This document shows positions 1-64,000 of a DNA stretch of 64,000 bases, one piece after another. Where the stretch lies: assembly GCF_053078305.1 (NCBI RefSeq), contig NZ_CP166879.1. One strand, given 5' to 3'. Below the pieces are notes generated by a model, which had not been told where the DNA came from, searched no databases, and was given only the letters and a program-made list of their open reading frames with translations. How positions within the stretch are numbered: the first letter of the stretch is position 1; the number at the start of each line of letters is the position of its first letter. Made by a program: the position numbers and the translations under genes.

Positions 1-382
1 TGTCATAAGTAAATATTGAAATGCTATCATCCCCGATCACTAACCGTTCTTGTAGATCAGGGTTTATGAAATCATCATTATTTCTATAAAATTCATTTAC
101 GGCAAAAAGGTTTTTAACTGAAGGTTCTGGAATCGAGAGGCTAAATAATCGTAATCCATTAACTTCGAATCCATCCATTGCTCTTAAAAAAGTAAGATAA
201 TCAGGTTGATTCTTAAAAAGAATACTAACTTCATTACATAACTTCTCCAGGCAATTAGTTGAATTAGAATTAAATTCTATTTGGATTATACTTTCAATAA
301 ATGATTCCTTGAGCGGTGCTTCAAATGGATAGTCTAAATCATTCATCATTTTTATTAATTTGTTTATTTGGGTTTTAGTCAT
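1..382 (-). CDS. Partial ORF (first ~127 codons; runs off the window start) immediately downstream of yhhZ; candidate immunity protein for the HNH toxin; positionally equivalent to yrhA
   Basis: Minus-strand ATG at 382-380 overlaps the yhhZ stop (TGATGA arrangement) and stays open to position 1 (begins MTKTQINKLIKMMNDLDYPFEAPLKESF...). AT-rich like yhhZ. Immunity role is inferred from position only. Confidence 0.5.
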   Translation of the reverse strand, partial: MTKTQINKLIKMMNDLDYPFEAPLKESFIESIIQIEFNSNSTNCLEKLCNEVSILFKNQPDYLTFLRAMDGFEVNGLRLFSLSIPEPSVKNLFAVNEFYRNNDDFINPDLQERLVIGDDSISIFTYD

Positions 383-1560
383 CATTTTGTGGGTTCCATA
401 ATATTTTTCATGGGAGGATAAATTGAGCCAGATGGAATGGCCCAGGGAGTGATTTTGCTTTCACCTACTAATATTCCCTTAGCTATTCGTGATTGCATGT
501 TAGTAAAAACTTTATGATATGGTTCGTTTTCGATTAATACTAAATTTTCGAAATCATTAGTACCACCATCATCTAGAGATAGTTTATGGTGAACATTATA
601 ATTTAGAGGAACATAGCCCTTTCTCATTCTTAAAAGGTCTTCGGTGTTGAATCTTCCAGATGCTTCGGAGGTTTTTGCAAGTTTGATAAGAAAATTTTTT
701 CTTACAGTTTTGTTAAACTCCTTTCGTAAGTTAGCTAAGTCTTTTGAAGGTCTCTTAATGTATATTATTTCTATTATGTCTATGCCATCAAGAAGTTTTT
801 GTTGACCTCTAAGTTTGCCTAAGTAACTATTTATTTCTGTATATGTATCAACTTTAGAACGCTTTGTTAAAAGAATAGATGCTGTTGCTATCGCTATGCC
901 CGCTGTTTTTTCATTTAGTATTTGATCATAGCCTTTGATTGCATCTCCACCCAGTTTTTCCGCAGTATCTCTGAAACCTTCAATGTTCCCATTGTATACG
1001 CCACCAGCAGCAAGTAGCCTGCCAACAGCTTTGCTGTTTAACGTTTTGAAACGATTATTTGTTTGGTTTTTTGAATTTGGTAAAAACAAACGGTTATAAT
1101 TTTCAGGGAGTGCCAAATAGCTGAACTCGGTATTTGCGATAAGATGTTGACAGAGGATAAATTCATAACTAACAGTTATTGTTTCTGTATCCAGTTGATT
1201 TTCAATGATCTGATGATGAATAGCCGATAAAAAAGCGCCTCTTAGTTGTATATAATAATACTTTTCCCATCTGCCAAATCTATTGATTCTATAAAAGTCA
1301 AATTCCATAAATAATTGCTCATTATTGTTAATGGAATTAATAAGTAATGGAGTGCTTTTATCAATTAATTTACAAAATGTTATACCCTGTAACTGTGAAC
1401 CAAGCCCCGTATTAGTAATGCTATTTGCGAGTGAGAATGTAAATATTTCATTCTCATGCCCGCTCTGCCAGCGATTACCTATAGATTCAGTAGTCCCACA
1501 ACCTGCGGAGATGCTTCCTTGTTGTTCTCCCGTTACTGTCAGGTAAACAATATTACTCAT
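382..1560 (-). CDS. yhhZ: Hcp-family (T6SS tube protein) N-terminal domain fused to a C-terminal HNH-type nuclease toxin domain (Hcp-ET type effector)
   Basis: 392-aa ORF. N-terminus has Hcp-like features including an FYRIN motif; C-terminus has NVHHKLSLDDGGTNDFENLVLIENEPYHK, an HNH/colicin-DNase-like His-metal finger. Length and position match my memory of K-12 yhhZ. AT-rich. Confidence 0.85.
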   Translation of the reverse strand: MSNIVYLTVTGEQQGSISAGCGTTESIGNRWQSGHENEIFTFSLANSITNTGLGSQLQGITFCKLIDKSTPLLINSINNNEQLFMEFDFYRINRFGRWEKYYYIQLRGAFLSAIHHQIIENQLDTETITVSYEFILCQHLIANTEFSYLALPENYNRLFLPNSKNQTNNRFKTLNSKAVGRLLAAGGVYNGNIEGFRDTAEKLGGDAIKGYDQILNEKTAGIAIATASILLTKRSKVDTYTEINSYLGKLRGQQKLLDGIDIIEIIYIKRPSKDLANLRKEFNKTVRKNFLIKLAKTSEASGRFNTEDLLRMRKGYVPLNYNVHHKLSLDDGGTNDFENLVLIENEPYHKVFTNMQSRIAKGILVGESKITPWAIPSGSIYPPMKNIMEPTK

Positions 1561-1760
1561 CCCTGAAAAGTCCTTTTATGGCATGCTATTTTATCAATGG
1601 CACTATTATGCTTGTTAATTGTTATTTATTTACTCCAGGAAATTGTAGGCGTATATATTAAAAAATAAAATATTACACTTTAGGAAGTAATTATGAGGTA
1701 AATCTCAATATATTTATTGGGAAAATAAATATATTAAAGGAAGGTATGCCGATTTTGAAT

Positions 1761-1790
1761 GACACCCTTTTTCCATATCAGAAAAAGGGC
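1761..1790. terminator. Inverted repeat ccctttttc / gaaaaaggg just 3' of yhhY; possible terminator
   Basis: 9-bp perfect stem with a 7-nt loop seen in the sequence; flanking U-tract is weak. Confidence 0.35.
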
Positions 1791-1796
1791 ACTATA

Positions 1797-2285
1797 TTAC
1801 TTCACCCGCGCCATATAATACGCATCGACATATTCACCATTACGTAATGCGTACTTCTTACCAGTCCCTTCAATTTCAAAGCCGTATTTTTTATAGACCT
1901 TAATTGCTGGCGCGTTATCGACGAACACCGTTAGCTCGATACGAGCTACCCGCAACCAGTTGTCGCACATTTCAATCATCTCTCGCATAAGGGCGCTGGC
2001 GACGCCGCGATTCTTCCAACGGGAGTCGACACAAATACCAAAATCGGCAACATGACTGCGGCGTGGGCGCTGTTGCACGTCAATGGTGAGGTGACCCACG
2101 ACGGTTCCATCAATACAGGCAACTAACTGTTTGATGCCGGGACGATCGGCGAGTCGCTCCTGCCACATATGATCGGAAGGATGAGGCACCTGTAGTGTGT
2201 TGCAATACACCTCCGGCTGGGCGTGAATCTGCCTGATGGCCTCGTAATCGCGCGTTTCAGCATGGCGTATCACTATCTCACTCAT
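1797..2285 (-). CDS. yhhY: GNAT-family N-acetyltransferase
   Basis: Start placed at the internal MSEIVIRHAETRDYEAIRQIHAQPEV (162 aa) rather than the longer 193-aa ORF; GNAT motif RWKNRGVASALM; synteny next to ryhB. Confidence 0.85.
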   Translation of the reverse strand: MSEIVIRHAETRDYEAIRQIHAQPEVYCNTLQVPHPSDHMWQERLADRPGIKQLVACIDGTVVGHLTIDVQQRPRRSHVADFGICVDSRWKNRGVASALMREMIEMCDNWLRVARIELTVFVDNAPAIKVYKKYGFEIEGTGKKYALRNGEYVDAYYMARVK

Positions 2286-2370
2286 TCCTTTGTCCTCTTT
2301 GGGGTAAATGTCCCTTTCAACATCATTGACTTTCGAATGCGAGTCAAATGCATTTTTTTTGCAAAAAGTG

Positions 2371-2407
2371 TTGGACAAGTGCGAATGAGAATGATTATTA
2401 TTGTCTC
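2371..2407 (+). promoter_or_regulatory. ryhB promoter with Fur box (gaatgagaatgattattattg)
   Basis: Fur-box-like AT-rich hexamer repeats directly upstream of the RyhB 5' end, overlapping a -35/-10-like ttgaca...tattat region. Confidence 0.75.
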
Positions 2408-2497
2408 GCGATCAGGAAGACCCTCGCGGAGAACCTGAAAGCACGACATTGCTCACATTGCTTCCAGTATTACTTAGCCAGCCGGGTGCTGGCTTTT
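2408..2497 (+). ncRNA. ryhB: RyhB small RNA (Fur-repressed, iron-sparing regulator)
   Basis: Sequence GCGATCAGGAAGACCCTCGCGGAGAACCTGAAAGCACGACATTGCTCACATTGCTTCCAGTATTACTTAGCCAGCCGGGTGCTGGCTTTT matches RyhB as I remember it, ending in a GC hairpin plus a run of nine T; lies between yhhY and yhhX. Confidence 0.93.
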
Positions 2498-2619
2498 TTT
2501 TTGATCTTTCGTTCTCAATTTATCCTCGGGAAGTGCTTGTGTTCGTTATGCGCACTCCAGTAGGAACCACGTCCGCTTTGCGCTAAGGTGTAAATAACCA
2601 CCTTAAAAAGGACGAAATC

Positions 2620-3657
2620 ATGGTCATCAACTGCGCCTTTATTGGCTTCGGCAAAAGCACCACCCGTTACCATCTGCCGTATGTACTTAACCGCAAGGAT
2701 AGCTGGCATGTCGCGCATATTTTTCGTCGCCATGCGAAGCCGGAAGAACAGGCTCCCATTTACTCTCATATCCATTTCACCAGCGATCTCGACGAAGTGC
2801 TAAACGATCCCGATGTTAAGCTGGTTGTGGTCTGCACCCACGCGGACAGCCATTTCGAGTACGCGAAACGCGCGCTGGAAGCCGGGAAAAATGTGCTGGT
2901 CGAAAAACCGTTCACTCCGACACTTGCGCAGGCGAAAGAGCTGTTTGCACTGGCGAAAAGCAAAGGGCTGACCGTCACGCCATATCAGAATCGTCGCTTT
3001 GATTCCTGCTTCCTGACAGCGAAAAAAGCGATTGAAAGCGGCAAGCTGGGAGAGATTGTCGAAGTGGAAAGCCATTTTGACTATTACCGCCCGGTCGCAG
3101 AAACCAAACCTGGGTTGCCGCAGGATGGCGCGTTCTATGGCCTTGGTGTGCATACGATGGACCAGATTATTTCTCTGTTCGGTCGCCCGGATCACGTCGC
3201 TTATGACATCCGCAGCCTGCGTAATAAAGCCAATCCTGACGATACTTTCGAAGCGCAACTGTTTTATGGCGATCTAAAAGCCATCGTCAAAACCAGCCAT
3301 CTGGTGAAAATCGATTATCCGAAATTTATCGTTCACGGTAAGAAAGGTTCGTTTATTAAATACGGTATCGACCAGCAGGAAACCAGCCTGAAGGCTAATA
3401 TTATGCCGGGCGAACCGGGATTCGCAGCGGATGATTCGGTCGGTGTGCTGGAGTATGTCAATGACGAGGGCGTGACGGTCAGAGAAGAGATGAAGCCGGA
3501 GATGGGCGATTACGGGCGCGTTTATGATGCGTTGTATCAAACCATCACCCACGGTGCGCCAAATTACGTCAAGGAATCTGAAGTTCTTACCAATCTGGAA
3601 ATCCTTGAACGCGGATTTGAGCAAGCCTCTCCCTCCACCGTGACTCTCGCGAAGTAA
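2620..3657 (+). CDS. yhhX: Gfo/Idh/MocA-family NAD(P)-dependent oxidoreductase
   Basis: 345-aa ORF with N-terminal Rossmann motif FIGFGKSTTRYHLP; synteny. Confidence 0.9.
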   Translation: MVINCAFIGFGKSTTRYHLPYVLNRKDSWHVAHIFRRHAKPEEQAPIYSHIHFTSDLDEVLNDPDVKLVVVCTHADSHFEYAKRALEAGKNVLVEKPFTPTLAQAKELFALAKSKGLTVTPYQNRRFDSCFLTAKKAIESGKLGEIVEVESHFDYYRPVAETKPGLPQDGAFYGLGVHTMDQIISLFGRPDHVAYDIRSLRNKANPDDTFEAQLFYGDLKAIVKTSHLVKIDYPKFIVHGKKGSFIKYGIDQQETSLKANIMPGEPGFAADDSVGVLEYVNDEGVTVREEMKPEMGDYGRVYDALYQTITHGAPNYVKESEVLTNLEILERGFEQASPSTVTLAK

Positions 3658-3779
3658 GTTTGATGGCCCCTCAAATAGTTCAATTTTTTTGAACAGAGGG
3701 GTCAATTTTCACCCTCTATCATCCCAGGCAGATCGGGTCCACACTAAGCCCATCGAAATCATTCAGGGGGCGAATACAA

Positions 3780-4475
3780 ATGATCTACTTACGCAAAGCA
3801 AATGAACGTGGTCATGCAAATCATGGCTGGCTGGACTCCTGGCATACTTTCTCTTTTGCCAACTATTACGATCCGAACTTTATGGGCTTCTCCGCGCTGC
3901 GCGTGATTAACGACGACGTGATTGAAGCAGGGCAGGGCTTCGGCACTCACCCGCATAAAGATATGGAAATTTTGACCTACGTGCTGGAAGGTACTGTTGA
4001 GCACCAGGACAGCATGGGCAATAAAGAGCAGGTTCCGGCGGGTGAGTTCCAGATTATGAGTGCGGGTACGGGTATTCGTCACTCAGAGTACAACCCAAGC
4101 AGCACCGAGCGTCTGCATCTGTATCAGATCTGGATCATGCCTGAAGAAAACGGTATTACGCCGCGTTATGAACAGCGTCGCTTCGATGCAGTGCAGGGCA
4201 AACAACTGGTGCTTTCGCCAGATGCGCGTGATGGTTCATTGAAAGTGCATCAGGATATGGAACTGTACCGCTGGGCGTTGCTGAAAGATGAGCAGTCGGT
4301 GCATCAGATTGCCGCTGAACGCCGCGTCTGGATCCAGGTGGTGAAAGGCAATGTCACCATTAACGGCGTGAAAGCCTCGATCAGCGATGGTCTGGCAATC
4401 TGGGATGAGCAGGCAATCTCCATCCATGCGGATAGCGACAGCGAAGTGTTACTGTTCGATCTGCCGCCGGTTTAA
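3780..4475 (+). CDS. yhhW: Pirin-like cupin (quercetin 2,3-dioxygenase)
   Basis: 231-aa ORF with cupin His motif GFGTHPHKDMEILTYVLEG; synteny upstream of gntR. Confidence 0.9.
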   Translation: MIYLRKANERGHANHGWLDSWHTFSFANYYDPNFMGFSALRVINDDVIEAGQGFGTHPHKDMEILTYVLEGTVEHQDSMGNKEQVPAGEFQIMSAGTGIRHSEYNPSSTERLHLYQIWIMPEENGITPRYEQRRFDAVQGKQLVLSPDARDGSLKVHQDMELYRWALLKDEQSVHQIAAERRVWIQVVKGNVTINGVKASISDGLAIWDEQAISIHADSDSEVLLFDLPPV

Positions 4476-4698
4476 AACTCAACGGCATCTTTGAAGCCTG
4501 CCTTTTTGCAGGCTTCCTCGCTCGCTCCGGTCGCGTGCTGATGTACGCTTCCGGGGTTTTGCCGCGTCGTTAGCACAATGCGATGCAATTGATTTAGTGT
4601 ATATCTAATAATTGTAAACAAGCACTGTTTTCCCCGGGAAGGTTCTGATGCGTCCGTGTTAAACTAAGAGAATCTATCTCTTTTGTACCTTCAGGACG

Positions 4699-5694
4699 AT
4701 GAAAAAGAAAAGACCCGTACTTCAGGATGTGGCTGACCGTGTAGGCGTGACCAAAATGACGGTCAGCCGTTTTTTACGCAACCCGGAGCAGGTTTCCGTC
4801 GCTCTACGCGGCAAGATTGCCGCGGCTCTTGATGAACTGGGCTATATTCCCAATCGTGCGCCCGATATCCTCTCTAACGCCACCAGCCGGGCGATTGGCG
4901 TCCTGTTACCTTCTCTCACCAACCAGGTTTTCGCGGAAGTATTACGCGGAATCGAAAGCGTCACCGACGCGCACGGTTATCAGACCATGCTGGCCCACTA
5001 CGGTTATAAACCGGAAATGGAGCAAGAACGTCTCGAATCAATGCTCTCATGGAATATCGACGGACTTATCCTCACCGAACGTACCCACACGCCGCGCACC
5101 TTAAAGATGATTGAAGTGGCGGGGATTCCCGTGGTGGAACTGATGGACAGCAAGTCGCCATGCCTCGATATTGCCGTCGGTTTTGATAACTTTGAAGCGG
5201 CACGCCAGATGACCGCCGCCATTATTGCTCGCGGGCATCGCCATATTGCCTATCTCGGCGCACGTCTCGACGAACGTACTATCATCAAACAGAAGGGATA
5301 CGAACAGGCGATGCGGGATGCAGGCCTGGTGCCGTATAGCGTGATGGTTGAGCAATCTTCTTCTTACTCTTCCGGTATTGAACTGATTCGCCAGGCGCGG
5401 CGGGAATATCCGCAGCTGGATGGCGTGTTCTGTACTAATGATGATCTGGCGGTCGGCGCGGCGTTTGAATGTCAGCGTCTGGGGTTAAAAGTTCCTGACG
5501 ATATGGCGATTGCCGGTTTCCACGGTCATGACATTGGTCAGGTGATGGAGCCACGACTTGCGAGCGTGCTGACGCCGCGTGAGCGGATGGGCAGTATTGG
5601 CGCTGAACGCCTTCTGGCGCGTATTCGTGGCGAATCTGTGACACCGAAAATGTTAGATTTAGGTTTCACCTTGTCACCGGGCGGATCTATTTAA
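4699..5694 (+). CDS. gntR: LacI-family transcriptional repressor of gluconate genes
   Basis: 331-aa ORF; N-terminal HTH (VTKMTVSRFL) and periplasmic-binding-fold C-terminus; directly upstream of gntK-gntU. Confidence 0.93.
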   Translation: MKKKRPVLQDVADRVGVTKMTVSRFLRNPEQVSVALRGKIAAALDELGYIPNRAPDILSNATSRAIGVLLPSLTNQVFAEVLRGIESVTDAHGYQTMLAHYGYKPEMEQERLESMLSWNIDGLILTERTHTPRTLKMIEVAGIPVVELMDSKSPCLDIAVGFDNFEAARQMTAAIIARGHRHIAYLGARLDERTIIKQKGYEQAMRDAGLVPYSVMVEQSSSYSSGIELIRQARREYPQLDGVFCTNDDLAVGAAFECQRLGLKVPDDMAIAGFHGHDIGQVMEPRLASVLTPRERMGSIGAERLLARIRGESVTPKMLDLGFTLSPGGSI

Positions 5695-5772
5695 GCCCAC
5701 AAATTTGAAGTAGCTCACACTTATACACTTAAGGCACGGATGGATATTGCTTCTGATATTGTCCGGCCGGAG

Positions 5773-5803
5773 AATGTTACCGATAACAGTTACCCGTAAC
5801 ATT
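5773..5803 (+). promoter_or_regulatory. GntR operator pair in the gntKU promoter (aatgttaccgataacagttacccgtaacatt)
   Basis: Two inverted ATGTTACCC...GGGTAACAT-like half-sites; the same motif recurs upstream of gntT at 43925-43946. Confidence 0.7.
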
Positions 5804-5832
5804 TTTAATTCTTGTATTGTGGGGGCACCACT

Positions 5833-6360
5833 TTGAGCACGACTAACCATGATCACCACATTTACGTCTTGATGGGCGTATCGGGCAGCGGCAAATCTGC
5901 GGTCGCAAGTGAAGTGGCGCATCAACTTCATGCCGCGTTTCTTGATGGCGATTTCCTCCATCCACGGCGCAATATCGAAAAAATGGCGTCTGGCGAACCG
6001 CTGAATGACAACGATCGCAAACCGTGGTTGCAGGCGCTGAACGACGCCGCGTTTGCTATGCAGCGCACTAATAAAGTGTCGCTGATCGTCTGTTCTGCAT
6101 TGAAAAAACACTATCGCGACTTGCTGCGTGAAGGTAATCCGAATCTCTCTTTCATCTACCTGAAAGGCGATTTTGATGTGATTGAAAGCCGCCTGAAAGC
6201 GCGCAAAGGCCATTTCTTTAAAACCCAAATGTTGGTGACGCAGTTTGAAACGCTGCAGGAGCCGGGTGCGGACGAAACCGATGTACTGGTGGTGGATATC
6301 GATCAACCGCTGGAAGGTGTTGTGGCAAGCACCATTGAGGTTATTAAAAAAGGCAAATAA
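5833..6360 (+). CDS. gntK: Gluconokinase (thermoresistant)
   Basis: P-loop GVSGSGKS; start placed at the TTG giving MSTTNHDHHIYVLMG (175 aa), not the upstream in-frame ATG of the ORF track. Confidence 0.88.
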   Translation: MSTTNHDHHIYVLMGVSGSGKSAVASEVAHQLHAAFLDGDFLHPRRNIEKMASGEPLNDNDRKPWLQALNDAAFAMQRTNKVSLIVCSALKKHYRDLLREGNPNLSFIYLKGDFDVIESRLKARKGHFFKTQMLVTQFETLQEPGADETDVLVVDIDQPLEGVVASTIEVIKKGK

Positions 6361-6363
6361 GTA

Positions 6364-7704
6364 GTGACTACATTAACGCTTGTTTTAACAGCAGTAGGGT
6401 CTGTTTTACTGCTGCTGTTTTTAGTCATGAAGGCGCGTATGCACGCTTTCCTGGCTTTAATGGTGGTGTCCATGGGGGCTGGCCTTTTTTCCGGTATGCC
6501 GCTCGATAAAATCGCAGCGACGATGGAAAAAGGGATGGGAGGCACCCTCGGCTTCCTGGCGGTGGTTGTCGCCCTGGGAGCTATGTTTGGCAAGATCTTA
6601 CATGAAACCGGCGCAGTCGATCAGATTGCCGTCAAAATGCTTAAATCCTTCGGTCACAGCCGCGCGCATTATGCCATCGGCCTTGCGGGGCTGGTCTGTG
6701 CGCTACCGCTGTTCTTTGAAGTGGCGATTGTTCTGCTGATTAGCGTTGCTTTCTCAATGGCGCGCCACACCGGTACGAACCTGGTGAAGCTGGTAATCCC
6801 ATTATTCGCAGGCGTGGCGGCAGCGGCGGCGTTCCTGGTGCCAGGGCCAGCGCCAATGCTGCTGGCATCGCAGATGAACGCCGATTTTGGCTGGATGATC
6901 CTGATTGGCCTGTGTGCGGCAATTCCGGGAATGATTATTGCCGGGCCGCTGTGGGGTAACTTCATCAGCCGTTACGTTGAGCTGCATATTCCTGACGACA
7001 TCAGCGAGCCGCATCTCGGCGAAGGCAAAATGCCGTCCTTCGGATTCAGCCTGTCGCTGATCCTGCTGCCGCTGGTGCTGGTGGGGCTGAAAACCATTGC
7101 CGCGCGTTTTGTGCCGGAAGGCTCTACCGCTTACGAATGGTTCGAGTTTATTGGTCATCCGTTTACCGCGATTCTGGTTGCTTGTCTGGTAGCGATTTAT
7201 GGCCTGGCAATGCGTCAGGGCATGCCAAAAGACAAAGTGATGGAGATTTGCGGTCACGCGCTGCAACCGGCGGGGATCATTCTGCTGGTGATTGGTGCGG
7301 GCGGCGTGTTCAAACAGGTGCTGGTTGACTCTGGCGTAGGTCCGGCACTGGGCGAAGCGTTAACCGGCATGGGCCTGCCGATTGCTATCACCTGCTTCGT
7401 GCTGGCAGCTGCAGTGCGCATCATTCAGGGGTCTGCCACCGTTGCCTGTTTAACGGCGGTGGGGCTGGTGATGCCGGTCATTGAACAACTGAACTACTCC
7501 GGTGCGCAAATGGCGGCGCTGTCGATTTGTATCGCCGGTGGTTCGATTGTTGTCAGCCACGTTAACGACGCCGGTTTCTGGTTGTTCGGTAAATTTACCG
7601 GCGCGACCGAAGCCGAAACGCTGAAAACCTGGACCATGATGGAAACCATCCTCGGCACTGTTGGTGCCATCGTTGGGATGATTGCGTTCCAGCTGTTGAG
7701 TTAA
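6364..7704 (+). CDS. gntU: Low-affinity gluconate:H+ symporter (GntP family)
   Basis: 446-aa polytopic membrane protein; strongly similar to gntT (42454..43770) in the same window; 3 nt after gntK. Confidence 0.92.
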   Translation: MTTLTLVLTAVGSVLLLLFLVMKARMHAFLALMVVSMGAGLFSGMPLDKIAATMEKGMGGTLGFLAVVVALGAMFGKILHETGAVDQIAVKMLKSFGHSRAHYAIGLAGLVCALPLFFEVAIVLLISVAFSMARHTGTNLVKLVIPLFAGVAAAAAFLVPGPAPMLLASQMNADFGWMILIGLCAAIPGMIIAGPLWGNFISRYVELHIPDDISEPHLGEGKMPSFGFSLSLILLPLVLVGLKTIAARFVPEGSTAYEWFEFIGHPFTAILVACLVAIYGLAMRQGMPKDKVMEICGHALQPAGIILLVIGAGGVFKQVLVDSGVGPALGEALTGMGLPIAITCFVLAAAVRIIQGSATVACLTAVGLVMPVIEQLNYSGAQMAALSICIAGGSIVVSHVNDAGFWLFGKFTGATEAETLKTWTMMETILGTVGAIVGMIAFQLLS

Positions 7705-7717
7705 TTACTGCGACAAA

Positions 7718-7759
7718 TTACTGCGAGCTTGCTCGCAGTAATTCATTTCTCTTTTCTCC
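7718..7759 (+). terminator. Rho-independent terminator-like hairpin after gntU
   Basis: Arms ttactgcgagc / gctcgcagtaa around a tt centre, followed by the U-rich ttcatttctcttttctcc. Confidence 0.55.
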
Positions 7760-7843
7760 TCTCTTCATCTTTTTGATCTCTCTCGCAAATTTACCTGCAA
7801 ATAATCCGTTCTAATCACTGCCTAAAGATCGCAGGAGATAAAG

Positions 7844-9940
7844 ATGGAAAAGCACGCAGCTGAATTGCTTTTACAGCGGATGTTAGGAAATACCACCGCT
7901 ACTTTCAGGGAAGGGCAATGGGAAGCCATAGACGCGGTGGTGAACCAACGGCGAAAACTGCTGGTTGTCCAACGCACTGGCTGGGGGAAAAGTGCTGTGT
8001 ACTTCATCGCCAGTAAAATCTTCCGCGATCGCGGCGCTGGCCCGACAATTATCATCTCTCCTTTGCTTGCCCAGATGCGTAACCAGGTTGCCGCCGCTGA
8101 ACGGTTAGGTATTACGGCTGAAACGTTGAATTCTACAAACAGGGAAGAATGGCAGCGCATTAGCGATAAGTTGCTGCAAGGTGCGGTCGATTGCTTGCTG
8201 GTTTCCCCGGAACGTTTGGCAAACCAGGACTTTATCGAAACGGTTTTATATCCTATAGCCGATCGTATTGGCTTGCTTGTGGTCGACGAGGCGCACTGCA
8301 TCTCTGATTGGGGCCACGATTTTCGCCCGGATTACCGACGTATATTAGATATTTTGCGCCAACTACCTGCGAATACCCCTGTTCTGGGTACAACCGCGAC
8401 AGCGAATAACCGTGTCGTTGAGGATATCCGTCAGCAATTGGGTGACATTGTGATTCAGCGTGGAACGCTGGCTCGCGAAAGTTTGGCGCTTGATGCCTTA
8501 GTCTTAGGTGAACAGTCATCCCGTCTGGCATGGTTAGCAACGGTTATCCCTCAGTTTTCCAAATCGGGAATTGTTTATACCCTGACTACTCGCGATGCCG
8601 AACTTGTCGCCGAGTGGTTAAGGAAAAATGGTATCAGTGCATTTGCTTACTACAGCGGCGTGACTTGTGAAGGCGCGGAAGATTCTAATACTGCCAGGGA
8701 ATATCTGGAGCAGGCGTTGCTGGCAAATAAAATTAAAGTGCTGGTTGCGACAACGGCGCTGGGAATGGGCTTTGACAAACCGGATTTGGGGTTTGTTATT
8801 CATTACCAGATGCCAGGTTCGATAGTTGGTTACTACCAACAGGTGGGGCGTGCCGGTCGCGGTATCGATTCTGCTGTTGGCATACTGCTTTGCGGCAGTG
8901 AAGACCGTGCTATTCATAAATTCTTCCGTGAAAGCGCCTTTCCTGCGGAGGCGCAAATTCATGAATTACTCAACGTACTTAGCGTGAATGACGGTCTTAC
9001 CTTACGAGGCATTGAACAACGGACGAATCTCCGTTATGGGCAAATAGAAAAAGCACTGAAATTATTGGTAGCTGAAAATCCATCGCCTGTGGTGTATACC
9101 GAGAAATTATGGCGCAGAACAATTGTCAGTTTTTCTCCTGACCATGAACGAATTAACCATTTGATGAATCAGAGAAAAAGTGAGCTGGCAGACGTTGAAA
9201 GCTATATCACGACCAAGGAGTGCAAAATGCAATTTCTGCGCCGCGCACTCGATGAGCCAGGTGCCGAACATTGTGGTAAATGTAGCAGTTGTCTTCAGCA
9301 TCCGTTGTTGTCGCCCGACATTGATAGCGGCTTACTCCATGCGGCAAACTTATTTATTAAACACGCTGACCTGTCATTAAATCTCAATAAACAGGTGGCA
9401 GCTGGGGCTTTTACGCAATACGGATTTAAAGGGAACTTGCCTGCGATTTTACAAGGATCTACGGGGCGAATCCTTTCTCGTTGGGGAGATTCCGGGTGGG
9501 GAAAGCAGGTAGCACAGGAGAAAAAAACGGGGCGATTCAGTGATGAACTGGTGGAGGCATGTGCGGAAATGGTTCGCCAACGCTGGAATCCGCATCCTGA
9601 ACCAACCTGGGTATGCTGCGTTCCTTCATTACAGCACCTCGACCTGGTTCCTGATTTTGCCCGGCGACTGGCGGCGAAACTTGGCTTACCTTTTATTGAT
9701 GCCATTGAAAAAGTCGTGGACAATCCACCGCAGAAAATGCAGCAAAACCGTTTCCACCAGTGTCAAAATCTCGACGGGGCGTTTGTGATTACCCCTCCTT
9801 TGATGCCTGGTCCGGCGTTGCTGGTTGACGATATCGTGGATTCTGCATGGACGCTGACAGTTCTGACAGCACTGTTACGCCAGGCAGGTTGCCCGACGGT
9901 TTATCCTCTTGCCCTTGCTTCTACCTCGGTAAAAAATTGA
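7844..9940 (+). CDS. RecQ-family superfamily-2 DNA helicase with Zn-binding module, fused to a C-terminal ComF/GntX-like phosphoribosyltransferase-fold domain (apparently degenerate)
   Basis: 698 aa. Walker A QRTGWGKS; RecQ-type motif II VVDEAHCISDWGHDFRPDY; later helicase motifs TATA and QQVGRAGRG; four-Cys cluster CKMQ...HCGKCSSC. The last ~150 aa parallel the GntX C-terminus (NLDGAFVI...ALLVDDIVDSAWTLTVLTALLRQAGCPTV vs GntX NLKNAFRL...MVIVDDVVTTGSTVAEIAQLLLRNGAATV). Good SD (gcaggag) 8 nt upstream. I do not recall this gene in K-12. Confidence 0.8.
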   Translation: MEKHAAELLLQRMLGNTTATFREGQWEAIDAVVNQRRKLLVVQRTGWGKSAVYFIASKIFRDRGAGPTIIISPLLAQMRNQVAAAERLGITAETLNSTNREEWQRISDKLLQGAVDCLLVSPERLANQDFIETVLYPIADRIGLLVVDEAHCISDWGHDFRPDYRRILDILRQLPANTPVLGTTATANNRVVEDIRQQLGDIVIQRGTLARESLALDALVLGEQSSRLAWLATVIPQFSKSGIVYTLTTRDAELVAEWLRKNGISAFAYYSGVTCEGAEDSNTAREYLEQALLANKIKVLVATTALGMGFDKPDLGFVIHYQMPGSIVGYYQQVGRAGRGIDSAVGILLCGSEDRAIHKFFRESAFPAEAQIHELLNVLSVNDGLTLRGIEQRTNLRYGQIEKALKLLVAENPSPVVYTEKLWRRTIVSFSPDHERINHLMNQRKSELADVESYITTKECKMQFLRRALDEPGAEHCGKCSSCLQHPLLSPDIDSGLLHAANLFIKHADLSLNLNKQVAAGAFTQYGFKGNLPAILQGSTGRILSRWGDSGWGKQVAQEKKTGRFSDELVEACAEMVRQRWNPHPEPTWVCCVPSLQHLDLVPDFARRLAAKLGLPFIDAIEKVVDNPPQKMQQNRFHQCQNLDGAFVITPPLMPGPALLVDDIVDSAWTLTVLTALLRQAGCPTVYPLALASTSVKN

Positions 9941-11142
9941 TGAATCTTTCAGCCAATGCACAAGCAACTCTCCTGCTAACCAGCGATTTTTCTCGCGCGG
10001 CGGCGAGTGAGTATAAACCTCTTAGTAATAGTGAATGGGGGAAGTTTGCATTATGGCTGAAGCACCAACGTATCAGTCCCGCCGAGCTTCTGGTGCCGCA
10101 ACCGCAAGAGAAACTTACAGGCTGGAGCGATCCGCGTATTTCTCAGGAGCGTATTCTTGGCTTGCTGGCGCGTGGTCATAGTCTGGCGTTGGCGGTAGAT
10201 AAGTGGCAACGCGCCGGTTTATGGATCTTAACCCGCGGAGATGCTGATTATCCCGTTCGCTTGAAAAACCGATTGCGAACGGATGCACCTCCCGTTTTAT
10301 TTGGCTGCGGGAATAAAGCATTACTGCAAGCGGAAGGTATGGCGATTGTTGGCTCGCGAGATGCTCCGACTGACGATTTGCGCTATACCCAACAACTGGC
10401 CGCGAAACTGGCCCAACAGGGGATTTGCGTTATCTCTGGTGGTGCGCGAGGTATTGATGAATGTGCAATGGCGTCGGTACTGGAGGCCGGGGGAACTGCC
10501 GTTGGCGTATTAGCTGATAGCTTGTTAAAAACGAGTACGTTAGTGAAATGGCGTGAAGGGCTTATAGCAGGCAACCTGGTGTTGATTTCGCCGTTTTACC
10601 CAGAGGTACGTTTCACCGTCGGCAATGCGATGGCGCGAAATAAATATATTTATTGCCTTGCTGAAAGCGCAATGGTTGTACGTGCGGGAATGACCGGTGG
10701 AACGATAACCGGGGCGATGGAGGCATTAAAACATCAGTGGCTGCCTGTGCAGGTTAAACCAAATCAGGATATGCAATCAGCCAATTCACGATTAGTAGAA
10801 AATGGGGCGTCATGGAGTGCTGAACAGGCTGAGAATGTGACGATCAGACTGCCAGACGTTCCTGGGCTGATGTATGACAGAGCACTCCGTAACGCTCAAC
10901 CAGAACTGTTTTCGCTGCATGAAGATGACGCAAATTACGCAGTAATGCCCGCGTATACGCCTGTCGATTTTTATCAACTCTTTGTGGCGGAACTGGCGAT
11001 CCTTGCAAAGGAATCGATAAGTATTGAAAGGCTGGCGTCTTGTACTGGTTTAACCATCGAACAAATTAGTGTGTGGCTGAACCGCGCAGAAGAAGAGGGA
11101 AGGGTTATCCGATTGGGCGAAGGTCATTATCAGTTCAGGTAA
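9940..11142 (+). CDS. DprA/Smf-like (SLOG-superfamily Rossmann) DNA-processing protein with N- and C-terminal extensions
   Basis: Start taken at the ATG overlapping the helicase stop by 1 nt (ttgATGaat), not the upstream in-frame ATG of the ORF track. DprA core motifs MAIVGSRDAPTD, ISGGARGIDECAMASVLEAGG, ISPFYPEVRF, ARNKYIYCLAESAMVV. About 90-aa C-terminal tail, possibly a winged helix. Confidence 0.8.
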   Translation: MNLSANAQATLLLTSDFSRAAASEYKPLSNSEWGKFALWLKHQRISPAELLVPQPQEKLTGWSDPRISQERILGLLARGHSLALAVDKWQRAGLWILTRGDADYPVRLKNRLRTDAPPVLFGCGNKALLQAEGMAIVGSRDAPTDDLRYTQQLAAKLAQQGICVISGGARGIDECAMASVLEAGGTAVGVLADSLLKTSTLVKWREGLIAGNLVLISPFYPEVRFTVGNAMARNKYIYCLAESAMVVRAGMTGGTITGAMEALKHQWLPVQVKPNQDMQSANSRLVENGASWSAEQAENVTIRLPDVPGLMYDRALRNAQPELFSLHEDDANYAVMPAYTPVDFYQLFVAELAILAKESISIERLASCTGLTIEQISVWLNRAEEEGRVIRLGEGHYQFR

Positions 11143-11145
11143 TAA

Positions 11146-11181
11146 AACAGGTGCCGCGTCTGGTTGTGTGCAGCACCTGTT
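11146..11181. terminator. Imperfect inverted repeat (acaggtgc...gcacctgt) between the convergent DprA-like gene and yhgN
   Basis: Complementary arms about 8 bp each, seen in the sequence; no strong U-tract. Confidence 0.35.
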
Positions 11182-11187
11182 TGAACC

Positions 11188-11781
11188 TTACCCCTTCATC
11201 CACATTCGAATGCCGTCGAGGAACATCTGGGTTGCCATCATCACCAGAATCAATCCCATCAGGCGTTCAAGTGCGTTCACCCCTTTCTCGCCCAGCAGAC
11301 GTAAAAATAGCGAAGACTGTAGCAGGATGACAAAGGTGCCGCCCCAGGCCAGCAGCAGAGCAATCACCAGATGTCCCATCTGATTCGGGTACTGATGAGA
11401 CAACAACATCAGCGTGGCGAGAATAGTTGGCCCGGCGACCAGCGGAATTGCCAGCGGCACGATAAATGGCTCTTCACCTGCCGGAAGCCCGCTGCTATTT
11501 CCTGAAGCGCTGGGGAAAATCATCTTAATGGCAATTAGAAACAGAATGATGCCGCCAGAAATGGAGACGGTTTCTGCTCGTAGGCTGAGAAATGCCAGAA
11601 TTTTCTCACCCGCAAACAGGAACACCAGCATCACCAGGAGAGCAATAAGCAACTCTCGCACCATGATTGCCCGCCGTCTTTTCGGTTCAGTATGTTTCAG
11701 TACGGACATGAAAATAGGTAGGTTTCCGAGCGGATCCATAATCAGGATCAATAAAACTGCTGCAGAAATGATTTCATTCAT
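11188..11781 (-). CDS. yhgN: MarC-family inner-membrane protein
   Basis: 197-aa hydrophobic ORF; synteny next to asd. Confidence 0.88.
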   Translation of the reverse strand: MNEIISAAVLLILIMDPLGNLPIFMSVLKHTEPKRRRAIMVRELLIALLVMLVFLFAGEKILAFLSLRAETVSISGGIILFLIAIKMIFPSASGNSSGLPAGEEPFIVPLAIPLVAGPTILATLMLLSHQYPNQMGHLVIALLLAWGGTFVILLQSSLFLRLLGEKGVNALERLMGLILVMMATQMFLDGIRMWMKG

Positions 11782-11972
11782 AACTCAAATTCCCTGATAA
11801 TTGCCGCGGACTTTCTGCGTGCTAACAAAGCAGGATAAGTCGCATTACTGATGGCTTCGCTATCATTGATTAATTTCACTTGCGACTTTGGCTGCTTTTT
11901 GTATGGTGAAAGATGTGCCAAGAGGAGACCGGCACATTTATACAGCACACATCTTTGCAGGAAAAAACGCTT

Positions 11973-13076
11973 ATGAAAAATGTTGGTTTTATCGGCTGGC
12001 GCGGTATGGTCGGCTCCGTTCTCATGCAACGCATGGTTGAAGAGCGCGACTTCGACGCCATTCGCCCTGTCTTTTTTTCTACTTCTCAGCTTGGTCAGGC
12101 TGCGCCGTCTTTTGGCGGAACCACTGGCACACTTCAGGATGCCTTTGATCTGGAGGCGCTAAAGGCCCTCGATATCATTGTGACCTGTCAGGGCGGCGAT
12201 TATACCAACGAAATCTATCCAAAGCTTCGTGAAAGCGGATGGCAGGGTTACTGGATTGACGCAGCATCGTCTCTGCGCATGAAAGATGACGCCATCATCA
12301 TTCTTGACCCCGTCAATCAGGACGTCATTACCGACGGATTAAATAATGGCATCAGGACTTTTGTTGGCGGTAACTGTACCGTAAGCCTGATGTTGATGTC
12401 GTTGGGTGGTTTATTCGCCAATGATCTTGTTGATTGGGTGTCCGTTGCAACCTACCAGGCCGCTTCCGGCGGTGGTGCGCGACATATGCGTGAGTTATTA
12501 ACCCAGATGGGCCATCTGTATGGCCATGTAGCAGATGAACTCGCGACCCCGTCCTCTGCTATTCTCGATATCGAACGCAAAGTCACAACCTTAACCCGTA
12601 GCGGTGAGCTGCCGGTGGATAACTTTGGCGTGCCGCTGGCGGGTAGCCTGATTCCGTGGATCGACAAACAGCTCGATAACGGTCAGAGCCGCGAAGAGTG
12701 GAAAGGGCAGGCGGAAACCAACAAGATCCTCAACACATCTTCCGTAATTCCGGTAGATGGTTTATGTGTGCGTGTCGGGGCATTGCGCTGCCACAGCCAG
12801 GCATTCACTATTAAATTGAAAAAAGATGTGTCTATTCCGACCGTGGAAGAACTGCTGGCTGCACACAATCCGTGGGCGAAAGTCGTTCCGAACGATCGGG
12901 AAATCACTATGCGTGAGCTAACCCCAGCTGCCGTTACCGGCACGCTGACCACGCCGGTAGGCCGCCTGCGTAAGCTGAATATGGGACCAGAGTTCCTGTC
13001 AGCCTTTACCGTGGGCGACCAGCTGCTGTGGGGGGCCGCGGAGCCGCTGCGTCGGATGCTTCGTCAACTGGCGTAA
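11973..13076 (+). CDS. asd: Aspartate-semialdehyde dehydrogenase
   Basis: Start placed at the internal [21 protein letters not shown] (367 aa), not the longer 387-aa ORF; active-site region CTVSLM. Confidence 0.95.
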
Positions 13077-13348
13077 TCTTTATTCATTAAATCTGGGGCG
13101 CGATGCCGCCCCTGTTAGTGCGTAATACAGGAGTAAGCGCAGATGTTTCATGATTTACCGGGAGTTAAATAGAGCATTGGCTATTCTTTAAGGGTGGCTG
13201 AATACATGAGTATTCACAGCCTTACCTGAAGTGAGGACGACGCAGAGAGGATGCACAGAGTGCTGCGCCGTTCAGGTCAAAAAAATGTCACAACCAGAAG
13301 TCAAAAATCCAATTGGATGGGGTGACACAATAAAACAGGAAGACAAGC

Positions 13349-15535
13349 ATGTCCGATCGTATCGATAGAGACGTGATTAACGCGCTAATTGCAGGCCATT
13401 TTGCGGATCCTTTTTCCGTACTGGGAATGCATAAAACCACCGCGGGACTGGAAGTCCGTGCCCTTTTACCCGACGCTACCGATGTCTGGGTGATTGAACC
13501 GAAAACCGGGCGCAAACTCGCAAAACTGGAGTGTCTCGACTCACGGGGATTCTTTAGCGGCATCATTCCGCGACGTAAGAATTTTTTCCGCTATCAGTTG
13601 GCTGTTGTCTGGCATGGTCAGCAAAACCTGATTGATGATCCTTACCGTTTTGGTCCGCTAATCCAGGAAATGGATGCCTGGCTATTATCTGAAGGTACTC
13701 ACCTGCGTCCGTATGAAACCTTAGGCGCGCATGCAGATACTATGGATGGCGTCACAGGTACGCGTTTTTCTGTCTGGGCTCCAAACGCCCGTCGGGTCTC
13801 GGTGGTTGGGCAATTCAACTACTGGGACGGTCGCCGTCACCCGATGCGCCTGCGTAAAGAGAGCGGCATCTGGGAACTGTTTATCCCTGGGGCGCATAAC
13901 GGTCAGCTCTATAAATACGAGATGATTGATGCCAATGGCAACTTGCGTCTGAAGTCCGACCCTTATGCCTTCGAAGCGCAAATGCGCCCGGAAACCGCGT
14001 CTCTTATTTGCGGGCTGCCGGAAAAGGTTGTACAGACTGAAGAGCGCAAAAAAGCGAATCAGTTTGATGCGCCAATCTCTATTTATGAAGTTCACCTGGG
14101 CTCCTGGCGTCGCCACACCGACAACAATTTCTGGTTGAGCTACCGCGAGCTGGCCGATCAACTGGTGCCTTATGCTAAATGGATGGGCTTTACCCACCTC
14201 GAACTACTGCCCATTAACGAGCATCCCTTCGATGGCAGTTGGGGTTATCAGCCAACCGGCCTGTATGCACCAACCCGCCGTTTTGGTACTCGCGACGACT
14301 TCCGTTATTTCATTGATGCTGCACACGCAGCTGGTCTGAACGTGATTCTCGACTGGGTGCCAGGCCACTTCCCGACTGATGACTTTGCGCTTGCCGAATT
14401 TGATGGTACGAACTTGTATGAACACAGCGATCCGCGCGAAGGCTATCATCAGGACTGGAACACGCTGATTTACAACTATGGTCGCCGTGAAGTCAGTAAC
14501 TTCCTCGTCGGTAACGCGCTTTACTGGATTGAACGTTTTGGTATTGATGCGCTGCGCGTCGATGCGGTGGCGTCGATGATTTATCGTGACTACAGCCGTA
14601 AAGAGGGGGAGTGGATCCCGAACGAATTTGGCGGGCGCGAGAATCTTGAAGCGATTGAATTCTTGCGTAATACCAACCGTATTCTTGGTGAGCAGGTTTC
14701 CGGTGCGGTGACAATGGCTGAGGAGTCTACCGATTTCCCTGGCGTTTCTCGTCCGCAGGATATGGGCGGTCTGGGCTTCTGGTACAAGTGGAACCTCGGC
14801 TGGATGCATGACACCCTGGACTACATGAAGCTCGACCCGATTTATCGTCAGTATCATCACGATAAACTGACCTTCGGGATGCTCTACAACTACACTGAAA
14901 ACTTCGTCCTGCCGTTGTCGCATGATGAAGTGGTCCACGGTAAAAAATCGATTCTCGACCGCATGCCGGGCGACGCATGGCAGAAATTCGCTAACCTGCG
15001 CGCTTACTATGGCTGGATGTGGGCATTTCCGGGCAAGAAACTGCTGTTCATGGGGAACGAATTTGCCCAGGGCCGCGAGTGGAACCATGACGCCAGCCTC
15101 GACTGGCATCTGTTGGAAGGCGGCGATAACTGGCACCACGGTGTCCAGCGTCTGGTGCGCGATCTGAACCTCACCTACCGCCACCATAAAGCGATGCATG
15201 AACTGGATTTTGACCCGTACGGCTTTGAATGGCTGGTGGTGGATGACAAAGAACGCTCGGTGCTGATCTTTGTGCGTCGCGATAAAGAGGGTAACGAAAT
15301 CATCGTTGCCAGTAACTTTACGCCGGTGCCGCGTCATGATTATCGCTTCGGCATTAATCAGCCAGGCAAATGGCGTGAGATCCTCAATACCGATTCCATG
15401 CACTATCACGGCAGTAATGCAGGCAATGGCGGCACGGTACACAGCGATGAGATTGCCAGCCATGGTCGTCAGCATTCACTAAGCCTGACGCTACCACCGC
15501 TGGCCACTATCTGGCTGGTTCGGGAGGCAGAATGA
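13349..15535 (+). CDS. glgB: 1,4-alpha-glucan branching enzyme
   Basis: 728-aa GH13 enzyme; first gene of the glgBX-glgCAP cluster. Confidence 0.95.
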
Positions 15536-17505
15536 CACAACTCGCCATTGGCAAACCCGCTCCCCTCGGCGCGCATTACGACGGTCAGGGCGTCAACTTC
15601 ACACTTTTCTCCGCTCATGCCGAGCGGGTAGAGCTGTGTGTCTTTGACGCCAATGGCCAGGAACATCGCTATGACTTGCCAGGGCACAGTGGCGACATTT
15701 GGCACGGTTATCTGCCGGATGCGCGCCCGGGTTTGCGTTATGGTTATCGCGTTCATGGCCCCTGGCAACCCGCCGAGGGGCATCGCTTTAACCCGGCGAA
15801 GTTGTTGATTGATCCTTGCGCGCGGCAAATTGACGGGGAGTTTAAAGATAACCCGCTGCTGCACGCCGGTCATAATGAACCTGACTATCGCGACAACGCC
15901 GCCATTGCGCCGAAATGCGTAGTGGTGGTTGATCACTATGACTGGGAAGATGATGCCCCGCCGTGCACGCCGTGGGGCAGCACCATCATTTATGAAGCCC
16001 ATGTCAAAGGATTAACATACCTGCACCCGGAGATCCCGGTCGAGATCCGTGGCACTTATAAAGCCCTCGGGCATCCGGTGATGATCAACTATTTGAAACA
16101 GTTGGGCATTACCGCGCTGGAACTGCTGCCGGTGGCGCAGTTTGCCAGTGAACCACGTCTGCAACGCATGGGGCTAAGTAACTACTGGGGGTACAACCCG
16201 GTGGCGATGTTTGCGCTGCATCCGGCGTATGCCTGCTCGCCAGAAACGGCGCTGCATGAGTTTCGCGATGCAATCAAAGCACTGCATAAAGCGGGTATCG
16301 AAGTCATTCTTGATATCGTGCTCAACCATAGTGCGGAACTGGACCTCGACGGCCCGTTATTCTCGCTGCGTGGGATCGACAACCGTAGCTATTATTGGAT
16401 AAGAGAAGACGGCGATTATCACAACTGGACCGGTTGTGGCAACACGCTCAATTTGAGTCACCCGGCGGTGGTGGATTATGCCAGCGCCTGCCTGCGTTAT
16501 TGGGTAGAAACCTGCCACGTCGATGGTTTCCGCTTTGATCTGGCGGCAGTCATGGGTCGTACGCCAGAGTTCCGTCAGGATGCGCCGTTGTTTACCGCTA
16601 TCCAGAACTGCCCGGTGCTCTCGCAGGTGAAGTTAATTGCTGAACCGTGGGATATCGCTCCTGGTGGTTATCAGGTGGGAAATTTCCCGCCGCTGTTTGC
16701 CGAGTGGAACGATCATTTCCGCGATGCTGCCCGTCGTTTCTGGCTACATTATGATTTGCCTCTGGGGGCGTTTGCCGGGCGTTTTGCTGCCTCCAGCGAT
16801 GTTTTTAAACGTAATGGTCGTCTGCCGAGTGCCGCGATTAATCTCGTCACCGCACATGACGGTTTTACGCTTCGCGACTGCGTTTGCTTCAACCATAAAC
16901 ACAATGAAGCAAACGGAGAAGAAAATCGCGACGGGACCAACAACAATTACAGTAACAATCATGGTAAAGAAGGGTTAGGCGGTACTCTTGATCTGGTTGA
17001 ACGGCGGCGCGACAGCATTCATGCCCTGTTAACAACGTTGTTGCTCTCCCAGGGCACGCCGATGTTACTGGCCGGTGACGAACATGGTCACAGCCAGCAT
17101 GGCAATAACAATGCCTACTGTCAGGATAACCAATTAACCTGGTTGGACTGGTCGCAGGCAAGCAGTGGTTTAACCGCATTTACCGCCGCGTTAATCCATC
17201 TGCGCAAGCGTATTCCCGCTTTGGTGGAGAATCGCTGGTGGGAAGAAGGCGACGGCAATGTCCGTTGGCTAAATCGATATGCTCAACCTTTAAGCACGGA
17301 TGAGTGGCAAAACGGGCCGAAACAGCTGCAAATTCTGCTCTCGGATCGCTTTTTGATCGCAATTAACGCCACGCTTGAGGTAACAGAGATTGTTTTACCT
17401 GCAGGGGAGTGGCACGCCATTCCCCCATTCGCTGGAGAGGATAACCCAGTGATTACGGCTGTCTGGCAGGGACCTGCACACGGATTGTGTGTGTTCCAGA
17501 GATGA
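15532..17505 (+). CDS. glgX: Glycogen debranching enzyme
   Basis: 657-aa GH13 ORF; overlaps the glgB stop by 4 nt. Confidence 0.95.
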
Positions 17506-17520
17506 TAAAAAAGGAGTTAG
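17476..17520 (+). promoter_or_regulatory. glgC leader with CsrA binding sites (GGA in the cacacGGAuugugug hairpin loop and at the Shine-Dalgarno AAGGAG)
   Basis: Hairpin and GGA motifs seen in the sequence; CsrA repression of glgCAP is established knowledge. Confidence 0.7.
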
Positions 17521-17522
17521 TC

Positions 17523-18818
17523 ATGGTTAGTTTAGAGAAGAACGATCACTTAATGTTGGCGCGCCAGCTGCCATTGAAATCTGTTGCCCTGATACTGGCG
17601 GGAGGACGTGGTACCCGCCTGAAGGATTTAACCAATAAGCGAGCAAAACCGGCCGTACACTTCGGCGGTAAGTTCCGCATTATCGACTTTGCGCTGTCTA
17701 ACTGCATCAACTCCGGGATCCGTCGTATGGGCGTGATCACCCAGTACCAGTCCCACACTCTGGTGCAGCACATTCAGCGCGGCTGGTCATTCTTCAATGA
17801 AGAAATGAACGAGTTTGTCGATCTGCTGCCAGCACAGCAGAGAATGAAAGGGGAAAACTGGTATCGCGGCACCGCAGATGCGGTCACCCAAAACCTCGAC
17901 ATTATCCGCCGTTATAAAGCGGAATACGTGGTGATCCTGGCGGGCGACCATATCTACAAGCAAGACTACTCGCGTATGCTTATCGACCACGTCGAAAAAG
18001 GCGCACGTTGCACCGTTGCTTGTATGCCAGTACCGATTGAAGAAGCCTCCGCATTTGGCGTTATGGCGGTTGATGAGAACGATAAAATTATCGAATTCGT
18101 TGAAAAACCTGCTAACCCGCCGTCAATGCCGAACGATCCGAGCAAATCTCTGGCGAGTATGGGTATCTACGTCTTTGACGCCGACTATCTGTATGAACTG
18201 CTGGAAGAAGACGATCGCGATGAGAACTCCAGCCACGACTTTGGCAAAGATTTGATTCCCAAGATCACCGAAGCCGGTCTGGCCTATGCGCACCCGTTCC
18301 CGCTCTCTTGCGTACAATCCGACCCGGATGCCGAGCCGTACTGGCGCGATGTGGGTACGCTGGAAGCTTACTGGAAAGCGAACCTCGATCTGGCCTCTGT
18401 GGTGCCGGAGCTGGATATGTACGATCGCAATTGGCCAATTCGCACCTACAATGAATCATTACCGCCAGCGAAATTCGTGCAGGATCGCTCCGGTAGCCAC
18501 GGGATGACCCTTAACTCACTGGTTTCCGGCGGTTGTGTGATCTCCGGTTCGGTGGTGGTGCAGTCCGTTCTGTTCTCGCGCGTTCGCGTGAATTCATTCT
18601 GCAACATTGATTCCGCCGTATTGTTACCGGAAGTATGGGTAGGTCGCTCGTGCCGTCTGCGCCGCTGCGTCATCGATCGTGCTTGTGTTATTCCGGAAGG
18701 CATGGTGATTGGTGAAAACGCAGAGGAAGATGCACGTCGTTTCTATCGTTCAGAAGAAGGCATCGTGCTGGTAACGCGCGAAATGCTACGGAAGTTAGGG
18801 CATAAACAGGAGCGATAA
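17523..18818 (+). CDS. glgC: Glucose-1-phosphate adenylyltransferase
   Basis: Start placed at [33 protein letters not shown] (431 aa), not the upstream in-frame ATG. Confidence 0.95.
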
Positions 18819-20251
18819 TGCAGGTTTTACATGTATGTTCAGAGATGTTCCCGCTGCTTAAAACCGGCGGTCTGGCTGATGTTATTGGGGCATTACCCGC
18901 AGCACAAATCGCAGACGGCGTTGACGCTCGCGTACTGTTGCCTGCATTTCCCGATATTCGCCGTGGCGTGACCGATGCGCAGGTAGTATCCCGTCGTGAT
19001 ACCTTCGCCGGGCATATCACGCTGTTGTTCGGTCATTACAACGGGGTTGGCATATACCTGATTGACGCGCCGCATCTCTATGATCGTCCGGGAAGCCCGT
19101 ATCACGATACCAACTTATTTGCCTATACCGACAACGTATTGCGTTTTGCGCTACTGGGGTGGGTTGGGGCAGAAATGGCCAGCGGGCTTGACCCATTCTG
19201 GCGTCCTGATGTGGTGCATGCGCACGACTGGCATGCAGGCCTTGCGCCTGCGTATCTGGCGGCGCGCGGGCGTCCGGCGAAGTCGGTGTTTACTGTGCAC
19301 AACCTGGCCTATCAAGGCATGTTTTATGCACATCACATGAATGACATCCAATTGCCATGGTCATTCTTTAATATTCATGGGCTGGAATTCAACGGACAAA
19401 TCTCTTTCCTGAAGGCCGGTCTGTACTATGCCGATCACATTACGGCGGTCAGTCCAACCTACGCTCGCGAGATCACCGAACCGCAGTTTGCCTACGGTAT
19501 GGAAGGTCTGTTGCAACAGCGTCACCGTGAAGGGCGTCTTTCCGGCGTACTGAACGGCGTGGACGAGAAAATCTGGAGTCCAGAGACGGACTTACTGTTG
19601 GCCTCGCGTTACACCCGCGATACGTTGGAAGATAAAGCGGAAAATAAGCGCCAGTTACAAATCGCAATGGGGCTTAAGGTTGACGATAAAGTGCCGCTTT
19701 TTGCAGTGGTGAGCCGTCTGACCAGCCAGAAAGGTCTCGACCTGGTGCTGGAAGCCTTACCGGGCCTTCTGGAGCAGGGCGGGCAGCTGGCGCTACTCGG
19801 CGCGGGCGATCCGGTGCTGCAGGAAGGTTTCCTTGCGGCGGCAGCGGAATACCCCGGCCAGGTGGGCGTTCAGATTGGCTATCACGAAGCATTTTCGCAT
19901 CGCATTATGGGCGGCGCGGACGTCATTCTGGTGCCCAGCCGTTTTGAACCGTGCGGCTTAACGCAACTTTATGGATTGAAGTACGGTACGCTGCCGTTAG
20001 TGCGGCGCACCGGTGGGCTTGCTGATACGGTTTCTGACTGTTCTCTTGAGAACCTTGCAGATGGCGTCGCCAGTGGGTTTGTCTTTGAAGATAGTAATGC
20101 CTGGTCGCTATTACGGGCTATTCGACGTGCTTTTGTACTGTGGTCCCGTCCTTCACTGTGGCGGTTTGTGCAACGTCAGGCTATGGCAATGGATTTTAGC
20201 TGGCAGGTCGCGGCGAAGTCGTACCGTGAGCTTTACTATCGCTTGAAATAG
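18818..20251 (+). CDS. glgA: Glycogen synthase
   Basis: 477 aa; N-terminal [14 protein letters not shown] motif; start overlaps the glgC stop. Confidence 0.95.
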
Positions 20252-22717
<2,466 letters not shown>

Positions 22718-22733
22718 GTTCGCTAAAAAACAG

Positions 22734-22761
22734 AACGGGGCCACAAGGTCCCGTTTTTTTT
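22734..22761 (+). terminator. Rho-independent terminator of the glgCAP operon
   Basis: GC hairpin (cggggcc acaa ggtcccg) followed by a run of eight T. Confidence 0.7.
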
Positions 22762-22833
22762 CGCCTTTATTTCGGAAAAGTGTCCAGAGGGGGCGAGGGT
22801 TCTCGGGGAGTATAATTCCGTCATTCAGGAAGA

Positions 22834-24351
22834 ATGGACAGAATGATGCCAAATAGAAAATGGATTTTGACCTCGCTGATAATGACTTTTTTCGGCATCC
22901 CCATACTGGCGCAATTTTTGGCAGCGGTTGTTGCCATGCTGGGTGTCGGGCTTACCGGTATTATTGAAGTTTGTAATATCCTTATCACGCCAACAATTTA
23001 TCTTCTACTCAACGTCTTTATGCTGACGCTGGGGGCGATAATAATATTTTTCTCTGGTCGCGTGTGGGCCGGTGATAGCGCGCCAGAAAACAGAGAAATA
23101 GCCGTCTGGCGGCAATGCTTTTTTCTCTTACCCGCGCTATTAACCCTGGTTGGCTGGATAATCACGCTACATCTGGCAGATTATCAATTTCGCCAGATGG
23201 GAGCTGGTTGGTTGGCAAACCTTATGCTTCCCTGGTTGGGCGTTTTTTTAGTCTCATTAGTGGGTGGTGAGTACTGGTGGATGGTCATTATTCCCGTTGG
23301 GGTGCATATCAGTTTTTCGCTGGGATACGCCTGGCCGACCAGATATCCTTTATCCGGCACGTCCGGACTACGTTGCCGTAACTTACTCCTGTTTCTACTT
23401 CTCTTACTTGGTATTGTCGCCGGGTATCAGGCCCATTTATATAAGCAGCAAAATCCTGGTGTCGGTGTACGCGAAAATATTGATATCTGGGCCTGGCGAC
23501 CCGATAAACTCAATAATCGACTGACGCCGCTGCGTGGCAAACCGCAAATTCAGTTTAGGCAAAACTGGCCGCGAATCGATGGCGCCACGGCTGCGTACCC
23601 AATTTATGCTTCTGCATTTTATGCATTAAGTGTAATACCAGAGGATTTTCACGTTTGGGATTATCTGGAAAACTCTCGTACGCCAGAAGCATATAACAAA
23701 ATCGTTAAGGGCGATGCTGATATTATTTTCGTGGCGCAACCTTCCGGTGGGCAAAAAAAACGTGCAAAGGAATCTGGTGTCACTTTGCTGTACACCCCCT
23801 TTGCCCGTGAAGCATTCGTTTTCATCGTCAATGCGGATAATCCGGTTAATTCCCTGACTGAACAACAGGTGCGTGACATTTTCAGTGGTGCAATTACCAA
23901 CTGGCGTACTTTTGGCGGTAACGATCAGGAGATCCAGACCTGGCAGCGCCCGGAAGACTCTGGCAGCCAGACAGTGATGCAATCACAGGTCATGAAAAAT
24001 GTCCGCATGATCTCGCCGCAGGAAACGGAAGTGGCAAGCGTGATGGAGGGAATGATTAAAGTCGTTGCCGAATACCGTAATACAAACAACGCAATAGGCT
24101 ATACCTTCCGCTATTACGCGACGCAAATGAATGCTGATAAAAATATAAAATTGCTAGCGATTAACGGTATTACACCGACGGCGGAAAACATTCGCAACGG
24201 CAAATATGCGTACATCGTCGATGCATTTATGGTGACGAGAGAAAATAAAACGTCAGAAACACAAAAACTGGTCGAATGGTTTTTAACGCCGCAGGGGCAG
24301 AGTCTGGTAGAAGATGTGGGATATGTGCCGCTGTATAAAATCTTACCTTAA
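22834..24351 (+). CDS. Membrane-anchored protein: N-terminal polytopic domain (~6 predicted TM helices) plus C-terminal periplasmic solute-binding-protein-like domain (PBP superfamily, possibly phosphate/oxyanion type)
   Basis: 505-aa ORF. First ~200 aa hydrophobic; C-terminal part has SBP-like segments (DGATAAYPIYASAFY, FVAQPSGGQ, LLAINGITPTAENIRNGKYAY). K-12 carries only a pseudogene (yzgL) at this position as far as I recall. SBP subfamily is a guess. Confidence 0.6.
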   Translation: MDRMMPNRKWILTSLIMTFFGIPILAQFLAAVVAMLGVGLTGIIEVCNILITPTIYLLLNVFMLTLGAIIIFFSGRVWAGDSAPENREIAVWRQCFFLLPALLTLVGWIITLHLADYQFRQMGAGWLANLMLPWLGVFLVSLVGGEYWWMVIIPVGVHISFSLGYAWPTRYPLSGTSGLRCRNLLLFLLLLLGIVAGYQAHLYKQQNPGVGVRENIDIWAWRPDKLNNRLTPLRGKPQIQFRQNWPRIDGATAAYPIYASAFYALSVIPEDFHVWDYLENSRTPEAYNKIVKGDADIIFVAQPSGGQKKRAKESGVTLLYTPFAREAFVFIVNADNPVNSLTEQQVRDIFSGAITNWRTFGGNDQEIQTWQRPEDSGSQTVMQSQVMKNVRMISPQETEVASVMEGMIKVVAEYRNTNNAIGYTFRYYATQMNADKNIKLLAINGITPTAENIRNGKYAYIVDAFMVTRENKTSETQKLVEWFLTPQGQSLVEDVGYVPLYKILP

Positions 24352-24453
24352 GCAGGATAATCATATGGATACCGGTATTATTCGCCTGAACGCGGCCAAT
24401 GCTCGTTTTGTTTATCAACCGTTTACACGCAATCAGCGGAAGAGGGAGTAATT

Positions 24454-25230
24454 ATGCAATGCAGCCCCGCCATGCAGGCATTAATTGAGCAGATTTATCA
24501 TATTTTTCGTCGTTATCCGGTGCCGTCGAGATTTCATGTTTGTTGTCCTTACTGCTTTAGCGAAGAACAACAACAAGCCTTAAGAGGGGTTTCACTGCGT
24601 GCCATACCTTTCCCTTTATTACATGCCTGGGGAACAAGTATTGGTCCTACCCCGCAAAATGATGATGAGATTCGCTATTTATTACCCAGATTGTTTGAAT
24701 TTATTTCCCAAAGGCAATTTCCAGGCATTTATGAAGGCTGCTGTTTACAGAGAATAGCAGAGGCAGATAACCAGAACTGGCGAACGGACGAACTACAAAT
24801 AATTAGCGATTTCGCCTATTTATATATGCAGGATTGGGTGTCGGCTAAGGAGGTCGTAGAACTGGAAATAATATTAGAAATGTTTTATCGCGGTGGTATA
24901 AAGATTGAACCCTTACTTGACGCCATTATGTCCATTTCCGGTTACTGGCCGACGGCGTCTATGGCATGTTTGCTCTGGCGTAACAGTAAAGAATACGTCG
25001 AAAATAGCGATTTTGAGCAGAGTGATGATAATAAAACTATTACCACTCAAATTAATACCTGGGCTAGAAATAATCATCCTTTTCTGAAAGAAAGAGCGCG
25101 ACAAGCGATTGAGAACCCACTAAAACAGCCTGAACCAATGACAGAATATCAAGTCTGGGAAGACGACTGGATGATTGATGAGTGTTTATGCGCGATGTAT
25201 GACGCATCACCCGAACAATCAGGACAATAA
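24454..25230 (+). CDS. Hypothetical soluble protein, Cys-containing N-terminus (CCPYC); no family recognised
   Basis: 258-aa ORF, AT-richer than flanking core genes; its stop is 2 nt before the next ORF's start. Confidence 0.5.
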   Translation: MQCSPAMQALIEQIYHIFRRYPVPSRFHVCCPYCFSEEQQQALRGVSLRAIPFPLLHAWGTSIGPTPQNDDEIRYLLPRLFEFISQRQFPGIYEGCCLQRIAEADNQNWRTDELQIISDFAYLYMQDWVSAKEVVELEIILEMFYRGGIKIEPLLDAIMSISGYWPTASMACLLWRNSKEYVENSDFEQSDDNKTITTQINTWARNNHPFLKERARQAIENPLKQPEPMTEYQVWEDDWMIDECLCAMYDASPEQSGQ

Positions 25231-25232
25231 AG

Positions 25233-25823
25233 ATGAATAAAATCAGACTTTATATTTATCCGCTATATCTCGGCTTTGTTATTGTGCCGTTGTTGGTGTG
25301 GCCGACGGTGGTTGTTGTTGGTATCACACTGAGTTTTCTAATGGAGATGCTGTTCTCAAATTCGTTCATGCACAGGCGTATTTCCCTTCTGGAATTACAA
25401 CTTGGGTTATTGGCTGAATATACGCTTTTGTTCTGCGCCATATGTTGCGTTGGTTGGCAATTTGCTCGCATAACTCAATCTGAATTGAAAAGCAAACTGC
25501 ATTATTGGCTGGTATTTGTACCAGTTTATTTCTGGTTGCTCCTGTGGAATATCATTTTCTATGTCGCGCCAGCGAAAATTGCATTGCTGGAAAATATGCG
25601 CAGTTTCTTTCTGACCGTTGTCTGGCTCCCACTGAATTTTTCGCCATTTTGGTCTCAACCGTGGATTGACTTTGTCGGTCCAATAAGCGCACAGCTTGGT
25701 TTTGCGTTGGGATATTATTGCCAGTGGCGTAGCAAAAATAGAAGCCAGAGGAAGAAGTGGGGCGAGTGGGTAATGTGCTTAAGTTTTGTTACGTTGGGTA
25801 TGATGGCGTGGGCTTTGCGGTAA
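25233..25823 (+). CDS. Hypothetical integral membrane protein (4-5 predicted TM helices)
   Basis: 196-aa hydrophobic ORF tightly coupled to the preceding ORF; AT-rich. Confidence 0.5.
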   Translation: MNKIRLYIYPLYLGFVIVPLLVWPTVVVVGITLSFLMEMLFSNSFMHRRISLLELQLGLLAEYTLLFCAICCVGWQFARITQSELKSKLHYWLVFVPVYFWLLLWNIIFYVAPAKIALLENMRSFFLTVVWLPLNFSPFWSQPWIDFVGPISAQLGFALGYYCQWRSKNRSQRKKWGEWVMCLSFVTLGMMAWALR

Positions 25824-25876
25824 TTCCCTGAATCAAAAAGTAGGTCAGATTGTTGACAACGTGGCGCTTTGTTCAT

Positions 25877-25975
25877 GCCTGATGCGGCGTGAACGCCTTA
25901 TCAGGCCTACAAAATCATGCAAATTCAACATATTGCATAAACCACGTAGGCCTGATAAGCGTAGCGCATCAGGCA
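25877..25975. repeat. BIME: two inverted REP sequences (gcctgatgcggcgtgaacgccttatcaggcctac ... gtaggcctgataagcgtagcgcatcaggca)
   Basis: Canonical enterobacterial REP consensus (GATGCGGCG ... GGCCTAC) read directly; intergenic, downstream of glpD. Confidence 0.85.
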
Positions 25976-26037
25976 ATTTTGTGTTTGTCATCAGTCTCAG
26001 GCCAGATTGAAATCTGACCTGATCACCTTACGTTAAT

Positions 26038-27543
26038 TTACGACGCCAGCGACAACTTCTGCTGCGTATATTCCACCAGCCACTGACTCACACGAGATTG
26101 TTGATCCGCATTCAGCCACATGCCTTGTTTTGTGCGACGCCACAGGGCATCGTCGGCGCGGCGGACCCATTCGTGATCCACCAGATATTTCAGCTCCGCT
26201 TCGTAGAACTCATGACCGAAATCCTCCCCAAGGTCGCTTACCGCTCCCGCATTGCCGAGCAGCAGCTCGCTGTTGCTGCCATAAGTACGCGCGTAATGAC
26301 GTGCCAGCGATTCGGTCAGGAACGGATAACGACGGCGCAGACGAGCTGCGTAATCGTCGCGGTCGCCTTCAATGGCACCACCCGGCAGCACGCTCTCTTT
26401 CGTCCATGCCGGGCCAATGCCCTGATAATACGGCGTCAGTTTTTCCAGCGCATGTTCCGCCAGTTTGCGGTAGGTGGTCAACTTACCGCCGAATACCGAC
26501 AGCAGCGGTGCTTTGCCGTTTTCATCATGGATATCAAGGGTGTAATCACGGGTAATAGCCTGCGGCGAGTCGGACTCATCATCACACAGCGGACGCACAC
26601 CGGAGTAGGTCCAGACGATATCGTCACGGCTTAACTGCTTTTTAAAGTGCGTGTTATACACTTTCAGCAGGTAATTGATTTCACTCTCTTCAATCTTCAC
26701 TGCTTTCGGATCACCTTTGTATTCCACATCGGTGGTGCCGATGATGGAAAACTCGTCCATCCACGGGATCACGAACACAATGCGTTTATCTTCGTTTTGC
26801 AGAATGTAGGCCTGCTTTTGGGTATGCACGCGCGGCACCACAATATGGCTACCTTTGATCAGGCGAATGCCATAAGGCGAAGGCAGATGCATCCCGTCGT
26901 CGAAGAACTGTTTCACCCACGGGCCGGTGGCGTTAACCAGGCCGCGCGCTTGCCAGCTATATTTTTTGCCGGTATCGATATCTTCCGCTTCCACAATCCA
27001 CAGGCCGTTTTCGCGACGAGCAGAAGTAGCACGAGTACGAGTAAGCACTTCGCCGCCTTTACGCACCACCATCTGGGCGTTGGCGAGTACCAGACGGGCG
27101 TCGTCTACCCAACAGTCAGAATATTCGAATCCGCGCTTAATTTCCGGTTTTAACACTGAGTTTGCGCCAAAACGCAAACCAGTTGATCCCGGCAGGCTGG
27201 TGCGTTTACCCAGATGATCGTACATAAACAGACCAATGCGAATCATCCACGCCGGGCGCAGATGCGGACGATGTGGCAGGCGAAAACGCATCGGGAAGGC
27301 GATATGCGGGGCCATTTTCAGCAGCACTTCACGTTCAGCCAGCGCCTCGCTGACCAGGCGGAATTCATAGTGCTCAAGGTAGCGCAGGCCACCGTGGATG
27401 AGTTTTGAACTGGCGGAAGAGGTCGCGCAAGCGAGATCCTGCGCCTCCAGCATCAGCACGGATAAACCGCGTCCAGCGGCGTCTGCCGCGATACCAGCAC
27501 CATTGATGCCGCCACCTATCACAATCAGATCTTTGGTTTCCAT
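26038..27543 (-). CDS. glpD: Aerobic glycerol-3-phosphate dehydrogenase
   Basis: Start placed at METKDLIVIGGGINGAGIAADAAGRGL (501 aa, FAD-binding GxGxxG). Confidence 0.95.
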   Translation of the reverse strand: METKDLIVIGGGINGAGIAADAAGRGLSVLMLEAQDLACATSSASSKLIHGGLRYLEHYEFRLVSEALAEREVLLKMAPHIAFPMRFRLPHRPHLRPAWMIRIGLFMYDHLGKRTSLPGSTGLRFGANSVLKPEIKRGFEYSDCWVDDARLVLANAQMVVRKGGEVLTRTRATSARRENGLWIVEAEDIDTGKKYSWQARGLVNATGPWVKQFFDDGMHLPSPYGIRLIKGSHIVVPRVHTQKQAYILQNEDKRIVFVIPWMDEFSIIGTTDVEYKGDPKAVKIEESEINYLLKVYNTHFKKQLSRDDIVWTYSGVRPLCDDESDSPQAITRDYTLDIHDENGKAPLLSVFGGKLTTYRKLAEHALEKLTPYYQGIGPAWTKESVLPGGAIEGDRDDYAARLRRRYPFLTESLARHYARTYGSNSELLLGNAGAVSDLGEDFGHEFYEAELKYLVDHEWVRRADDALWRRTKQGMWLNADQQSRVSQWLVEYTQQKLSLAS

Positions 27544-27576
27544 GCTGCCCTCATTCACTTTCGTTAAAGCTCATAA

Positions 27577-27594
27577 ATGTTCGTTATCGAACAT
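27577..27594. promoter_or_regulatory. GlpR operator in the glpD promoter (atgttcgttatcgaacat)
   Basis: Near-palindrome with ATGTTCG / CGAACAT half-sites, ~35 bp upstream of the glpD start. Confidence 0.65.
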
Positions 27595-27654
27595 ATTAGC
27601 AAAGAATCGCGCTTTAGGTAACATTGAAAAAACATTTTAGAGTGATATGTATAA

Positions 27655-28059
<405 letters not shown>

Positions 28060-28091
28060 CGCTTTATACTGTCCCCTTTTGTGTGGAATAA

Positions 28092-28934
<843 letters not shown>

Positions 28935-28950
28935 TTCCAGGGATTTAGAA

Positions 28951-29709
28951 ATGAAACAAACACAACGTCACAACGGTATTATCGAACTGGTTAAACAGCA
29001 GGGTTATGTCAGTACCGAGGAGCTGGTGGAGCACTTCTCCGTCAGCCCGCAGACTATTCGCCGCGACCTCAACGAACTGGCAGAGCAAAACCTGATCCTG
29101 CGCCATCATGGCGGTGCGGCGCTGCCTTCCAGTTCGGTTAACACGCCGTGGCACGATCGTAAAGCCACCCAGACCGAAGAAAAAGAGAGGATTGCCCGTA
29201 AAGTGGCGGAGCAAATCCCCAACGGCTCGACGCTGTTTATCGATATCGGCACCACGCCGGAAGCGGTGGCGCACGCGCTGCTCAATCACAGCAATTTGCG
29301 CATTGTCACCAACAATCTCAATGTTGCTAACACGTTGATGGTAAAAGAAGATTTCCGCATTATTCTCGCCGGTGGCGAATTACGCAGCCGCGATGGCGGG
29401 ATCATTGGCGAAGCGACGCTCGATTTTATCTCCCAGTTCCGCCTTGATTTCGGCATTCTGGGGATAAGCGGCATCGATAGCGACGGCTCGCTGCTGGAGT
29501 TCGATTACCACGAAGTTCGCACCAAACGCGCCATTATTGAGAACTCGCGCCACGTTATGCTGGTTGTCGATCACTCCAAATTTGGCCGTAACGCGATGGT
29601 CAATATGGGCAGCATCAGCATGGTAGATGCCGTCTACACCGACGCCCCGCCGCCAGTAAGCGTGATGCAGGTGCTGACGGACCACCATATTCAACTGGAG
29701 CTGTGCTGA
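28951..29709 (+). CDS. glpR: DeoR-family repressor of the glp regulon
   Basis: Start placed at MKQTQRHNGIIELVKQQGYVSTEEL (252 aa); DeoR HTH. Confidence 0.92.
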   Translation: MKQTQRHNGIIELVKQQGYVSTEELVEHFSVSPQTIRRDLNELAEQNLILRHHGGAALPSSSVNTPWHDRKATQTEEKERIARKVAEQIPNGSTLFIDIGTTPEAVAHALLNHSNLRIVTNNLNVANTLMVKEDFRIILAGGELRSRDGGIIGEATLDFISQFRLDFGILGISGIDSDGSLLEFDYHEVRTKRAIIENSRHVMLVVDHSKFGRNAMVNMGSISMVDAVYTDAPPPVSVMQVLTDHHIQLELC

Positions 29710-31289
29710 TCCTGCAATGCTTCCCACGTCAGACCAAAACGCGCCAGGTATTTGCGTAGCCGATCCGCGTCATTGACGCTGGCTTTGCCCTGGCGCGAAA
29801 CGTCAAAAAGCTGGCGTCCGGCTGCGGAAAGCGACTTTGCCTGGCGGCAGATTGCGATAACGTGTTCCAGTTGCATACGGTCGAAGAGATCGATGTTTTC
29901 TGCCTCTGCGCCCAGTAGCTGCGTAAGCGCGGAGGGGCGGCTCTCCTGCCAGTTATAGCGCAGACGGTTTATCTCATCTTCAACCACGTCCAGAGTGATG
30001 CGTCCGCTAGTGGCAAAGGTAGCCATCCGCGTGACGCTGGCAGAAAGCTCGCGAAAGTTACCGCGCCATGTTGCCTGGGGAGATGTCGCAAAGGCCAGCC
30101 AGGCGCGCCGCGCTTCGGTGTTAAAACGCACGCTGTCGCCGGTGAGTGAAGCGTGGCGCTCCACTTCATAATCCAGGTTAGGTTCAATATCTTCCTGACG
30201 CTGGCGTAGCCCCGGCAGGGTGAAGGTCCAGAGATTGATCCGCGCGTATAGATCTTCGCGGAATTTGCCATCGGCAACCAGCTGGCGCAAATCACGCACC
30301 GTTCCGGCGATAAGCTGAAAATCACTGCTCACCTGGCGATCGCTGCCAAACGGATAAAAGGTTTTTTCTTCAATGGCTTTCAGCAGCATTGCCTGTTCGT
30401 CTGCGCCCAGTTCGCCAATCTCATCAAGAAACAACATTCCGCCGTTGGCGCTGCGTAATAATCCTTCACGAGATTCCCGCGCCCCGGTAAACGCGCCTTT
30501 CACATGACCAAACAGCGTCGACATGGCGGTATCGCCGCGCAGGGTTGCGCAGTTCACTTCCACAAACGCGCCGCTAAACTGATGCCGCGCCTGTTTTAAT
30601 TCAAATATACGTCGCGCCAGAAATGACTTGCCCGCACCGGTTGGGCCGTTTAGCAGGATCGGTGCGCGGGATTTAATCGCCACTTTTTCAATCTGCTCAA
30701 TCATGCGGTTGAAGTGGGGGTTACGCGTGGCAATACCGGACTTAAGAAAATCAAGCGTTTGCTGGCGTTCCTCGGCAAAGCGGCTGGCGATGGCGTTATA
30801 ACGGCTTAAATCGAGATCGATAATCGTCACTTCACCTGCGCCGCGCGGCTGTTCTTTTTTGCGCGGAGGTGAAGATTGTATCAACCGGGCGGGCAGGTAA
30901 CGCGCTTCAGCCAGCAGAAACCAGCAAATCTGCGCGACGTGGGTGCCGGTGGTGATGTGAATTAAATAGTCTTCTTTTTCTGGCTGAAACTCGTAACCAC
31001 GGGCGAAATCATGCAGGCAGGCGTAAACCTCTTCGAAATCCCACGGGTTATGCAGCTCAATCTCAACGCTCACCACTTCTGTTTCTGGCGAAACGCTGAC
31101 GATATCGCGTTTAAGCGTTTCAAACAGCGAGCGCGAGCGGGCGTCGTGCAATAATTCCAGTCGATCGATGACTAACGATTCTTGCTGGCATATACAGAGT
31201 GACGGACGCCATTTCGACCAGCGCTGACTGCCGCGTCCGGCATAATCCAGTACGGTGCCGACAAAGCCAAAAGCCACTGTTTTACGCAT
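29691..31289 (-). CDS. rtcR: Sigma-54-dependent transcriptional activator of rtcBA
   Basis: Start placed at [16 protein letters not shown] (532 aa); AAA+ core with GAFTGA motif; divergent from rtcB. Confidence 0.92.
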
Positions 31290-31423
31290 CTTAGATATCC
31301 TTATAAAAGACGATATTTCATTATCGGTAAATCGGCTTTGCGGGAAATCTCCGGTTACGGACGTAAAGATATAATCTTTTTTAAAACAATGAATTAAAAA
31401 ATTAATCTGCTTATTTAATTTTC

Positions 31424-31439
31424 TGGCACGACGGTTGCA
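31424..31439 (+). promoter_or_regulatory. Sigma-54 (-24/-12) promoter of rtcBA: TGGCAC-N5-TTGCA
   Basis: Exact match to the sigma-54 consensus, ~37 bp upstream of the rtcB ATG, next to the sigma-54 activator gene rtcR. Confidence 0.88.
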
Positions 31440-31475
31440 ATTATCAGGACATACCAACGAAAAGAGAAAAACAAA

Positions 31476-32702
31476 ATGAATTACGAATTACTGACCACTG
31501 AAAATGCCTCGGTAAAAATGTGGACCAAAGGCGTGCCGGTAGAAGCCGATGCGCGTCAGCAACTTATTAATACGGCGAAGATGCCGTTTATTTTCAAACA
31601 TATTGCGGTAATGCCTGATGTACACCTGGGTAAAGGTTCCACCATTGGTAGCGTGATCCCGACCAAAGGGGCGATTATTCCGGCGGCGGTGGGCGTGGAT
31701 ATTGGCTGTGGAATGAACGCACTACGTACCGCTTTAACGGCGGCTGACCTGCCGGAAAACCTGGCGGAGCTGCGTCAGGCGATTGAAACTGCGGTGCCGC
31801 ACGGGCGTACCACTGGCCGTTGTAAACGTGATAAAGGCGCATGGGAAAACCCGCCTGTTAACGTCGATGCGAAATGGGCTGAGCTGGAGGCCGGTTATCA
31901 GTGGTTAACGCAAAAATATCCGCGTTTCCTTAACACTAACAACTATAAACACCTGGGAACGCTGGGAACGGGTAACCACTTTATTGAAATCTGCCTTGAT
32001 GAGTCGGACCAGGTGTGGATTATGCTGCACTCCGGTTCACGCGGAATTGGTAATGCCATCGGGACTTACTTTATCGATCTGGCGCAAAAAGAGATGCAGG
32101 ACCAACTTGAGACGTTGCCGTCGCGTGATCTGGCGTACTTTATGGAAGGTACGGAATACTTTGATGATTACCTGAAAGCCGTGGCCTGGGCGCAGCTTTT
32201 TGCCAGCCTTAACCGCGATGCGATGATGGAAAACGTGGTAACAGCGTTGCAGAGCATTACGCAGAAAACGGTCAGACAGCCACAAACGCTGGCGATGGAA
32301 GAGATCAACTGTCACCACAACTATGTGCAAAAAGAACAGCACTTTGGTGAAGAGATCTATGTGACGCGTAAAGGCGCGGTGTCTGCGCGTGCTGGTCAAT
32401 ATGGAATTATTCCCGGTTCGATGGGTGCGAAAAGCTTTATCGTCCGTGGGCTGGGAAATGAAGAGTCGTTCTGTTCGTGCAGCCACGGTGCCGGGCGGGT
32501 AATGAGCCGTACTAAAGCGAAAAAACTGTTCAGCGTGGAAGATCAAATTCGTGCTACCGCGCATGTGGAATGCCGTAAAGATGCCGAAGTGATCGACGAA
32601 ATCCCGATGGCGTATAAAGATATTGATGCGGTGATGGCGGCACAAAGCGATCTGGTGGAAGTTATCTATACCCTGCGTCAGGTGGTGTGCGTAAAAGGAT
32701 AA
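31476..32702 (+). CDS. rtcB: RNA-splicing ligase RtcB (3'-phosphate/5'-OH RNA ligase)
   Basis: 408-aa ORF of the expected length and position in the rtcR/rtcBA locus. Confidence 0.95.
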   Translation: MNYELLTTENASVKMWTKGVPVEADARQQLINTAKMPFIFKHIAVMPDVHLGKGSTIGSVIPTKGAIIPAAVGVDIGCGMNALRTALTAADLPENLAELRQAIETAVPHGRTTGRCKRDKGAWENPPVNVDAKWAELEAGYQWLTQKYPRFLNTNNYKHLGTLGTGNHFIEICLDESDQVWIMLHSGSRGIGNAIGTYFIDLAQKEMQDQLETLPSRDLAYFMEGTEYFDDYLKAVAWAQLFASLNRDAMMENVVTALQSITQKTVRQPQTLAMEEINCHHNYVQKEQHFGEEIYVTRKGAVSARAGQYGIIPGSMGAKSFIVRGLGNEESFCSCSHGAGRVMSRTKAKKLFSVEDQIRATAHVECRKDAEVIDEIPMAYKDIDAVMAAQSDLVEVIYTLRQVVCVKG

Positions 32703-33734
<1,032 letters not shown>

Positions 33735-33783
33735 AATCCCTCCCGGATCAGACTCATCAGTGTGACTATCCGGTAGAGGTAAA

Positions 33784-34269
33784 TTACTCCAGAGTAATGA
33801 GATACAGTAAGGTAAGTGACTGGAATGGTGAAGGTACAAAGGCATACTTCAGATAGAAATTGCGTACTGAATCGTCTAAGGCATGAACAATAAGCGCACG
33901 AACCCCTACCTGTTGAGCTATGGACATTGTGCGATAGACTGCATCTTTCAACAATGCGACGCCCAACCCTTTACCTGCCCAGGCTTGATCAATTGCCAGT
34001 CTGCCTAATACGACAACAGGCAACGATTCGGGAGCATTACGTCGCATGGCTCCAGGGGCCAAATTACGTTGAATACTGCCTGTAGAAAGGCAGTAATAGC
34101 CGATTACCTGGCGGGTATTGGCAATACAGATAACGTAAACACGAGACAGACCGGAGCTGTGATTTTTTAATGCTTTCTTTTTTAGCCATTCATTCATCCC
34201 GTGATCGGAACAGCAAAAGTCAGCCAGATTATGTTCAGACGTTAGGGGAGTAGGAGCCGTTATTCCCAT
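33784..34269 (-). CDS. GNAT-family acetyltransferase toxin (TacT/AtaT/ItaT/KacT-like; predicted aminoacyl-tRNA acetylating toxin)
   Basis: 161 aa; acetyl-CoA binding motif QAWAGKGLGVALL; start codon lies inside the last codons of the upstream DUF1778 ORF. I do not recall this pair in K-12. Confidence 0.75.
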   Translation of the reverse strand: MGITAPTPLTSEHNLADFCCSDHGMNEWLKKKALKNHSSGLSRVYVICIANTRQVIGYYCLSTGSIQRNLAPGAMRRNAPESLPVVVLGRLAIDQAWAGKGLGVALLKDAVYRTMSIAQQVGVRALIVHALDDSVRNFYLKYAFVPSPFQSLTLLYLITLE

Positions 34270-34544
34270 GGCGATTTACGATTCATCAACGCGTTAATTT
34301 TGGCCTGACGCTCAGCAGTGATGGGGGCGTCCAGGGCAGCCAGAAACGCATCGTATTGCTCGTCATCAAGGATGAATAGTCGTTGATCTAATAAGATGTC
34401 TTGCGCTTCACGGCATGCGGCATCCAGCATAAAATCAGTGCGCGATTTTGCGACCAGATTCGCTGCCATATCAATCAGGTCACGCTGTGAGGCTTTCGCT
34501 CTGATATTGATTGGCGCTTCTTTGCTTTCCGGTTTCATATTCAT
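34260..34544 (-). CDS. DUF1778-type (ribbon-helix-helix) antitoxin partnered with the GNAT toxin
   Basis: 94 aa; INIRAKASQRDLIDMAANLVAKSRTDFMLDAA is the typical DUF1778 N-terminus; upstream of and overlapping the toxin ORF by 10 nt. Confidence 0.75.
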   Translation of the reverse strand: MNMKPESKEAPINIRAKASQRDLIDMAANLVAKSRTDFMLDAACREAQDILLDQRLFILDDEQYDAFLAALDAPITAERQAKINALMNRKSPWE

Positions 34545-34604
34545 GAGCCTGTAGTGCGATTTTATATACAGTATAAAGAGTGTACATAAAAACGCTATAC
34601 AAAC

Positions 34605-37316
<2,712 letters not shown>

Positions 37317-37799
37317 TCACTTCACTGTGGAAAATGAGGAAATATTATTTTTTTTGCGCTTCGTAATTAATGGTTATAAGGTCGGCCAGAAACCTTTCTA
37401 ATGCAAGCGATGACGTTTTTTTATGTGTCTGAATTTGCACTGTGTCACAATTCCAAATCTTTATTAACAACTCACCTAAAACGACGCTGATCCAGCGTGA
37501 ATACTGGTTTCCCTTATGTTCATCAGATTCATTTAAGCAAGGGTTTCTTCTTCATTCCTGATGAAAGTGCTATCTAAAAAGATGATCTTAATAAATCTAT
37601 TAAGAATGAGATGGAGCACACTGGATATTTTACTTGTGAAACTGTTTCACTCCTTTACTTAATTTATAGAGTTACCTTCCGCTTTTTGAAAATACGCAAC
37701 GGCCATTTTTTGCACTTAGATACAGATTTTCTGCGCTGTATGGCATTGATTTGCTGCTAATCCTGTGGTTTGCACTAGCTTTAAGTGGTTGAGATCACA

Positions 37800-37860
37800 T
37801 TTCCTTGCTCATCCCCGCAACTCCTCCCTGCCTAATCCCCCGCAGGATGAGGAAGGTCAA
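37800..37860. promoter_or_regulatory. malPQ promoter region with MalT-box-like GGATGA motifs
   Basis: caggatgagg plus reverse-oriented ctcatcc seen 60-120 bp upstream of malP; assignment rests on the known MalT-box consensus. Exact site boundaries not resolved. Confidence 0.4.
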
Positions 37861-37897
37861 CATCGAGCCTGGCAAACTAGCGATAACGTTGTGTTGA

Positions 37898-40315
<2,418 letters not shown>

Positions 40316-40324
40316 GGAAGCTCG

Positions 40325-42409
40325 ATGGAAAGCAAACGTCTGGATAATGCCGCGCTGGCGGCGGGGATTAGCCCCAATTACATCAATGCCCACGGTAAAC
40401 CGCAGTCGATTAGCGCCGAAACCAAACGGCGTTTGCTTGACGCGATGCATCAACGTACCGCCACGAAAGTGGCGGTAACGCCAGTCCCGAATGTCATGGT
40501 TTATACCAGCGGCAAAAAAATGCCGATGGTGGTGGAGGGCAGCGGCGAATATAGCTGGCTGCTGACCACCGAAGAAGGAACGCAGTACAAAGGCCATATA
40601 ACGGGGGGCAAAGCGTTCAATCTACCGACGAAGCTGCCGGAAGGTTATCACACGCTGACGCTTACCCAGGAAGACCAGCGCGCGCATTGCAGGGTGATTG
40701 TCGCCCCGAAACGCTGTTACGAACCGCAGGCGTTGCTGAATAAACAAAAGCTGTGGGGTGCCTGCGTCCAGCTTTATACGCTGCGATCGGAAAAAAACTG
40801 GGGTATTGGGGATTTTGGCGATCTCAAAGCGATGCTGGTGGATGTGGCAAAACGTGGCGGGTCGTTCATCGGCCTGAACCCGATTCATGCGCTCTATCCG
40901 GCAAATCCGGAGAGCGCCAGCCCATACAGCCCGTCTTCTCGCCGCTGGCTGAATGTGATTTATATCGACGTTAACGCCGTCGAAGATTTCCATCTTAGCG
41001 AAGAGGCTCAGGCCTGGTGGCAGTTGCCGACCACGCAACAGACGCTGCAACAGGCGCGGGATGCCGACTGGGTCGATTACTCCACGGTTACCGCCCTAAA
41101 AATGACAGCATTACGAATGGCGTGGAAAGGTTTCGCGCAACGTGATGATGAGCAGATGGCCGCGTTTCGCCAGTTTGTTGCAGATCAAGGCGACAGCCTG
41201 TTCTGGCAGGCAGCCTTTGATGCGCTACATGCCCAGCAAGTGAAAGAGGACGAAATGCGCTGGGGCTGGCCTGCATGGCCAGAGATGTATCAGAACGTGG
41301 ATTCACCAGAAGTGCGTCAGTTCTGCGAAGAACATCGCGATGACGTTGATTTTTATCTCTGGTTGCAGTGGCAGGCTTACAGCCAGTTTGCCGCCTGCTG
41401 GGAGATAAGCCAGGGCTATGAAATGCCGATTGGCTTGTATCGTGATCTGGCGGTTGGCGTAGCGGAAGGTGGGGCGGAAACCTGGTGCGACCGTGAACTG
41501 TATTGCCTGAAAGCGTCGGTTGGCGCGCCGCCGGATATCCTCGGCCCGTTGGGGCAGAACTGGGGATTGCCGCCAATGGACCCGCATATCATCACCGCGC
41601 GTGCTTATGAACCGTTTATCGAGCTGTTGCGTGCCAATATGCAAAACTGCGGCGCATTACGAATTGACCATGTGATGTCGATGCTGCGTTTGTGGTGGAT
41701 ACCGTATGGCGAGACGGCGGATCAGGGGGCATACGTACACTATCCGGTGGATGATCTGCTCTCAATTCTGGCACTCGAAAGTAAGCGTCATCGCTGCATG
41801 GTGATTGGTGAAGATCTCGGTACCGTACCGGTAGAGATTGTCGGCAAGCTGCGCAGCAGCGGTGTTTACTCCTACAAAGTGCTCTATTTCGAAAACGACC
41901 ACGAGAAGACGTTCCGTTCACCGAAAGCGTACCCGGAGCAGTCGATGGCGGTTGCGGCGACACACGACCTGCCAACGCTGCGTGGTTACTGGGAGAGCGG
42001 GGATCTAACTCTGGGCAAAACCCTGGGGCTGTATCCGGATGAAGTGGTACTGCGCGGTCTGTATCAGGATCGCGAACTGGCGAAGCAAGGGCTGCTGGAT
42101 GCACTGCATAAATATGGTTGTCTGCCAAAACGTGCCGGGCATAAGGCATCGTTGATGTCGATGACGCCGACGCTGAACCGTGGTTTGCAGCGCTACATTG
42201 CCGACAGTAACAGTGCTCTGTTAGGACTACAGCCGGAAGACTGGCTGGATATGGCCGAACCGGTGAATATTCCTGGCACCAGTTACCAGTATAAAAACTG
42301 GCGACGCAAGCTTTCCGCAACGCTTGAGACGATGTTTGCCGATGATGGCGTGAACAAGTTGCTGAAGGATTTGGACAGACGGCGCAGAGCTGCAGCGAAG
42401 AAGAAGTAG
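40325..42409 (+). CDS. malQ: 4-alpha-glucanotransferase (amylomaltase)
   Basis: 694-aa ORF immediately downstream of malP. Confidence 0.95.
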   Translation: MESKRLDNAALAAGISPNYINAHGKPQSISAETKRRLLDAMHQRTATKVAVTPVPNVMVYTSGKKMPMVVEGSGEYSWLLTTEEGTQYKGHITGGKAFNLPTKLPEGYHTLTLTQEDQRAHCRVIVAPKRCYEPQALLNKQKLWGACVQLYTLRSEKNWGIGDFGDLKAMLVDVAKRGGSFIGLNPIHALYPANPESASPYSPSSRRWLNVIYIDVNAVEDFHLSEEAQAWWQLPTTQQTLQQARDADWVDYSTVTALKMTALRMAWKGFAQRDDEQMAAFRQFVADQGDSLFWQAAFDALHAQQVKEDEMRWGWPAWPEMYQNVDSPEVRQFCEEHRDDVDFYLWLQWQAYSQFAACWEISQGYEMPIGLYRDLAVGVAEGGAETWCDRELYCLKASVGAPPDILGPLGQNWGLPPMDPHIITARAYEPFIELLRANMQNCGALRIDHVMSMLRLWWIPYGETADQGAYVHYPVDDLLSILALESKRHRCMVIGEDLGTVPVEIVGKLRSSGVYSYKVLYFENDHEKTFRSPKAYPEQSMAVAATHDLPTLRGYWESGDLTLGKTLGLYPDEVVLRGLYQDRELAKQGLLDALHKYGCLPKRAGHKASLMSMTPTLNRGLQRYIADSNSALLGLQPEDWLDMAEPVNIPGTSYQYKNWRRKLSATLETMFADDGVNKLLKDLDRRRRAAAKKK

Positions 42410-42421
42410 AGTGCGGTTGAT

Positions 42422-42442
42422 GCCGGATGCGATGCATCCGGC
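42422..42442. terminator. Palindrome gccggatgcgatgcatccggc between convergent malQ and gntT (bidirectional terminator / REP-like)
   Basis: Perfect 9-bp arms, seen in the sequence. Confidence 0.55.
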
Positions 42443-42453
42443 AGTCAGTGTTA

Positions 42454-43770
42454 TCAAATCACCATATTCAGCAGCAGACAGCCTACCAGACCGCACACCG
42501 AGATAATGGTTTCCAGCATCGACCAAGATTTGATGGTCTCGCCGATAGTCAGGTTAAAGTACTCTTTGAACAGCCAGAAGCCCGGATCGTTCACATGAGA
42601 GAAAATCACACTACCGGAACCAACCGCAATAACCATCAGCTCCGGGCTAACACCCGTCGTTGCAATCAGCGGTGCCGCGATACCACCCGCAGTGATTGCC
42701 GCAACGGTTGCGGAACCCAGCGCGATACGCAGTACGGCAGCAATCGACCAGGCCATCAGCAGCGGAGAAATGTTGGTTTCGTGCATCATGGAAGCAATGT
42801 ATTTGTCCACGCCGCTGTCTACCAGCACCTGCTTGAACGCACCGCCACCACCGATGATCAACAGCATCATCGCAATGATTTTGATGGAAGAAACCAGCGT
42901 GTCGTTAATCTGATCCATTGAACGACCACGGTTCAGACCAAAGGTGAACATCGCAATCAGCACGGCAATCAGCGTAGCCATTACCGGGTCACCGAGGAAC
43001 TCCGCTACCGGCAGGAAAGCGTGACCTTTCGGCAGGATCATTTCGGCAATCGCACGCATCGCCATCAGTACTACCGGCACCAGAGAGGTCCAGACGCTGA
43101 CGCCAAAGCTCGGCATCTCTTCTTCGCTGAAGGTTTTCGCGCTGTAGAGACCTTCCGGAATTGGCTTATCGATACCTTTCAACACGCGAGCGTAAACCGG
43201 ACCGGCGAGAATCACGGTCGGGATTGCCAGAATAGTACCGTACAGCAGGGTTTTACCCATATCGGCATTGAAAATGGTGGCAATCGCAGTCGGACCCGGA
43301 TGCGGTGGCAGGAAGCCGTGGGTCACAGACAGTGCAGCCGCCATTGGTACACCAACATACAGCAGTGGAATATTCGCGGAAGCCGCGATGGTAAACACCA
43401 GCGGCAGCATCAGCACAAAGCCCACTTCATAGAACAGGGCAAAACCAACGGTAAAACCGGTCAGTACCACCGCCCACTGGATGTGTTTTTTACCAAATTT
43501 GGCAATCAGCGTGGTGGCGATACGTTGTGCGCCACCGCAGTCTGCCAGCATTTTGCCCAGCATTGCGCCAAAACCCATGATCAGGGCAAGGCTACCGAGC
43601 GTCCCGCCGACACCGGCTTTGATGGAGCCAATAACTTTATCCAGCGGCATTCCTTGCATTAATCCAACAGCAAGCGCCACGAGGACGAGAGCGATGAAGC
43701 CGTTCATTTTGAAGCGGATCATCAGGAGCAACAACAAGATTACACCGATAGCAACAATGACTAATGGCAT
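42454..43770 (-). CDS. gntT: High-affinity gluconate:H+ symporter
   Basis: 438-aa GntP-family permease, paralogous to gntU. Confidence 0.93.
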   Translation of the reverse strand: MPLVIVAIGVILLLLLMIRFKMNGFIALVLVALAVGLMQGMPLDKVIGSIKAGVGGTLGSLALIMGFGAMLGKMLADCGGAQRIATTLIAKFGKKHIQWAVVLTGFTVGFALFYEVGFVLMLPLVFTIAASANIPLLYVGVPMAAALSVTHGFLPPHPGPTAIATIFNADMGKTLLYGTILAIPTVILAGPVYARVLKGIDKPIPEGLYSAKTFSEEEMPSFGVSVWTSLVPVVLMAMRAIAEMILPKGHAFLPVAEFLGDPVMATLIAVLIAMFTFGLNRGRSMDQINDTLVSSIKIIAMMLLIIGGGGAFKQVLVDSGVDKYIASMMHETNISPLLMAWSIAAVLRIALGSATVAAITAGGIAAPLIATTGVSPELMVIAVGSGSVIFSHVNDPGFWLFKEYFNLTIGETIKSWSMLETIISVCGLVGCLLLNMVI

Positions 43771-43924
43771 GATTTACCTGGCCTTTCATTTGTTATGGGT
43801 AACGTCAATTTTCTGACGACAAACTCTAATTATCCCAATCGGGAACAGAGATATTGCGGCACCACGACTGATACCCACTAAAACTAATTATTGTAGTCAG
43901 ATGTCAGGAGTATGTTTGGTACCC

Positions 43925-43946
43925 ATGTGAATGATACGGGTAACAT
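43925..43946. promoter_or_regulatory. GntR operator in the gntT promoter (minus-strand atgttacccgtatcattcacat)
   Basis: Same ATGTTACCCGTA motif as in the gntK promoter. Confidence 0.65.
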
Positions 43947-44069
43947 CTGGCGTTTGAGAATCACCAGAGCGGGGTAAATTTAAATTATGAGAGGTTGGTC
44001 ATATTATCGCGGGGAAACGAAGGGAGGGATTTGCCAAAGCAATGCTGCGCCAACGTCTGGCACATGTTC

Positions 44070-44130
<61 letters not shown>

Positions 44131-44706
44131 TTAGTAGTAGGAGTGTTCGCCGCGCTGGTGTTCGGTGAGATCGCGCACACCTTTCAGCTCCGGGAATTCG
44201 TTTAGTAGCTGCTTCTCGATCCCTTCTTTCAGCGTCACATCGACCATGGAACAACCGTTACAGCCGCCGCCAAATTGCAGAATGGCGTAACCGTCTTCGG
44301 TGATTTCCATCAGTGAAACGCGGCCACCGTGACCAGCAAGCTGTGGGTTGATCTGCGACTGCAGCATATACTCCACGCGCTCCATCAGTGGTGCATCGTC
44401 TGCCACTTTACGCATTTTGGCGTTAGGCGCTTTCAGTGTTAGCTGAGAACCCAACTGGTCGGTAACAAAATCGATCTCTGCATCTTCCAGGTATGGTGCG
44501 CTTAACTCATCAACATACGCGGTCAGCAGGTCAAATTTCAGGGCGGTGTCGGTGGCTTCCACGGCATCCGGCGGACAATAAGAAACACCACATTCAGCGT
44601 TAGGCGTGCCAGGGTTAATCACAAATACGCGGATTTGTGTCCCTTCTTCCTGATTTGCCAGCAGTTTGGCAAAGTGCGCTTGTGCAGCATCGGAAATACG
44701 GATCAT
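44131..44706 (-). CDS. nfuA: Fe-S cluster carrier protein NfuA
   Basis: 191 aa; C-terminal Nfu domain with CNGC motif. Confidence 0.93.
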
Positions 44707-44764
44707 AGTAATGGCCTAATAGTTGACTATTTTAGTTGGTTATAATACGCCCATCATCGAGGCT

Positions 44765-46256
<1,492 letters not shown>

Positions 46257-46282
46257 GCACTTTTGAATGGCGAGACAGAACT

Positions 46283-47161
46283 TTACTGACTCGCCGCAGC
46301 CAACTCTTCTTCTGACAGCCCGGTAAAGCGCATGATGTCTGCAAGAGGGACTCCGGATTCAAGCATTATTTTGGCTATATGCAAGGCTTTGGATTGTTCC
46401 CCCTCCTGCCGCAATCTTTCCGCAATAGTCATTAAACTCTCCTTGTGTTTCGGTGAACGTTCGGCAACGCCGTCGATAAAATCGTTAAAACGTACCGCAT
46501 CGCCGGTTTGCAAGATGTAATTAAACAGCCCTTTGATTTGTCTGTCATTAGCGTATCCACTACTTAATAAGCAGGCCATTTGTTCTACCAGCCCCATCAG
46601 ATCGCGTTGACGAATATGTTTTTGAATTAACTCCAGCAGCGCCATACGTCGGTGCTGCATGATTTCATCATCAGGCATGACGGTGACATCAATCAGCGGA
46701 AATGCGGAGGCATAAAGTTGCCTTGCCAGTTTGGGATCGGCGAAACAATCCAGCCAACACAGCGAATAGGGATAGGGGCTTTCAATACCGTGGTAAAACA
46801 ACAATGGCACCACCATCGGCAACGTTTTGTATCCGGCATCAAGGTGATTTTGCATTGCGGCAATAGCGTAACGCATCATGCGAAATGCGATCAGTTTGTT
46901 TGAGGTGCTTTGATGTTCAATCAGACAATAGATGTATCCTGGTCCTTGTTCTGTTTTCACCGACCACAGCACATCGGAATAGCTTTCACGCAGATCGTCA
47001 TCAATAAAGCTGCTCGACTCCAGCTTGAGGGTTTTCATATCACAGAGCGCGTGAATGGGTGCCGGTAAATGGAACGCAAGAAAATCGCGTGCCGTGTCTG
47101 GTTGGCGTAAAAAGAGTTTGAACAGCGCGTCGTGTGGGGTGGAACTCTGCTTTTTGCTCAT
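46283..47161 (-). CDS. yhgA: Rpn-family recombination-promoting nuclease (PD-(D/E)XK, transposase_31-like)
   Basis: 292-aa ORF; identification rests mainly on synteny and length. Confidence 0.85.
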
Positions 47162-47304
47162 GGCGTTCCTTCACCTGTTGTTTGAATGCCGCGACTCTAC
47201 GCGCCACTCTACACCTGTGCATTAGCCAGTTTTCATCCCTGCGAGACGCTTTCAGAGGAACTTACGCTGTGCTGCAAGAGTTGCATTGTTATGGAAAGCG
47301 GCAC

Positions 47305-47342
47305 GCAAAAAAGCCCGGATGCAAACGCATACCGGGCTTTTC
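47305..47342 (-). terminator. Rho-independent terminator after feoC
   Basis: Hairpin agcccgg...ccgggct flanked by an A-tract on the plus strand (U-tract on the minus strand). Confidence 0.6.
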
Positions 47343-47363
47343 AAAACAGGCGATGGAGTATGG

Positions 47364-47600
47364 TTAACGCAGCGCCCACCACTCGCGCAGACAGGCTTTT
47401 CCTTCCGGGCAGCTTTTACAACTGCCGGAGAGGCAGCCGTCAGGTTCTTCCTGAATCCGCACGGCTTTGCCCATACTTTCCAGTTGTTGCAGCATGGCGT
47501 TAATCATTGGCTGTGGAGTGTTCAATGTCTGGCTTATCTGGGCCGCTTCCATACGGCCCCGTAACGCCAGCAAATCACGCACCTGAATAAGTGAAGCCAT
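47364..47600 (-). CDS. feoC: FeoC, winged-helix Fe-S protein of the ferrous iron transport system
   Basis: Start placed at [21 protein letters not shown] (78 aa); C-terminal Cys cluster. Confidence 0.88.
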
Positions 47601-49921
47601 TAATGGCAATCACCGGTGGTGCTGGCTGCGCAGCAACTACTTACCGACTTGCGGGTTGCCAGCAGTTCGATATCCACCCGGCTACGCGCGCGGCGCAGCA
47701 GACCGATAACCACGATGTTAAACAGGATAACCGCCAGAATGCACACCAGGCTGTAAGTTGGGTGCTGACTGTAGCTGGCGACCTGATAGAACAATGTTGC
47801 CAGTGAGTAAGCGATATTCAGCCCCCACAGGATGGAGAAGCCCATCCAGCCACGGCTTGATTCACGGGCGATGGCTCCCATCACCGAGATGCACGGTACA
47901 TACAGCAGGACGAAAATCAGGTAGCTGTATGCGGCAGCTGCGCTACCGAATTTCTGATCCATCACGCCCATCGCCCCGGTACCCATTTCGCCGTCGCCTT
48001 TGCTAGCTTCAATGGGGTTCATCAGTACGCTAAGGCTGAAGGTGTCTTTCAGGCTCTGCCAGGTTTCATCTACCGCGCTGAACAACTCTTCACCGAGGTT
48101 AAATTCCGCCGGATTGAACTCTTCGTCCTGAATATTTTCTGCGGTGTAGAGGGTGTTGAGCGTACCCACCACCACTTCTTTCGCCATTGCACCCGTAAAC
48201 AGGCCAACTGTTGCCTGCCAGTTATCTTCATGCACGCCAATCGGCTTGAAGACCGGGGTGATCACCCGGCTGACGGAAGCCAGCGCCGAGTCGTTGATGT
48301 TATCGACGATTTTCCCGCTCAACGAGAAGCTGTTGAAAGCGCTCAGGAAAATGCTGACGATGATAATCACTTTACCAGCACGCAGAACGAAGCCTTTCAG
48401 ACGCTGCCAGGTCTGGATAATCAGGCTTTTAACGTGTGGTACATGGTAGACCGGCAGCTCCATGACAAACGGCGTCGCTTCACCGCGCATGATGGTGTAC
48501 TTGAGCATCAGGCCAGTCAGCACCGCCATCACGATACCGAGCATATACAGCGAGAAGACCGCTAGCGCACCGTTCTGCCCGAAGAAGGCAGCCGCGAATA
48601 CTGCGAAGATAGCCAGACGCGCGCCGCAGGACATAAACGGTGCCATCATGATGGTCATCAGACGTTCACGCGGTGCATCAAGTGTACGTGCACCCATTAC
48701 CGACGGTACGTTACAACCGAAACCGACGATCAGCGGCACAAAGGATTTCCCCGGCAAGCCCAGCGCCTGCATCAGGCGGTCCATCACAAACGCCGCACGC
48801 GCCATATAGCCGGAGTCCTCAAGGAAGGAGAGGAACAGGTACATCATGCCGATCTGCGGCACCAGTGGCAGCACGGTGTTAATACCGCCACCCAAGCCCT
48901 GGGCGAGGAAGATAGTCAGCCAGTCCGGGAAGTGGAGCGTGTAGCCAATCCATTGAATACCATGCACAAATAGCGCCACGGAGCCGACGTCAAACAGCGG
49001 CTGTAACGCCCCGCCGATGTTGATAGCCAGCAGGAACATCAGGTACATCACAAAGAGGAAAATCGGCAGACCGAGGAAACGGTTGAGCACGATTTTATCT
49101 ACCGCAGTGGTGAAACGGCTGGGTTCTGCCGTCAGGGTGTTGCTTACCACATCACAGATGGCAGCAATGCACTGGTAACGCGCATCGGCAATGTGCAGCG
49201 CCGGATCGTCCATCTCATTACGCAGACGGGCGAGGGCGGCATCCAGATGCTGCGACGCTTCACCGGCGTAGGCGCGGCTGTAGATATCGCCTTCCAGCAT
49301 TTGCAGGCCCAGCCAGCGACGTTGTTTCAGCGGGATGTCGGAAGGCATCACTTTTGCCAGTGAATCTGCTTCGTTGAGCAGCGGCTGAGCGTAATGCACC
49401 AGTTCCACATTTTCGTTAGCTTTATAGCGATCAATCGCCAGCTTGAGCGCTTCAATACCGCGACCACGGGTTGAAACCAGCGGGATCACCGGGCAGCCCA
49501 GACGCGCCGACAGGGCATCAATTTCAATACGAATATTTTGCTTCTCGGCAATGTCGAGCATGTTCAGTGCCACGATGCAGGGAATGCCGAGTTCCAGCAG
49601 TTGTAGCGTCAGGTACAGGTTACGCTCAAGGTTAGACGCATCCACCACGTTAATCAGCAGGTCGGCGTCGCCACTCAAAATGTAGTGACAGGCGATTTGC
49701 TCATCGAGCGAGGTCTGCGATGAGATGGTGGTCAGAGAATAGGTGCCGGGCAGGTCCACCAGCGTGACCTGATGATCGGTGGTGGAGAATTGCCCTTCTT
49801 TACGTTCGACGGTAACGCCAGCCCAGTTACCTACACGCTGACGTGCGCCAGTGAGCTGGTTAAATAAGGTTGTCTTGCCAGAATTTGGATTACCAATTAA
49901 GCCTATGGTTAATTTTTTCAT
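47600..49921 (-). CDS. feoB: Ferrous iron transporter FeoB (N-terminal GTPase plus permease)
   Basis: Start placed at [21 protein letters not shown] (773 aa). Confidence 0.95.
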
Positions 49922-49937
49922 TGTTGTTATCACCGTA

Positions 49938-50165
49938 TTAACAGGAAACCGCTTCCACTTCTAATAAGGCCAGATCTTTTTTGCGTAATACCAGGCTCAC
50001 ACGACGGGTTTCGATATGAATGGGGTCGCCGAGTGGAGCGACGCGCACCACATTAAAAGAGGAGCCAGGTAACATGCCAAGAGAAAGCAGTTTTTGGCGA
50101 TATGCCGGGCTGATTTCACGGGAAAAGCCAGTGATTTTCCACGCAGTATCTGGAGTGTATTGCAT
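49938..50165 (-). CDS. feoA: FeoA (SH3-like)
   Basis: 75-aa ORF immediately upstream of feoB on the same strand. Confidence 0.9.
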
Positions 50166-50269
50166 AGGTGCCTACTTGTTTCTCATTAACTGGATAACTA
50201 CCTCATGGGGCGTTTGACAGCGACATGAGACCAGATGATTTGCCAACGAAGGAGAGATTAAATAATCAA

Positions 50270-50295
50270 CAGTACAATGATAATGAGAATGGTTT
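50270..50295. promoter_or_regulatory. Candidate Fur box upstream of feoA (aatgataatgagaatgg)
   Basis: Matches the Fur GATAAT hexamer pattern; ~110 bp upstream of the feoA ATG, so its role is uncertain. Confidence 0.4.
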
Positions 50296-50529
50296 CTATC
50301 AGCAATACTTAAAATGTGTGCGAATGTTGGTTTGAATAATAATCTGACTCAATGTTGATGTGGCTCAAGGTTATATCGCAGCGAAAATATAATTCGAATA
50401 GCGAATTACCAGGACTGGCTAATGTTTAATTAAGGTTTCAGTTGTTAATGAAGTGATAAATATTAACGAAATATATTGTGAGTTTGGCTGTGGAATAAAT
50501 ATGCCGGAGATATTCTCCGGCACTTTTAT

Positions 50530-50580
50530 GTCAGGCAAGGCGTTCGTTGCCAGATGCGGCGTGAACGCCTTATCGCGCAG
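50530..50580. repeat. REP element (tgccagatgcggcgtgaacgccttatc) between yhgF and the feo promoter
   Basis: Same REP core as at 25877. Confidence 0.75.
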
Positions 50581-50602
50581 GTTTAGGGGCCAGTCCGGGC
50601 GT

Positions 50603-52924
50603 TTAACGTTTTTTGCCCATTGCTGCCGCCAGCGCGTCCATCATCGCGCTGTTACCGGCAGGCTGCGCTTCACGACCGCGTGGTTTGGCTGCCGGGCGGT
50701 TGTTTTGCGGGCGATCGTTACTGCCGCCGCGACGAGAGTTGGTTTCGCCAGGCTGCTCGTCCAGACGCATAGTCAGGGCGATACGTTTACGCTGAAGATC
50801 CACTTCCAGCACTTTCACCTTCACAATGTCGCCCGCTTTCACCACGGTATGCGGATCTTCCACAAACTTGTTCGACAATGAAGAGATGTGAACCAGGCCG
50901 TCCTGATGCACGCCGATATCGACAAACGCGCCAAAGTTGGTGACGTTGGTGACAGCGCCTTCGAGGATCATACCCGGTTGCAGGTCGTTCATTGTCTCGA
51001 CGCCATCGGCAAACTGAGCGGTTTTAAATTCCGGACGCGGATCGCGACCCGGTTTTTCCAGCTCTTTGATGATGTCAGTTACTGTCGGCACACCGAATTT
51101 TTCATCAGTAAAGTCAGACGCTTTCAGGTTACGCAGTTCGCTGCTGTTACCCATCAGATCTTTCAGTGCCTGCTGTGTTGCTGCCAGAATGCGTTCCACC
51201 ACCGGATAGGCTTCCGGGTGAACGGTAGAGGCGTCCAGCGGGTTATCACCGTGGTTAATGCGCAGGAAGCCCGCGCACTGCTCGAAGGCTTTCGGCCCCA
51301 GACGGCTGACTTTCAGCAGTTGCTGACGGTTCTGGAACTGGCCGTTCTCATCGCGCCAGGCCACGATGTTTTGCGCCATCATGCGCGTCAGGCCCGCCAC
51401 GCGAGTTAATAGCGGAACAGAAGCGGTGTTGAGATCGACGCCAACGGCGTTTACGCAGTCTTCTACTACTGCATCCAGTTTGCGGGCTAGTTGCGTCTGG
51501 CTGACGTCATGCTGATACTGACCTACGCCGATAGATTTCGGATCGATTTTCACCAGCTCCGCCAGCGGATCCTGCAAACGGCGGGCGATAGAAACCGCGC
51601 CACGCAGCGAAACGTCGAGATCCGGGAACTCCTGCGCTGCCAGCTCGGAAGCCGAGTAAACCGACGCGCCAGCTTCGCTGACGATCACTTTCTGTGCGGT
51701 CACTTTCGGGAACTGCTTCTGCACGTCGAGATAGAAACGTTCGGTTTCGCGGGAAGCTGTACCGTTGCCGATCGCCACCAGTTCAACGTTATGCTTTTCA
51801 CACAGCGCAGCAACAGTCATCGCTGCTTTTGCGGCTTGTCCGGTGTGCGGGTAAATGGTATCGGTCGCTACCAGTTTGCCAGTGGCATCGACCACCGCCA
51901 CTTTTACCCCAGTACGCAGACCCGGATCGAGGCCCATCGTTGCACGCAGTCCGGCAGGGGCCGCCATCAGCAGATCGTGCAGGTTACGGGCAAAGACGTT
52001 GATTGCTTCATCTTCCGCGCGTTCGCGCACGGTGCCCATCAGTTCGGTTTCCAGATGCATCAGCACCTTGATGCGCCAGGTCCAGCTCACCACGCCTTTG
52101 CGCCAGCTATCCGCCGGAGCATTGTTCAGGCGCAGGCCGAGATGATCCATGATGATTTGCTCGCAATAGCTCTCTTTTGGCGGCTCATCGAACTGCGGAT
52201 CGGCATTCAGCGAAAGCTGGAGTACGCCTTCGTTACGCCCACGGAACATCGCCAGCGCGCGGTGAGAAGGCACCGTTGACAGCGGTTCGTGATGATCGAA
52301 ATAGTCGCGGAATTTCGCCCCTTCCTCTTCTTTACCGCTCACCACGGTTGAGACCAGATGCGCGTTCTTCCACAGATAATCACGCACTTTCGCCAGCAGC
52401 GCGGCATCTTCGGCAAACCGTTCCATCAGGATATAGCGCGCGCCGTCCAGCGCGGCTTTGGTATCTGCCACGCCTTTATCGGCATCAACATATTGTGCAG
52501 CGGCGACTTCTGGCGTGTGTGACGGATCGCTCCACAGCAGGTCAGCCAACGGCTCAAGCCCTGCTTCAATGGCGATTTGCCCGCGGGTGCGGCGTTTAGG
52601 TTTGTAGGGCAGGTAGAGGTCTTCGAGTTCGGTTTTGCTTAGGGTGGCGTTGATGGCCTTCGCCAGATCATCGGTGAGTTTGCCTTGCTCGGAAATGGAC
52701 TTGAGGATCGCCTGACGTCTCTCTTCCAGCTCGCGCAGGTATCCCAGACGCGTTTCCAGATTACGCAGCTGCGTGTCATCCAGACCGCCGGTGATTTCCT
52801 TACGATAACGTGCAATAAAAGGCACGGTATTCCCTTCGTCAAGCAGGCGAACGGCAGCGTCAACCTGTTCCGGGCGCGCCTGAATTTCACCCGCAATAAT
52901 GCGGCAGAACGAATCATTCATCAT
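50603..52924 (-). CDS. yhgF: Tex-like transcription accessory protein with C-terminal S1 domain
   Basis: 773-aa ORF of the length and position expected between feoA and greB; domain content not verified here. Confidence 0.92.
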
Positions 52925-53020
52925 GGTTTGAGTTCATCTTTTCGGATCAAAAATCAGGGGATAGTTATACGGACTGGCTGGCAAAAATGCCAGCCATCGG
53001 CAGGAGGTTAAGACTCTTCC

Positions 53021-53497
53021 TTACGGTTTCACGTACTCGATAGCATTAACATACCAGCTCGCTTCCCCGGCAGGTGTATTCACCACCGCCAGATCGCCGA
53101 CTTCTTTTTTCAGCAATGCGCGGGCCATCGGGGAATCGATAGAGATGTAATCTTTACGGCCAAAAATTTCATCGTAGCCGACAATACGGAAACGGTGAGT
53201 CACGCCATCGTCGTTTTCAATCTCCACCCACGCGCCAAAAAAGACTTTGCCTTCCTGCTGCGGGGAGTAATCGACGATTTTGAGATTTTCCATGCATTTA
53301 GTGAGATAGCGCACGCGACGGTCGATTTCACGCAGGCGCTTTTTATTATACTGATAGTCAGCATTTTCGCTGCGGTCGCCCAGACTTGCGGCCCAGGTCA
53401 CCTTTTTTGTGACCTCCGGGCGTTCTTCACGCCAGAGATAATTTAGCTCTTGTTTGAGTTTTTCATACCCTTCCCGGGTAACCAGGGGCGTTTTCAT
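53021..53497 (-). CDS. greB: Transcript cleavage factor GreB
   Basis: Start placed at MKTPLVTREGYEKLKQELNYLW (158 aa). Confidence 0.93.
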   Translation of the reverse strand: MKTPLVTREGYEKLKQELNYLWREERPEVTKKVTWAASLGDRSENADYQYNKKRLREIDRRVRYLTKCMENLKIVDYSPQQEGKVFFGAWVEIENDDGVTHRFRIVGYDEIFGRKDYISIDSPMARALLKKEVGDLAVVNTPAGEASWYVNAIEYVKP

Positions 53498-53724
53498 CTC
53501 GTTGATTCCCTTTGTCTGTTTGATAATGCGCACATTGGGTATAACGTGATCATATCAACAGAATCAATAATGTTTCGCCGAATAAATTGTATACTTAAGC
53601 TGCTGTTTAATATGCTTTGTAACAATTTAGGCTGAAATTCATACCAGATTTAGCTGGTGACGAACGTGAGCTTTTTTAAGAATACACGCTTACAAATTGT
53701 TGCGAACCTTTGGGAGTACAAACA

Positions 53725-55793
<2,069 letters not shown>

Positions 55794-55798
55794 ATAAA

Positions 55799-55828
55799 CG
55801 GGAGGCGAAGGTGCCTCCCGTTTTGCTT
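55799..55828. terminator. Bidirectional Rho-independent terminator between convergent envZ and pck
   Basis: Hairpin cgggaggc gaaggt gcctcccg followed by ttttgctttc. Confidence 0.7.
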
Positions 55829-55868
55829 TCTATAAGATACTGGATAGATATTCTCCAGCTTCAAGTCA

Positions 55869-57491
55869 TTACAGTTTCGGACCAGCCGCTACCAGCGCGG
55901 CACCCGCAGGGGTGTCGGTGTATTTATCAAAGTTGTCGATAAACAGTTTCGCCAGGGTTTCGGCTTTTTCCTGCCACTGTTCCGGGGAAGCGTAGGTGTT
56001 ACGCGGATCGAGAATCTTCGTGTCTACGCCCGGCAGTTCGGTTGGGATCGCCAGGTTAAACATCGGCAGAGTGAAGGTTTCTGCATTATCCAGCGAACCG
56101 TTGAGGATAGCGTCGATAATGGCGCGGGTATCTTTAATCGAGATACGTTTGCCAGTGCCGTTCCAGCCAGTGTTAACCAGATAAGCCTGCGCGCCCGCCG
56201 CCTGCATACGTTTCACCAGCACTTCTGCGTACTGAGTCGGGTGCAGCGACAGGAATGCCGCGCCGAAGCAAGCGGAGAAGGTTGGCGTCGGTTCGGTGAT
56301 GCCACGCTCAGTACCGGCCAGTTTGGCGGTGAAGCCAGAGAGGAAGTGGTACTGGGTTTGATCGGCAGTCAGACGAGAAACCGGCGGCAGCACACCAAAG
56401 GCGTCTGCGGTCAGGAAGATAACTTTCGTTGCGTGACCCGCTTTTGAAACCGGCTTAACGATGTTATCGATGTGATAGATCGGATAAGAAACGCGGGTGT
56501 TCTCGGTTTTTGAACCATCATCAAAGTCGATAGTGCCATCTTCACGCACGGTGACGTTTTCCAGCAGCGCATCGCGACGGATAGCGTTGTAGATTTCAGG
56601 TTCCGCTTCTTTCGACAGCTTGATAGTTTTTGCGTAGCAGCCGCCTTCGAAGTTAAACACGCCGTCATCGTCCCAGCCGTGTTCGTCATCGCCAATCAGG
56701 CGACGTTTCGGGTCGGTGGAAAGGGTGGTTTTACCGGTGCCGGAAAGGCCGAAGAACACCGCAACATCGCCTTTCTCGCCAACGTTGGCGGAGCAGTGCA
56801 TAGAAGCGATACCTTTCAGCGGCAGCAGGTAGTTCATCATCGAGAACATCCCTTTCTTCATTTCGCCGCCATACCAGGTGCCGCCAATCAGCTGCATGCG
56901 CTCGGTCAGGTTAAAAGCCACGAAGTTTTCGGAATTCAGACCCTGTTCTTTCCACTGCGGGTTAGTGCACTTCGCGCCGTTCATAACGATAAAGTCTGGT
57001 TTGAAACCTGCCAACTCTTCATCGCTCGGGCGAATAAACATGTTTTTGACAAAATGCGCCTGCCAGGCCACTTCGGTGATGAAACGGACGGAAAGACGAG
57101 TATCCGGGTTCGCACCACAGAAGGCGTCGACAACGAACAGACGTTTGCCGGAAAGCTGTTTGGTCACCAGGCCTTTCAGATGTTGCCAGGTTTCCGGAGA
57201 GAGAGGTTTGTTATCGTTCTTACCTTTGCCTTTGTCTGCCCACCAGAAAGTATCGCGAGTGGTATCGTCACGGACGATATACTTATCTTTTGGTGAACGA
57301 CCGGTGAAGATCCCGGTATCGACGGCAACGGCACCCAGATTAGTTAACACCCCGCGCTCATAACCTGTCAGGCTCGGATCGAGCTCTTCCTGATACAGCA
57401 GGTCGTAGCTTGGGTTGTAAACGATATCATGTACGTCACTGATACCATAAGCCTCGAGTTCTTGCGGGGTCAAACCATTGTTAACGCGCAT
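55869..57491 (-). CDS. pck: Phosphoenolpyruvate carboxykinase (ATP)
   Basis: 540 aa; kinase-1a motif GLSGTGKTT. Confidence 0.96.
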
Positions 57492-57870
57492 TTCACTGCT
57501 CCTTAGCCAAGTATGTATTGCCTGAATAGTAAAGTCTTTTTGGGGGTGTTAACCGCGACAAGGCTCATAGATTTACGTATCTGGAGAAATTCATATTTGA
57601 CAAAAAACTCCGTGATTCCTGTCACGAAACGGTTGCTATTATCGCAGAAATAGCATTTTAGGTGTGGAAAATGTTCTCAAAAGGTTAAATCTTGGTTTAT
57701 ATGGCGGGAATATTGTGAGTGGAATCGCATTCCTGAATGAAATTGATGCAAATTCAACCGGTAAAGTATCGATTCACCACGCTAACTTTTTTTGATTATT
57801 TTCTGAAAAAAGCAAAATACTACTGCCCGGATGCGATAATTAACCCACCTTTTGATTCTGGATAACCAAC

Positions 57871-59595
57871 ATGGATAACGTTGAACTTTCACCCGCAACA
57901 CGCTGGGGGATGATTGCTACCGGATTACTTCAGGGGCTGGTTTGCTATCTGCTGATCGCCTGGCTTGCCGGAAAAAATCACAGTTGGATTGTTTATGGCG
58001 TGCCTGCGACCGTTGCGTTTTCATCCGTTTTACTCTTCTCCGTGATCTCTTTTAAACAGAAGCGCCTTTGGGGATGGCTGGCGCTGGTGTTTATTGCCAC
58101 GCTGGGGATGAGCGGCTGGTTGAAGTGGCAAACTGATGGCATGAACCCCTGGAGAGCTGAAAAGGCGCTTTGGGATTTTGGCTGCTATCTGCTGCTGATG
58201 GCAATGTTGTTGCTACCGTGGATACAACAAAGCCTTCGTATCCGCAATGACAGTAGCCGCTATCGCTATTTTTACCAGTCAGTATGGCATAACGTACTTA
58301 TATTACAGGTTATTTTTCTCGCCAATGGCCTGACGTGGCTGGTGCTTTTACTGTGGGGTGAGTTGTTTAAACTTGTTGGCATCACGTTTTTCAATACGCT
58401 CTTTTTTGCAACCGACTGGTTTATGTATCTTACATTAGGTCTGGTTACCGCGCTGGCGGTGATCCTCGCGCGAACACAGTCACGTTTAATCGACTCTATT
58501 CAAAAGTTGTTCACGTTAATCGCCACGGGGTTGCTGCCGTTAGTATCATTGCTAACCCTGATGTTTATCATCACCCTGCCGTTTACAGGCCTGAGTGCGA
58601 TTTCTCGCCACATCTCCGCCGCTGGGTTGCTGTTAACGCTGGCCTTTTTGCAATTGATCTTAATGGCTATTGTCCGCGATCCGCAAAAAGCGTCACTTCC
58701 CTGGACGGGGCCGTTGCGTTGCCTGATTAAAACCGCTTTGCTGGTTGCTCCGCTGTATGTGTTCGTCGCCGCCTGGGCGTTATGGCTGCGGGTCGCTCAG
58801 TACGGCTGGACTGTCGACCGCTTGCAGGGCGCGCTGGCGGTGCTGGTGTTACTGGTATGGTCGCTGGGGTATTTTGTCAGTATCGTATGGCGCAAAGGGC
58901 AAAATCCCCTTGTTCTTCAGGGCAAAGTGAACCTTGCGGTTTCGTTATTGGTGTTGGTAATACTGGTGCTTCTTAATTCTCCGGTGCTGGACAGTATGCG
59001 CATTAGCGTGAACAGTCATATGGCGCGTTATCAGAGTGGCAAAAACACGCCAGACCAGGTAACTATCTACATGCTCGAACAGAGCGGTCGCTATGGACGT
59101 GCGGCGCTTGAGTCGCTGAAAAGCGATGCCGGGTTTATGAAAGACCCGAAACGTGCGCGGGATCTGTTGATGGCGTTAGATGGAGAGCAACATCTTCAGC
59201 AACAGATATCGGAAAAAGTATTAGCCGAAAATGTGTTAATTGCCCCTGGTTCTGGTAAACCGGATGCGACATTCTGGTCGGCCTTAATCCAGGATCGCTA
59301 TAACGTGATGACCTGTATTGAAAAAGACGCCTGCGTACTGGTCGAGCAAGATCTGAATAGTGATGGCAGGGCAGAGCGGATCCTCTTTGCCTTTGATGAT
59401 GAAAGATACATTGTCTATGGCTTTGATCCTGACAAGAAAGAATGGCAAGAGCTTACGATGAGTTTACTTCCGCGTGATATAACGAAAGAAAAATTACTCA
59501 CAGCTGCGAAGGATGGAAAACTGGGAACGAAGCCCAAAGCGTGGCGCGATCTTGTAGTGGATGGTGAAAGGCTGGATGTGAATCTGAATGAGTGA
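57871..59595 (+). CDS. yhgE: Inner-membrane protein YhgE (polytopic)
   Basis: 574-aa hydrophobic ORF between pck and hslO. Confidence 0.85.
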
Positions 59596-59625
59596 CAAAG
59601 CGCATCAGGTGTATTAGTCGTAAAA

Positions 59626-59649
59626 TCCGGCAGAGCCCTCTCTGCCGGA
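59626..59649. terminator. Inverted repeat tccggcagag...tctgccgga between convergent yhgE and hslO
   Basis: 9-10-bp stem seen in the sequence; weak U-tract. Confidence 0.45.
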
Positions 59650-59657
59650 CATACTCA

Positions 59658-60536
59658 TTAATGAACTTGCGGATCTGCCGGAGACGCGTTGTTGCGGATT
59701 TCAGCAATATCCATCGCATTGAACAGATAGTGGTTACCGCAGTAATCACAATGCATGTCAATTTCGCCATCTTCCGCCAGGATGCTATCGACTTCTTCAT
59801 CAGGCAGCGTTTTCAGCGCATCGGCGCAACGTTCACGCGAGCAGGTGCATTTGAACTCCACATCCTGCGGATCGTAAACCGTCACCTCTTCTTCGTGATA
59901 CAAACGCCACAACACTTCGTTTGCCGGTAAGGTCAGCAGTTCTTCGGTTTTGATGGTTTCGGTTAGCGTCGCCAGGTGGTCGAAGTCGTCCTGCTGGGCA
60001 TTTTGCGCAGGCATTACCTGCAACAACATACCGCCTGCAGCCGGTTTGCCGTCTACGTCGCCGGTGCGAATAAACAGGCGCGTCGGCAGCTGTTCAGAAC
60101 GCATAAAGTAATCTTCCAGGCAGGCCGCCAGGGTATCACCTTCCAGACCAACTACGCCCTGATAGCGTTCGCCTTCGCTCGGGGTAATGGTGATCACCAC
60201 GTAACCATTGCCGACCAGCGTTTTCAGGTCGGCATTTTCTGGAATTTCGCCCTGCACGCGCGCCACACCGCGCATCTGCTGGTTGTTGTTACCGTTAATA
60301 ACCGCCAGATTCATCGGACCGTCGCCTTGCAGCTGTACGGTGATATCACCATCAAACTTCAGCGTAGCGGTTAACAGGCTGGTCGCAACCAGCAGTTCTG
60401 CCAGCACGTTTTTAACGGGCTGCGGATAATCGTGATTCTCAAGGATCTGTTGCAGGGTTTCCGAAACGGTTACCAGTTCGCCGCGAACGGCAAAGTTTTC
60501 AAACAGATAGCGATGTAATTGGTCATGTTGCGGCAT
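59658..60536 (-). CDS. hslO: Redox-regulated chaperone Hsp33
   Basis: Start placed at [15 protein letters not shown] (292 aa; the ORF track starts 2 codons earlier at MIM); C-terminal zinc centre CTCSRERC...CDYCG. Confidence 0.93.
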
Positions 60537-60560
60537 AATCATCTCTCTTGCAGGTGACAG

Positions 60561-60962
60561 TTATTCACTGTCGCCGTGTTTAAATCGTAACAGGTCGCGG
60601 CGCTCTTTTTTGTCCGGGCGTCGGTCCGGATGCGGCATGGTTAAGGCATTAAGTTTACGTGCCAGCGCCATTTTTTCGCGTTTCTCTACACTTTCCGCAG
60701 TCTCTTCATACAGTAAGGCTGCCTCGCTGGCGGGGCGACGCTGTTCAGTAATCGCCTTTACAATCACCGTGCGTTCGTCATTTCCCTGGCGCAGAGTGAG
60801 CGTGGCATTCAGCTCGACGATTTTGCTCGGCTTGCTGCGCTGCCCGTTGTAATGCACCTTACCGCCTTCAATCATTTCACGGGCCAGCGCGCGGGTTTTA
60901 TAAAAACGGGCAGCCCATAGCCATTTATCCAGTCGAACCTCAACAGCAGGTTTTTCTTTCAT
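60561..60962 (-). CDS. hslR: Heat-shock protein Hsp15 (ribosome-associated, S4-like RNA-binding)
   Basis: 133-aa ORF immediately upstream of hslO on the same strand. Confidence 0.93.
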   Translation of the reverse strand: MKEKPAVEVRLDKWLWAARFYKTRALAREMIEGGKVHYNGQRSKPSKIVELNATLTLRQGNDERTVIVKAITEQRRPASEAALLYEETAESVEKREKMALARKLNALTMPHPDRRPDKKERRDLLRFKHGDSE

Positions 60963-60972
60963 GGCGTCTCCT

Positions 60973-61641
60973 TCACATTAGCGAGGGGATCAGGCGGCGG
61001 TAGTCATTCAGTGACGGATGGCGTTGATACTGTTTCTCGGCAATCCCTGAGTCAGGATTAGTCACGCCGAGGCAGTAACGAATACCAAATTGCGCGGCAG
61101 CATCGAGAATCGCTTCGCTGTCATCAATAAACAGCGTTCTTTCAGCTTTCAGACCCGTAGCTTCGGCCACCGCATGCCATAACCGCTGATCCTCTTTCGG
61201 ATAACCAAATGTGTGGGTGGAAAGTAATAAATCAAGGTGTGCGTCCAGACCGGTATGCTCAAGTTTTACCGCCAGGTTGTGCGGATGCGCATTGGTGAGC
61301 AAAATTCGCTGCTTACCGCTGGCTTTCAGTGCCTCAAGAAACGGAATGGTATCTTCACGCAGTACGGCACGCGGTCCCATCTCGGTGGTCATCGCACAGA
61401 TATCCAGACCCAGTTGCTCACTCCAGTAATCAAGACAGTACCAGTTTAGCGTATGCTGTACGTCGTGATATTGCTGGCGCATATATTCCATCGCTTCCTG
61501 TGGCGTAACCCCGTTTTTCGCGCCCCATGTTTCAGGCACCAGCTTTTGCCAGAAATAGTTATCGAAGGCGAGGTCGAGCAACGTGCCGTCCATATCCAGC
61601 AGAACGGTATCTACGTCCTGCCAGGCAATGTTGATATGCAT
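60973..61641 (-). CDS. yrfG: HAD-superfamily phosphatase
   Basis: Start placed at MHINIAWQDVDTVLLDMDGTLLDL (222 aa); HAD motif I DxDGT. Confidence 0.9.
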   Translation of the reverse strand: MHINIAWQDVDTVLLDMDGTLLDLAFDNYFWQKLVPETWGAKNGVTPQEAMEYMRQQYHDVQHTLNWYCLDYWSEQLGLDICAMTTEMGPRAVLREDTIPFLEALKASGKQRILLTNAHPHNLAVKLEHTGLDAHLDLLLSTHTFGYPKEDQRLWHAVAEATGLKAERTLFIDDSEAILDAAAQFGIRYCLGVTNPDSGIAEKQYQRHPSLNDYRRLIPSLM

Positions 61642-61705
61642 GAGGAAAATCTCCAGAGTGAAGCAATTTGCGCGACAGGGTAGCATAACCTGCCGCGCAA
61701 ACGTG

Positions 61706-63841
61706 TTATTCGATAAGGCTTTCTGAAGGGGTGATCAGTTGCGGGTTCAGGCAGCTTTCATAATAGGCCTGAATCTTCATCATGCGAGTGCGATGACGCT
61801 GGTAACGCCGCCAGGCCTGTACGCCATTATAAATGGCGCTACCCAGCATCGTCAGTAGCAGCAGCGTGGTGCTGAGATAGCGCCACAGGCCGGAACGATC
61901 CGGGATCGGATGAAGGCCTATATGCTGCGTACCATTGGCGTCAGTGAAGATTTTTGTGACGATACCCTCGGCGTTAAACGGCGTATGCATCAGCATTTGT
62001 GCCAGTTTCTGGAAAGCGTTCCACTGTTCTTGCGGCGGGTAGTCGTAAAGTGATGCCGAAGGCCAGGGCTGATCAACAAAATCGCTGCCTTCGTCGCTGA
62101 CAATCAGGAATCCGCCGGGGGCCGGACTGTTTAGTGATTGTGCCGCTCGCGCCGTTTCATGCGTGATAAACGGCGCGGTGGAGGTTGCCACCAGGTTATC
62201 CAGCGATTCCGCACTCACCGGGCGTAATAACACATTCACGCCATCGAGCTTCCCGGCGTTGGCGCGTTTTACCAGCGCGTCCCAGTCTTTACTGTTGCCG
62301 AGATTGACCAGCGCATTTTTCAGTCGCACACAGTCATCTTTGGCAGAACACAGATCCGCTGTCTTCAGTACAATGTCGCCAAAATCATCAAGCAATACCA
62401 TGCCGGATTTTTGAATTGCTGAACGTAATGAGGCGCTGACGCGAGATTCATCTTCCGGTTTAGGGTGCAGCTGGCGATTAACTGCTTCAGTCAATGCCGT
62501 CGCTTTGTTGACCAGTTCAGATTCTGGTAATGGCAATGAGCGGGCGTCGTTCCAGATGATCTGCGAGCAGTCAAACGGTAAAAAAGGTGAATTGGTTTTC
62601 GCGCTCCAGGTTCCGGAAGTGCGAATATTACACATTCCCGTACCGCTAATACGCAATGTATCGCCTACCCGCACGCCAGCGTCAGCCAGTTGTTTTACGC
62701 TGGTGGCTTCAATGGTCTGCGCACCTTTCATCCATGAGAGAGTGAATTTCAGCGGCATATCCAGCGGGATCCAGAATAACAGCATAAACAGCACCAGCAG
62801 CGAGCCCGCAGCGATAATCGTACTGCGCAGCCAGTGCTGTAACGGAAAGTTTTTTACTTCATCATGCAGCGAAAGATATCGTCCCTGACGCACTACATGG
62901 CGGTCGAGATAGATATCGATATCGGTTTGTTGACCGAGATCCTGAGCAATGTATGGCTGCCAGTGTGCGGGATAGACCAGGTCGATAATACCGAGTGAAA
63001 TATTGTTGATCTGTTCCTGATCGTTTTCGCCAAACAATCCCCAACGACGGGGTGTACCGCGCAGACAATGAATTTCCCGCAGGGAGGATTTTGCCGGGGG
63101 GGCGAATAGCCCCCACAGACCTGCGCCCAGCAGCAGTAACGCGCCACCTGCCAGCCACGGAACAAATACATCCGGGGTAATCAGGCAGAAAAAGAACATC
63201 AGGAAGGAGGCGACGATCAGCAACGCTTCACGCAGCCCGCGCGGACGACTCAGCGCATATTCTTCATGCGTTTCTTTGCGAATATTGAGTAGCTCGATTT
63301 GCTCACTCTCTTCCCCGCGAATCGACGCCTGCGTGGACGGAACAGGTTGCAAGGCATAGCCGCGCGTTTCCTGCATGTACTCCTGCAGCGTATGACCGTT
63401 GAGTGAAATAACCAACGGCAGCGAATCGGTATGAATCAGTTCAACGGTATTCTCATCGTTGATGTACTGTTCCCAGAAGGGGGGCAGGTGGACTTCTACC
63501 GAATCGAGGTAGTAACGCCATTTATTCGGATCGTCGGTAGAGATGCCGTAACGTGTGATAGCGTGTGTCAGCATCATGACGTTGTTGCTTTCGGCATTCA
63601 GCGCCAGAGAGATCGGTGCCGCGCTGGCTCCCGTTGGGCCAGGCACCTGTAATACCTGCGTCAGGCTCTCAAGATAATTTTCAACGGCGCTACGTTCTTC
63701 AGGTGTGAGTTTACGCGTTTGCGCATCCGCGAAGGCGTTGGTCCAGGGCAGCTGACGCCGTCTGGATCGCACTTTTATCAGCCATCCCGCAAGTAGTGAG
63801 CAGGCCAGCAAAGCAGCTAAAAAAATCACAATGGTGCTCAT
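61706..63841 (-). CDS. igaA: Inner-membrane repressor of the Rcs phosphorelay (IgaA/YrfF)
   Basis: 711-aa membrane ORF at the expected position upstream of yrfG-hslR-hslO. Confidence 0.92.
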   Translation of the reverse strand: MSTIVIFLAALLACSLLAGWLIKVRSRRRQLPWTNAFADAQTRKLTPEERSAVENYLESLTQVLQVPGPTGASAAPISLALNAESNNVMMLTHAITRYGISTDDPNKWRYYLDSVEVHLPPFWEQYINDENTVELIHTDSLPLVISLNGHTLQEYMQETRGYALQPVPSTQASIRGEESEQIELLNIRKETHEEYALSRPRGLREALLIVASFLMFFFCLITPDVFVPWLAGGALLLLGAGLWGLFAPPAKSSLREIHCLRGTPRRWGLFGENDQEQINNISLGIIDLVYPAHWQPYIAQDLGQQTDIDIYLDRHVVRQGRYLSLHDEVKNFPLQHWLRSTIIAAGSLLVLFMLLFWIPLDMPLKFTLSWMKGAQTIEATSVKQLADAGVRVGDTLRISGTGMCNIRTSGTWSAKTNSPFLPFDCSQIIWNDARSLPLPESELVNKATALTEAVNRQLHPKPEDESRVSASLRSAIQKSGMVLLDDFGDIVLKTADLCSAKDDCVRLKNALVNLGNSKDWDALVKRANAGKLDGVNVLLRPVSAESLDNLVATSTAPFITHETARAAQSLNSPAPGGFLIVSDEGSDFVDQPWPSASLYDYPPQEQWNAFQKLAQMLMHTPFNAEGIVTKIFTDANGTQHIGLHPIPDRSGLWRYLSTTLLLLTMLGSAIYNGVQAWRRYQRHRTRMMKIQAYYESCLNPQLITPSESLIE

Positions 63842-64000
63842 GCTTTCCCCATCTTACTTAGTCTGTCAGGCGTGGTCAGTCGCACCGGACACAATACATG
63901 ATTCTGCGGTTGGCTATCGGCAAGCGTGGAGTTTAACTTGAGCATCATTAAGCACATCACAGTAACCGCTGATCATAGCAAACCCTCTGAAGGCGGAATA

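Follow-up and report, generated by a model that had tools for sequence, protein, structure and literature searches.

The window, a stretch of 64,000 nucleotides, is E. coli chromosome, and its open reading frames together with the K-12 annotation gave the gene order asd-glgB-glgX-glgC-glgA-glgP on the + strand (Table 1). Of 5426 complete E. coli genomes, 5425 contain a match of at least 99% identity to a 401-nt query spanning the glgX-glgC junction, and the two sides of the junction are annotated there as glgX and glgC. The source strain is not K-12, with 21 SNPs over glgX-glgC (window 15501–18900). Moreover, an insert of ∼2.7 kb that is absent from K-12 lies between glgP and glpD (window 23068–25759), at a place where K-12 carries only the short yzgL; three + strand ORFs are present there (22834–24351, 24454–25230 and 25233–25823), and the first of them encodes 505 aa with a PBP_like_2 domain and a hydrophobic, membrane-like N-terminal sequence. 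Within the operon, the glgB stop and glgX start overlap by 4 nt (ATGA, 15532–15535) and the glgC stop and glgA start overlap by 1 nt (18818). Among the junctions glgB-glgX, glgX-glgC and glgC-glgA, only glgX-glgC has a spacer and a strong independent Shine–Dalgarno (SD) sequence, and this arrangement fits separate translational control inserted at that junction.

Table 1. Features of the glgX-glgC junction in window coordinates
Feature	Position	Strand	Description
glgX CDS	15532..17505	+	Glycogen debranching enzyme, 657 aa
Published 134-nt glgCAP leader	17389..17522	+	117 nt of glgX (codons 620-657 + stop) and the 17-nt spacer
Hairpin H1	17404..17426	+	GGGGAGUGG/CCAUUCCCC, 8 consensus pairs
Hairpin H2	17431..17450	+	GCUGG/CCAGU, 10-nt loop AGAGGAUAAC, GGA at 17440-42
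Hairpin H3	17476..17492	+	Stem GCACAC/GUGUGU (17476-81/17487-92), loop GGAUU (17482-86)
glgX stop codon	17503..17505	+	TGA
glgX-glgC spacer	17506..17522	+	17 nt, TAAAAAAGGAGTTAGTC
Shine–Dalgarno sequence	17511..17516	+	AAGGAG, GGA at 17513-15, 6 nt 5′ of the glgC ATG (17523)
glgC CDS	17523..18818	+	Glucose-1-phosphate adenylyltransferase, 431 aa, start ATG at 17523

The interval 17476–17522, GCACACGGATTGTGTGTGTTCCAGAGATGATAAAAAAGGAGTTAGTC, runs from the first base of hairpin H3 to the last base 5′ of the glgC ATG. The original prediction, which was made from the letters alone, had called it a CsrA-targeted glgC leader, and this identification is correct, as the interval is the E. coli glgX-glgC junction and is identical to K-12 from the hairpin through the ATG. 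The comparison with the published glgC leader that had been proposed as a check gave the same answer, with hairpin, spacer, SD and start all matching K-12 and a lone difference in the leader, at 17403, that is synonymous. A shorter query of 61 nt, covering the hairpin, SD and start, has a perfect (100%) match in 5382 out of 5425 complete genomes of E. coli. Hence, the element is almost certainly the leader of the glgC (glgCAP) mRNA of E. coli, which was the founding CsrA target and is repressed by CsrA through two sites. CsrA reportedly represses translation from the E. coli K-12 glgC leader, as described by Baker et al. 2002 and Mercante et al. 2009. Given the identity with a characterised leader and the published work on CsrA, the element is already known; the glgC leader as a CsrA target is established knowledge, and its presence here only confirms annotation. 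Absence of CsrA binding to this RNA had been named as what would speak against the prediction, and published binding experiments on this leader have already answered that point.

The extent of the leader can be read from published primers for a glgC gel-shift RNA, which span ‘+46 to +179’ (PMC2896534). These map to 17434 (+46) and 17567 (+179) in the window, and we infer from these primer coordinates that the glgCAP transcription start site (TSS, +1) is at 17389, giving a leader of 134 nt. A scan of 17100–17600 for sigma-70 promoters and terminators found none, and no processing motif was seen there either, so that the internal glgC promoter is without support from sequence. In Rfam, no family covers the glgC leader at the gathering threshold, and across 15000–20000 no family matched even at E ≤ 10, bar a spurious miRNA match on the other strand. 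Elsewhere in the window two small RNAs reached gathering level in Rfam, RyhB at 2437–2501 (+, 83 bits) and ES036/CssrF at 25911–25953 (+, 39.3 bits, barely over the threshold).

The original prediction had also let the GGA-containing SD overlap the last codons of glgX, which is wrong for this strain: the SD begins 5 nt past the stop codon, and the K-12 annotation has the same geometry with the SD outside the glgX codons. The position of the glgX stop thus puts the SD in the intergenic spacer. This 17-nt spacer is identical across Escherichia and many Citrobacter, Enterobacter and Lelliottia. An SD inside glgX codons was found only in a few relatives whose stop sits further downstream, for example in Pluralibacter gergoviae, with a gap of 2, and in Kosakonia cowanii, with a gap of −7.

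For the hairpin itself, the claim that it is embedded in the 3′ end of glgX was borne out: H3 corresponds to codons 649–654 of 657 (Ala-His-Gly-Leu-Cys-Val), and likewise 117 of the 134 nt of the leader are glgX sequence, making up its last 39 codons with the stop included. Its loop opens with GGA, which is the in-frame codon of Gly651, and the motif ACGGA straddles the stem-loop junction. H3 folds at −7.1 kcal/mol (z = −2.6), a stability equalled by 2 of 200 shuffled sequences, and together with a lower stem (17469–73/17493–97) it reaches −13.6 kcal/mol (z = −2.8); this lower stem is E. coli-specific and is not kept in other genera. The stability of the whole 147-nt leader is unremarkable (z = −1.1), and it is the individual hairpins alone that stand out. 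Hairpins with GGA in the loop occur in the window at a base rate of 0.66 per kb per strand, and H3 is the only one among them that is followed by a properly spaced SD and a real start codon. A second arrangement of GGA-loop hairpin, SD-like GGA and ATG at 50035–50075 was rejected as a chance match, with no + strand ORF beginning there. The count of GGA over the whole window is slightly under-represented and is uninformative.

To compare the junction across species, 80 Enterobacterales glgC loci were fetched, a set without any Salmonella, glgX was codon-aligned, and 39 Enterobacteriaceae were analysed. RNAalifold recovered three conserved hairpins, H1, H2 and H3, de novo over codons 620–655. 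Among 34 distinct Enterobacteriaceae sequences H1 is 98% paired; for the three hairpins taken together pairing is likewise 98%, and 4 pairs are compensatory. In H2 the wobble bases of Ala634 and Pro639 covary, being C-G in 30 sequences, U-A in 3 and mismatched in 1; with a GGA in its loop, H2 may correspond to one of the CsrA sites further upstream in the leader. The H3 stem is paired in about 96–98% of alignment cells. However, four of its six pairs are forced by the conserved amino acids A-H-x-x-C-V, so that conservation of the stem by itself is weak evidence, and the CA/GU repeat lets 92% of cells pair even after a register shift of −2. The two free wobble pairs show compensatory changes: Ala3:Cys3 is found as G-C, A-U and G-U, and His3:Val3 as C-G, U-A and U-G. 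The covariation score of H3 was reached by none of 500 shuffles, a figure that comes from few events in related sequences and from a structure derived from the same alignment on which it was tested.

The pairs that are fixed by amino acids raise the alternative that H3 is a mere by-product of the GlgX C-terminal peptide A-H-G-(L/V)-C-V, with CsrA control at the SD alone. CsrA regulation via a single SD site does exist at hfq (PMC7652899), and a similar stem is present where the loop GGA is missing. The loop GGA was in fact absent outside Enterobacteriaceae among the Enterobacterales loci fetched: residue 651 is mostly encoded by GGC or GGT in Erwiniaceae, with Ala or Asp in a few, and it is Ser, Ala, Asp or Thr in Serratia, Yersinia and others, the stem of Erwiniaceae (GGC/GGT) and of Serratia and Yersinia (Ser/Asp) being similar all the same. 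Within Enterobacteriaceae, on the other hand, Gly651 is the rare codon GGA in 33 of 39, against a GGA background of 12.6% of glgX Gly codons, which is the highest frequency in any of the 49 conserved Gly columns. Neither this codon choice nor the compensatory wobble changes in the stem are expected of a peptide by-product, and the conserved distance from the loop GGA to the SD described below argues in the same direction. Published work on the leader contradicts the by-product explanation as well, since point mutations in the ACGGA of the hairpin change repression in vivo (PMC6028588) and, in Salmonella, CLIP-seq reads of CsrA are centred on the GGA hairpin of glgC in vivo (PMC5207318). We give it hardly any credence.

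The codon data extend beyond H3. Gly635, whose GGA at 17434–36 lies in the upstream leader, ranks third of the Gly columns (30/38), and in 9-codon windows of synonymous conservation along glgX, codons 644–652 rank third and codons 634–642 fifth. The comparison thus shows that selection acts on the RNA in addition to the encoded protein. Its probable targets are the wobble positions left free by the amino acids and the rare GGA choice for Gly651. Because the GGA is confined to Enterobacteriaceae, the tether site looks like a lineage-specific refinement of a stem that is largely supplied by the protein sequence. The cross-genus comparison is a modest addition, namely codon-level selection for an RNA–protein binding site within coding sequence. 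Two other places in glgX deserve mention. Synonymous sites are nearly invariant at the rare Leu622 TTA and at Gly625 GGG (window 17395–17406), just 3′ of the inferred TSS, and the presumed glgC promoter region at 17340–17388 showed no excess synonymous conservation. The strongest synonymous-site conservation in all of glgX, among 38 Enterobacteriaceae, lies at 16366–16404 (codons 279–291), where AAC CGT AGC TAT TAT TGG hardly varies and 31 of 38 have GGA for Gly281, E. coli having GGG; these codons gave no conserved RNA structure on the one strand or the other, and inspection by eye showed no promoter hexamers at proper spacing.

In the window the GGA of H3 and the GGA of the SD are 31 nt apart, start to start. 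Of the 33 Enterobacteriaceae with a hairpin GGA, 28 have a distance of 29–32 nt, and in 23 it is exactly 31 nt. Bridging by the CsrA dimer works over 10–63 nt with an optimum of >18 nt (PMC7652899), and the spacing of 29–32 nt falls inside this published range. Where the spacer has no insertion, the position of the glgX stop varies between species, from 7 nt inside glgC up to 17 nt 5′ of the ATG, and the RNA spacing stays fixed although the stop moves. It appears that a fixed RNA scaffold, consisting of the 31-nt spacing, the GGA Gly codon and the covarying wobbles, is kept while the glgX stop slides across it. In some genera the glgX-glgC spacer is 22–81 nt long rather than the usual 10–17 nt, and the glgX hairpin is then 51–104 nt from the SD. 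Pseudocitrobacter faecalis has a 54-nt spacer in which a new hairpin with GGA in the loop, CCGC-GGAG-GGCGG, lies at 28 nt from the SD, much as though the tether site had arisen a second time; a new hairpin of this kind in an insertion is a further point against a peptide by-product.

For CsrA binding, bridging and ribosome exclusion at this locus we rely on published work with the identical sequence, which includes CsrA footprinting and documents binding to both the hairpin loop and the SD. The glgC leader has four CsrA sites; the hairpin tethers the dimer, the SD is bridged and the ribosome is excluded (PMC7652899). Leader RNA of glgC has served as a gel-shift competitor (PMC2896534), and a Salmonella glgC-gfp fusion is derepressed by CsrB (PMC5207318). 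In this published mechanism, given here in window coordinates, one face of the CsrA dimer docks on the loop GGA of H3 (17476–17492) as the high-affinity tether, and the second face bridges 31 nt downstream to the GGA of the SD (17513–15), the lower-affinity site. The bridged CsrA keeps the 30S subunit off the glgC start, the mRNA is destabilised secondarily, and the sRNAs CsrB and CsrC relieve repression by titrating CsrA.

The same leader could be viewed differently, with the hairpins chiefly acting as stability or processing determinants, for example a 5′ stem-loop that keeps RNase E off a processed glgCAP RNA, and with the effects of CsrA secondary. The leader does contain three conserved hairpins, one of them near the inferred 5′ end, and CsrA reportedly destabilises glgC mRNA (PMC7652899). 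The literature, however, attributes this destabilisation to blocked translation (PMC7652899), no terminator-like or processing motif is present in 17100–17600, and a purely structural role would leave the GGA-specific conservation unexplained. We therefore regard a primary role in stability or processing as very unlikely, and dual-site repression by CsrA is kept as the main explanation.

A further possibility concerns the conditions under which CsrA can repress glgC from this leader. Of the 134 leader nucleotides, 117 belong to glgX codons, and 5 nt separate the stop from the SD, so that ribosomes translating glgX should unfold the hairpins and displace CsrA. On the full-length glgBXCAP mRNA, glgX ribosomes may thus melt all three leader hairpins, drive CsrA off and perhaps start again at glgC, which would couple glgC initiation to glgX, and CsrA would repress effectively only where the 3′ end of glgX goes untranslated, that is, on glgCAP RNA from an internal promoter or from processing, or where glgX translation is low. 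The geometry is consistent with this idea: with the stop at 17503–05, the SD at 17511–16 and the ATG at 17523, glgX translation would end 5 nt short of the SD and 17 nt short of the AUG. Moreover, the glgB-glgX (4-nt overlap) and glgC-glgA (1-nt overlap) junctions of the same operon are tightly coupled, and the glgX stop slides, in species free of spacer insertions, between −7 and +17 nt relative to the glgC ATG under a fixed RNA spacing. Two transcription units have been described in the literature, the full-length glgBXCAP and a glgCAP unit whose promoter lies inside glgX; Montero et al. 2011 reportedly argued for a single glgBXCAP transcript. The idlP-iraD operon gives a precedent for CsrA acting via translational coupling (PMC6028588), and no open-access paper was found that links glgX translation or translational coupling to the control of glgC.

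Gating by glgX translation is, however, a purely inferential proposal, and leader-only constructs, in published reporter and in vitro work, already explain the control by CsrA. CsrA clearly gains access in vivo as well, since it strongly affects glycogen levels and gives a CLIP signal on the hairpin. The proposal complements the main explanation and does not exclude it. That the CsrA switch on glgC is gated by glgX translation, with CsrA repressing only untranslated RNA of the glgCAP type, is in our estimate possible but less likely than not. If true, nature would offer here a clean case of dual coding whose regulatory consequence can be tested, and the relation of glgX translation to CsrA repression of glgC, which is unaddressed in the open literature searched, is the only part of the present analysis with potential for novelty.

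Compared with known systems, the nearest is the K-12 glgC leader (summarised in PMC7652899), which is the same locus with identical hairpin, spacer, SD and start and the same 31-nt GGA geometry; functional differences from the window are none. The Salmonella glgC leader (PMC5207318) has the orthologous GGA hairpin, crosslinked to CsrA in vivo, in a different species. The leaders of cstA, pgaA and ColE7 cel (T1 hairpin and SD) likewise combine a loop GGA with a GGA that overlaps the SD, and act by ribosome exclusion. The cstA, pgaA and cel sites lie in untranslated leaders or intergenic regions, whereas the tether hairpin of glgC is also coding sequence of the upstream gene in the operon. The idlP-iraD system is likewise an operon, and CsrA control of its downstream gene depends on translation of the ORF upstream (PMC6028588); CsrA binds there at the SD of the upstream ORF, whereas at glgC it binds inside the 3′ end of the upstream ORF and at the downstream SD.

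What the first reader, a model, noticed from the sequence alone, without database searches (positions are those of the whole stretch)
22834..24351. Intact membrane-anchored solute-binding-domain protein where K-12 has only a pseudogene
An N-terminal polytopic membrane domain fused to a periplasmic SBP-like domain is unusual; SBPs are normally soluble or lipid-anchored. Such fusions can act as sensors or tethered binding proteins. Being intact here makes the locus usable for functional study.
Basis: partly seen in the sequence, partly recalled or inferred. Interest (0 to 1): 0.45.

Follow-up and report, generated by a model that had tools for sequence, protein, structure and literature searches.

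The report
Membrane-embedded PstS-like binding protein, intact
This E. coli gene encodes a protein whose N-terminal half is a bundle of membrane helices and whose C-terminal half is a phosphate-binding-protein-like domain; K-12 keeps only a stump of it, most other E. coli keep it whole, and it belongs to a widespread family that nobody has characterised.

Summary
Window 22834..24351 (+) is an intact 505-codon ORF between glgP and glpD. Residues 1-206 fold as six hydrophobic helices. Residues 246-505 form a PstS-type solute-binding fold (Pfam PBP_like_2, E 5.6e-29; Foldseek to phosphate-bound 4GD5, E 1e-14).

K-12 yzgL is the first ~76 codons of this gene. A 2,704-bp microhomology deletion (window 23055..25758) joins them, out of frame, to the end of the third island gene.

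An intact copy is not rare. Full-length copies occur in 3,339 of 5,426 complete E. coli genomes and evolve under purifying selection.

The protein is not a standard PstS:
- it scores below the NCBIfam cutoff;
- no pstCAB-type genes lie beside it here or in 77 related loci;
- part of the phosphate-site motif is altered, although the rest is invariant across phyla.

The membrane module has no Pfam family and no match among solved structures. It occurs almost only fused to this binding-domain subfamily, or as a separate protein beside a lipoprotein paralog.

Best reading: a periplasm-facing oxyanion receptor built into a dedicated membrane partner module. Ligand and output are unknown. It is a moderately interesting new variant of a known kind.

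The parts
22834..24351 (+). Gene 1: 505-codon ORF encoding the membrane-module + PstS-like binding-domain fusion. Alternative starts lie at 22843 (RefSeq) and 22846 (the only ATG conserved in all alleles).
22834..23451 (+). N-terminal polytopic membrane module, residues 1-206. It forms six predicted helices. Charge distribution suggests five membrane crossings, N-terminus in and C-terminus out.
23452..23568 (+). Juxtamembrane linker, residues 207-245. It is conserved in the family and ends in the WPR(I/L)DGATA motif.
   Evidence: Alignment A3. Family N-terminal sequences.
23569..24348 (+). PstS-type solute-binding domain, residues 246-505. Family-invariant residues are G250-A-T252-A, T283, D296, P303-S304, R372 and S376-G-S378-Q379.
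22735..22761 (+). Hairpin plus T-run after glgP, a likely glgP terminator. It separates gene 1 from the glg operon.
   Evidence: Read directly from the sequence. The consensus scan did not list it.
22811..22816 (+). Perfect TATAAT hexamer 18 nt upstream of the first ATG, conserved in K-12. No good -35 hexamer and no Pho box.
23055..25758 (.). The stretch missing in K-12 (2,704 bp). The junction lies in the microhomology GGnCGnGTGGG. It leaves yzgL as 76 codons of gene 1 plus about 20 out-of-frame codons from the end of gene 3.
24366..24452 (+). Remnant (28 codons, MDTGIIRLNAANARFVYQPF...) of the 3' end of a ~235-aa gene that is present in other island variants (E. coli ECE218, Klebsiella oxytoca).
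24454..25230 (+). Gene 2: 258-aa hypothetical protein with no signal peptide and no family match. In O157:H7 this slot holds a 330-aa lipoprotein paralog of the binding domain instead. The swap boundaries are about 24337 and 25192.
25233..25823 (+). Gene 3: 196-aa membrane protein, a stand-alone remote homolog of the gene 1 membrane module. It is under purifying selection.
   Evidence: hhalign probability 96.9%, E 1.6e-10. BLASTP to the stand-alone homolog P0145, E 4e-5. 83% identical to the O157 copy. dN/dS 0.23-0.41.

Best explanation
Gene 1 encodes an inner-membrane protein. Its C-terminal PstS-type Venus-flytrap domain faces the periplasm and binds a small oxyanion-bearing ligand, either phosphate or a close chemical relative. 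The binding domain is covalently attached to a family-specific helical membrane module.

The protein does not feed an ABC importer of its own. I propose that the membrane module is the working partner of the binding domain and not only an anchor. Ligand-induced closure of the flytrap would be passed to the helix bundle. The bundle would then either signal to another membrane protein or hold captured ligand at the membrane surface.

Shown:
- the two-domain anatomy;
- the SBP fold;
- conservation of most of the anion site across phyla;
- absence of transporter genes nearby;
- purifying selection;
- the K-12 deletion.

Inferred:
- periplasmic orientation;
- the nature of the ligand;
- any coupling between the domains.

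The gene sits in a three-gene accessory island between glgP and glpD. This island is a recombination hot spot in Enterobacteriaceae.
For: Anatomy and fold.

Orientation:
- The loop before the last helix is the most K/R-rich, 4.1 per sequence on average.
- 39 three-helix relatives follow the positive-inside rule with N-in and C-out: K/R 2.0, 0.5, 3.2.
- Four-helix relatives have no N-terminal tail and have K/R-rich loops 1-2 and 3-4, which also puts the C-terminus outside.
- The O157 paralog of the binding domain carries a lipoprotein signal peptide, LLAGC.

Ligand site: across 71 members from many phyla, T252, T283, S304, R372 and S376-G377-S378 are conserved in 68-71 of 71. They align with the GSTS, SS and R..SGT phosphate-site motifs of phosphate-bound 4GD5.

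Not an ABC component:
- The neighbours in the window are glgP, two hypothetical genes and glpD.
- Orthologs in Klebsiella, Salmonella, Budviciaceae, Leclercia and Brachymonas have no permease or ATPase next to them.
- Across 77 loci no neighbour family recurs, apart from an XRE-type regulator in 7.

Membrane module as partner:
- It is found only with this binding-domain subfamily.
- A stand-alone homolog is encoded in the same island.
- In O157 that homolog is translationally coupled to a lipoprotein paralog that needs no anchor.
- Pseudocitrobacter has a lipoprotein paralog overlapping a fusion whose binding domain has decayed.

Functional gene: dN/dS is 0.05-0.18 for the binding domain and 0.18-0.35 for the membrane module.
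Against: - No ligand was tested.
- The two Ser residues flanking the phosphate-binding Thr of canonical PstS are invariant Ala here. The Asp/Ser-Arg motif of the hinge is replaced by a variable residue followed by Pro-Ser. Phosphate itself is therefore not assured.
- TIGR02136 scores 118.8 bits against a cutoff of 206.6.
- There is no Pho box anywhere in the window.
- The membrane module is poorly conserved: only P23, G75, W108 and Q199 are near-invariant among its Proteobacteria-dominated, mainly enterobacterial relatives. Its helix number varies from 3 to 6 across the family. This fits a simple anchor as well as it fits a transducer.
- AF2 gives six helices. Taken literally, that puts the N and C termini on the same side and conflicts with the charge pattern.
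- There is no cytoplasmic output domain, and no partner has been identified.
Confidence: 0.5

Rival explanations
1. It is a tethered alternative PstS. The binding domain captures phosphate and hands it to the chromosomal PstCAB transporter encoded elsewhere, and the membrane module only keeps it at the inner membrane.
For: The fold and most anion-site residues are PstS-like. PGAP names it 'PstS family'. PPK2 (polyphosphate kinase 2) lies directly downstream in Leclercia and within a few kb in two Betaproteobacteria. The membrane module is weakly conserved.
Against: It scores below the curated PstS cutoff. There is no Pho box. It is never next to pstCAB-type genes in 77 loci. A multi-helix bundle is far more than an anchor needs. 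The lipoprotein paralog is still paired with a stand-alone membrane module. The phosphate-site serines are replaced by invariant alanines.
Confidence: 0.2
2. It is a self-contained, binding-protein-dependent transporter or channel. The helical module, probably as an oligomer, forms the pathway, and the fused domain delivers the substrate.
For: The binding domain and the membrane module are always associated, either fused or as adjacent genes. No other transporter genes are nearby. There are conserved Pro/Gln residues inside helices 1 and 6.
Confidence: 0.12
3. It is part of an inter-bacterial conflict island, acting as an orphan immunity-type protein that binds an incoming periplasmic toxin and not a nutrient.
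For: - Presence/absence polymorphism and very deep allele divergence inside E. coli: dS up to 0.6 for gene 1, 0.86 for gene 3 and 1.7 for gene 2.
- Cassette swapping in the island.
- Neighbours in other genera are YbbD_head lipoproteins and DUF4279-like proteins.
- In Salmonella, lipoprotein paralogs lie inside an array of Rhs core fragments, a PAAR fragment, an Ntox34 fragment and a HEAT-repeat protein.
Against: - The binding domain is one of the best-conserved parts, 35-45% identity from E. coli to Firmicutes, with an invariant small-ligand site. Its dN/dS is 0.05-0.18. That is unlike fast-evolving immunity proteins.
- The one direct test failed: the Rhs C-terminal toxin preceding a Salmonella paralog is followed in Citrobacter by a 92-aa gene, not by a binding-domain protein.
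- There are no PADLOC hits.
- No toxin gene is present in the island.
Confidence: 0.08

Closest known systems
PstS, the periplasmic phosphate-binding protein of the PstSCAB importer (PBP_like_2 type, e.g. Clostridium perfringens 4GD5/4Q8R, Vibrio cholerae 1TWY, Synechocystis Sll0540 9L8J)
   Same: It has the same two-lobe fold (Foldseek E about 1e-14, TM-score 0.8). The sequences are related. The Thr, Thr/Ser, Arg and Ser-Gly-Ser/Thr anion-site elements are conserved.
   Different: - About 245 extra N-terminal residues form a helical membrane module and linker.
- No pstCAB genes are adjacent.
- The TIGR02136 score is about half the cutoff.
- Canonical G-S-T-S is G-A-T-A here, and the hinge acidic/Ser-Arg motif is absent.
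- There is no Pho box.
E. coli K-12 yzgL (b3427), annotated pseudogene
   Same: It lies at the same locus and has the same promoter region. Its first ~76 codons are 89% identical at the DNA level.
   Different: K-12 lacks 2,704 bp, so yzgL encodes only helices 1-2 plus an out-of-frame tail. In the literature it serves as a neutral insertion site (PMC6010332; bioRxiv 10.1101/756767) and appears once in a Cpx-repressed gene list (PMC2731931).
Substrate-binding domains fused to ABC permeases (OpuA, GlnPQ type; from established knowledge and PMC2861598)
   Same: In both, an SBP-fold domain is covalently tied to a polytopic membrane domain.
   Different: Here the membrane module shows no similarity to ABC permease folds, and no ATPase gene accompanies it.
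SBPs or SBP-like domains acting in signalling (e.g. P. aeruginosa PstS stimulating the CtpL chemoreceptor; reviewed in PMC8050422)
   Same: An extracytoplasmic binding domain could report ligand occupancy to a membrane protein.
   Different: This protein has no kinase, MCP, GGDEF or other cytoplasmic output domain, and no receptor partner is known.
Lipid- or single-helix-anchored SBPs of Gram-positive bacteria and archaea (established knowledge; PMC9602780)
   Same: The binding protein is held at the outer face of the cytoplasmic membrane.
   Different: The anchor here is a 3-6-helix family-specific module. The same module also exists as a separate protein next to a lipoprotein paralog.

Membership tests
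PstS family (phosphate ABC transporter substrate-binding protein) | Type II periplasmic-binding-protein fold with PstS-family sequence similarity | tested here: met
   Pfam PF12849, E 5.6e-29. PDB profile search, 4q8r E 1.4e-27. Foldseek, 4gd5 E 9.8e-15, TMt 0.80.
PstS family (phosphate ABC transporter substrate-binding protein) | Score at or above the curated NCBIfam threshold (TIGR02136 ptsS_2) | tested here: not met
   118.8 bits against a cutoff of 206.6.
PstS family (phosphate ABC transporter substrate-binding protein) | Encoded with pstC/pstA permease and pstB ATPase genes | tested here: not met
   The window neighbours are glgP, two hypothetical genes and glpD. Five orthologous contexts have none adjacent. 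In 77 family loci, ABC ATPase genes occur only at scattered, non-adjacent positions.
PstS family (phosphate ABC transporter substrate-binding protein) | Complete phosphate-binding site (Ser/Thr pair at the first helix, Ser at the second helix, acidic residue at the hinge, Arg plus Ser-Gly-Thr) | tested here: inconclusive
   T252, T283, R372 and S376-G-S378 are invariant across 71 members. The flanking serines are invariant Ala. The hinge position (column 302) is variable, G/A/Q/E/H. Binding itself was not measured.
PstS family (phosphate ABC transporter substrate-binding protein) | Pho-regulon control (Pho box upstream) | tested here: not met
   No match to CTGTCATAWAWCTGTCAY with up to 3 mismatches anywhere in the window.
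Membrane-module + PstS-like fusion family (unnamed; defined here) | Binding domain with the subfamily motifs GATAxxP and (A/S)(I/L)GY(T/S)FR(Y/F)Y, preceded by several hydrophobic helices in one polypeptide | tested here: met
   The window protein has both motifs and six helices. Of the 80 loci kept from the genome scan, my ORF clustering grouped the family gene in 77. Most of those encode a binding domain preceded by 3-6 hydrophobic segments; a few are split, cut by a contig end, or single-segment lipoprotein-type forms.
Membrane-module + PstS-like fusion family (unnamed; defined here) | Membrane module of the same fold | tested here: met
   A Foldseek AFDB50 search with the module alone returns other fusions from Escherichia, Salmonella, Budvicia, Leminorella and Firmicutes, TMq 0.55-0.97. 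Sequence search finds 48 relatives in 1.84 billion representatives.
SBP fused to an ABC permease (OpuA/GlnPQ type) | Membrane domain of the ABC permease (BPD_transp_1) type with a cognate ATPase | tested here: not met
Anti-phage defence / polymorphic-toxin immunity | Match to a known defence or immunity family, or consistent pairing with a toxin gene | tested here: not met
   PADLOC gives no hits for genes 1-3. The Rhs-CT homolog in Citrobacter is followed by a 92-aa gene, not a binding-domain protein.

The most novel reading that the evidence does not exclude
The family is a previously unrecognised, phylum-spanning type of binding-protein-dependent membrane device. A PstS-derived domain recognises a conserved anionic ligand that is not plain phosphate, as suggested by the invariant G-A-T-A motif and a ring of subfamily-specific aromatic and polar residues. 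A dedicated helical module, fused or encoded alongside, transduces or transports in response. The device works independently of ABC, TRAP or TTT systems and of classical sensor kinases.
Probability: 0.2. Interest if true: 0.7.

Novelty: new variant of a known kind. Interest (0 to 1): 0.4.

Why it matters
Solute-binding proteins are usually understood as soluble or lipid-anchored feeders of ABC, TRAP or TTT transporters, or as sensor domains of kinases and chemoreceptors. This protein fits none of those roles, yet it is common.
- It has an invariant ligand site.
- It is welded to its own membrane module.
- It has no transporter and no output domain.
- It is present in most E. coli, including O157:H7 and ST131, and in many phyla.
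- It is missing from K-12, which probably explains why it has never been studied.

Finding its ligand and partner would close a gap in the E. coli envelope inventory. It could also reveal a new way in which binding proteins are coupled to membranes.

The locus is also a compact example of very old allelic lineages kept inside one species.

Tried and rejected
- Defence system: PADLOC gave no hits for any of the three island genes.
- Phosphate regulation: no Pho box in the whole window at up to 3 mismatches. The consensus promoter scan found nothing convincing upstream.
- Conserved gene neighbourhood: all-against-all clustering of ORFs in 80 loci found no recurrent neighbour. The exceptions were an XRE-type regulator directly upstream in 7 Firmicutes loci and PPK2 in 3 loci. 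Both are too sparse to carry a mechanism.
- Immunity-protein idea: this was prompted by Salmonella paralogs sitting in an Rhs orphan array. The preceding Rhs toxin tail has no Pfam family. In Citrobacter it is followed by a 92-aa gene and not by a binding-domain protein. The idea is not supported.
- Direct BLASTP of the gene 1 membrane module against gene 3 was insignificant, E 0.14. Only the profile comparison showed the relationship.
- Gene 2 gave nothing in Pfam, NCBIfam, PADLOC or PDB sequence searches.
- Model coordinates are not exposed by the tools, so I could not check which loops face the binding domain in the full-length model.
Full report
**1. What is at the coordinates**

Window 22834..24351 (+) is an uninterrupted ORF of 505 codons. 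It lies between glgP (20270..22717, +) and glpD (26038..27558, -).

Two more genes follow on the same strand. Gene 2 is 24454..25230 (258 aa). Gene 3 is 25233..25823 (196 aa).

RefSeq orthologs are annotated from the second ATG, window 22843 (502 aa). Only the third ATG (22846) is an ATG in every allele I looked at, because K-12 and strain ECE218 carry ATA at the 22843 position. The true start is therefore uncertain by up to four codons, which changes nothing else.

A hairpin and T-run after glgP (22735-22761) and a perfect TATAAT (22811-22816) can be read directly in the sequence and are conserved in K-12. There is no usable -35 hexamer, and no Pho box anywhere in the window.

**2. The two halves**

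*Membrane half.* Kyte-Doolittle hydropathy shows hydrophobic stretches at residues 10-78, 89-116, 124-167 and 180-203. AlphaFold2, run on an alignment of 35 homologs, gives helices 9-46, 53-81, 87-114, 126-144, 149-169 and 177-206 (pLDDT 87, pTM 0.77). The membrane part modelled alone gives the same helices (pLDDT 90, pTM 0.87).

*Binding half.*
- It matches Pfam PBP_like_2 at residues 247-485, E 5.6e-29.
- It matches solved PstS proteins by sequence: 4q8r, E 1e-18 with one sequence and 1.4e-27 with a family profile.
- The model superposes on phosphate-bound PstS structures: 4gd5 E 9.8e-15 with TM-score 0.80 on the target, then 9l8j, 4q8r, 1twy, 4n13 and 4exl.

**3. Relationship to K-12 yzgL**

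K-12 DNA aligns with window 22701-23067 (88%) and 25759-26040 (94%) and has nothing in between. The junction lies in the short repeat GGnCGnGTGGG, present at window 23055 in gene 1 and at 25759 in gene 3. K-12 therefore lacks 2,704 bp.

The K-12 ORF reads MERIMQNRKW...FFSGRV, which is 76 codons of gene 1 covering helices 1 and 2. It then continues for about 20 codons out of frame in the tail of gene 3. RefSeq marks it 'incomplete, missing C-terminus'.

glgP is 99.3% identical between the window and K-12, whereas the yzgL stump is only 89.4% identical and glpD is 96.7%.

**4. How common the intact gene is**

Megablast of the gene against 5,426 complete E. coli genomes finds a place covering at least 80% of it in 3,339 genomes. 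All are chromosomal and single-copy, with 88-99.9% identity. The sampled rows are annotated as an intact 'PstS family phosphate ABC transporter substrate-binding protein', including O157:H7, O103, O104 and ST131 strains. The K-12-type stump (first 235 nt only) accounts for most of the remaining 1,222 matching genomes.

The island has several layouts:
- gene 1 + a 255-aa gene + a ~200-aa membrane protein, as in this window;
- the same plus a ~236-aa gene;
- gene 1 + a 330-aa lipoprotein paralog of the binding domain + the membrane protein, as in O157:H7;
- up to three binding-domain genes in tandem, as in strain TA054;
- the K-12 deletion.

Compared with O157, the window is 97.9% identical up to 24336, unrelated from 24337 to 25192, and 91.9% identical from 25193 on. 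This is a clean cassette swap of gene 2. Window 24366-24452 is a 28-codon remnant of the ~236-aa gene seen in other layouts.

**5. Selection**

Pairwise Nei-Gojobori estimates among six E. coli alleles give these values:

| Region | dN/dS | Highest dS |
|---|---|---|
| Gene 1, binding domain | 0.05-0.18 | 0.65 |
| Gene 1, membrane module | 0.18-0.35 | 0.48 |
| Gene 3 | 0.23-0.41 | 0.86 |
| Gene 2 | 0.15-0.24 | 1.7 |

All three genes are maintained by purifying selection. The alleles are far older than the species' usual diversity, so the island carries ancient or imported lineages.

**6. Not a standard PstS**

- The best NCBIfam model, TIGR02136, scores 118.8 bits against a cutoff of 206.6.
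- No permease or ATPase gene is adjacent in the window.
- None is adjacent in orthologous loci of Klebsiella oxytoca, Salmonella, a Budviciaceae strain, Leclercia or Brachymonas.

*Binding site.* In a profile alignment with phosphate-bound 4GD5, the motifs line up as follows:

| Canonical PstS motif | This family |
|---|---|
| G-S-T-S | G250-A-T252-A |
| S-S | S-R-T283 |
| A-S-R-D (hinge) | A-Q-P-S304 |
| R..G-S-G-T | R372..S376-G-S378 |

Across 71 family members from many phyla, T252, T283, D296, P303, S304, R372, S376, G377, S378 and Q379 are conserved in 68-71 of 71. The two alanines are equally invariant. The hinge position 302 is variable.

The site is therefore strongly constrained and anion-type, but it is not identical to that of PstS. 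Phosphate is the first candidate and not a certainty.

**7. The membrane module**

- It has no Pfam family.
- A full HMMER scan of 1.84 billion representative proteins with residues 1-224 finds only 48 relatives. These are fragments, fusions of the same kind, and a few stand-alone proteins of ~200 aa.
- Foldseek against AFDB50 returns almost only other 'phosphate-binding' fusions. These come from Escherichia, Salmonella, Budvicia and Leminorella, and at TM-score 0.55-0.66 from Firmicutes such as Cytobacillus and Xylocopilactobacillus. A few short stand-alone proteins also appear.
- Gene 3 of the window is itself a remote homolog of the module: hhalign probability 96.9%, E 1.6e-10 over 158 columns, and BLASTP E 4e-5 to the stand-alone homolog P0145.
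- In O157 the gene 3 homolog overlaps the stop codon of the lipoprotein paralog.
- In Pseudocitrobacter a lipoprotein paralog overlaps a fusion whose binding domain has lost the GATA motif and an internal segment.

A lipoprotein has its own anchor, so these pairings argue that the module does more than anchor. This is an inference.

**8. The wider family**

A scan of one genome per species (GTDB) used two subfamily-specific peptide patterns. It gave 165 confirmed loci, of which the best 80 were kept. They come from Enterobacterales, Betaproteobacteria, Helicobacteraceae, Bacillales, Clostridia, Desulfosporosinus, Actinomycetota, Coriobacteriia, Spirochaetes, Verrucomicrobia, Bacteroides, Dehalococcoidia and Mollicutes.

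I extended each match to its full ORF. In most of them the binding domain is preceded by hydrophobic segments:
- three in Bacillales (~385 aa);
- four in Clostridia (~420 aa);
- five or six in the ~490-530-aa forms.

Clustering all neighbouring ORFs found no recurrent partner. The exceptions are an XRE-type helix-turn-helix gene directly upstream in 7 Firmicutes loci and PPK2 nearby in 3 loci.

**9. Orientation**

- In 39 three-helix members the mean K+R counts are 2.0 (N-tail), 0.5 (loop 1-2), 3.2 (loop 2-3) and 1.3 (first 15 residues after helix 3). This fits N-in, C-out.
- Four-helix members mostly have no N-tail and have K/R-rich loops 1-2 and 3-4. This fits N-out, C-out.
- In the six-helix forms, K/R concentrates in the N-tail (2.2), loop 2-3 (2.3) and loop 5-6 (4.1). 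Loops 1-2, 3-4 and 4-5 have almost none.

The six-helix pattern needs an odd number of crossings. The tight hairpin 124-169, which a simple hydropathy count scores as one segment, therefore probably crosses only once.

Together with the lipoprotein signal of the paralog, the binding domain is best placed in the periplasm. This is inferred and not shown.

**10. Mechanism**

The best-supported reading is a periplasm-facing, oxyanion-type receptor domain built into a dedicated membrane partner. It acts without an ABC system of its own.

Whether it signals, holds ligand at the membrane, or feeds a distant transporter cannot be decided from sequence. I rate the rivals as follows:
- tethered alternative PstS, 0.2;
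- self-contained transporter, 0.12;
- conflict or immunity protein, 0.08.

The immunity idea arose because Salmonella lipoprotein paralogs lie within an array of Rhs core fragments, a PAAR fragment, an Ntox34 fragment and a HEAT-repeat protein. However, the toxin tail in front of one of them is followed in Citrobacter by a 92-aa gene and not by a binding-domain protein. The invariant ligand site and the low dN/dS also argue against it.

**11. Literature**

yzgL appears only as a pseudogene used for neutral insertions (PMC6010332; bioRxiv 10.1101/756767), as a landmark of a glp-glg hot spot (PMC13185298), and once among genes lowered about two-fold in a Cpx regulon study (PMC2731931). I found no study of the intact protein or of the fusion family.

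**12. Verdict**

The finding is real and correctly described. The intact state is ordinary for E. coli. The protein itself represents an unstudied architectural variant of the solute-binding-protein theme, with a conserved ligand site and an unknown partner. Interest is moderate (0.4). Novelty is 'new variant of a known kind'.

Noticed in passing
window 22834..25823 compared with L001, L003, L012, L013: Alleles of all three island genes are extraordinarily diverged within E. coli: synonymous divergence reaches 0.6 (gene 1), 0.86 (gene 3) and 1.7 (gene 2). The adjacent glgP is 99.3% identical to K-12, and glpD is 96.7%. All three genes are nevertheless under purifying selection.
   Followed up: partly
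window 24337..25192 versus L003 4619..5613: There is a clean cassette swap. The 258-aa hypothetical gene here occupies the slot that in O157:H7 holds a 330-aa lipoprotein paralog of the binding domain. The last ~10 codons (…ASPEQSGQ versus …ASPESSGQ) are shared.
   Followed up: yes
window 24366..24452: A 28-codon remnant (MDTGIIRLNAANARFVYQPFTRNQRKRE) resembles the C-terminus of a ~235-aa gene found in the same island in E. coli ECE218 and Klebsiella oxytoca (faint DUF4279 hit there).
   Followed up: partly
window 25897..25959: A perfect 14-nt inverted repeat (CTTATCAGGCCTAC / GTAGGCCTGATAAG) of REP/BIME type lies between gene 3 and glpD. Rfam places the sRNA family ES036 (CssrF) at 25911-25953, just above its gathering score (39.3 versus 37.6 bits). 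These repeats explain the 128,250 megablast places.
   Followed up: no
L097 1..10993 (Salmonella enterica contig DBHMGN010000006.1): Two lipoprotein paralogs of the binding domain (2234..3241, 4986..5993) are embedded in an Rhs orphan array. The array holds PxxxxDPxGL core fragments, a PAAR fragment, an HExxH protein with a lipoprotein, an Ntox34 fragment and a HEAT-repeat protein. The second paralog is followed by a 108-aa multi-helix membrane protein.
   Followed up: partly
L033, L037, L045, L046, L070, L078, L093 (Psychrobacillus, Sporosarcina, Anaerobacillus, Oscillospiraceae): A conserved ~150-aa XRE-type helix-turn-helix protein lies immediately upstream of, or overlapping, the family gene. 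It has a distinctive C-terminal part (GGKVWW…QQN.SQH.RI.D).
   Followed up: partly
L010 9625..10449 (Leclercia); L011 4074..4979 (Brachymonas); L065 2207..3784: Polyphosphate kinase 2 genes lie next to or near family members in three Proteobacteria. This is the only neighbourhood hint of a link to phosphate metabolism.
   Followed up: partly
L014 6001..7849 (Escherichia albertii NBRC 107761): The ortholog is split into two ORFs (218 and 285 aa) in the type strain, so it is apparently a pseudogene there.
   Followed up: no
L101 10002..11057 (Pseudocitrobacter): A fusion protein has an intact membrane module, but its binding domain has lost the GATA motif (GEEG) and an internal segment. The gene overlaps the stop codon of a lipoprotein paralog. 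It is a possible intermediate toward the stand-alone membrane protein (gene 3) of E. coli.
   Followed up: partly

Follow-up and report, generated by a model that had tools for sequence, protein, structure and literature searches.

PstS proteins, the immunity proteins of CDI, Rhs, and T6SS systems, and HEAT-like/ARM alpha-solenoids such as the AlkD-type DNA glycosylases are the described systems closest to two genes, ORF258 and ORF196, that lie between glgP and glpD in a stretch of 64,000 nucleotides (the window; contig NZ_CP166879.1 of assembly GCF_053078305.1). The likeness to the PstS family lies in the PstS-like domain of a 505-aa protein encoded at the same locus and of a 330-aa lipoprotein of O157-type strains, and in ORF196, which is homologous to the part that anchors the 505-aa protein in the membrane. 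However, the locus of the window has no adjoining pstCAB-type permease or ATPase genes, the 505-aa protein joins its binding domain, which scores under the family cut-off, to a multi-pass membrane domain that carries no annotation, ORF196 itself lacks a binding domain, and ORF258 bears no relation to the family. ORF258 resembles the immunity proteins in being small, non-secreted, and poor in invariant polar residues, as well as in its sporadic distribution, its tandem diverged paralogs, and its presence in strain-variable arrays, but at the sampled loci it has no upstream toxin, toxin-tip remnant, or Imm-family match. With the alpha-solenoids it shares a length of ~250 aa and an all-helical structure, whereas the AlkD-like HEAT-like-repeat protein 1t06 reaches a TM-score of ~0.22–0.24 and the PDB sequences give no match; the CxxCC cluster is not known to be a feature of the HEAT-like, ARM, or AlkD-type families. 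Unlike toxin–antitoxin and abortive infection (Abi) pairs, ORF258 and ORF196 are not an obligate unit, each being found without the other.

The glgP–glpD site has been reported as variable in E. coli, with the auf operon in ExPEC, and passages on it use the names auf fimbrial island, “GR 24,” and “hotspot A” (PMC12928451, PMC13185298). The passages devoted to the site in these two papers mention neither the genes called A, B (ORF258), and T (ORF196) in the following nor the PstS-like gene, and the literature on yzgL, glgP/glpD, auf, and the CFT073 locus tags returned nothing about the A-B-T or 505-aa genes. In the window, the auf operon is absent from the gap, and the region reads as follows.

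20270..22717, + strand: glgP, glycogen phosphorylase (an ORF named glgP in matching E. coli records); conserved left flank
22834..24351, + strand: 505-aa gene, PstS-like, first of the low-GC operon (PGAP start 22843)
24365..24451, + strand: what remains of A after its deletion, a mini-ORF of 28 codons that starts with ATG, MDTGIIRLNAANARFVYQPFTRNQRKRE
24454..25230, + strand: ORF258 (B), 258 aa, cytoplasmic all-alpha protein
25233..25823, + strand: ORF196 (T), 196 aa, multi-pass inner-membrane protein
25876..25975, no strand: REP pair (BIME), two inverted REPs in the T–glpD intergenic region
26038..27558, − strand: glpD, glycerol-3-phosphate dehydrogenase (an ORF named glpD in matching E. coli records); conserved right flank

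The first-pass annotation described a 258-aa soluble and a 196-aa membrane protein encoded 2 nt apart, and the coordinates, the junction (TAA-AG-ATG), and the hydrophobic segments (zero in ORF258, at least four in ORF196) all agree with this. The lower GC that it noted is also found: GC/GC3 is 0.421/0.386 in ORF258 and 0.433/0.497 in ORF196, against 0.509/0.608 in glgP and 0.549/0.604 in glpD. Because the 505-aa gene is similarly low (0.468/0.488), the compositional island spans ~3 kb, not 1.4 kb. The 505-aa gene and the remnant of A had been missed in the annotation. All the genes of the operon are on the same strand, with very short gaps between them.

The 505-aa protein consists of an N-terminal multi-pass membrane domain (residues ~1–205) and a fused PstS-like periplasmic phosphate-binding domain (~224–505). 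The latter matches TIGR02136 (E = 2.5e-34; 118.8 bits, under the curated cut-off of 206.6 bits) and the PstS chains of the PDB (E = 3e-18). The PstS-like domains of the locus bear the GAT..P.Y and R...SGS motifs typical of phosphate binders, as judged by the residue roles in E. coli PstS. On these matches the PstS-like domain of the 505-aa protein is a genuine one; neither ORF258 nor ORF196 has a PBP_like_2/PstS domain. In hhalign, ORF196 aligns end to end with the membrane part of the 505-aa protein at 98.3% probability (E = 1.4e-13; a profile comparison that shared composition can inflate among membrane proteins), and the relationship is recovered by BLASTP between orthologs (E = 1.5e-5 and 2.4e-6). 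Both proteins have a basic loop just before the last membrane helix, and ORF196 ends at the point where the PstS domain begins in the 505-aa protein. Judged by these comparisons, ORF196, of which identical copies are present in E. coli genomes, is a free-standing paralog of that membrane domain. An envelope function, one of the roles first suggested for the pair, is plausible for ORF196.

Remote homology and structure prediction had been proposed as a check; the former placed ORF196 in this way, and for ORF258 neither gave a PDB match. The AF2 model of ORF258 (pLDDT 90.6, 13 helices) has no fold match in the PDB by Foldseek (best E 0.2, TM ~0.2–0.3), and its profile finds zero PDB sequences. 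Neither ORF258 nor ORF196 matches Pfam, NCBIfam, PADLOC, or PHROGs, in line with the earlier statement that neither could be assigned to a known family. ORF258 is a soluble helical cytoplasmic protein of a large unnamed superfamily of stand-alone genes, which counts 1,564 representative clusters (50% identity) at E ≤ 1e-3 and of which 36 members scanned against Pfam gave nothing. The superfamily is sporadic but very widely spread, across many phyla; its hosts include Neisseria, Moraxella, Eikenella, Capnocytophaga, Streptococcus sanguinis, and actinomycetes. Some AFDB neighbors of ORF258 carry the names “DNA alkylation repair protein” or “HEAT repeat-containing.” A conserved CxxCC cluster marks the superfamily; ORF258 has an N-terminal Cys cluster (C30, C31, and C34; conservation 96/76/97% in 119 representatives), and its C-terminal CxC (C244, C246) is clade-specific. 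The conserved positions are mostly hydrophobic, together with C30/C33/C34, and few are charged (E72, R79, E113); because these few charged residues and the Cys cluster are kept, an enzymatic or redox role for ORF258 may stand.

Outside the E. coli locus, the relatives of ORF258 are solo genes (45 genomic loci), and when ORFs were called and neighbors clustered at these loci no conserved neighbor was found. A Pfam scan of 120 neighboring proteins revealed no recurrent family and no enrichment in toxin or Imm domains, their absence referring to the 20 most frequent families, and the plasmid and metagenome contexts likewise contain no conserved partner and no such enrichment. On the proposed check of gene neighborhoods, some version of the glgP–glpD locus recurs in most complete E. 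coli genomes, and the relatives of ORF258 elsewhere have no conserved partner. Toxin genes and toxin-tip remnants were also absent beside the superfamily members in the window and at ~55 loci, and the Pfam Imm families (Imm*, SUKH, etc.) match neither ORF258 nor the 36 members. Models of toxins, antitoxins, and Abi proteins match neither ORF258 nor ORF196, nor do the defense models of PADLOC, and the glgP–glpD site is missing from the E. coli defense-hotspot catalog of PMC10121019; the suggestion of a toxin/immunity or abortive infection function is not borne out by these searches. A phage origin of ORF258 was rejected, since relatives are lacking in PHROGs, phage records, and viral contigs. 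In conclusion, no link of ORF258 or ORF196 to toxins, defense systems, or phages was found.

The usual upstream partner of ORF258 is A, a 236-aa gene that is missing from the window. Positions 24378–24546 align with 4803–4971 of the related locus L002 and positions 24250–24361 with 4050–4161 of the same locus, and therefore ~641 bp of A have been lost. The 102-nt gap upstream of ORF258 is what is left of A, and no terminator-like or promoter-like site was found in it (24352–24453). The remnant mini-ORF stops 2 nt before ORF258 and holds its GGGAG Shine-Dalgarno sequence; the mini-ORF has remained open, and the 2-nt coupling has been kept, in two diverged lineages with the deletion. The same A-deleted junction is present in 679 of the 5,426 complete E. 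coli genomes, with B intact at the sampled loci. Two identities were considered for A and rejected. PGAP labels A “YbbD family,” and NF007301 covers only ~45 N-terminal residues at a score far under cut-off. When A, B, and T were compared by tblastn with the rhsD-ybbC-ylbH-ybbD region of K-12, nothing was found; the link to the Rhs orphan immunity slot was therefore dropped. A deaminase toxin was suggested by a weak fold resemblance, but the catalytic motif is missing: the zinc-binding H/C-x-E and PCxxC motifs are not present, and there is no invariant H, C, or E among nine A sequences.

Among the variants of the locus, the operon is framed on the 5′ side by the 505-aa PstS-like protein with its membrane anchor and on the 3′ side by T, and interchangeable cassettes lie between the two. 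The cassettes are a PstS-like lipoprotein, an A+B pair, B alone after deletion of A (the window), A + helicase + A + B, or PstS + two small secreted proteins + A + B′ + B. Tandem diverged paralogs (B′+B) are found at two loci (L073 and L012). The helicase (at L004) is an SF1 helicase-DUF2726 protein that matches the Mokosh/Hhe/ProA defense models; its E. coli relatives are in an unrelated island with no adjoining A-like gene, which shows that A does not accompany helicases in general. B2-type strains keep A-B-T but have the auf fimbrial operon in place of the 505-aa gene, which means that T does not strictly depend on the 505-aa protein. In O157/REL606-type strains, T occurs without ORF258, whose place is taken by the PstS-like lipoprotein (330 aa, with a clear PstS-like domain in O157-type strains), and relatives of ORF258 occur without ORF196 in L007 and L012. 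Because T is found without B, B without T, and the usual partner of B is A, the idea of an autonomous two-component unit is not supported. The coupling sequence upstream of T, which codes for ...ASPExSGQ, is found in the PstS lipoprotein gene as well, and hence the coupling is a property of T and not of the B-T pair. Genes for pstCAB-like ABC permeases or ATPases were absent between glgP and glpD in every variant examined, and no kinase or regulator genes were seen at the locus.

Matches to part of the A-B-T block are found in 4,154 of the 5,426 complete E. coli genomes (about three quarters), at about one place per genome (4,168 places), and the block is present at ≥80% coverage in 2,280. DNA of the 505-aa membrane domain occurs in 3,353 genomes and the PstS-like lipoprotein gene in 886, and at the megablast level only 34 genomes match the arrangement of the window with its ORF258 allele at ≥80%. 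K-12 has lost the locus except for yzgL, a 5′ remnant of the 505-aa gene, and pseudogenes of the 505-aa gene, B, and T are found in other strains; strains can thus do without the locus, and some lineages may be in the course of losing it.

The 505-aa gene, ORF258, and ORF196 are under purifying selection, with dN/dS between alleles of 0.10–0.41 across the three genes (0.12–0.27 for ORF258, 0.23–0.41 for ORF196). ORF258 and ORF196 are real genes, and their conservation, which had been made a point on which the annotation would stand or fall, is seen in these ratios (0.12–0.41). Synonymous divergence between the allele classes of ORF258 (dS 1.6–2.3) greatly exceeds that of the adjoining glgP (0.04–0.17). 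The alleles are thus ancient, far older than the flanking core genes. The pair, which lies in strain-variable DNA, had been suggested to be horizontally acquired; an old multi-allelic locus is the better description given the dS values.

The reading that we favor, with a probability of about one half, is that the glgP–glpD gap is filled by a multi-allelic accessory operon, of a type present in Escherichia and a few related enterobacteria, in which ORF258 and ORF196 come last. ORF196 would be an inner-membrane protein that serves the periplasmic PstS-like proteins of the locus as anchor or partner subunit. ORF258 would act alone, as a Cys- or metal-stabilized and probably noncatalytic binding protein, with either a protective, inhibitor-like role or that of an adaptor. 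Cotranslation of the two would result from the architecture of the operon and not from a toxin–antidote relationship. A membrane anchor subunit and a noncatalytic binding protein are our best guess for the two roles, as suggested by homology, topology, and conservation pattern. The locus could instead be an orphan immunity array, in which ORF258 (and elsewhere A, B′, and the small secreted proteins) protects against toxins delivered by competitors, without cognate toxin genes. In its favor are the sporadic and very wide distribution of the superfamily, the tandem B′+B paralogs, the grouping of cytoplasmic, periplasmic, and lipoprotein ORFs in one unidirectional array, the ancient allele classes under purifying selection, the small number of invariant polar residues, and the retention of ORF258 after the loss of A in 679 genomes. 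We consider it unlikely, however, because no toxin or toxin-tip remnant adjoins the members (~55 loci), toxin and Imm families are absent from the top 20 neighbor Pfam families, ORF258 has no Imm match, and A-B-T DNA occupies about one place per E. coli genome (4,168 in 4,154). A conflict function in a broader sense, in which A-B-T (B-T here) is an unrecognized anti-phage or anti-competitor module kept by balancing selection, is a tentative idea of low probability, for which the evidence is the ancient alleles, the cassette exchange, the tandem paralogs, and the one locus with a defense-like helicase. If it were true, ORF258 would be the founding member of a new helical superfamily that has a Cys cluster and a fold absent from the PDB, and ORF196 would be the membrane component beside it.

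Small membrane proteins are common as Abi effectors, and this frequency, together with the 2-nt coupling, the low GC, the strain variability, and the defense-model-matching SF1 helicase-DUF2726 in the same slot of one related locus, would suit an autonomous toxin/immunity or Abi pair, with a membrane effector and a soluble antidote or sensor. Yet T is found without B beside the PstS-like lipoprotein (886 genomes) and B also without T, T is paralogous to a domain that anchors PstS, the coupling sequence belongs to T and is common to the PstS lipoprotein gene, PADLOC matches neither protein, B has no phage or viral-contig relatives, and the site is absent from the hotspots of PMC10121019, all of which makes such a pair very improbable. 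We give equally little credit to a phosphate-related system, in which a membrane complex of the 505-aa protein and T would bind, on its periplasmic side, phosphate or a phosphorylated ligand, with ORF258 and A as its regulator or output in the cytoplasm. In favor are the genuine PstS-like domains with both motifs, the single strand and very short gaps of the genes, and the homology of T to the 505-aa anchor; but the locus lacks ABC permease/ATPase, kinase, and regulator genes, A-B-T is kept where auf replaces the 505-aa gene, and the relatives of ORF258 are elsewhere solo, without phosphate-related neighbors. It is also hard to see the remaining genes as functionless passengers heading for deletion after the loss of A. 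Such decay has happened in K-12, which keeps only the yzgL fragment, and the deletion of A in the window and the pseudogenized 505-aa gene, B, or T of other strains go in the same direction; however, dN/dS of 0.12–0.41 reveals no visible relaxation, 679 genomes have the A-deleted form, with B intact at the sampled loci, and diverged lineages have retained both the leader ORF and the 2-nt coupling.

At present, this is a hypothetical gene pair in a known variable site, and not a new mechanism. The proteins of the locus lack names, Pfam families, and structures, with the PstS-like domain as the sole exception. As ORF258 represents ~1,560 clusters and has a confident fold with no solved counterpart, a single biochemical result would annotate many proteins. 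The locus is also a clean natural case of cassette exchange between fixed flanks with alleles older than the core genome, which makes it useful for studies of balancing selection in E. coli.

The REP cluster reported to follow the pair is indeed present, as an inverted pair at 25876–25975 made of GCCTGATGCGGCGTGAACGCCTTATCAGGCCTAC and its inverted partner (inverted repeats I1–I3). The two elements are imperfect palindromes of ~35 nt in an intergenic region, and they match the REP consensus, which places them in the REP/BIME class. Between them, at 25911–25953, there is a borderline match to Rfam ES036 (39.3 bits, for a gathering score of 37.6).

The glgP–glpD gap is a multi-allelic cassette site, and ORF258 (gene B) and ORF196 (gene T) are real, conserved genes of an ordinary kind, i.e., uncharacterised accessory genes at a known variable chromosomal site. 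The window is a stretch of Escherichia coli-like chromosome in which the site is flanked by glgP and by glpD-glpE-glpG, and E. coli assemblies contain the exact ORF196 protein and a 99%-identical ORF258. The first-pass annotation described the pair correctly: the two ORFs lie on the + strand (24454-25230 and 25233-25823), separated by 2 nt (junction TAA-AG-ATG); ORF258 has no hydrophobic segment and ORF196 has several; GC/GC3 is low (0.421/0.386 for ORF258 and 0.433/0.497 for ORF196, versus ~0.51-0.55/0.60-0.63 for glgP, glpD, glpE, and glpG); two inverted REP elements follow (25876-25975); and neither protein has a match in Pfam, NCBIfam, PADLOC, or PHROGs. What is new is how far the unit really extends, that a partner gene has been lost, that the membrane protein has a paralog, and how large the ORF258 family is. 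Two elements had not been connected to the pair. The upstream 505-aa gene (22834-24351), which fuses an N-terminal multi-pass membrane domain to a PstS-like periplasmic domain, is also of low GC (0.468/0.488), and the 102-nt "spacer" 5′ of ORF258 is the remnant of a deleted gene. In the 505-aa gene, the ATG at 22834 opens the longest ORF; orthologues are annotated in RefSeq from three codons further on (502 aa; 22843 in the window).

Comparing the window with complete E. coli genomes (5,426) and with metagenomic enterobacterial contigs gave the following arrangements.

Gene arrangements between glgP and glpD (505, the 505-aa gene; A, 236-aa usual upstream partner of B; L numbers, comparison loci)
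505 - A (236 aa) - B (255 aa, ORF258 homolog) - T (201 aa, ORF196 homolog): example L002
505 - A remnant - B - T: window, L001, L070, L071
505 - PstS-like lipoprotein (330 aa) - T: O157:H7, REL606
auf fimbrial operon - A - B - T, 505-aa gene absent: L072
505 - PstS333 - truncated PstS fragment - small lipoprotein - two small secreted proteins - A - B′ (262) - B (258) - T: L073
yzgL alone (505-aa gene, first ~225 nt): K-12
506 - A - SF1 helicase/DUF2726 - A - B - T (169) - small secreted repeat protein: L004 (non-E. coli)
176 - 499 - A - B, without T: L007 (non-E. coli)

The auf arrangement agrees with how this site has been described in ExPEC (PMC12928451). Among the 5,426 complete genomes, the A-B-T block is present at ≥80% coverage in 2,280 and in any portion in 4,154, the DNA of the 505-aa membrane domain in 3,353, and the PstS-like lipoprotein gene in 886. 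The A-deleted junction of the window occurs in 679, and its arrangement with its own ORF258 allele (≥80%, at the megablast level) in 34. The yzgL gene of K-12 matches only a fragment of the membrane domain (window 22834-23060) and none of the binding domain, and is thus the 5′ stump of a deletion that took the rest of the locus. The locus gains cassettes besides swapping them, as in L073. Upstream of A-B′-B-T, this expanded allele (E. coli GF4-3, 2812-4281) carries a third PstS-like lipoprotein, truncated to a 92-aa fragment, along with an ORF for a 63-aa lipoprotein and two small proteins with signal peptides (154 and ~150 aa) that match no family. In the same slot of the related enterobacterial contig L004 (4564-7263), an 899-aa SF1 helicase with a C-terminal DUF2726 lies between two diverged copies of A; the defence models that this helicase matches are Mokosh (MkoA/MkoC), Hhe, and ProA, and its E. 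coli relatives are found in an unrelated island (L074).

The gene lost from the window is A. Positions 24250-24361 align with L002 4050-4161 and positions 24378-24546 with L002 4803-4971, so that ~641 bp, nearly the whole of A, are absent. What is left includes a short reading frame:

24365-24451, + strand: mini-ORF of 28 codons with an ATG start, containing the last 24 codons of the deleted A and ending 2 nt before ORF258

The Shine-Dalgarno sequence of ORF258 lies inside this mini-ORF, which is open in two A-deleted lineages with visibly diverged spacer DNA, and in which several A-invariant residues are altered. It may therefore have been kept for translational coupling rather than for a peptide function. 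No terminator-like or promoter-like site was found in the gap 5′ of ORF258 (24352-24453), which is consistent with a possible shared transcript that starts upstream of the 505-aa gene. PGAP names A "YbbD family protein" (L015 3166-3876 and other E. coli records), a name that looks unreliable: no similarity was found between A and the ybbD pseudogene region of K-12, and in NCBIfam only ~45 residues are matched, far below the cut-off.

The ORF196 family is homologous to the N-terminal ~215 residues of the 505-aa family proteins (profile-profile probability 98.3%, E = 1.4e-13, collinear over the full length); between T and 505-type orthologues of L004, plain BLASTP gives 1.5e-5 and 2.4e-6. Motifs common to both include FFGVPILA near the N-terminus and GP.SAQ.GFALGY, which precedes a basic loop and then the final membrane helix; directly after this helix, ORF196 ends and the PstS-like domain of the 505-aa protein begins. 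This domain is genuine, judging from its matches to TIGR02136 (E = 2.5e-34, under the curated cut-off) and to solved PstS proteins (E ~ 1e-18); for the membrane domain, Pfam gave no match. Hence, ORF196 is a stand-alone version of a membrane anchor to which, elsewhere, a periplasmic phosphate-binding domain is attached. In O157-type strains, a separate PstS-like lipoprotein gene directly precedes T. ORF196 would serve, in the inner membrane, as anchor or partner subunit of the periplasmic PstS-like proteins of the locus.

The O157-type lipoprotein (…YEASPESSGQ) and ORF258 (…YDASPEQSGQ), otherwise unrelated, have similar last ten codons (Y[DE]ASPExSGQ; L003 5140-5169 versus window 25198-25230). 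The tight junction is therefore part of the conserved upstream flank of T, not a sign of a specific B-T relationship, and the shared ~10 codons mark where, immediately 5′ of T, recombination bounds the cassette on its right-hand side. The coupling of ORF258 and ORF196 would reflect operon architecture.

For ORF258, AlphaFold2 (20-sequence alignment) gives a confident all-helical model (13 helices, pLDDT 90.6, pTM 0.89), without significant Foldseek hits in PDB (best E = 0.2, ARM/HEAT-type noise); the family profile matches no PDB sequence. AFDB50 contains 180 matches at E ≤ 1e-3, nearly all "uncharacterized", from Proteobacteria, Bacteroidota, Deinococcota, Actinomycetota, and Firmicutes, and an exhaustive profile search of 1.84 billion representatives gave 1,564 clusters at E ≤ 1e-3, of which 420 reach E ≤ 1e-10; nearly all are 230-280 aa long. 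None of 36 diverse members has a Pfam match. ORF258 thus represents a large family without a Pfam, NCBIfam, PHROG, or PADLOC model or a solved structure. The signature among 119 representatives comprises Y15, F18, E113, W203, a Cys cluster (C30 96%, C33 76%, C34 97%), and the motif E-x-K-[YH]-F-L-P-R (P78 100%, R79 93%); the enterobacterial clade adds a C-terminal C-x-C. The conserved positions are mostly hydrophobic, which weakly hints at a metal or disulfide site with a structural function and at binding, not catalysis, as the role; the few conserved charged residues make an enzyme possible. In 45 loci from species-representative genomes, relatives of ORF258 are single-copy in all but L029 (a second, apparently split copy), and no neighbour family is common to them beyond closely related genomes; a Pfam scan of 120 immediate neighbours found scattered unrelated families with at most 2-3 members each. 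In metagenomic and plasmid contexts, the gene stands alone between unrelated genes or lies within arrays of small accessory genes. Tandem diverged paralogs occur in L012 and L073, and no relatives were found in phage records or viral contigs. ORF258-type proteins thus seem to work without a fixed partner, linkage to A and T being confined to the Escherichia-clade subfamily. We infer that ORF258 acts autonomously as a binding protein, probably a non-catalytic one.

The 505-aa gene, ORF258, and ORF196 are protein-coding genes under constraint, with dN/dS (Nei-Gojobori) of 0.10-0.22, 0.12-0.27, and 0.23-0.41, respectively. By the same method, dS between allele classes is saturated for ORF258 (1.6-2.3) and ~0.8 for ORF196, far above that of the adjacent glgP end (0.04-0.17), indicating that the alleles greatly predate the core genome around them. 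Either a polymorphism balanced over the long term or repeated import would fit this pattern, in both cases combined with recombination that exchanges cassettes through the conserved flanks (the 505-aa gene end, the conserved ~30 codons that open B, and the upstream region of T). A new conflict system under balancing selection seems unlikely. The toxin/immunity or abortive infection pair proposed initially is disfavoured, as each gene also occurs naturally without the other, ORF196 is clearly paralogous to a protein that is not a toxin, and neither a defence nor a toxin signature is present. Of the specific alternatives, the most attractive would make ORF258 an orphan immunity protein, but none of the roughly 55 loci examined links it to a toxin. 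The locus decays sporadically. In individual strains of E. coli, the 505-aa gene, B, or T carries internal stops or frameshifts (L070 965-2473 and 3346-3951; L072 12078-12853; L073 6589-7188), and such pseudogenes, together with the complete loss in K-12, indicate that the locus is dispensable.

Two RNA matches were observed in the window. A borderline match to the Rfam sRNA ES036 (CssrF; 25911-25953, + strand; 39.3 bits versus a gathering score of 37.6, E = 2e-4) sits between the two REP elements 3′ of ORF196 and may simply be REP-associated sequence. The RyhB sRNA gene (2437-2501, + strand) is clear (Rfam, 83 bits) and expected in this part of the E. coli chromosome.

Follow-up and report, generated by a model that had tools for sequence, protein, structure and literature searches.

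The window analysed here, a stretch of DNA of 64,000 nt, carries glgA, glgP, three accessory ORFs, glpD (minus strand), glpE, glpG and glpR in that order. The first accessory ORF encodes a 505-aa product (22834-24351) that combines an N-terminal membrane region with a PstS-like PBP_like_2 domain, while the 258-aa (24454-25230) and 196-aa (25233-25823) products that follow match no Pfam family. GC content is 0.40-0.44 over 24400-25800 as against 0.50-0.57 in glgP and glpD, which bears out the initial annotation's description of an AT-rich gene pair at this site. Across E. coli the accessory module (22834-25823) is highly mosaic: among the 5,426 complete E. coli genomes that formed the sample for all multi-genome comparisons, only 37 contain the window's full architecture at ≥80% coverage. 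In O157 and B a second PstS-family gene takes the place of the middle accessory gene, some strains possess an additional ORF within the module, and Nissle-type strains have a fimbrial operon. The 196-aa ORF and glpD are convergent, and their stop codons (25821-25823 and 26038-26040) bound a 214-nt spacer.

One BIME-1 unit in the glpD spacer

Within this spacer, positions 25845-25999 constitute one complete BIME-1 (RIB/RIP) unit. It opens with a conserved left flank (25845-25875, plus strand, TCAGATTGTTGACAACGTGGCGCTTTGTTCA), which forms the left imperfect terminal inverted repeat and is kept in paralogous copies, and continues with a Y-type REP, or palindromic unit (25876-25910, plus strand, TGCCTGATGCGGCGTGAACGCCTTATCAGGCCTAC), a 35-nt L linker (25911-25945, plus strand) that is conserved across copies, and a Z1-type REP inverted relative to Y (25946-25975, minus strand, GTAGGCCTGATAAGCGTAGCGCATCAGGCA), before closing with the conserved right flank (25976-25999, plus strand, ATTTTGTGTTTGTCATCAGTCTCA), the right imperfect terminal inverted repeat. 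The linker includes an IHF-like site (25923-25935, ATTCAACATATTG) with a single mismatch to the consensus WATCAANNNNTTR, and the inverted arms of the two REPs are perfect over 14 nt (25897-25910 with 25946-25959) and 11 nt (25876-25886 with 25965-25975). A palindrome with 12-bp arms, TCAGGCCAGATT-GA-AATCTGACCTGA, extends on the minus strand from 25997 to 26022, leaving 15 nt (26023-26037) to the glpD stop; taken as a 10-bp hairpin (25999-26020), it follows BIME-1 and is separated from that stop by 17 nt (26021-26037). The sequence of this glpD 3' spacer hairpin is AGGTCAGATT.

The assignment to BIME-1 follows the published definition of a Y and a Z1 unit in inverted orientation (PMC1187871, PMC3333891), of which the spacer holds exactly one each, together with a long conserved L linker that bears a predicted IHF-like consensus site, as stated for the family in PMC3333891. 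No other unit accompanies it between the stop at 25823 and that of glpD at 26038, and its presence or absence as a whole element varies among isolates. Megablast of 25700-26150 matched a stretch of about 155 nt (25844-25998) to the intergenic regions fepA-entD, ccmH-narP and fdnI-yddM at 86-90% identity, and the alignment of these three paralogous copies shows Y units near-identical to that of the window; because the paralogous loci match all of 25844-25998, the conserved flanks and the 35-nt linker belong to the unit. The same 451-nt query, which contains BIME-1, returned 131,766 matches in 5,425 of the 5,426 E. coli genomes (median 22 per genome), and the exact Z1 30-mer occurs in at least 120 stretches from E. 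coli, E. albertii, Pseudocitrobacter and Citrobacter genomes. RNA transcribed in the glpD sense is predicted to fold at -82.5 kcal/mol (shuffled sequences, -49.1 ± 4.2; z = -7.9), with Y pairing with Z1 in the minimum-free-energy structure.

The window copy agrees with described BIME-1/RIB/RIP elements in its inverted Y and Z1, its L linker of about 35 nt with an IHF-type site, and its occurrence as a single extragenic unit at the 3' ends of transcription units that is variably present among strains, and departs from them in nothing substantive (the Y unit has T/A for G/C at CCGGAT/ATCCGG, and the IHF site has its one mismatch). The unit has orthologues at the corresponding position of K-12, O157:H7, E. 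coli B and strain Res13. The REP annotated in K-12 between glpD and yzgL is orthologous to the window unit in both position and architecture, and identity with K-12 is 94.6% over the 390 nt around it (window 25759-26148). K-12 differs in that the neighbouring accessory genes, intact in the window, are deleted and replaced by the chimeric yzgL. Since K-12 has the same element at the same place, the glpD-spacer BIME-1 is an already known, catalogued E. coli repeat. Such elements of E. coli were reportedly described by Gilson, Bachellier and Hofnung, by Boccard and Prentki (1993) and by Oppenheim et al. (1993).

The two inverted REP units and the further palindrome that the initial annotation had recognised between the accessory genes and glpD are real, far beyond chance expectation, and were rightly called a REP/BIME cluster. 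The related REPs that the same annotation had placed at 44070-44110 and 50530-50580 are real too, though both are degenerate: the former is a single inverted Z2-like REP (44073-44110), the latter a truncated Y REP (50548-50574, 26 of 27 nt identical) that lacks the GGCCTAC tail and lies in the spacer downstream of a 773-aa gene. A short REP-like perfect hairpin absent from that earlier list, TGCCGGATGC-GA-TGCATCCGGCA, is found at 42417-42443 in the 44-nt spacer of convergent ORFs ending at 42409 and 42454. We rejected GCCGGATGCG at 15714 as a REP; it lies inside a 657-aa ORF (15532-17505).

Deletions and spacer alleles of the glgP-glpD interval

The glgP-glpD deletion of K-12, about 2.7 kb in size, is a microhomology event between two 10-nt direct repeats inside the flanking ORFs, as undeleted relatives have GGGGCGAGTG in both. 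The right-hand copy lies on the plus strand at 25759-25768, within the tail of the 196-aa ORF, and the equivalent of the left junction at 23055-23064 (plus strand), within the 505-aa PstS-like gene; this position reads TGGTCGCGTG in the window and GGGGCGAGTG in K-12-like undeleted alleles, a perfect left copy being present for example at positions 755-764 of locus L010. The junction in K-12 reads TTTTTCTC-GGGGCGAGTG-GGGAACG and occurs in exactly this form in 1,225 of the 5,426 genomes. K-12 realigns with the window from 25759 onward, so that the whole of BIME-1 is retained, and the distance from the junction to the first REP base is 108 nt. Slippage or recombination between the two 10-bp direct repeats gave rise to the deletion. 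The same event created the K-12 orphan yzgL (L001, 3789-4073), a chimera that opens with the first ~70 codons from the PstS-like gene and continues, out of frame, through the tail of the 196-aa ORF.

A second, independent deletion, present in 229 genomes, fuses the 196-aa ORF, at codon ~70, to the left flank of BIME-1 through a 7-nt repeat, whose right-hand copy is GCGCTTT at 25864-25870 (plus strand). It is the only breakpoint that touches BIME-1, and it is not a product of REP-REP recombination.

The spacer itself exists in two alleles over 25787-26037, one BIME-bearing (the window, K-12, O157 and B) and the other BIME-less (Nissle and many others). The BIME-less allele, found in at least 3,022 genomes including Nissle 1917, departs sharply from the window sequence after 25786, taking in the final 12 codons of the ORF, and matches it again from exactly the glpD stop onward; its spacer is 53 nt long and contains a different hairpin, CCCGGTTG...CAACCGGG. 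For the comparison, window positions 25787-26037 were set against positions 4085-4183 of locus L002. Once the unit is removed the alleles are only about 54% identical, as opposed to 90-94% in the flanks, and therefore a simple insertion or deletion does not relate them; the pattern suggests that 25787-26037 is an old recombined segment. BIME carriers at the locus number about 2,355 (2,126 genomes matching ≥80% of 25700-26150, plus the 229 with the second deletion), so that BIME-bearing genomes make up ~43% and BIME-less ones ~56%, together 99% of the collection.

The initial annotation had proposed that the location of the REPs at the edge of a variable region might explain how the K-12 deletion, or the insertion seen here, arose, and had called for a multi-genome comparison of the glgP-glpD interval. 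In the 5,426 genomes the K-12 breakpoints map outside the REPs, an outcome that the annotation itself counted against its proposal: the junction falls at ORF-internal 10-nt repeats 108 nt away, with BIME-1 kept. The origin of the insertion fares no better under that proposal, with allele boundaries at 25787 and at the glpD stop, and exact-motif and blastn-short searches turned up no REP where the variable interval adjoins glgP. What survives concerns the breakpoints of the variable region more generally, since the 229-genome deletion does end in the BIME flank, but there too by microhomology rather than by REP-REP recombination. BIME-1 as marker or cause of the K-12 deletion is refuted, and the idea is partly true for this minority deletion class.

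Terminator stem-loops at the ends of many BIME-1 units

In 42 copies from E. coli, E. albertii and Pseudocitrobacter the median length of the unit is 153 nt, the left flank has the consensus TCAGATTGcTGACAAaGTGCG and the right flank, as reverse complement, the consensus TGAGACTGATGACAAACGCA; the ends TCAGATTGcTGACAAaG and, reverse-complemented, TGAGACTGATGACAAAC make up an imperfect terminal inverted repeat. Setting the unit ends by these conserved flanks, we aligned the sequences on either side of each copy with each other and, as a control, combined every left flank with right flanks taken from other copies, using the 99th percentile of the control as cutoff. Own-flank alignment scores exceed this cutoff in 17 of 28 copies and, in a second count that used relaxed motif matching and removed orthologous duplicates, at 18 of 39 independent loci (generally L015-L134). 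The flanking direct repeats are 16-27 nt long, fold as hairpins and abut the unit within 0-2 nt, with an A-run usually preceding the left copy and a T-run usually following the right one. The repeated sequence is the locus-specific terminator hairpin of the neighbouring gene. At both ccmH-narP (L007/L014) and ymdF-rutG (L093/L135) the empty site consists of exactly one hairpin and T-run, and the occupied site reads hairpin, unit, hairpin. The flanking repeats look like a target-site duplication of the terminator stem-loop or, equivalently, like a structure prone to precise loss.

This arrangement recalls MITEs, with which BIME-1 shares a length of about 150 nt, the lack of coding sequence, imperfect terminal inverted repeats (TCAGATTGcTGACAAA / TGAGACTGATGACAAA) and direct repeats flanking the unit at many loci; it differs from them in its flanking repeat, an entire locus-specific hairpin (~20 nt) rather than a short duplication of fixed length, and in the window the repeat is vestigial. 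According to a review, MITE signatures are absent from REPs (PMC3184786). REPINs, which are mobilised by RAYT (TnpA-REP) transposases, are likewise similar to the window unit, whose two inverted REPs pair into one long hairpin in the predicted fold (z = -7.9). IS200/IS605-type enzymes, however, produce no target duplication (PMC2817692), whereas many BIME-1 copies have flanking 16-27-nt direct repeats, and the favoured mechanism, an IS200/IS605-like RAYT, does not predict the duplication of a ~20-nt terminator hairpin. We mention, tentatively and with more doubt than conviction, that BIME-1 units might be MITE-type insertions into intrinsic terminator stem-loops that duplicate the whole ~16-27-nt hairpin, the glpD copy being a decayed example. 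The layout after insertion would be an A-run and hairpin, the 153-nt unit with its imperfect terminal inverted repeats, and a second hairpin with the T-run; at glpD the right hairpin would have remained intact and the left copy would have collapsed between two CAGATTG repeats. Hairpin duplication goes unmentioned in the papers compared, which covered RAYTs, REPINs and reviews but not the BIME literature of the 1990s.

At glpD, a consensus scan of 25600-26200 detected neither a canonical promoter nor a canonical terminator, and a GC-rich stem-loop followed by a T-run is absent from the present sequence of this interval and appears only in the reconstructed pre-insertion sequence. In-silico removal of the unit and one copy of an 11-nt repeat yields, on the glpD strand, the stop, a 17-nt spacer, the 10-bp hairpin and then ACTTTTTGATT, the make-up of a standard intrinsic terminator. 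BIME-1 thus occupies the former glpD terminator and parts the hairpin from its T-run. The present sequence retains the likeness to an intrinsic terminator in the 10-bp GC-containing hairpin soon after the glpD stop, the reconstructed site adding the T-run, and differs from one in that the hairpin is followed by the BIME flank. The palindrome at 25997-26022 is the copy of the glpD terminator's stem-loop that has survived. On the other side of the unit, the 11-nt direct repeat AGGTCAGATTG (25842-25852, plus strand; AGGCCAGATTG at 25999-26009) is a possible vestige of the duplicated target hairpin, and CAAAAAGT, which precedes it, is the old glpD terminator T-run on the minus strand.

The 11-nt repeat is imperfect in the window and perfect in E. 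coli B, and by analogy with other BIME-1 loci it may be a trace of target duplication. We dropped it as firm evidence for a simple target-site duplication, 7 of its 11 nt being the unit's own conserved CAGATTG. Set beside a MITE, the window copy has an imperfect terminal inverted repeat and only the 11-nt direct repeat, which is imperfect and runs into the end of the unit; with the unit boundaries taken from other copies, the window's own flanks give a direct-repeat score of 5-6, which is at control level and not significant. On the left the locus reads AGGT|CAGATTG, a vestige only, and on the right it has the full AGGCCAGATTGAAATCTGACCT. Most likely, the unit would have inserted at the glpD terminator hairpin and duplicated it, and the left copy would then have been lost for the most part in what may have been a one-step deletion between two CAGATTG repeats; under such a history the unit-less spacer of the BIME-bearing allele would have the junction AAAAAGTAGGTCAGATTGAAATCTGACCT. 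An empty site of this allele was found in 0 of 5,426 genomes (junction-specific 63-nt query, ≥80% coverage) and in none of the metagenome contigs (exact 23-nt pattern), and the insertion at the glpD locus is therefore not directly observable or polarisable.

Competing readings and significance

Taken as a whole, we read the locus, with a probability of about 0.9, as an ordinary single BIME-1 lying against the glpD terminator stem-loop and a bystander to the K-12 deletion. It is unlikely that the REP cluster is instead a recombination hot spot that set the glgP-glpD boundary and produced the K-12 deletion. BIMEs occur preferentially in strain-specific loops, which hold 71% of BIME-1 length (PMC1187871), the BIME-bearing segment is itself polymorphic, and one deletion class of 229 genomes does end at 25864-25870 in the BIME-1 left flank; set against these points, that class pairs 7-nt microhomology with an ORF-internal site and involves no second REP, the K-12 junction (1,225 genomes) is ORF-internal at a 10-nt repeat, 108 nt off the REP and with the BIME kept, the glgP side of the interval is without REP, and the allele boundaries at 25787, in the ORF, and at the glpD stop both miss the BIME edges. 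Comparably improbable is a native bidirectional terminator whose REP resemblance has no bearing on mobility and from which the BIME-less allele was derived by deletion. The convergent-gene position and the hairpin adjoining the glpD stop would fit such a structure, and loss of a unit between flanking direct repeats would give the same empty sites as at ccmH-narP and ymdF-rutG, but the unit is one of a multi-copy family whose sequence does not depend on the locus and whose ends are defined, and the alleles are only ~54% identical without the unit, compared with 90-94% in the flanks.

A still smaller chance attaches to the possibility that the spacer holds a dedicated small RNA gene (ES036/CssrF) in place of a generic repeat. 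Rfam model RF02751 (ES036) does match 25911-25953 with 39.3 bits, above its gathering score of 37.6, but the matched stretch is the L linker common to all BIME-1 copies, so that the model recognises the repeat family; since ES036 models a generic L linker, the match is not good evidence for an sRNA gene. The interval 25600-26200 has no promoter-like site, and the linker, lying between convergent genes, would be transcribed as 3'UTR. The ES036 (CssrF, RF02751) model probably matches every BIME-1 copy. Matches to naRNA4 (REP325) at 25839-25907 stayed below threshold (27-35 bits against 59.5), and we dropped that identity, the matches reflecting REP similarity only.

As an ordinary BIME-1, the unit may be expected to share the roles described for its family. 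Its linker, as DNA, would bind IHF by analogy with published family work, and the REP hairpins in the 3'UTRs of glpD and of the accessory operon would serve transcripts from both directions as a 3' structure, blocking 3'-5' decay and aiding transcription stop. Because no canonical terminator scored here, these termination and stabilisation roles draw on the literature for other REPs, which describes them as 3'UTR terminators and decay blocks with strong context dependence, and which places ~60% of E. coli REPs between convergent genes, such pairs being more highly expressed (bioRxiv 10.64898/2026.03.23.713779).

The finding of this BIME-1 in itself matters very little, the element being a catalogued repeat. 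It corrects a plausible but wrong inference, in that the K-12 glgP-glpD deletion and yzgL stem from 10-bp microhomology and not from the REP cluster, and it uncovers a strong spacer polymorphism in E. coli that may affect glpD transcript ends. The terminator-hairpin duplication at other BIME-1 loci is the only item that may merit follow-up; if unreported and general, it would bear on the long-standing question of how REPs and BIMEs spread.

Follow-up and report, generated by a model that had tools for sequence, protein, structure and literature searches.

The sigma-54 promoter of the RNA-repair operon rtcBA in an Escherichia coli genome: position, conservation and candidate upstream elements

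The 16-nt element TGGCACGACGGTTGCA, which lies between the divergent genes rtcR and rtcB in the window (the whole 64,000-nt stretch of contig NZ_CP166879.1 analysed here), is almost certainly PrtcBA, an enhancer-dependent promoter of the sigma-54 class that serves the RNA-repair operon rtcBA of E. coli. We met no evidence contradicting this identity in our sequence tests or in the literature. The promoter is already known and experimentally characterised, and the window shows it in a further E. coli strain. It is ordinary, with nothing unusual about it. Our own basis for this assignment, obtained from the sequence and computational tools, is the element itself, the identities of the flanking genes, the domains of RtcR and the conservation of the arrangement.

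A unique exact sigma-54 element between rtcR and rtcB

The element and the genes on either side of it are as follows.

31424-31439, plus strand: sigma-54 (RpoN) -24/-12 promoter element, TGGCACGACGGTTGCA, an exact motif match and the sole one in the window
29691-31289, minus strand: rtcR, sigma-54-dependent enhancer-binding activator, 532 aa (NF038308, PF06956, PF00158)
31476-32702, plus strand: rtcB, RNA 3'-phosphate/2',3'-cyclic phosphate to 5'-OH ligase, 408 aa, first cistron (PF01139)
32703-33734, plus strand: rtcA, RNA 3'-terminal phosphate cyclase, second cistron (NF003247)

The element fitted TGGCAC-N5-TTGCA exactly and agreed with the longer core TGGCACG-N4-TTGCW at 12 of 12 positions, with GG at 31425-31426 and GC at 31437-31438 spaced by 10 nt. 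A sequence-only reading of this DNA had reported the shorter motif about 37 bp upstream of rtcB. The motif proved both exact and unique, as the single match on either strand of the 64-kb window, and the gap from its final base (31439) to the A of the rtcB ATG (31476) was counted as 36 nt, in line with the stated distance. The T of TGGCAC lies 135 nt from the rtcR ATG, and the element is oriented away from rtcR.

A chance match to a 12-base consensus in AT-rich intergenic DNA would produce the same string of letters, and in 64 kb the motif by itself was only mildly unlikely: dinucleotide shuffles gave 0.08 exact matches per window, with at least one match in 8 of 100 shuffles. When one or two mismatches were allowed, the 64-kb window contained 19 sites compared to 14.9 expected, none of them prominent. 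These near-matches stood at chance frequency, and 31424-31439 is therefore the sole site of such quality in the window. Against chance, the rate of 0.08 per 128,000 strand-positions, scaled to the 186 nt of the rtcR-rtcB intergenic region, gave a probability of about 1e-4 for a match in this spacer beside a sigma-54 activator gene. Chance is thus negligible given the position and orientation of the element inside the intergenic region. A crude scan of 31200-31560 found no sigma-70-like promoter and no terminator, and a repeat search of the intergenic region returned only AT-rich inverted repeats of low information, missing the CGATA..TATCG dyad described below, which came to light in the cross-species alignment.

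The neighbouring gene is the divergent sigma-54 activator gene rtcR, as the same reading had proposed. [quoted passage not shown] RtcB matched PF01139 at 446 bits; none of the NCBIfam RtcB models reached its own cutoff, and the assignment of rtcB comes from Pfam and the RefSeq annotation. RtcA scored 771 bits against the NCBIfam equivalog NF003247 (cutoff 333). The rtcB stop codon abuts the first in-frame ATG of rtcA (TAA ATG ATG), and RefSeq places the rtcA start at the ATG at 32706. These gene identities and RtcR domains, together with the published status of the promoter, bear out the regulatory architecture that had been claimed for rtcBA.

The locus corresponds to the glpD-glpEGR-rtcR-rtcBA-malT region of E. 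coli. A 601-nt query (31100-31700) found matches in 4855 of 5426 complete E. coli genomes; all of them were chromosomal and annotated as rtcR / rtcB, and RefSeq gives the same gene names in TB06051, a genome that is 100% identical over this query. In TB06051 rtcA is annotated as frameshifted; the rtcA of the window is intact. The rtcR-rtcB intergenic region was unmatched in 571 of the 5426 genomes, showing that not every member of the species carries the rtc locus. In E. coli LB858871 (L006) the locus has been rearranged by two copies of IS1A: rtcB is in two partial pieces, rtcR is unannotated in the stretch shown, and 50 nt carrying the sigma-54 promoter are still joined to the 5' fragment of rtcB.

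The element is identical to the published K-12 promoter

Sigma-54 and RtcR control of rtcBA, and the constitutive activity of RtcR lacking its N-terminal domain, are both credited by later papers (PMC5175333, PMC9650030, PMC3854526) to Genschik, Drabikowski and Filipowicz 1998 (PMID 9738023). Going by citing papers, the loss of induced rtcBA expression without an intact sigma-54 element has also already been reported. In K-12, a sigma-54 ChIP-seq peak upstream of rtcB (OS35) carries the motif CTGGCACGACGGTTGCA, with an occupancy (FAT) of 17, a PSSM score of 11.161 and the mark 'C', for experimentally confirmed in EcoCyc (Bonocora et al. 2015, Table 1, PMC4591121). Window positions 31423-31439 are identical to this 17-mer. 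The K-12 promoter rtcBp also shares with the window its flanking genes, the divergent rtcR and the AT-rich upstream tract, and differs from it in leader length (26 nt in the window) and in a few substitutions between enhancer and promoter.

Reporter fusions made from the 175 nt 5' of rtcB (PrtcBA-gfp and PrtcBA-lacZ) show RtcR-dependent induction (Engl et al. 2016, PMC5175333), and E. coli PrtcBA reporters are activated by RtcR without its N-domain (PMC5175333, PMC3854526). The suggestion that the element could anchor reporter fusions is therefore valid, but such fusions already exist and the use is not new.

A close counterpart is rsrp of Salmonella Typhimurium, which drives rsr-yrlBA-rtcBA(-dinJ-yafQ) and likewise has a divergent rtcR. 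Its element, TGGCACGCTGGTTGCAAT, has all consensus bases in common with the window and differs in the spacer alone. It is bound by sigma-54, was induced 71-fold in a microarray experiment with the constitutive activator DctD250, and showed strong activity in the wild type that was lost in delta-rpoN (PMC3844500); its dependence on both sigma-54 and RtcR has been demonstrated (PMC3844500, PMC9879122). The first cistron from rsrp is rsr (Ro), followed by Y RNAs, whereas the promoter in the window reads straight into rtcB. The published promoter experiments were done in K-12 and Salmonella; the strain studied here lacks 2 nt of the leader.

We weighed whether the site could be occupied by sigma-54 and yet be inert or merely repressive, like many intragenic ChIP-seq sites, with rtcBA expressed from another promoter. 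Binding is no proof of promoter function (Bonocora et al., PMC4591121), some conditions induce rtc without RtcR (PMC9650030), and the native promoter is weak in vitro, as detailed below. In addition, RtcB is incompletely abolished without rtcR (PMC5175333), and because some RtcB expression persists independently of RtcR (PMC5175333, PMC9650030), another weak promoter may contribute. However, the site is intergenic, in sense orientation, 26-28 nt from predicted transcription start to start codon and marked as experimentally confirmed (PMC4591121); reporters carrying the fragment answer to RtcR (PMC5175333), and the Salmonella ortholog is rpoN-dependent (PMC3844500). The element also keeps a fixed distance from rtcR across phyla (see below), and the scan of 31200-31560 detected no sigma-70-like promoter. 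An inert or purely repressive site is accordingly very unlikely, and we retain the reading of 31424-31439 as the functional rtcBA promoter.

Consensus fit does not predict promoter strength

The description of this promoter as perfect holds for its fit to the consensus and fails for its strength. A 12/12 core occurs only once among the 42 intergenic sense-oriented sigma-54 sites of Bonocora Table 1, at rtcB, but this site ranks 14th by PSSM and 16th by ChIP occupancy. The spacer at rtcB, ACGG, is rich in G+C, while A+T-rich spacers are found at the sites with the highest occupancy. The native PrtcBA is 'very weak in vitro', and the nifH element was substituted for it in in vitro assays (PMC9650030). 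Consensus fit is thus no predictor of strength: a perfect core is found here with middling sigma-54 occupancy and weak activity in vitro.

As a discovery the promoter counts for little: its characterisation dates back to 1998, ChIP-seq has mapped it and reporter fusions have already used it. Its value for this strain is as an annotation anchor, comprising the -24/-12 element at 31424-31439, the predicted +1 at 31450 and the 26-nt leader. For work on Rtc regulation, the useful results are the fixed promoter position across phyla and the coordinates of a candidate IHF site and a candidate RtcR enhancer.

Predicted transcription start and rtcB leader

Placing C31438 at -12 predicts the start of transcription and the extent of the leader.

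31450, plus strand: predicted transcription start, C, with A31449 as -1 and A31451 as +2 (inferred from C31438 = -12)
31450-31475, plus strand: rtcB leader, 26 nt (from the sequence and an alignment of E. coli strains)

The predicted +1 coincides with the end coordinate, 31450, that the sequence-only reading had given for the promoter. Native PrtcBA was primed in vitro with the dinucleotide ApC at -1/+1 plus ATP (Kotta-Loizou et al. 2022, PMC9650030). Since the window reads A-C-A at 31449-31451, this published initiation point agrees with +1 at C31450, which nevertheless stands as a candidate position. The leader contains a weak purine-rich Shine-Dalgarno-like sequence, AAGAGA, at 31462-31467.

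The predicted distance from transcription start to ATG of K-12 rtcB is 28 nt (Bonocora et al. 2015, PMC4591121), compared to 26 nt in the window. The leader is also 28 nt long in the four other E. coli strains that we aligned. Just 3' of the predicted +1, at 31451-31453, the alignment shows a 2-nt deletion, with ACA--TACC in this strain and ACAGCAAAC in the four others. We therefore rejected an error as the explanation for the mismatch in length, as the deletion accounts for it.

Conservation of the promoter within E. coli and across phyla

Within E. coli, the alignment with four divergent strains showed that the consensus positions were kept, the sole change in the element being G-to-A at core position 7 in PK13. 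Of the 4855 E. coli genomes with a match, 2781 carried the promoter 40-mer (31412-31451) unchanged and 2061 carried it with about one mismatch. A control 40-mer from the middle of the spacer (31330-31369) was identical in only 163 and was 80-90% identical in 1408.

A scan for RtcR using one genome per species recovered 18 full-length RtcR loci, from Escherichia, Klebsiella, Intestinirhabdus, Superficieibacter, Iodobacter, Accumulibacter, Pseudomonas, Calditrichia, Desulfobulbus, Desulfogranum and Desulfovibrio. A -24/-12 element (at least 10/12 of the core, GG/GC intact) was present on the strand opposite rtcR, 128-162 nt from the rtcR start, in 16 of these 18, a count in which the Escherichia loci are close relatives rather than independent cases and the argument is carried by the loci outside Escherichia. 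The background of such elements elsewhere in the RtcR loci was 3e-5 per base, corresponding to 0.003 expected per locus in a 101-nt search window. In an alignment of seven Enterobacteriaceae, TCTGGCACG and GTTGCAA were invariant and the intervening bases varied (ACG, CAG, GCG, CCA). This is the pattern expected from selection for sigma-54 binding, as the consensus bases are kept and the spacer bases are free. The conservation, combined with the sigma-54 occupancy in vivo of the identical sequence (PMC4591121), rules out the chance match considered above, which we regard as vanishingly improbable.

The Calditrichia locus (L017) was not counted among the 16: it has TGGCACG-N4-TTGA, in which the -12 GC is replaced by GA, and a Ro-like gene comes after this element. 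For one RtcR-like protein with 43% identity (L022), no convincing -24/-12 element was found within 600 nt. Two further candidates (L025 and L026) were excluded as not being RtcR, since they matched in the AAA+ domain only, at 34-36% identity.

The spacing between promoter and rtcR was constant across phyla, and the first cistron varied among loci. It is rtcB in Escherichia. In Intestinirhabdus, Superficieibacter and Calditrichia the promoter leads into rsr (Ro) plus YrlA Y RNAs; in Desulfobulbus and one Desulfovibrio it leads into rtcA and then rtcB; in Iodobacter the order is rtcB, RlaP, rtcA. In Pseudomonas and Accumulibacter a tRNA-like element is followed by a gene for an SPFH/Band-7 protein, with rtcB after it in the Pseudomonas loci. 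This diversity of operons matches the description by Das and Shuman 2013 (PMC3854526).

An Rfam run on the compared loci gave the tRNA-like calls in Pseudomonas GD03944 and Accumulibacter, at 51-60 bits. The called elements lie directly 3' of the sigma-54 promoter at L014 2637-2709 and L013 1784-1851 (both minus strand); L015 and L016 are further loci of this type. The promoter-proximal sequence was alike in the three Pseudomonas loci. The element may act as a regulatory RNA of the operon, resembling Y RNAs or tRNAs.

The Iodobacter RlaP (L012, 670-1473, minus strand) matched PF10127, the RNA repair pathway DNA polymerase beta family, with E = 1e-95. In Klebsiella oxytoca (L010, about 2680-2830, minus strand) the rtcB start is only 188 nt from the -24 element, and the sequence after the promoter, ATGGCTAATCTACTTCAGTTCCG, is similar to the beginning of rsr in Intestinirhabdus and Superficieibacter. 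This locus looks like one from which rsr and the Y RNAs were apparently deleted, leaving an rsr remnant in the leader. A Desulfovibrionaceae MAG (L024, 1142-2865, minus strand) encodes an RtcR-like activator with 41% identity, and a good -24/-12 element, TGGCATGTTTTTTGCT, is placed at the usual distance. Its first downstream gene encodes an FAD-binding oxidoreductase, and matches to RtcB or RtcA were absent within 3 kb. This activator could be a paralog of RtcR with another operon as its target.

An IHF-like site and a candidate RtcR enhancer

Two further features were found upstream of the -24/-12 element, and their coordinates are those of candidates.

31384-31396, plus strand: IHF-like site, AAACAATGAATTA, one mismatch to WATCAANNNNTTR (footprinting by alignment, enrichment)
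31294-31326, no strand assigned: candidate RtcR enhancer (UAS) (inferred from an Enterobacteriaceae footprint and GATA/TATC enrichment)

The IHF-like site starts 40 nt 5' of TGGCAC, with its centre near -60, within an AT-rich tract at 31377-31422. A plus-orientation IHF-like site with at most one mismatch, located 36-44 nt 5' of TGGCAC, was present in 10 of 17 loci; shuffles averaged 0.3 and never gave more than 2. Perfect matches at 41-42 nt were found in Iodobacter, Accumulibacter and three Pseudomonas loci. An RtcR UAS and an IHF site have been stated to exist at rtc, with no coordinates given (PMC9650030).

The candidate enhancer consists of GATATC at 31294-31299 and the dyad CGATAT-N4-TTATCG at 31311-31326, and corresponds to a second conserved island in the Enterobacteriaceae, beside rtcR, that reads TATAAA-N3-CGATAT-N4-TTATCG. 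It lies about 100-130 nt 5' of the -24 element. The dyad centre is about 130 nt 5' of +1, a normal distance for an enhancer. In 12 non-redundant loci the rtcR-proximal 70 nt contained 34 GATA/TATC tetramers and the distal part only 6; shuffles gave a mean of 9.7 (sd 3.0, max 23), and 0 of 1000 reached 34. A GATA/TATC cluster occurs at the same place in Enterobacteriaceae, Pseudomonas, Betaproteobacteria and Desulfobacterota, and the dyad falls within the 175-nt fragment that confers RtcR-dependent reporter activity (PMC5175333). The RtcR enhancer sequence may already have been defined by Genschik et al. 1998.

Lying 5-37 nt from the rtcR ATG, the candidate enhancer overlaps the leader of rtcR and its ribosome-binding region. 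RtcR bound there could therefore control its own gene as well as activating rtcBA. It is possible, if somewhat doubtful, that the cluster at 31294-31326 is the RtcR enhancer and acts in both of these ways.

The same overlap would favour a different account of the element, in which it chiefly regulates rtcR: a parked sigma-54 holoenzyme, or RtcR bound at the enhancer, would hinder the divergent rtcR promoter. Sigma-54 has been reported to act repressively at some promoters (PMC4551910). Such autoregulation, however, would add to the activation of rtcBA and would not replace it. The -24/-12 element points away from rtcR and begins at a remove of 135 nt from its ATG, and data on rtcR autoregulation were not found in the Rtc literature that we examined. 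We consider a chief role in regulating rtcR extremely unlikely, and keep to the reading that the element drives rtcBA.

A model for activation of rtcBA

Enhancer-dependent sigma-54 promoters that use IHF have a general layout in common: the enhancer is placed about 100-150 nt upstream, an IHF-type bend separates it from the promoter with its GG-N10-GC, and the activator is an AAA+ protein with a GAFTGA loop. With its enhancer and IHF site as candidates, PrtcBA would share this layout with K. pneumoniae nifH, E. coli pspA and glnHp2. It differs from them in its sensor, as RtcR has a CARF-like domain that reads RNA damage in place of a metabolite or a phosphorylation signal (PMC7790460, PMC9650030).

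In the mechanism that we propose, sigma-54 RNA polymerase would bind the -24 GG and -12 GC of 31424-31439 as a closed complex that does not open by itself. Divergently encoded RtcR would bind its enhancer about 100-130 nt upstream, likely the GATA/TATC dyad region at 31294-31326, and an IHF-type bend near -60 (31384-31396) would bring it to the polymerase. Once the CARF-like N-domain is freed from auto-inhibition, the AAA+ ring would touch sigma-54 through GAFTGA and hydrolyse ATP, and transcription would then proceed from about C31450 through the 26-nt leader, rtcB and rtcA. The literature supplies the basis for sigma-54 occupancy, for RtcR dependence and for the signals in this scheme; the releasing signals described there are tRNA fragments with a 2',3'-cyclic phosphate end, and RtcA and RtcB themselves.

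A convergent GNAT/TacA gene pair downstream of rtcA

Beyond rtcA, the window contains a toxin-antitoxin-type gene pair.

33784-34544, minus strand: GNAT acetyltransferase and TacA/DUF1778 antitoxin genes, between rtcA and malT and convergent with rtcBA (Pfam, RefSeq)

The GNAT protein (161 aa) gave weak Pfam GNAT matches, of which only PF00583 was just over its cutoff, and is annotated by RefSeq as a GNAT family N-acetyltransferase. The antitoxin (94 aa) matched PF08681 with E = 1e-19. Only 394 of 5426 complete E. coli genomes contain the 870-bp GNAT/TacA segment. TB06051, whose promoter region is the closest match, lacks it, and there malT lies about 42 bp after rtcA. Our search found no terminator-like site between the stop codons of rtcA (33734) and GNAT (33784), and read-through from rtcBA might therefore extend into GNAT/TacA as antisense RNA. 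Salmonella has a different pair, dinJ-yafQ, 3' of rtcA, which is co-oriented and co-transcribed with the operon (PMC9879122), whereas the pair in the window is convergent.

Follow-up and report, generated by a model that had tools for sequence, protein, structure and literature searches.

The gap between malT and the RNA-repair gene rtcA holds, in the 64,000-nt stretch of Escherichia coli DNA analysed here (the window; contig NZ_CP166879.1 of assembly GCF_053078305.1), a pair of small genes of the toxin-antitoxin (TA) type, and this arrangement poses two questions: which system the pair represents, and whether its place beside the Rtc operon ties the toxin to RNA repair.

Gene organisation between malT and rtcA

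The ORF listing of the window showed two small overlapping reading frames, both on the minus strand, inside the malT-rtcA gap. A first-pass annotation, made from the sequence alone, had described a 161-aa GNAT toxin and a 94-aa DUF1778 antitoxin with overlapping genes, a type II TA pair lying between rtcA and malT and convergent to rtcBA. The ORF listing returned exactly these coordinates and this strand, the gene coordinates agreed with the position, and the Pfam and PDB matches described below, together with a 10-nt gene overlap, bore out the family assignment; only the antitoxin length is amended here, to a probable 92 aa. The genes of the region are as follows, the names ataT2 and ataR2 being assigned on the grounds given in the next section.

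29691..31289, minus strand: rtcR, intact, 532 aa (context)
31424: sigma-54 promoter of rtcBA, TGGCACGACGGTTGCA (context)
31476..32702, plus strand: rtcB, rtcBA operon (context)
32706..33734, plus strand: rtcA, final gene of the sigma-54 rtcBA operon (context)
33784..34269, minus strand: ataT2, 161-aa GNAT toxin, aminoacyl-tRNA N-acetyltransferase (stop codon included)
34260..34538, minus strand: ataR2, 92-aa DUF1778/TacA ribbon-helix-helix antitoxin
34605..37310, minus strand: malT, far flank of the ataRT2 module (context)

The toxin ATG (34269..34267) falls within the final codons of the antitoxin gene, whose TAA occupies 34262..34260, and the pair is transcribed towards rtcBA, the rtcA stop and the toxin stop being 49 nt apart. 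An alternative in-frame ATG at 34544, the first in the frame, would give the 94-aa antitoxin (34260..34544). On comparison of the sequences, the start at 34538 appears more likely, because the antitoxins of six orthologues, the RefSeq annotation (a gene of 279 nt) and the crystallised protein are all of 92 aa; the orthologous antitoxins begin MK(P/S/T)E in six of six cases.

Identity of the pair

Matches to Pfam placed the antitoxin in the TacA1/DUF1778 family (PF08681, E 1.2e-19) and the toxin, weakly (E about 1e-4), among the GNAT families Acetyltransf_7/_1 (PF13508, PF00583). In a PDB sequence search, 160 of the 161 toxin residues were identical to chain B of 7F37 (E 2e-105) and all 92 antitoxin residues to its chain C (92/92, E 2e-55). 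This entry, which contains two toxin chains and four antitoxin chains, is presumably a deposition from a TacT/Gly-tRNA structural study.

The same pair is present in the O157:H7 strain Sakai, where ECs_4261/ECs_4262 are flanked by malT (ECs_4260) and rtcA (ECs_4263), and over 761 bp the window is 99.5% identical to the Sakai DNA, with four substitutions in an otherwise base-for-base alignment. Sakai AtaR2-AtaT2 shares with the window the insertion site, the gene overlap, the promoter block and the catalytic Y139; it differs in having P157 in the toxin where the window has L157, and the window host is not O157, its flanking rtc genes being about 2% divergent from those of Sakai. Ovchinnikov et al. 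gave the name ataRT2 to ECs4261-ECs4262 (PMC7470980). Since the Sakai locus tags are exactly those of this named system, the pair is almost certainly AtaR2-AtaT2 itself, that is, the chromosomal type II operon ataR2-ataT2 (AtaRT2), a known system and not a new member of the family.

RefSeq labels the two proteins only "GNAT family N-acetyltransferase" and "DUF1778 domain-containing protein". No NCBIfam model and no PADLOC model matched either the toxin or the antitoxin, results that are uninformative and do not speak against the assignment.

The first-pass annotation had pointed to TacT, AtaT, ItaT and KacT as characterised relatives, which was right as to the family; it missed that the pair itself is a characterised one. 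Among these relatives, TacA-TacT, TacAT2 and TacAT3 of Salmonella Typhimurium (5FVJ, 7F36, 7AK7, 7AK8) share family and architecture with AtaRT2, and the toxin matched the Salmonella TacT-family structures over its full length at E about 1e-42 to 1e-44 in the PDB search, in which the antitoxin also matched the TacA/AtaR chains of 7ZG6, 7AK7 and 6AJM. TacT3 and AtaT2 are both specific for Gly-tRNAGly and form sister subclades of clade D (PMC9177977). The Salmonella TacAT systems are nonetheless paralogous lineages, roughly half identical to the pair in the printed alignment, in another host and at other loci. AtaR-AtaT of O157:H7 (ECs4308-4307), ItaRT of E. coli HS and KacAT of Klebsiella resemble AtaRT2 in combining a GNAT toxin with a DUF1778 antitoxin, in their T2A4 assembly and in acetylating aminoacyl-tRNA. 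They stand further off in sequence: full-length matches of the toxin reached E-values of about 1e-20 to AtaT and about 1e-17 to KacT in the PDB search, and the identity of AtaT to AtaT2 is given as 29.2% in PMC7470980. The tRNA targets of two of them also differ from that of AtaT2 or are broader, AtaT acting on Met-tRNAfMet or on several tRNAs and ItaT on Ile-tRNAIle.

Activity of AtaT2 and the P157L variant

What AtaT2 does has been described for the Sakai allele. As reported in PMC7470980, inducing AtaT2 for 30 minutes caused a sharp drop in the viability of E. coli BW25113, and no such killing was seen with a Y139A mutant or when AtaR2 was co-expressed; the purified AtaR2-AtaT2 complex had a mass of 99 kDa, which fits a toxin dimer with an antitoxin tetramer (T2A4). 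The same paper reports that AtaT2 makes the glycyl moiety of Gly-tRNAGly heavier by 42 Da and leaves Ile-tRNAIle unmodified, that the acetyl-glycine is removed by peptidyl-tRNA hydrolase (Pth), and that in vivo the four Gly codons all cause ribosomes to stall, with no stringent response. An LC/MS survey found acetylation in vivo to be exclusive to Gly-tRNAGly, at 70-80% after 45 min (PMC9177977). Thus the earlier expectations that the toxin is toxic and is neutralised by the product of the upstream ORF have already been answered by work on the allele of Sakai, one residue off that of the window (PMC7470980), and acetylation of an aminoacyl-tRNA, also expected, is published for Sakai AtaT2 with Gly-tRNAGly as the substrate (PMC7470980 and PMC9177977). 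With the toxicity, neutralisation, target and structure of AtaR2-AtaT2 established, most of the checks that the first-pass annotation proposed are already in print.

The sole difference between the window toxin and chain B of 7F37 is L157 in place of P157, and this substitution raises the alternative that the toxin is attenuated or inactive here, the module being a decaying or domesticated remnant. The variant is rare, as a 61-nt stretch around codon 157 matches the window exactly in only two of 394 carrier genomes, and proline occupies the position in Sakai and in all six close orthologues. Neither reading frame is interrupted, however, and the antitoxin has no substitution. The toxin has the catalytic Y139 (conserved in 113/115 homologues) and the GKGLG acetyl-CoA-binding loop, which is conserved; Y139, R90, L91, G103, H129 and F144 are each conserved in at least 112 of the 115 homologues. 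Residue 157 itself is proline in 53 of these homologues, serine in 19 and arginine in 11, so that the wider family accepts serine, arginine and other residues there, and P157L does not fall on a strictly conserved residue. Because the position is only moderately conserved, P157L should be tolerated; as far as the alignment can tell, loss of function is not expected, and we regard attenuation of the toxin in this strain as decidedly improbable.

Candidate promoter and operator, and the spacer

The putative regulatory features of the module and the spacer on its rtcA side are listed below.

34559..34586, minus strand: candidate sigma-70 promoter of ataR2-ataT2, TGTACA, 16-nt spacer, TAAAAT (9/12 in a consensus scan)
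34551..34600, minus strand: conserved promoter/operator block, aligned by eye with orthologue upstream regions; putative operator
34600..34594, minus strand: half-site-like repeat GTATAGC, in the block
34575..34565, minus strand: palindrome TATACtGTATA, in the promoter spacer
34557..34551, minus strand: half-site-like repeat GCACTAC, in the block
33739..33779, both strands: predicted hairpin between the rtcA and ataT2 stops

The candidate promoter lies 20 nt upstream of the ataR2 start at 34538, a position that fits an operon promoter; the consensus scan found three promoter-type sites in the region, compared with 1.4 expected. The block was aligned across the Pectobacterium, Serratia and Raoultella modules and those of the Enterobacter, Salmonella and Yersinia plasmids, whose upstream regions share the pattern GTGTAGC...TACAC...GTATA.TTGTATA...CTACAC, and the TGTACA of the candidate promoter is also counted among the half-site-like repeats. 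By analogy with other systems of the family, the block 34551..34600 has the shape expected of an operator for a ribbon-helix-helix antitoxin. The end of malT lies 7 nt (34601..34607) upstream of it, and since the block thus starts seven nt past the malT stop, the cassette is minimal, comprising a promoter, two genes and little else.

On the other side of the module, the spacer hairpin has a predicted energy of -17.2 kcal/mol on the plus strand and -17.1 kcal/mol on the minus strand, values only slightly below those of shuffled sequences (z -1.9 and -0.8). An intrinsic terminator was sought in the 49-nt rtcA-ataT2 spacer and none was called, the hairpin having no U-tract. A homologous CCGGAT...ATCCGG hairpin is present at the empty K-12 site, and its stems align between occupied and empty alleles.

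Together with the published activity, these features suggest how the module may work. A single promoter just downstream of malT would drive both ataR2 and ataT2, and the 10-nt overlap would couple their translation. AtaR2, with an N-terminal ribbon-helix-helix part for binding DNA and a C-terminal part for binding toxin, would sequester AtaT2 in a T2:A4 heterohexamer, and this complex, if it behaves as its relatives do, would repress its own promoter through the palindromic operator. Free toxin would keep the blocked Gly-tRNA out of elongation, so that ribosomes would stall at the four Gly codons and growth would stop, until Pth stripped the acetyl-glycine and reversed the damage.

Distribution and insertion site in E. 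coli

The presence/absence survey across E. coli that had been proposed was carried out on 5426 complete genomes, and the site was occupied in 394 (7%) and empty, with an uninterrupted K-12-type malT-rtcA junction, in 5026 (92.6%). In every one of the 394 carriers the module is a single chromosomal copy at the same site, contiguous with both flanks. Among the carriers are O157:H7, O145:H28 and scattered isolates from animals, humans and water, with identities of 97.8-100%. The earlier statement that the pair is absent from K-12 at this position proved correct, the malT-rtcA gap of MG1655 being 42 nt long.

BLAST alignment of the window with K-12 defined the segment that distinguishes the two alleles.

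33712..34600: segment without K-12 counterpart, 889 bp compared with about 49 bp in K-12

Similarity to K-12 breaks off at 33711 and is regained at 34601, so that the difference takes in the last codons of rtcA: besides the final 8 of these codons, the segment contains the spacer and the module with its promoter. RtcA accordingly ends ...RVMITKLTD (342 aa) in the window and ...RVSIE (338 aa) in K-12, and the different tail goes with the occupied allele in the three occupied alleles examined (window, Sakai and strain D8). The two alleles also diverge in the tail of rtcA and in the loop of the hairpin, in a manner that a simple insertion or deletion would not produce.

At the other border, 26 of the 200 positions in 34600-34800, the malT 3' end, differ between the window and K-12. 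Co-transfer of a divergent malT 3' end with the module was considered for this and rejected, since empty-site strains such as 95JB1 share the last ~120 nt with the window; it is the malT 3' end of K-12 that is the odd allele. Compared with Sakai, the window shows hardly any difference in the module and in about 400 bp to either side of it, but a divergence of about 2% in rtcB and the 5' part of rtcA. To judge by these alignments, homologous recombination may have carried the occupied allele from lineage to lineage.

Orthologues outside E. coli

Ten loci were fetched to see which genes surround the module in its six nearest orthologue clusters from other genera (64-78% toxin identity). The clusters lie in the following settings.

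Pectobacterium orthologue: flanked by a sugar ABC transporter and, on the other side, by a DeoR regulator with small ORFs
Serratia orthologue: between sulfur-transport genes and the ter cluster
Raoultella/Klebsiella orthologue: in variable accessory DNA
Yersinia, Salmonella and Enterobacter orthologues: on F-like conjugative plasmids, between traD and traT

Three of the six clusters are therefore plasmid-borne; of the two Enterobacter plasmids, one has transposase genes of the IS66 family where traT would be. No relatives found outside E. coli are closer than these F-like plasmid modules (identity to the window of 70-78% in the toxin and 79-86% in the antitoxin), which share with the window the 10-nt overlap and a homologous promoter/operator block. 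Their antitoxin is of 92 aa and their toxin of 160 aa, compared with 161 aa in the window, and they lie inside the transfer region, whereas E. coli has its copy in the chromosome, always at one site. More widely, relatives at E<=1e-30 were found in 2639 plasmid records, 1768 of them conjugative, and a few phages or prophages contain distant ones. We take the module for an accessory cassette, about 0.8 kb in length, that belongs to a family common on conjugative plasmids.

Relation to the Rtc RNA-repair operon

The convergent arrangement with rtcBA invites the alternative that AtaRT2 is coupled to Rtc, in that intoxication induces rtcBA, RtcBA counters the damage, or convergent transcription from the sigma-54 promoter of rtcBA modulates the TA pair. 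Several observations would suit such a coupling. The two units face each other across only 49 nt, in which the hairpin carries neither a U-tract nor a called terminator, so that transcripts from either side might conceivably run through; the window has an undamaged rtcR, rtcB, rtcA and sigma-54 promoter; the module occupies this one site in all its 394 carriers; and in E. coli, colicin D and VapC, two toxins that cleave tRNA, induce rtcBA (PMC7790460). Within the literature searched, no paper connects AtaT2 or other GNAT toxins with Rtc, and none tests an AtaT2-Rtc link; the Rtc studies found used K-12-type or Salmonella strains, and K-12 is without the module.

The comparative context weighs against the coupling. 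The neighbourhood is not conserved, as none of the ten loci from six clusters in other genera has an rtc gene within 5 kb, and tblastn queries with RtcB, RtcA, RtcR and MalT gave no match in any of them. A single fixed site in one species would result from one insertion followed by descent and recombination, and 92.6% of E. coli genomes have rtcA beside malT without the module. Carriage of the module also goes together with a damaged regulator in the closest complete genome, Res13-Sevr-PER07-33, where rtcR is frameshifted by a one-base deletion and the module is 100% identical to that of the window; the greater part of rtc is gone from ST131-type strains, which keep no more than fragments of rtcA and rtcR.

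The chemistry of the toxin points the same way. RtcR responds to 5' tRNA halves with a 2',3'-cyclic phosphate end, and RtcB ligates broken RNA ends (PMC7790460). AtaT2, by contrast, acetylates only the aminoacyl group and leaves the tRNA backbone intact, and its known antidote is Pth (PMC7470980). Because AtaT2 yields no RNA ends of the kind that Rtc senses or repairs, toxin and repair system are mismatched, and we consider a coupling of AtaRT2 to Rtc extremely improbable.

Transcriptional interference is left as a residual possibility, since the search for a terminator in the 49 nt between rtcA and ataT2 found none. Read-through from rtcBA, when strongly induced by sigma-54 and RtcR, could run antisense across ataT2-ataR2 and shift the toxin:antitoxin balance; conversely, stalling caused by AtaT2 could lead indirectly to cleaved RNAs that turn Rtc on. 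Either route appears very unlikely. If one were real, RNA-damage sensing would be tied to the arrest of translation in a strain-specific manner, O157:H7 being one of the carrier lineages concerned.

The first-pass annotation had allowed that the adjacency to rtc may be coincidental, and the ten orthologue loci, with no rtcB, rtcA or rtcR within 5 kb, favour that caution. The position of the pair beside rtcBA is best explained as incidental, this being the site at which a small plasmid-related cassette landed in one E. coli lineage.

Possible roles of AtaRT2

A stress response, phage defence and selfish maintenance are all candidate roles for AtaRT2. The possibility that it serves chiefly in anti-phage abortive infection, rather than in stress or persistence, draws on its accessory and patchy presence in 7% of E. 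coli, on the abundance of its relatives on mobile elements, with distant ones in a few phages or prophages, and on the presence elsewhere in the same window of PsyrTA, a separate defence-type TA system. Other translation-targeting TA toxins have also been implicated in antiphage immunity (PMC11559606). Against it, PADLOC has no model for either protein, a phage-defence phenotype of AtaRT2 was not found in the literature examined, and the traD-traT plasmid context of the close relatives suits plasmid maintenance at least equally. A chiefly anti-phage role is unlikely.

Implications

On comparative context and toxin chemistry, a functional tie between this TA pair and Rtc RNA repair is not supported. 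The identification of the pair as AtaR2-AtaT2 matters mainly for annotation: the two genes can be named ataT2 and ataR2, the target of the toxin is Gly-tRNAGly and the structure is solved. Three further results may prove useful: the presence/absence polymorphism at a single site in E. coli, the different RtcA tail that accompanies the occupied allele in the three alleles examined, and the location of the nearest relatives in the transfer region of F-like plasmids.

Plasmid orthologues of ataRT2 and the malT-rtcA junction

The closest orthologues of the ataRT2 toxin-antitoxin module outside E. coli were found on F-like conjugative plasmids of Salmonella, Yersinia and Enterobacter (loci L012, L015, L016 and L017). 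At about 4732..5483 in these four loci, the module lies in the transfer region, adjoining traD and on the strand opposite to the tra genes; it is followed by traT in three of the four, with IS66-family transposase genes taking that place in L017.

On the E. coli chromosome, the malT-rtcA junction is highly polymorphic overall, with 2355 records just 80-90% identical to K-12 across 271 bp. The RtcA C-terminus itself ends in one of two alternative tails (window 33700..33734; locus L003, 5834..5870). All three of the ataRT2-occupied alleles examined (the window, O157:H7 Sakai and strain D8) encode the tail ...RVMITKLTD (342 aa), and the tail ...RVSIE (338 aa) is found in strains with an empty site, such as K-12.

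Other genes in the window

Genes at three other places also stand out:

382..1560, minus strand, Hcp-like ORF, 392 aa
7844..9940, plus strand, RecQ-family helicase, 698 aa (PADLOC model PsyrT, E=0, 1057 bits)
9847..11142, plus strand, DprA-like protein, 431 aa (PADLOC model PsyrA, 7e-202)
22834..25823, plus strand, three accessory genes between glgP and glpD, with ORFs of 505, 258 and 196 aa in order

The helicase and DprA-like genes overlap, spanning 7844..11142 on the plus strand between gntU and yhgN, and on their model matches are a PsyrTA-type toxin-antitoxin/defence pair. The Sakai annotation lists the counterpart of this helicase, ECs_4281, as a pseudogene.

In the Hcp-like ORF, the match to Hcp/TssD, the type VI secretion tube protein (TIGR03344, 6.6e-36), is confined to residues 1-147, and the remaining ~245 residues gave no family match. 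This arrangement points to an "evolved Hcp" that carries an effector domain at its C-terminus. In the closest complete genome, Res13-Sevr-PER07-33, the counterpart region is different and holds a frameshifted DUF4225 gene.

Within the glgP-glpD trio, the C-terminal half of the 505-aa protein is PstS-like, and the 258-aa and 196-aa ORFs had no match in NCBIfam or PADLOC. No alignment to Sakai was obtained for the region of the middle gene (24336..25187); at that place Sakai carries an ABC ATPase gene of 993 nt.

Variation of the rtc locus

29691..31289, minus strand, intact rtcR, 532 aa (5 aa differ from Sakai)

In Res13-Sevr-PER07-33, otherwise the complete genome closest to the window, rtcR (L001, 1909..3506) lacks one base near codon 23, and the annotation marks the gene as frameshifted.

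Strain E14 (L006) and ST131 (match H103) are examples of E. coli lineages in which all that is left of the rtc locus is a partial rtcA fused beside a partial rtcR; E. coli can therefore do without the RNA-repair system, whose presence varies.
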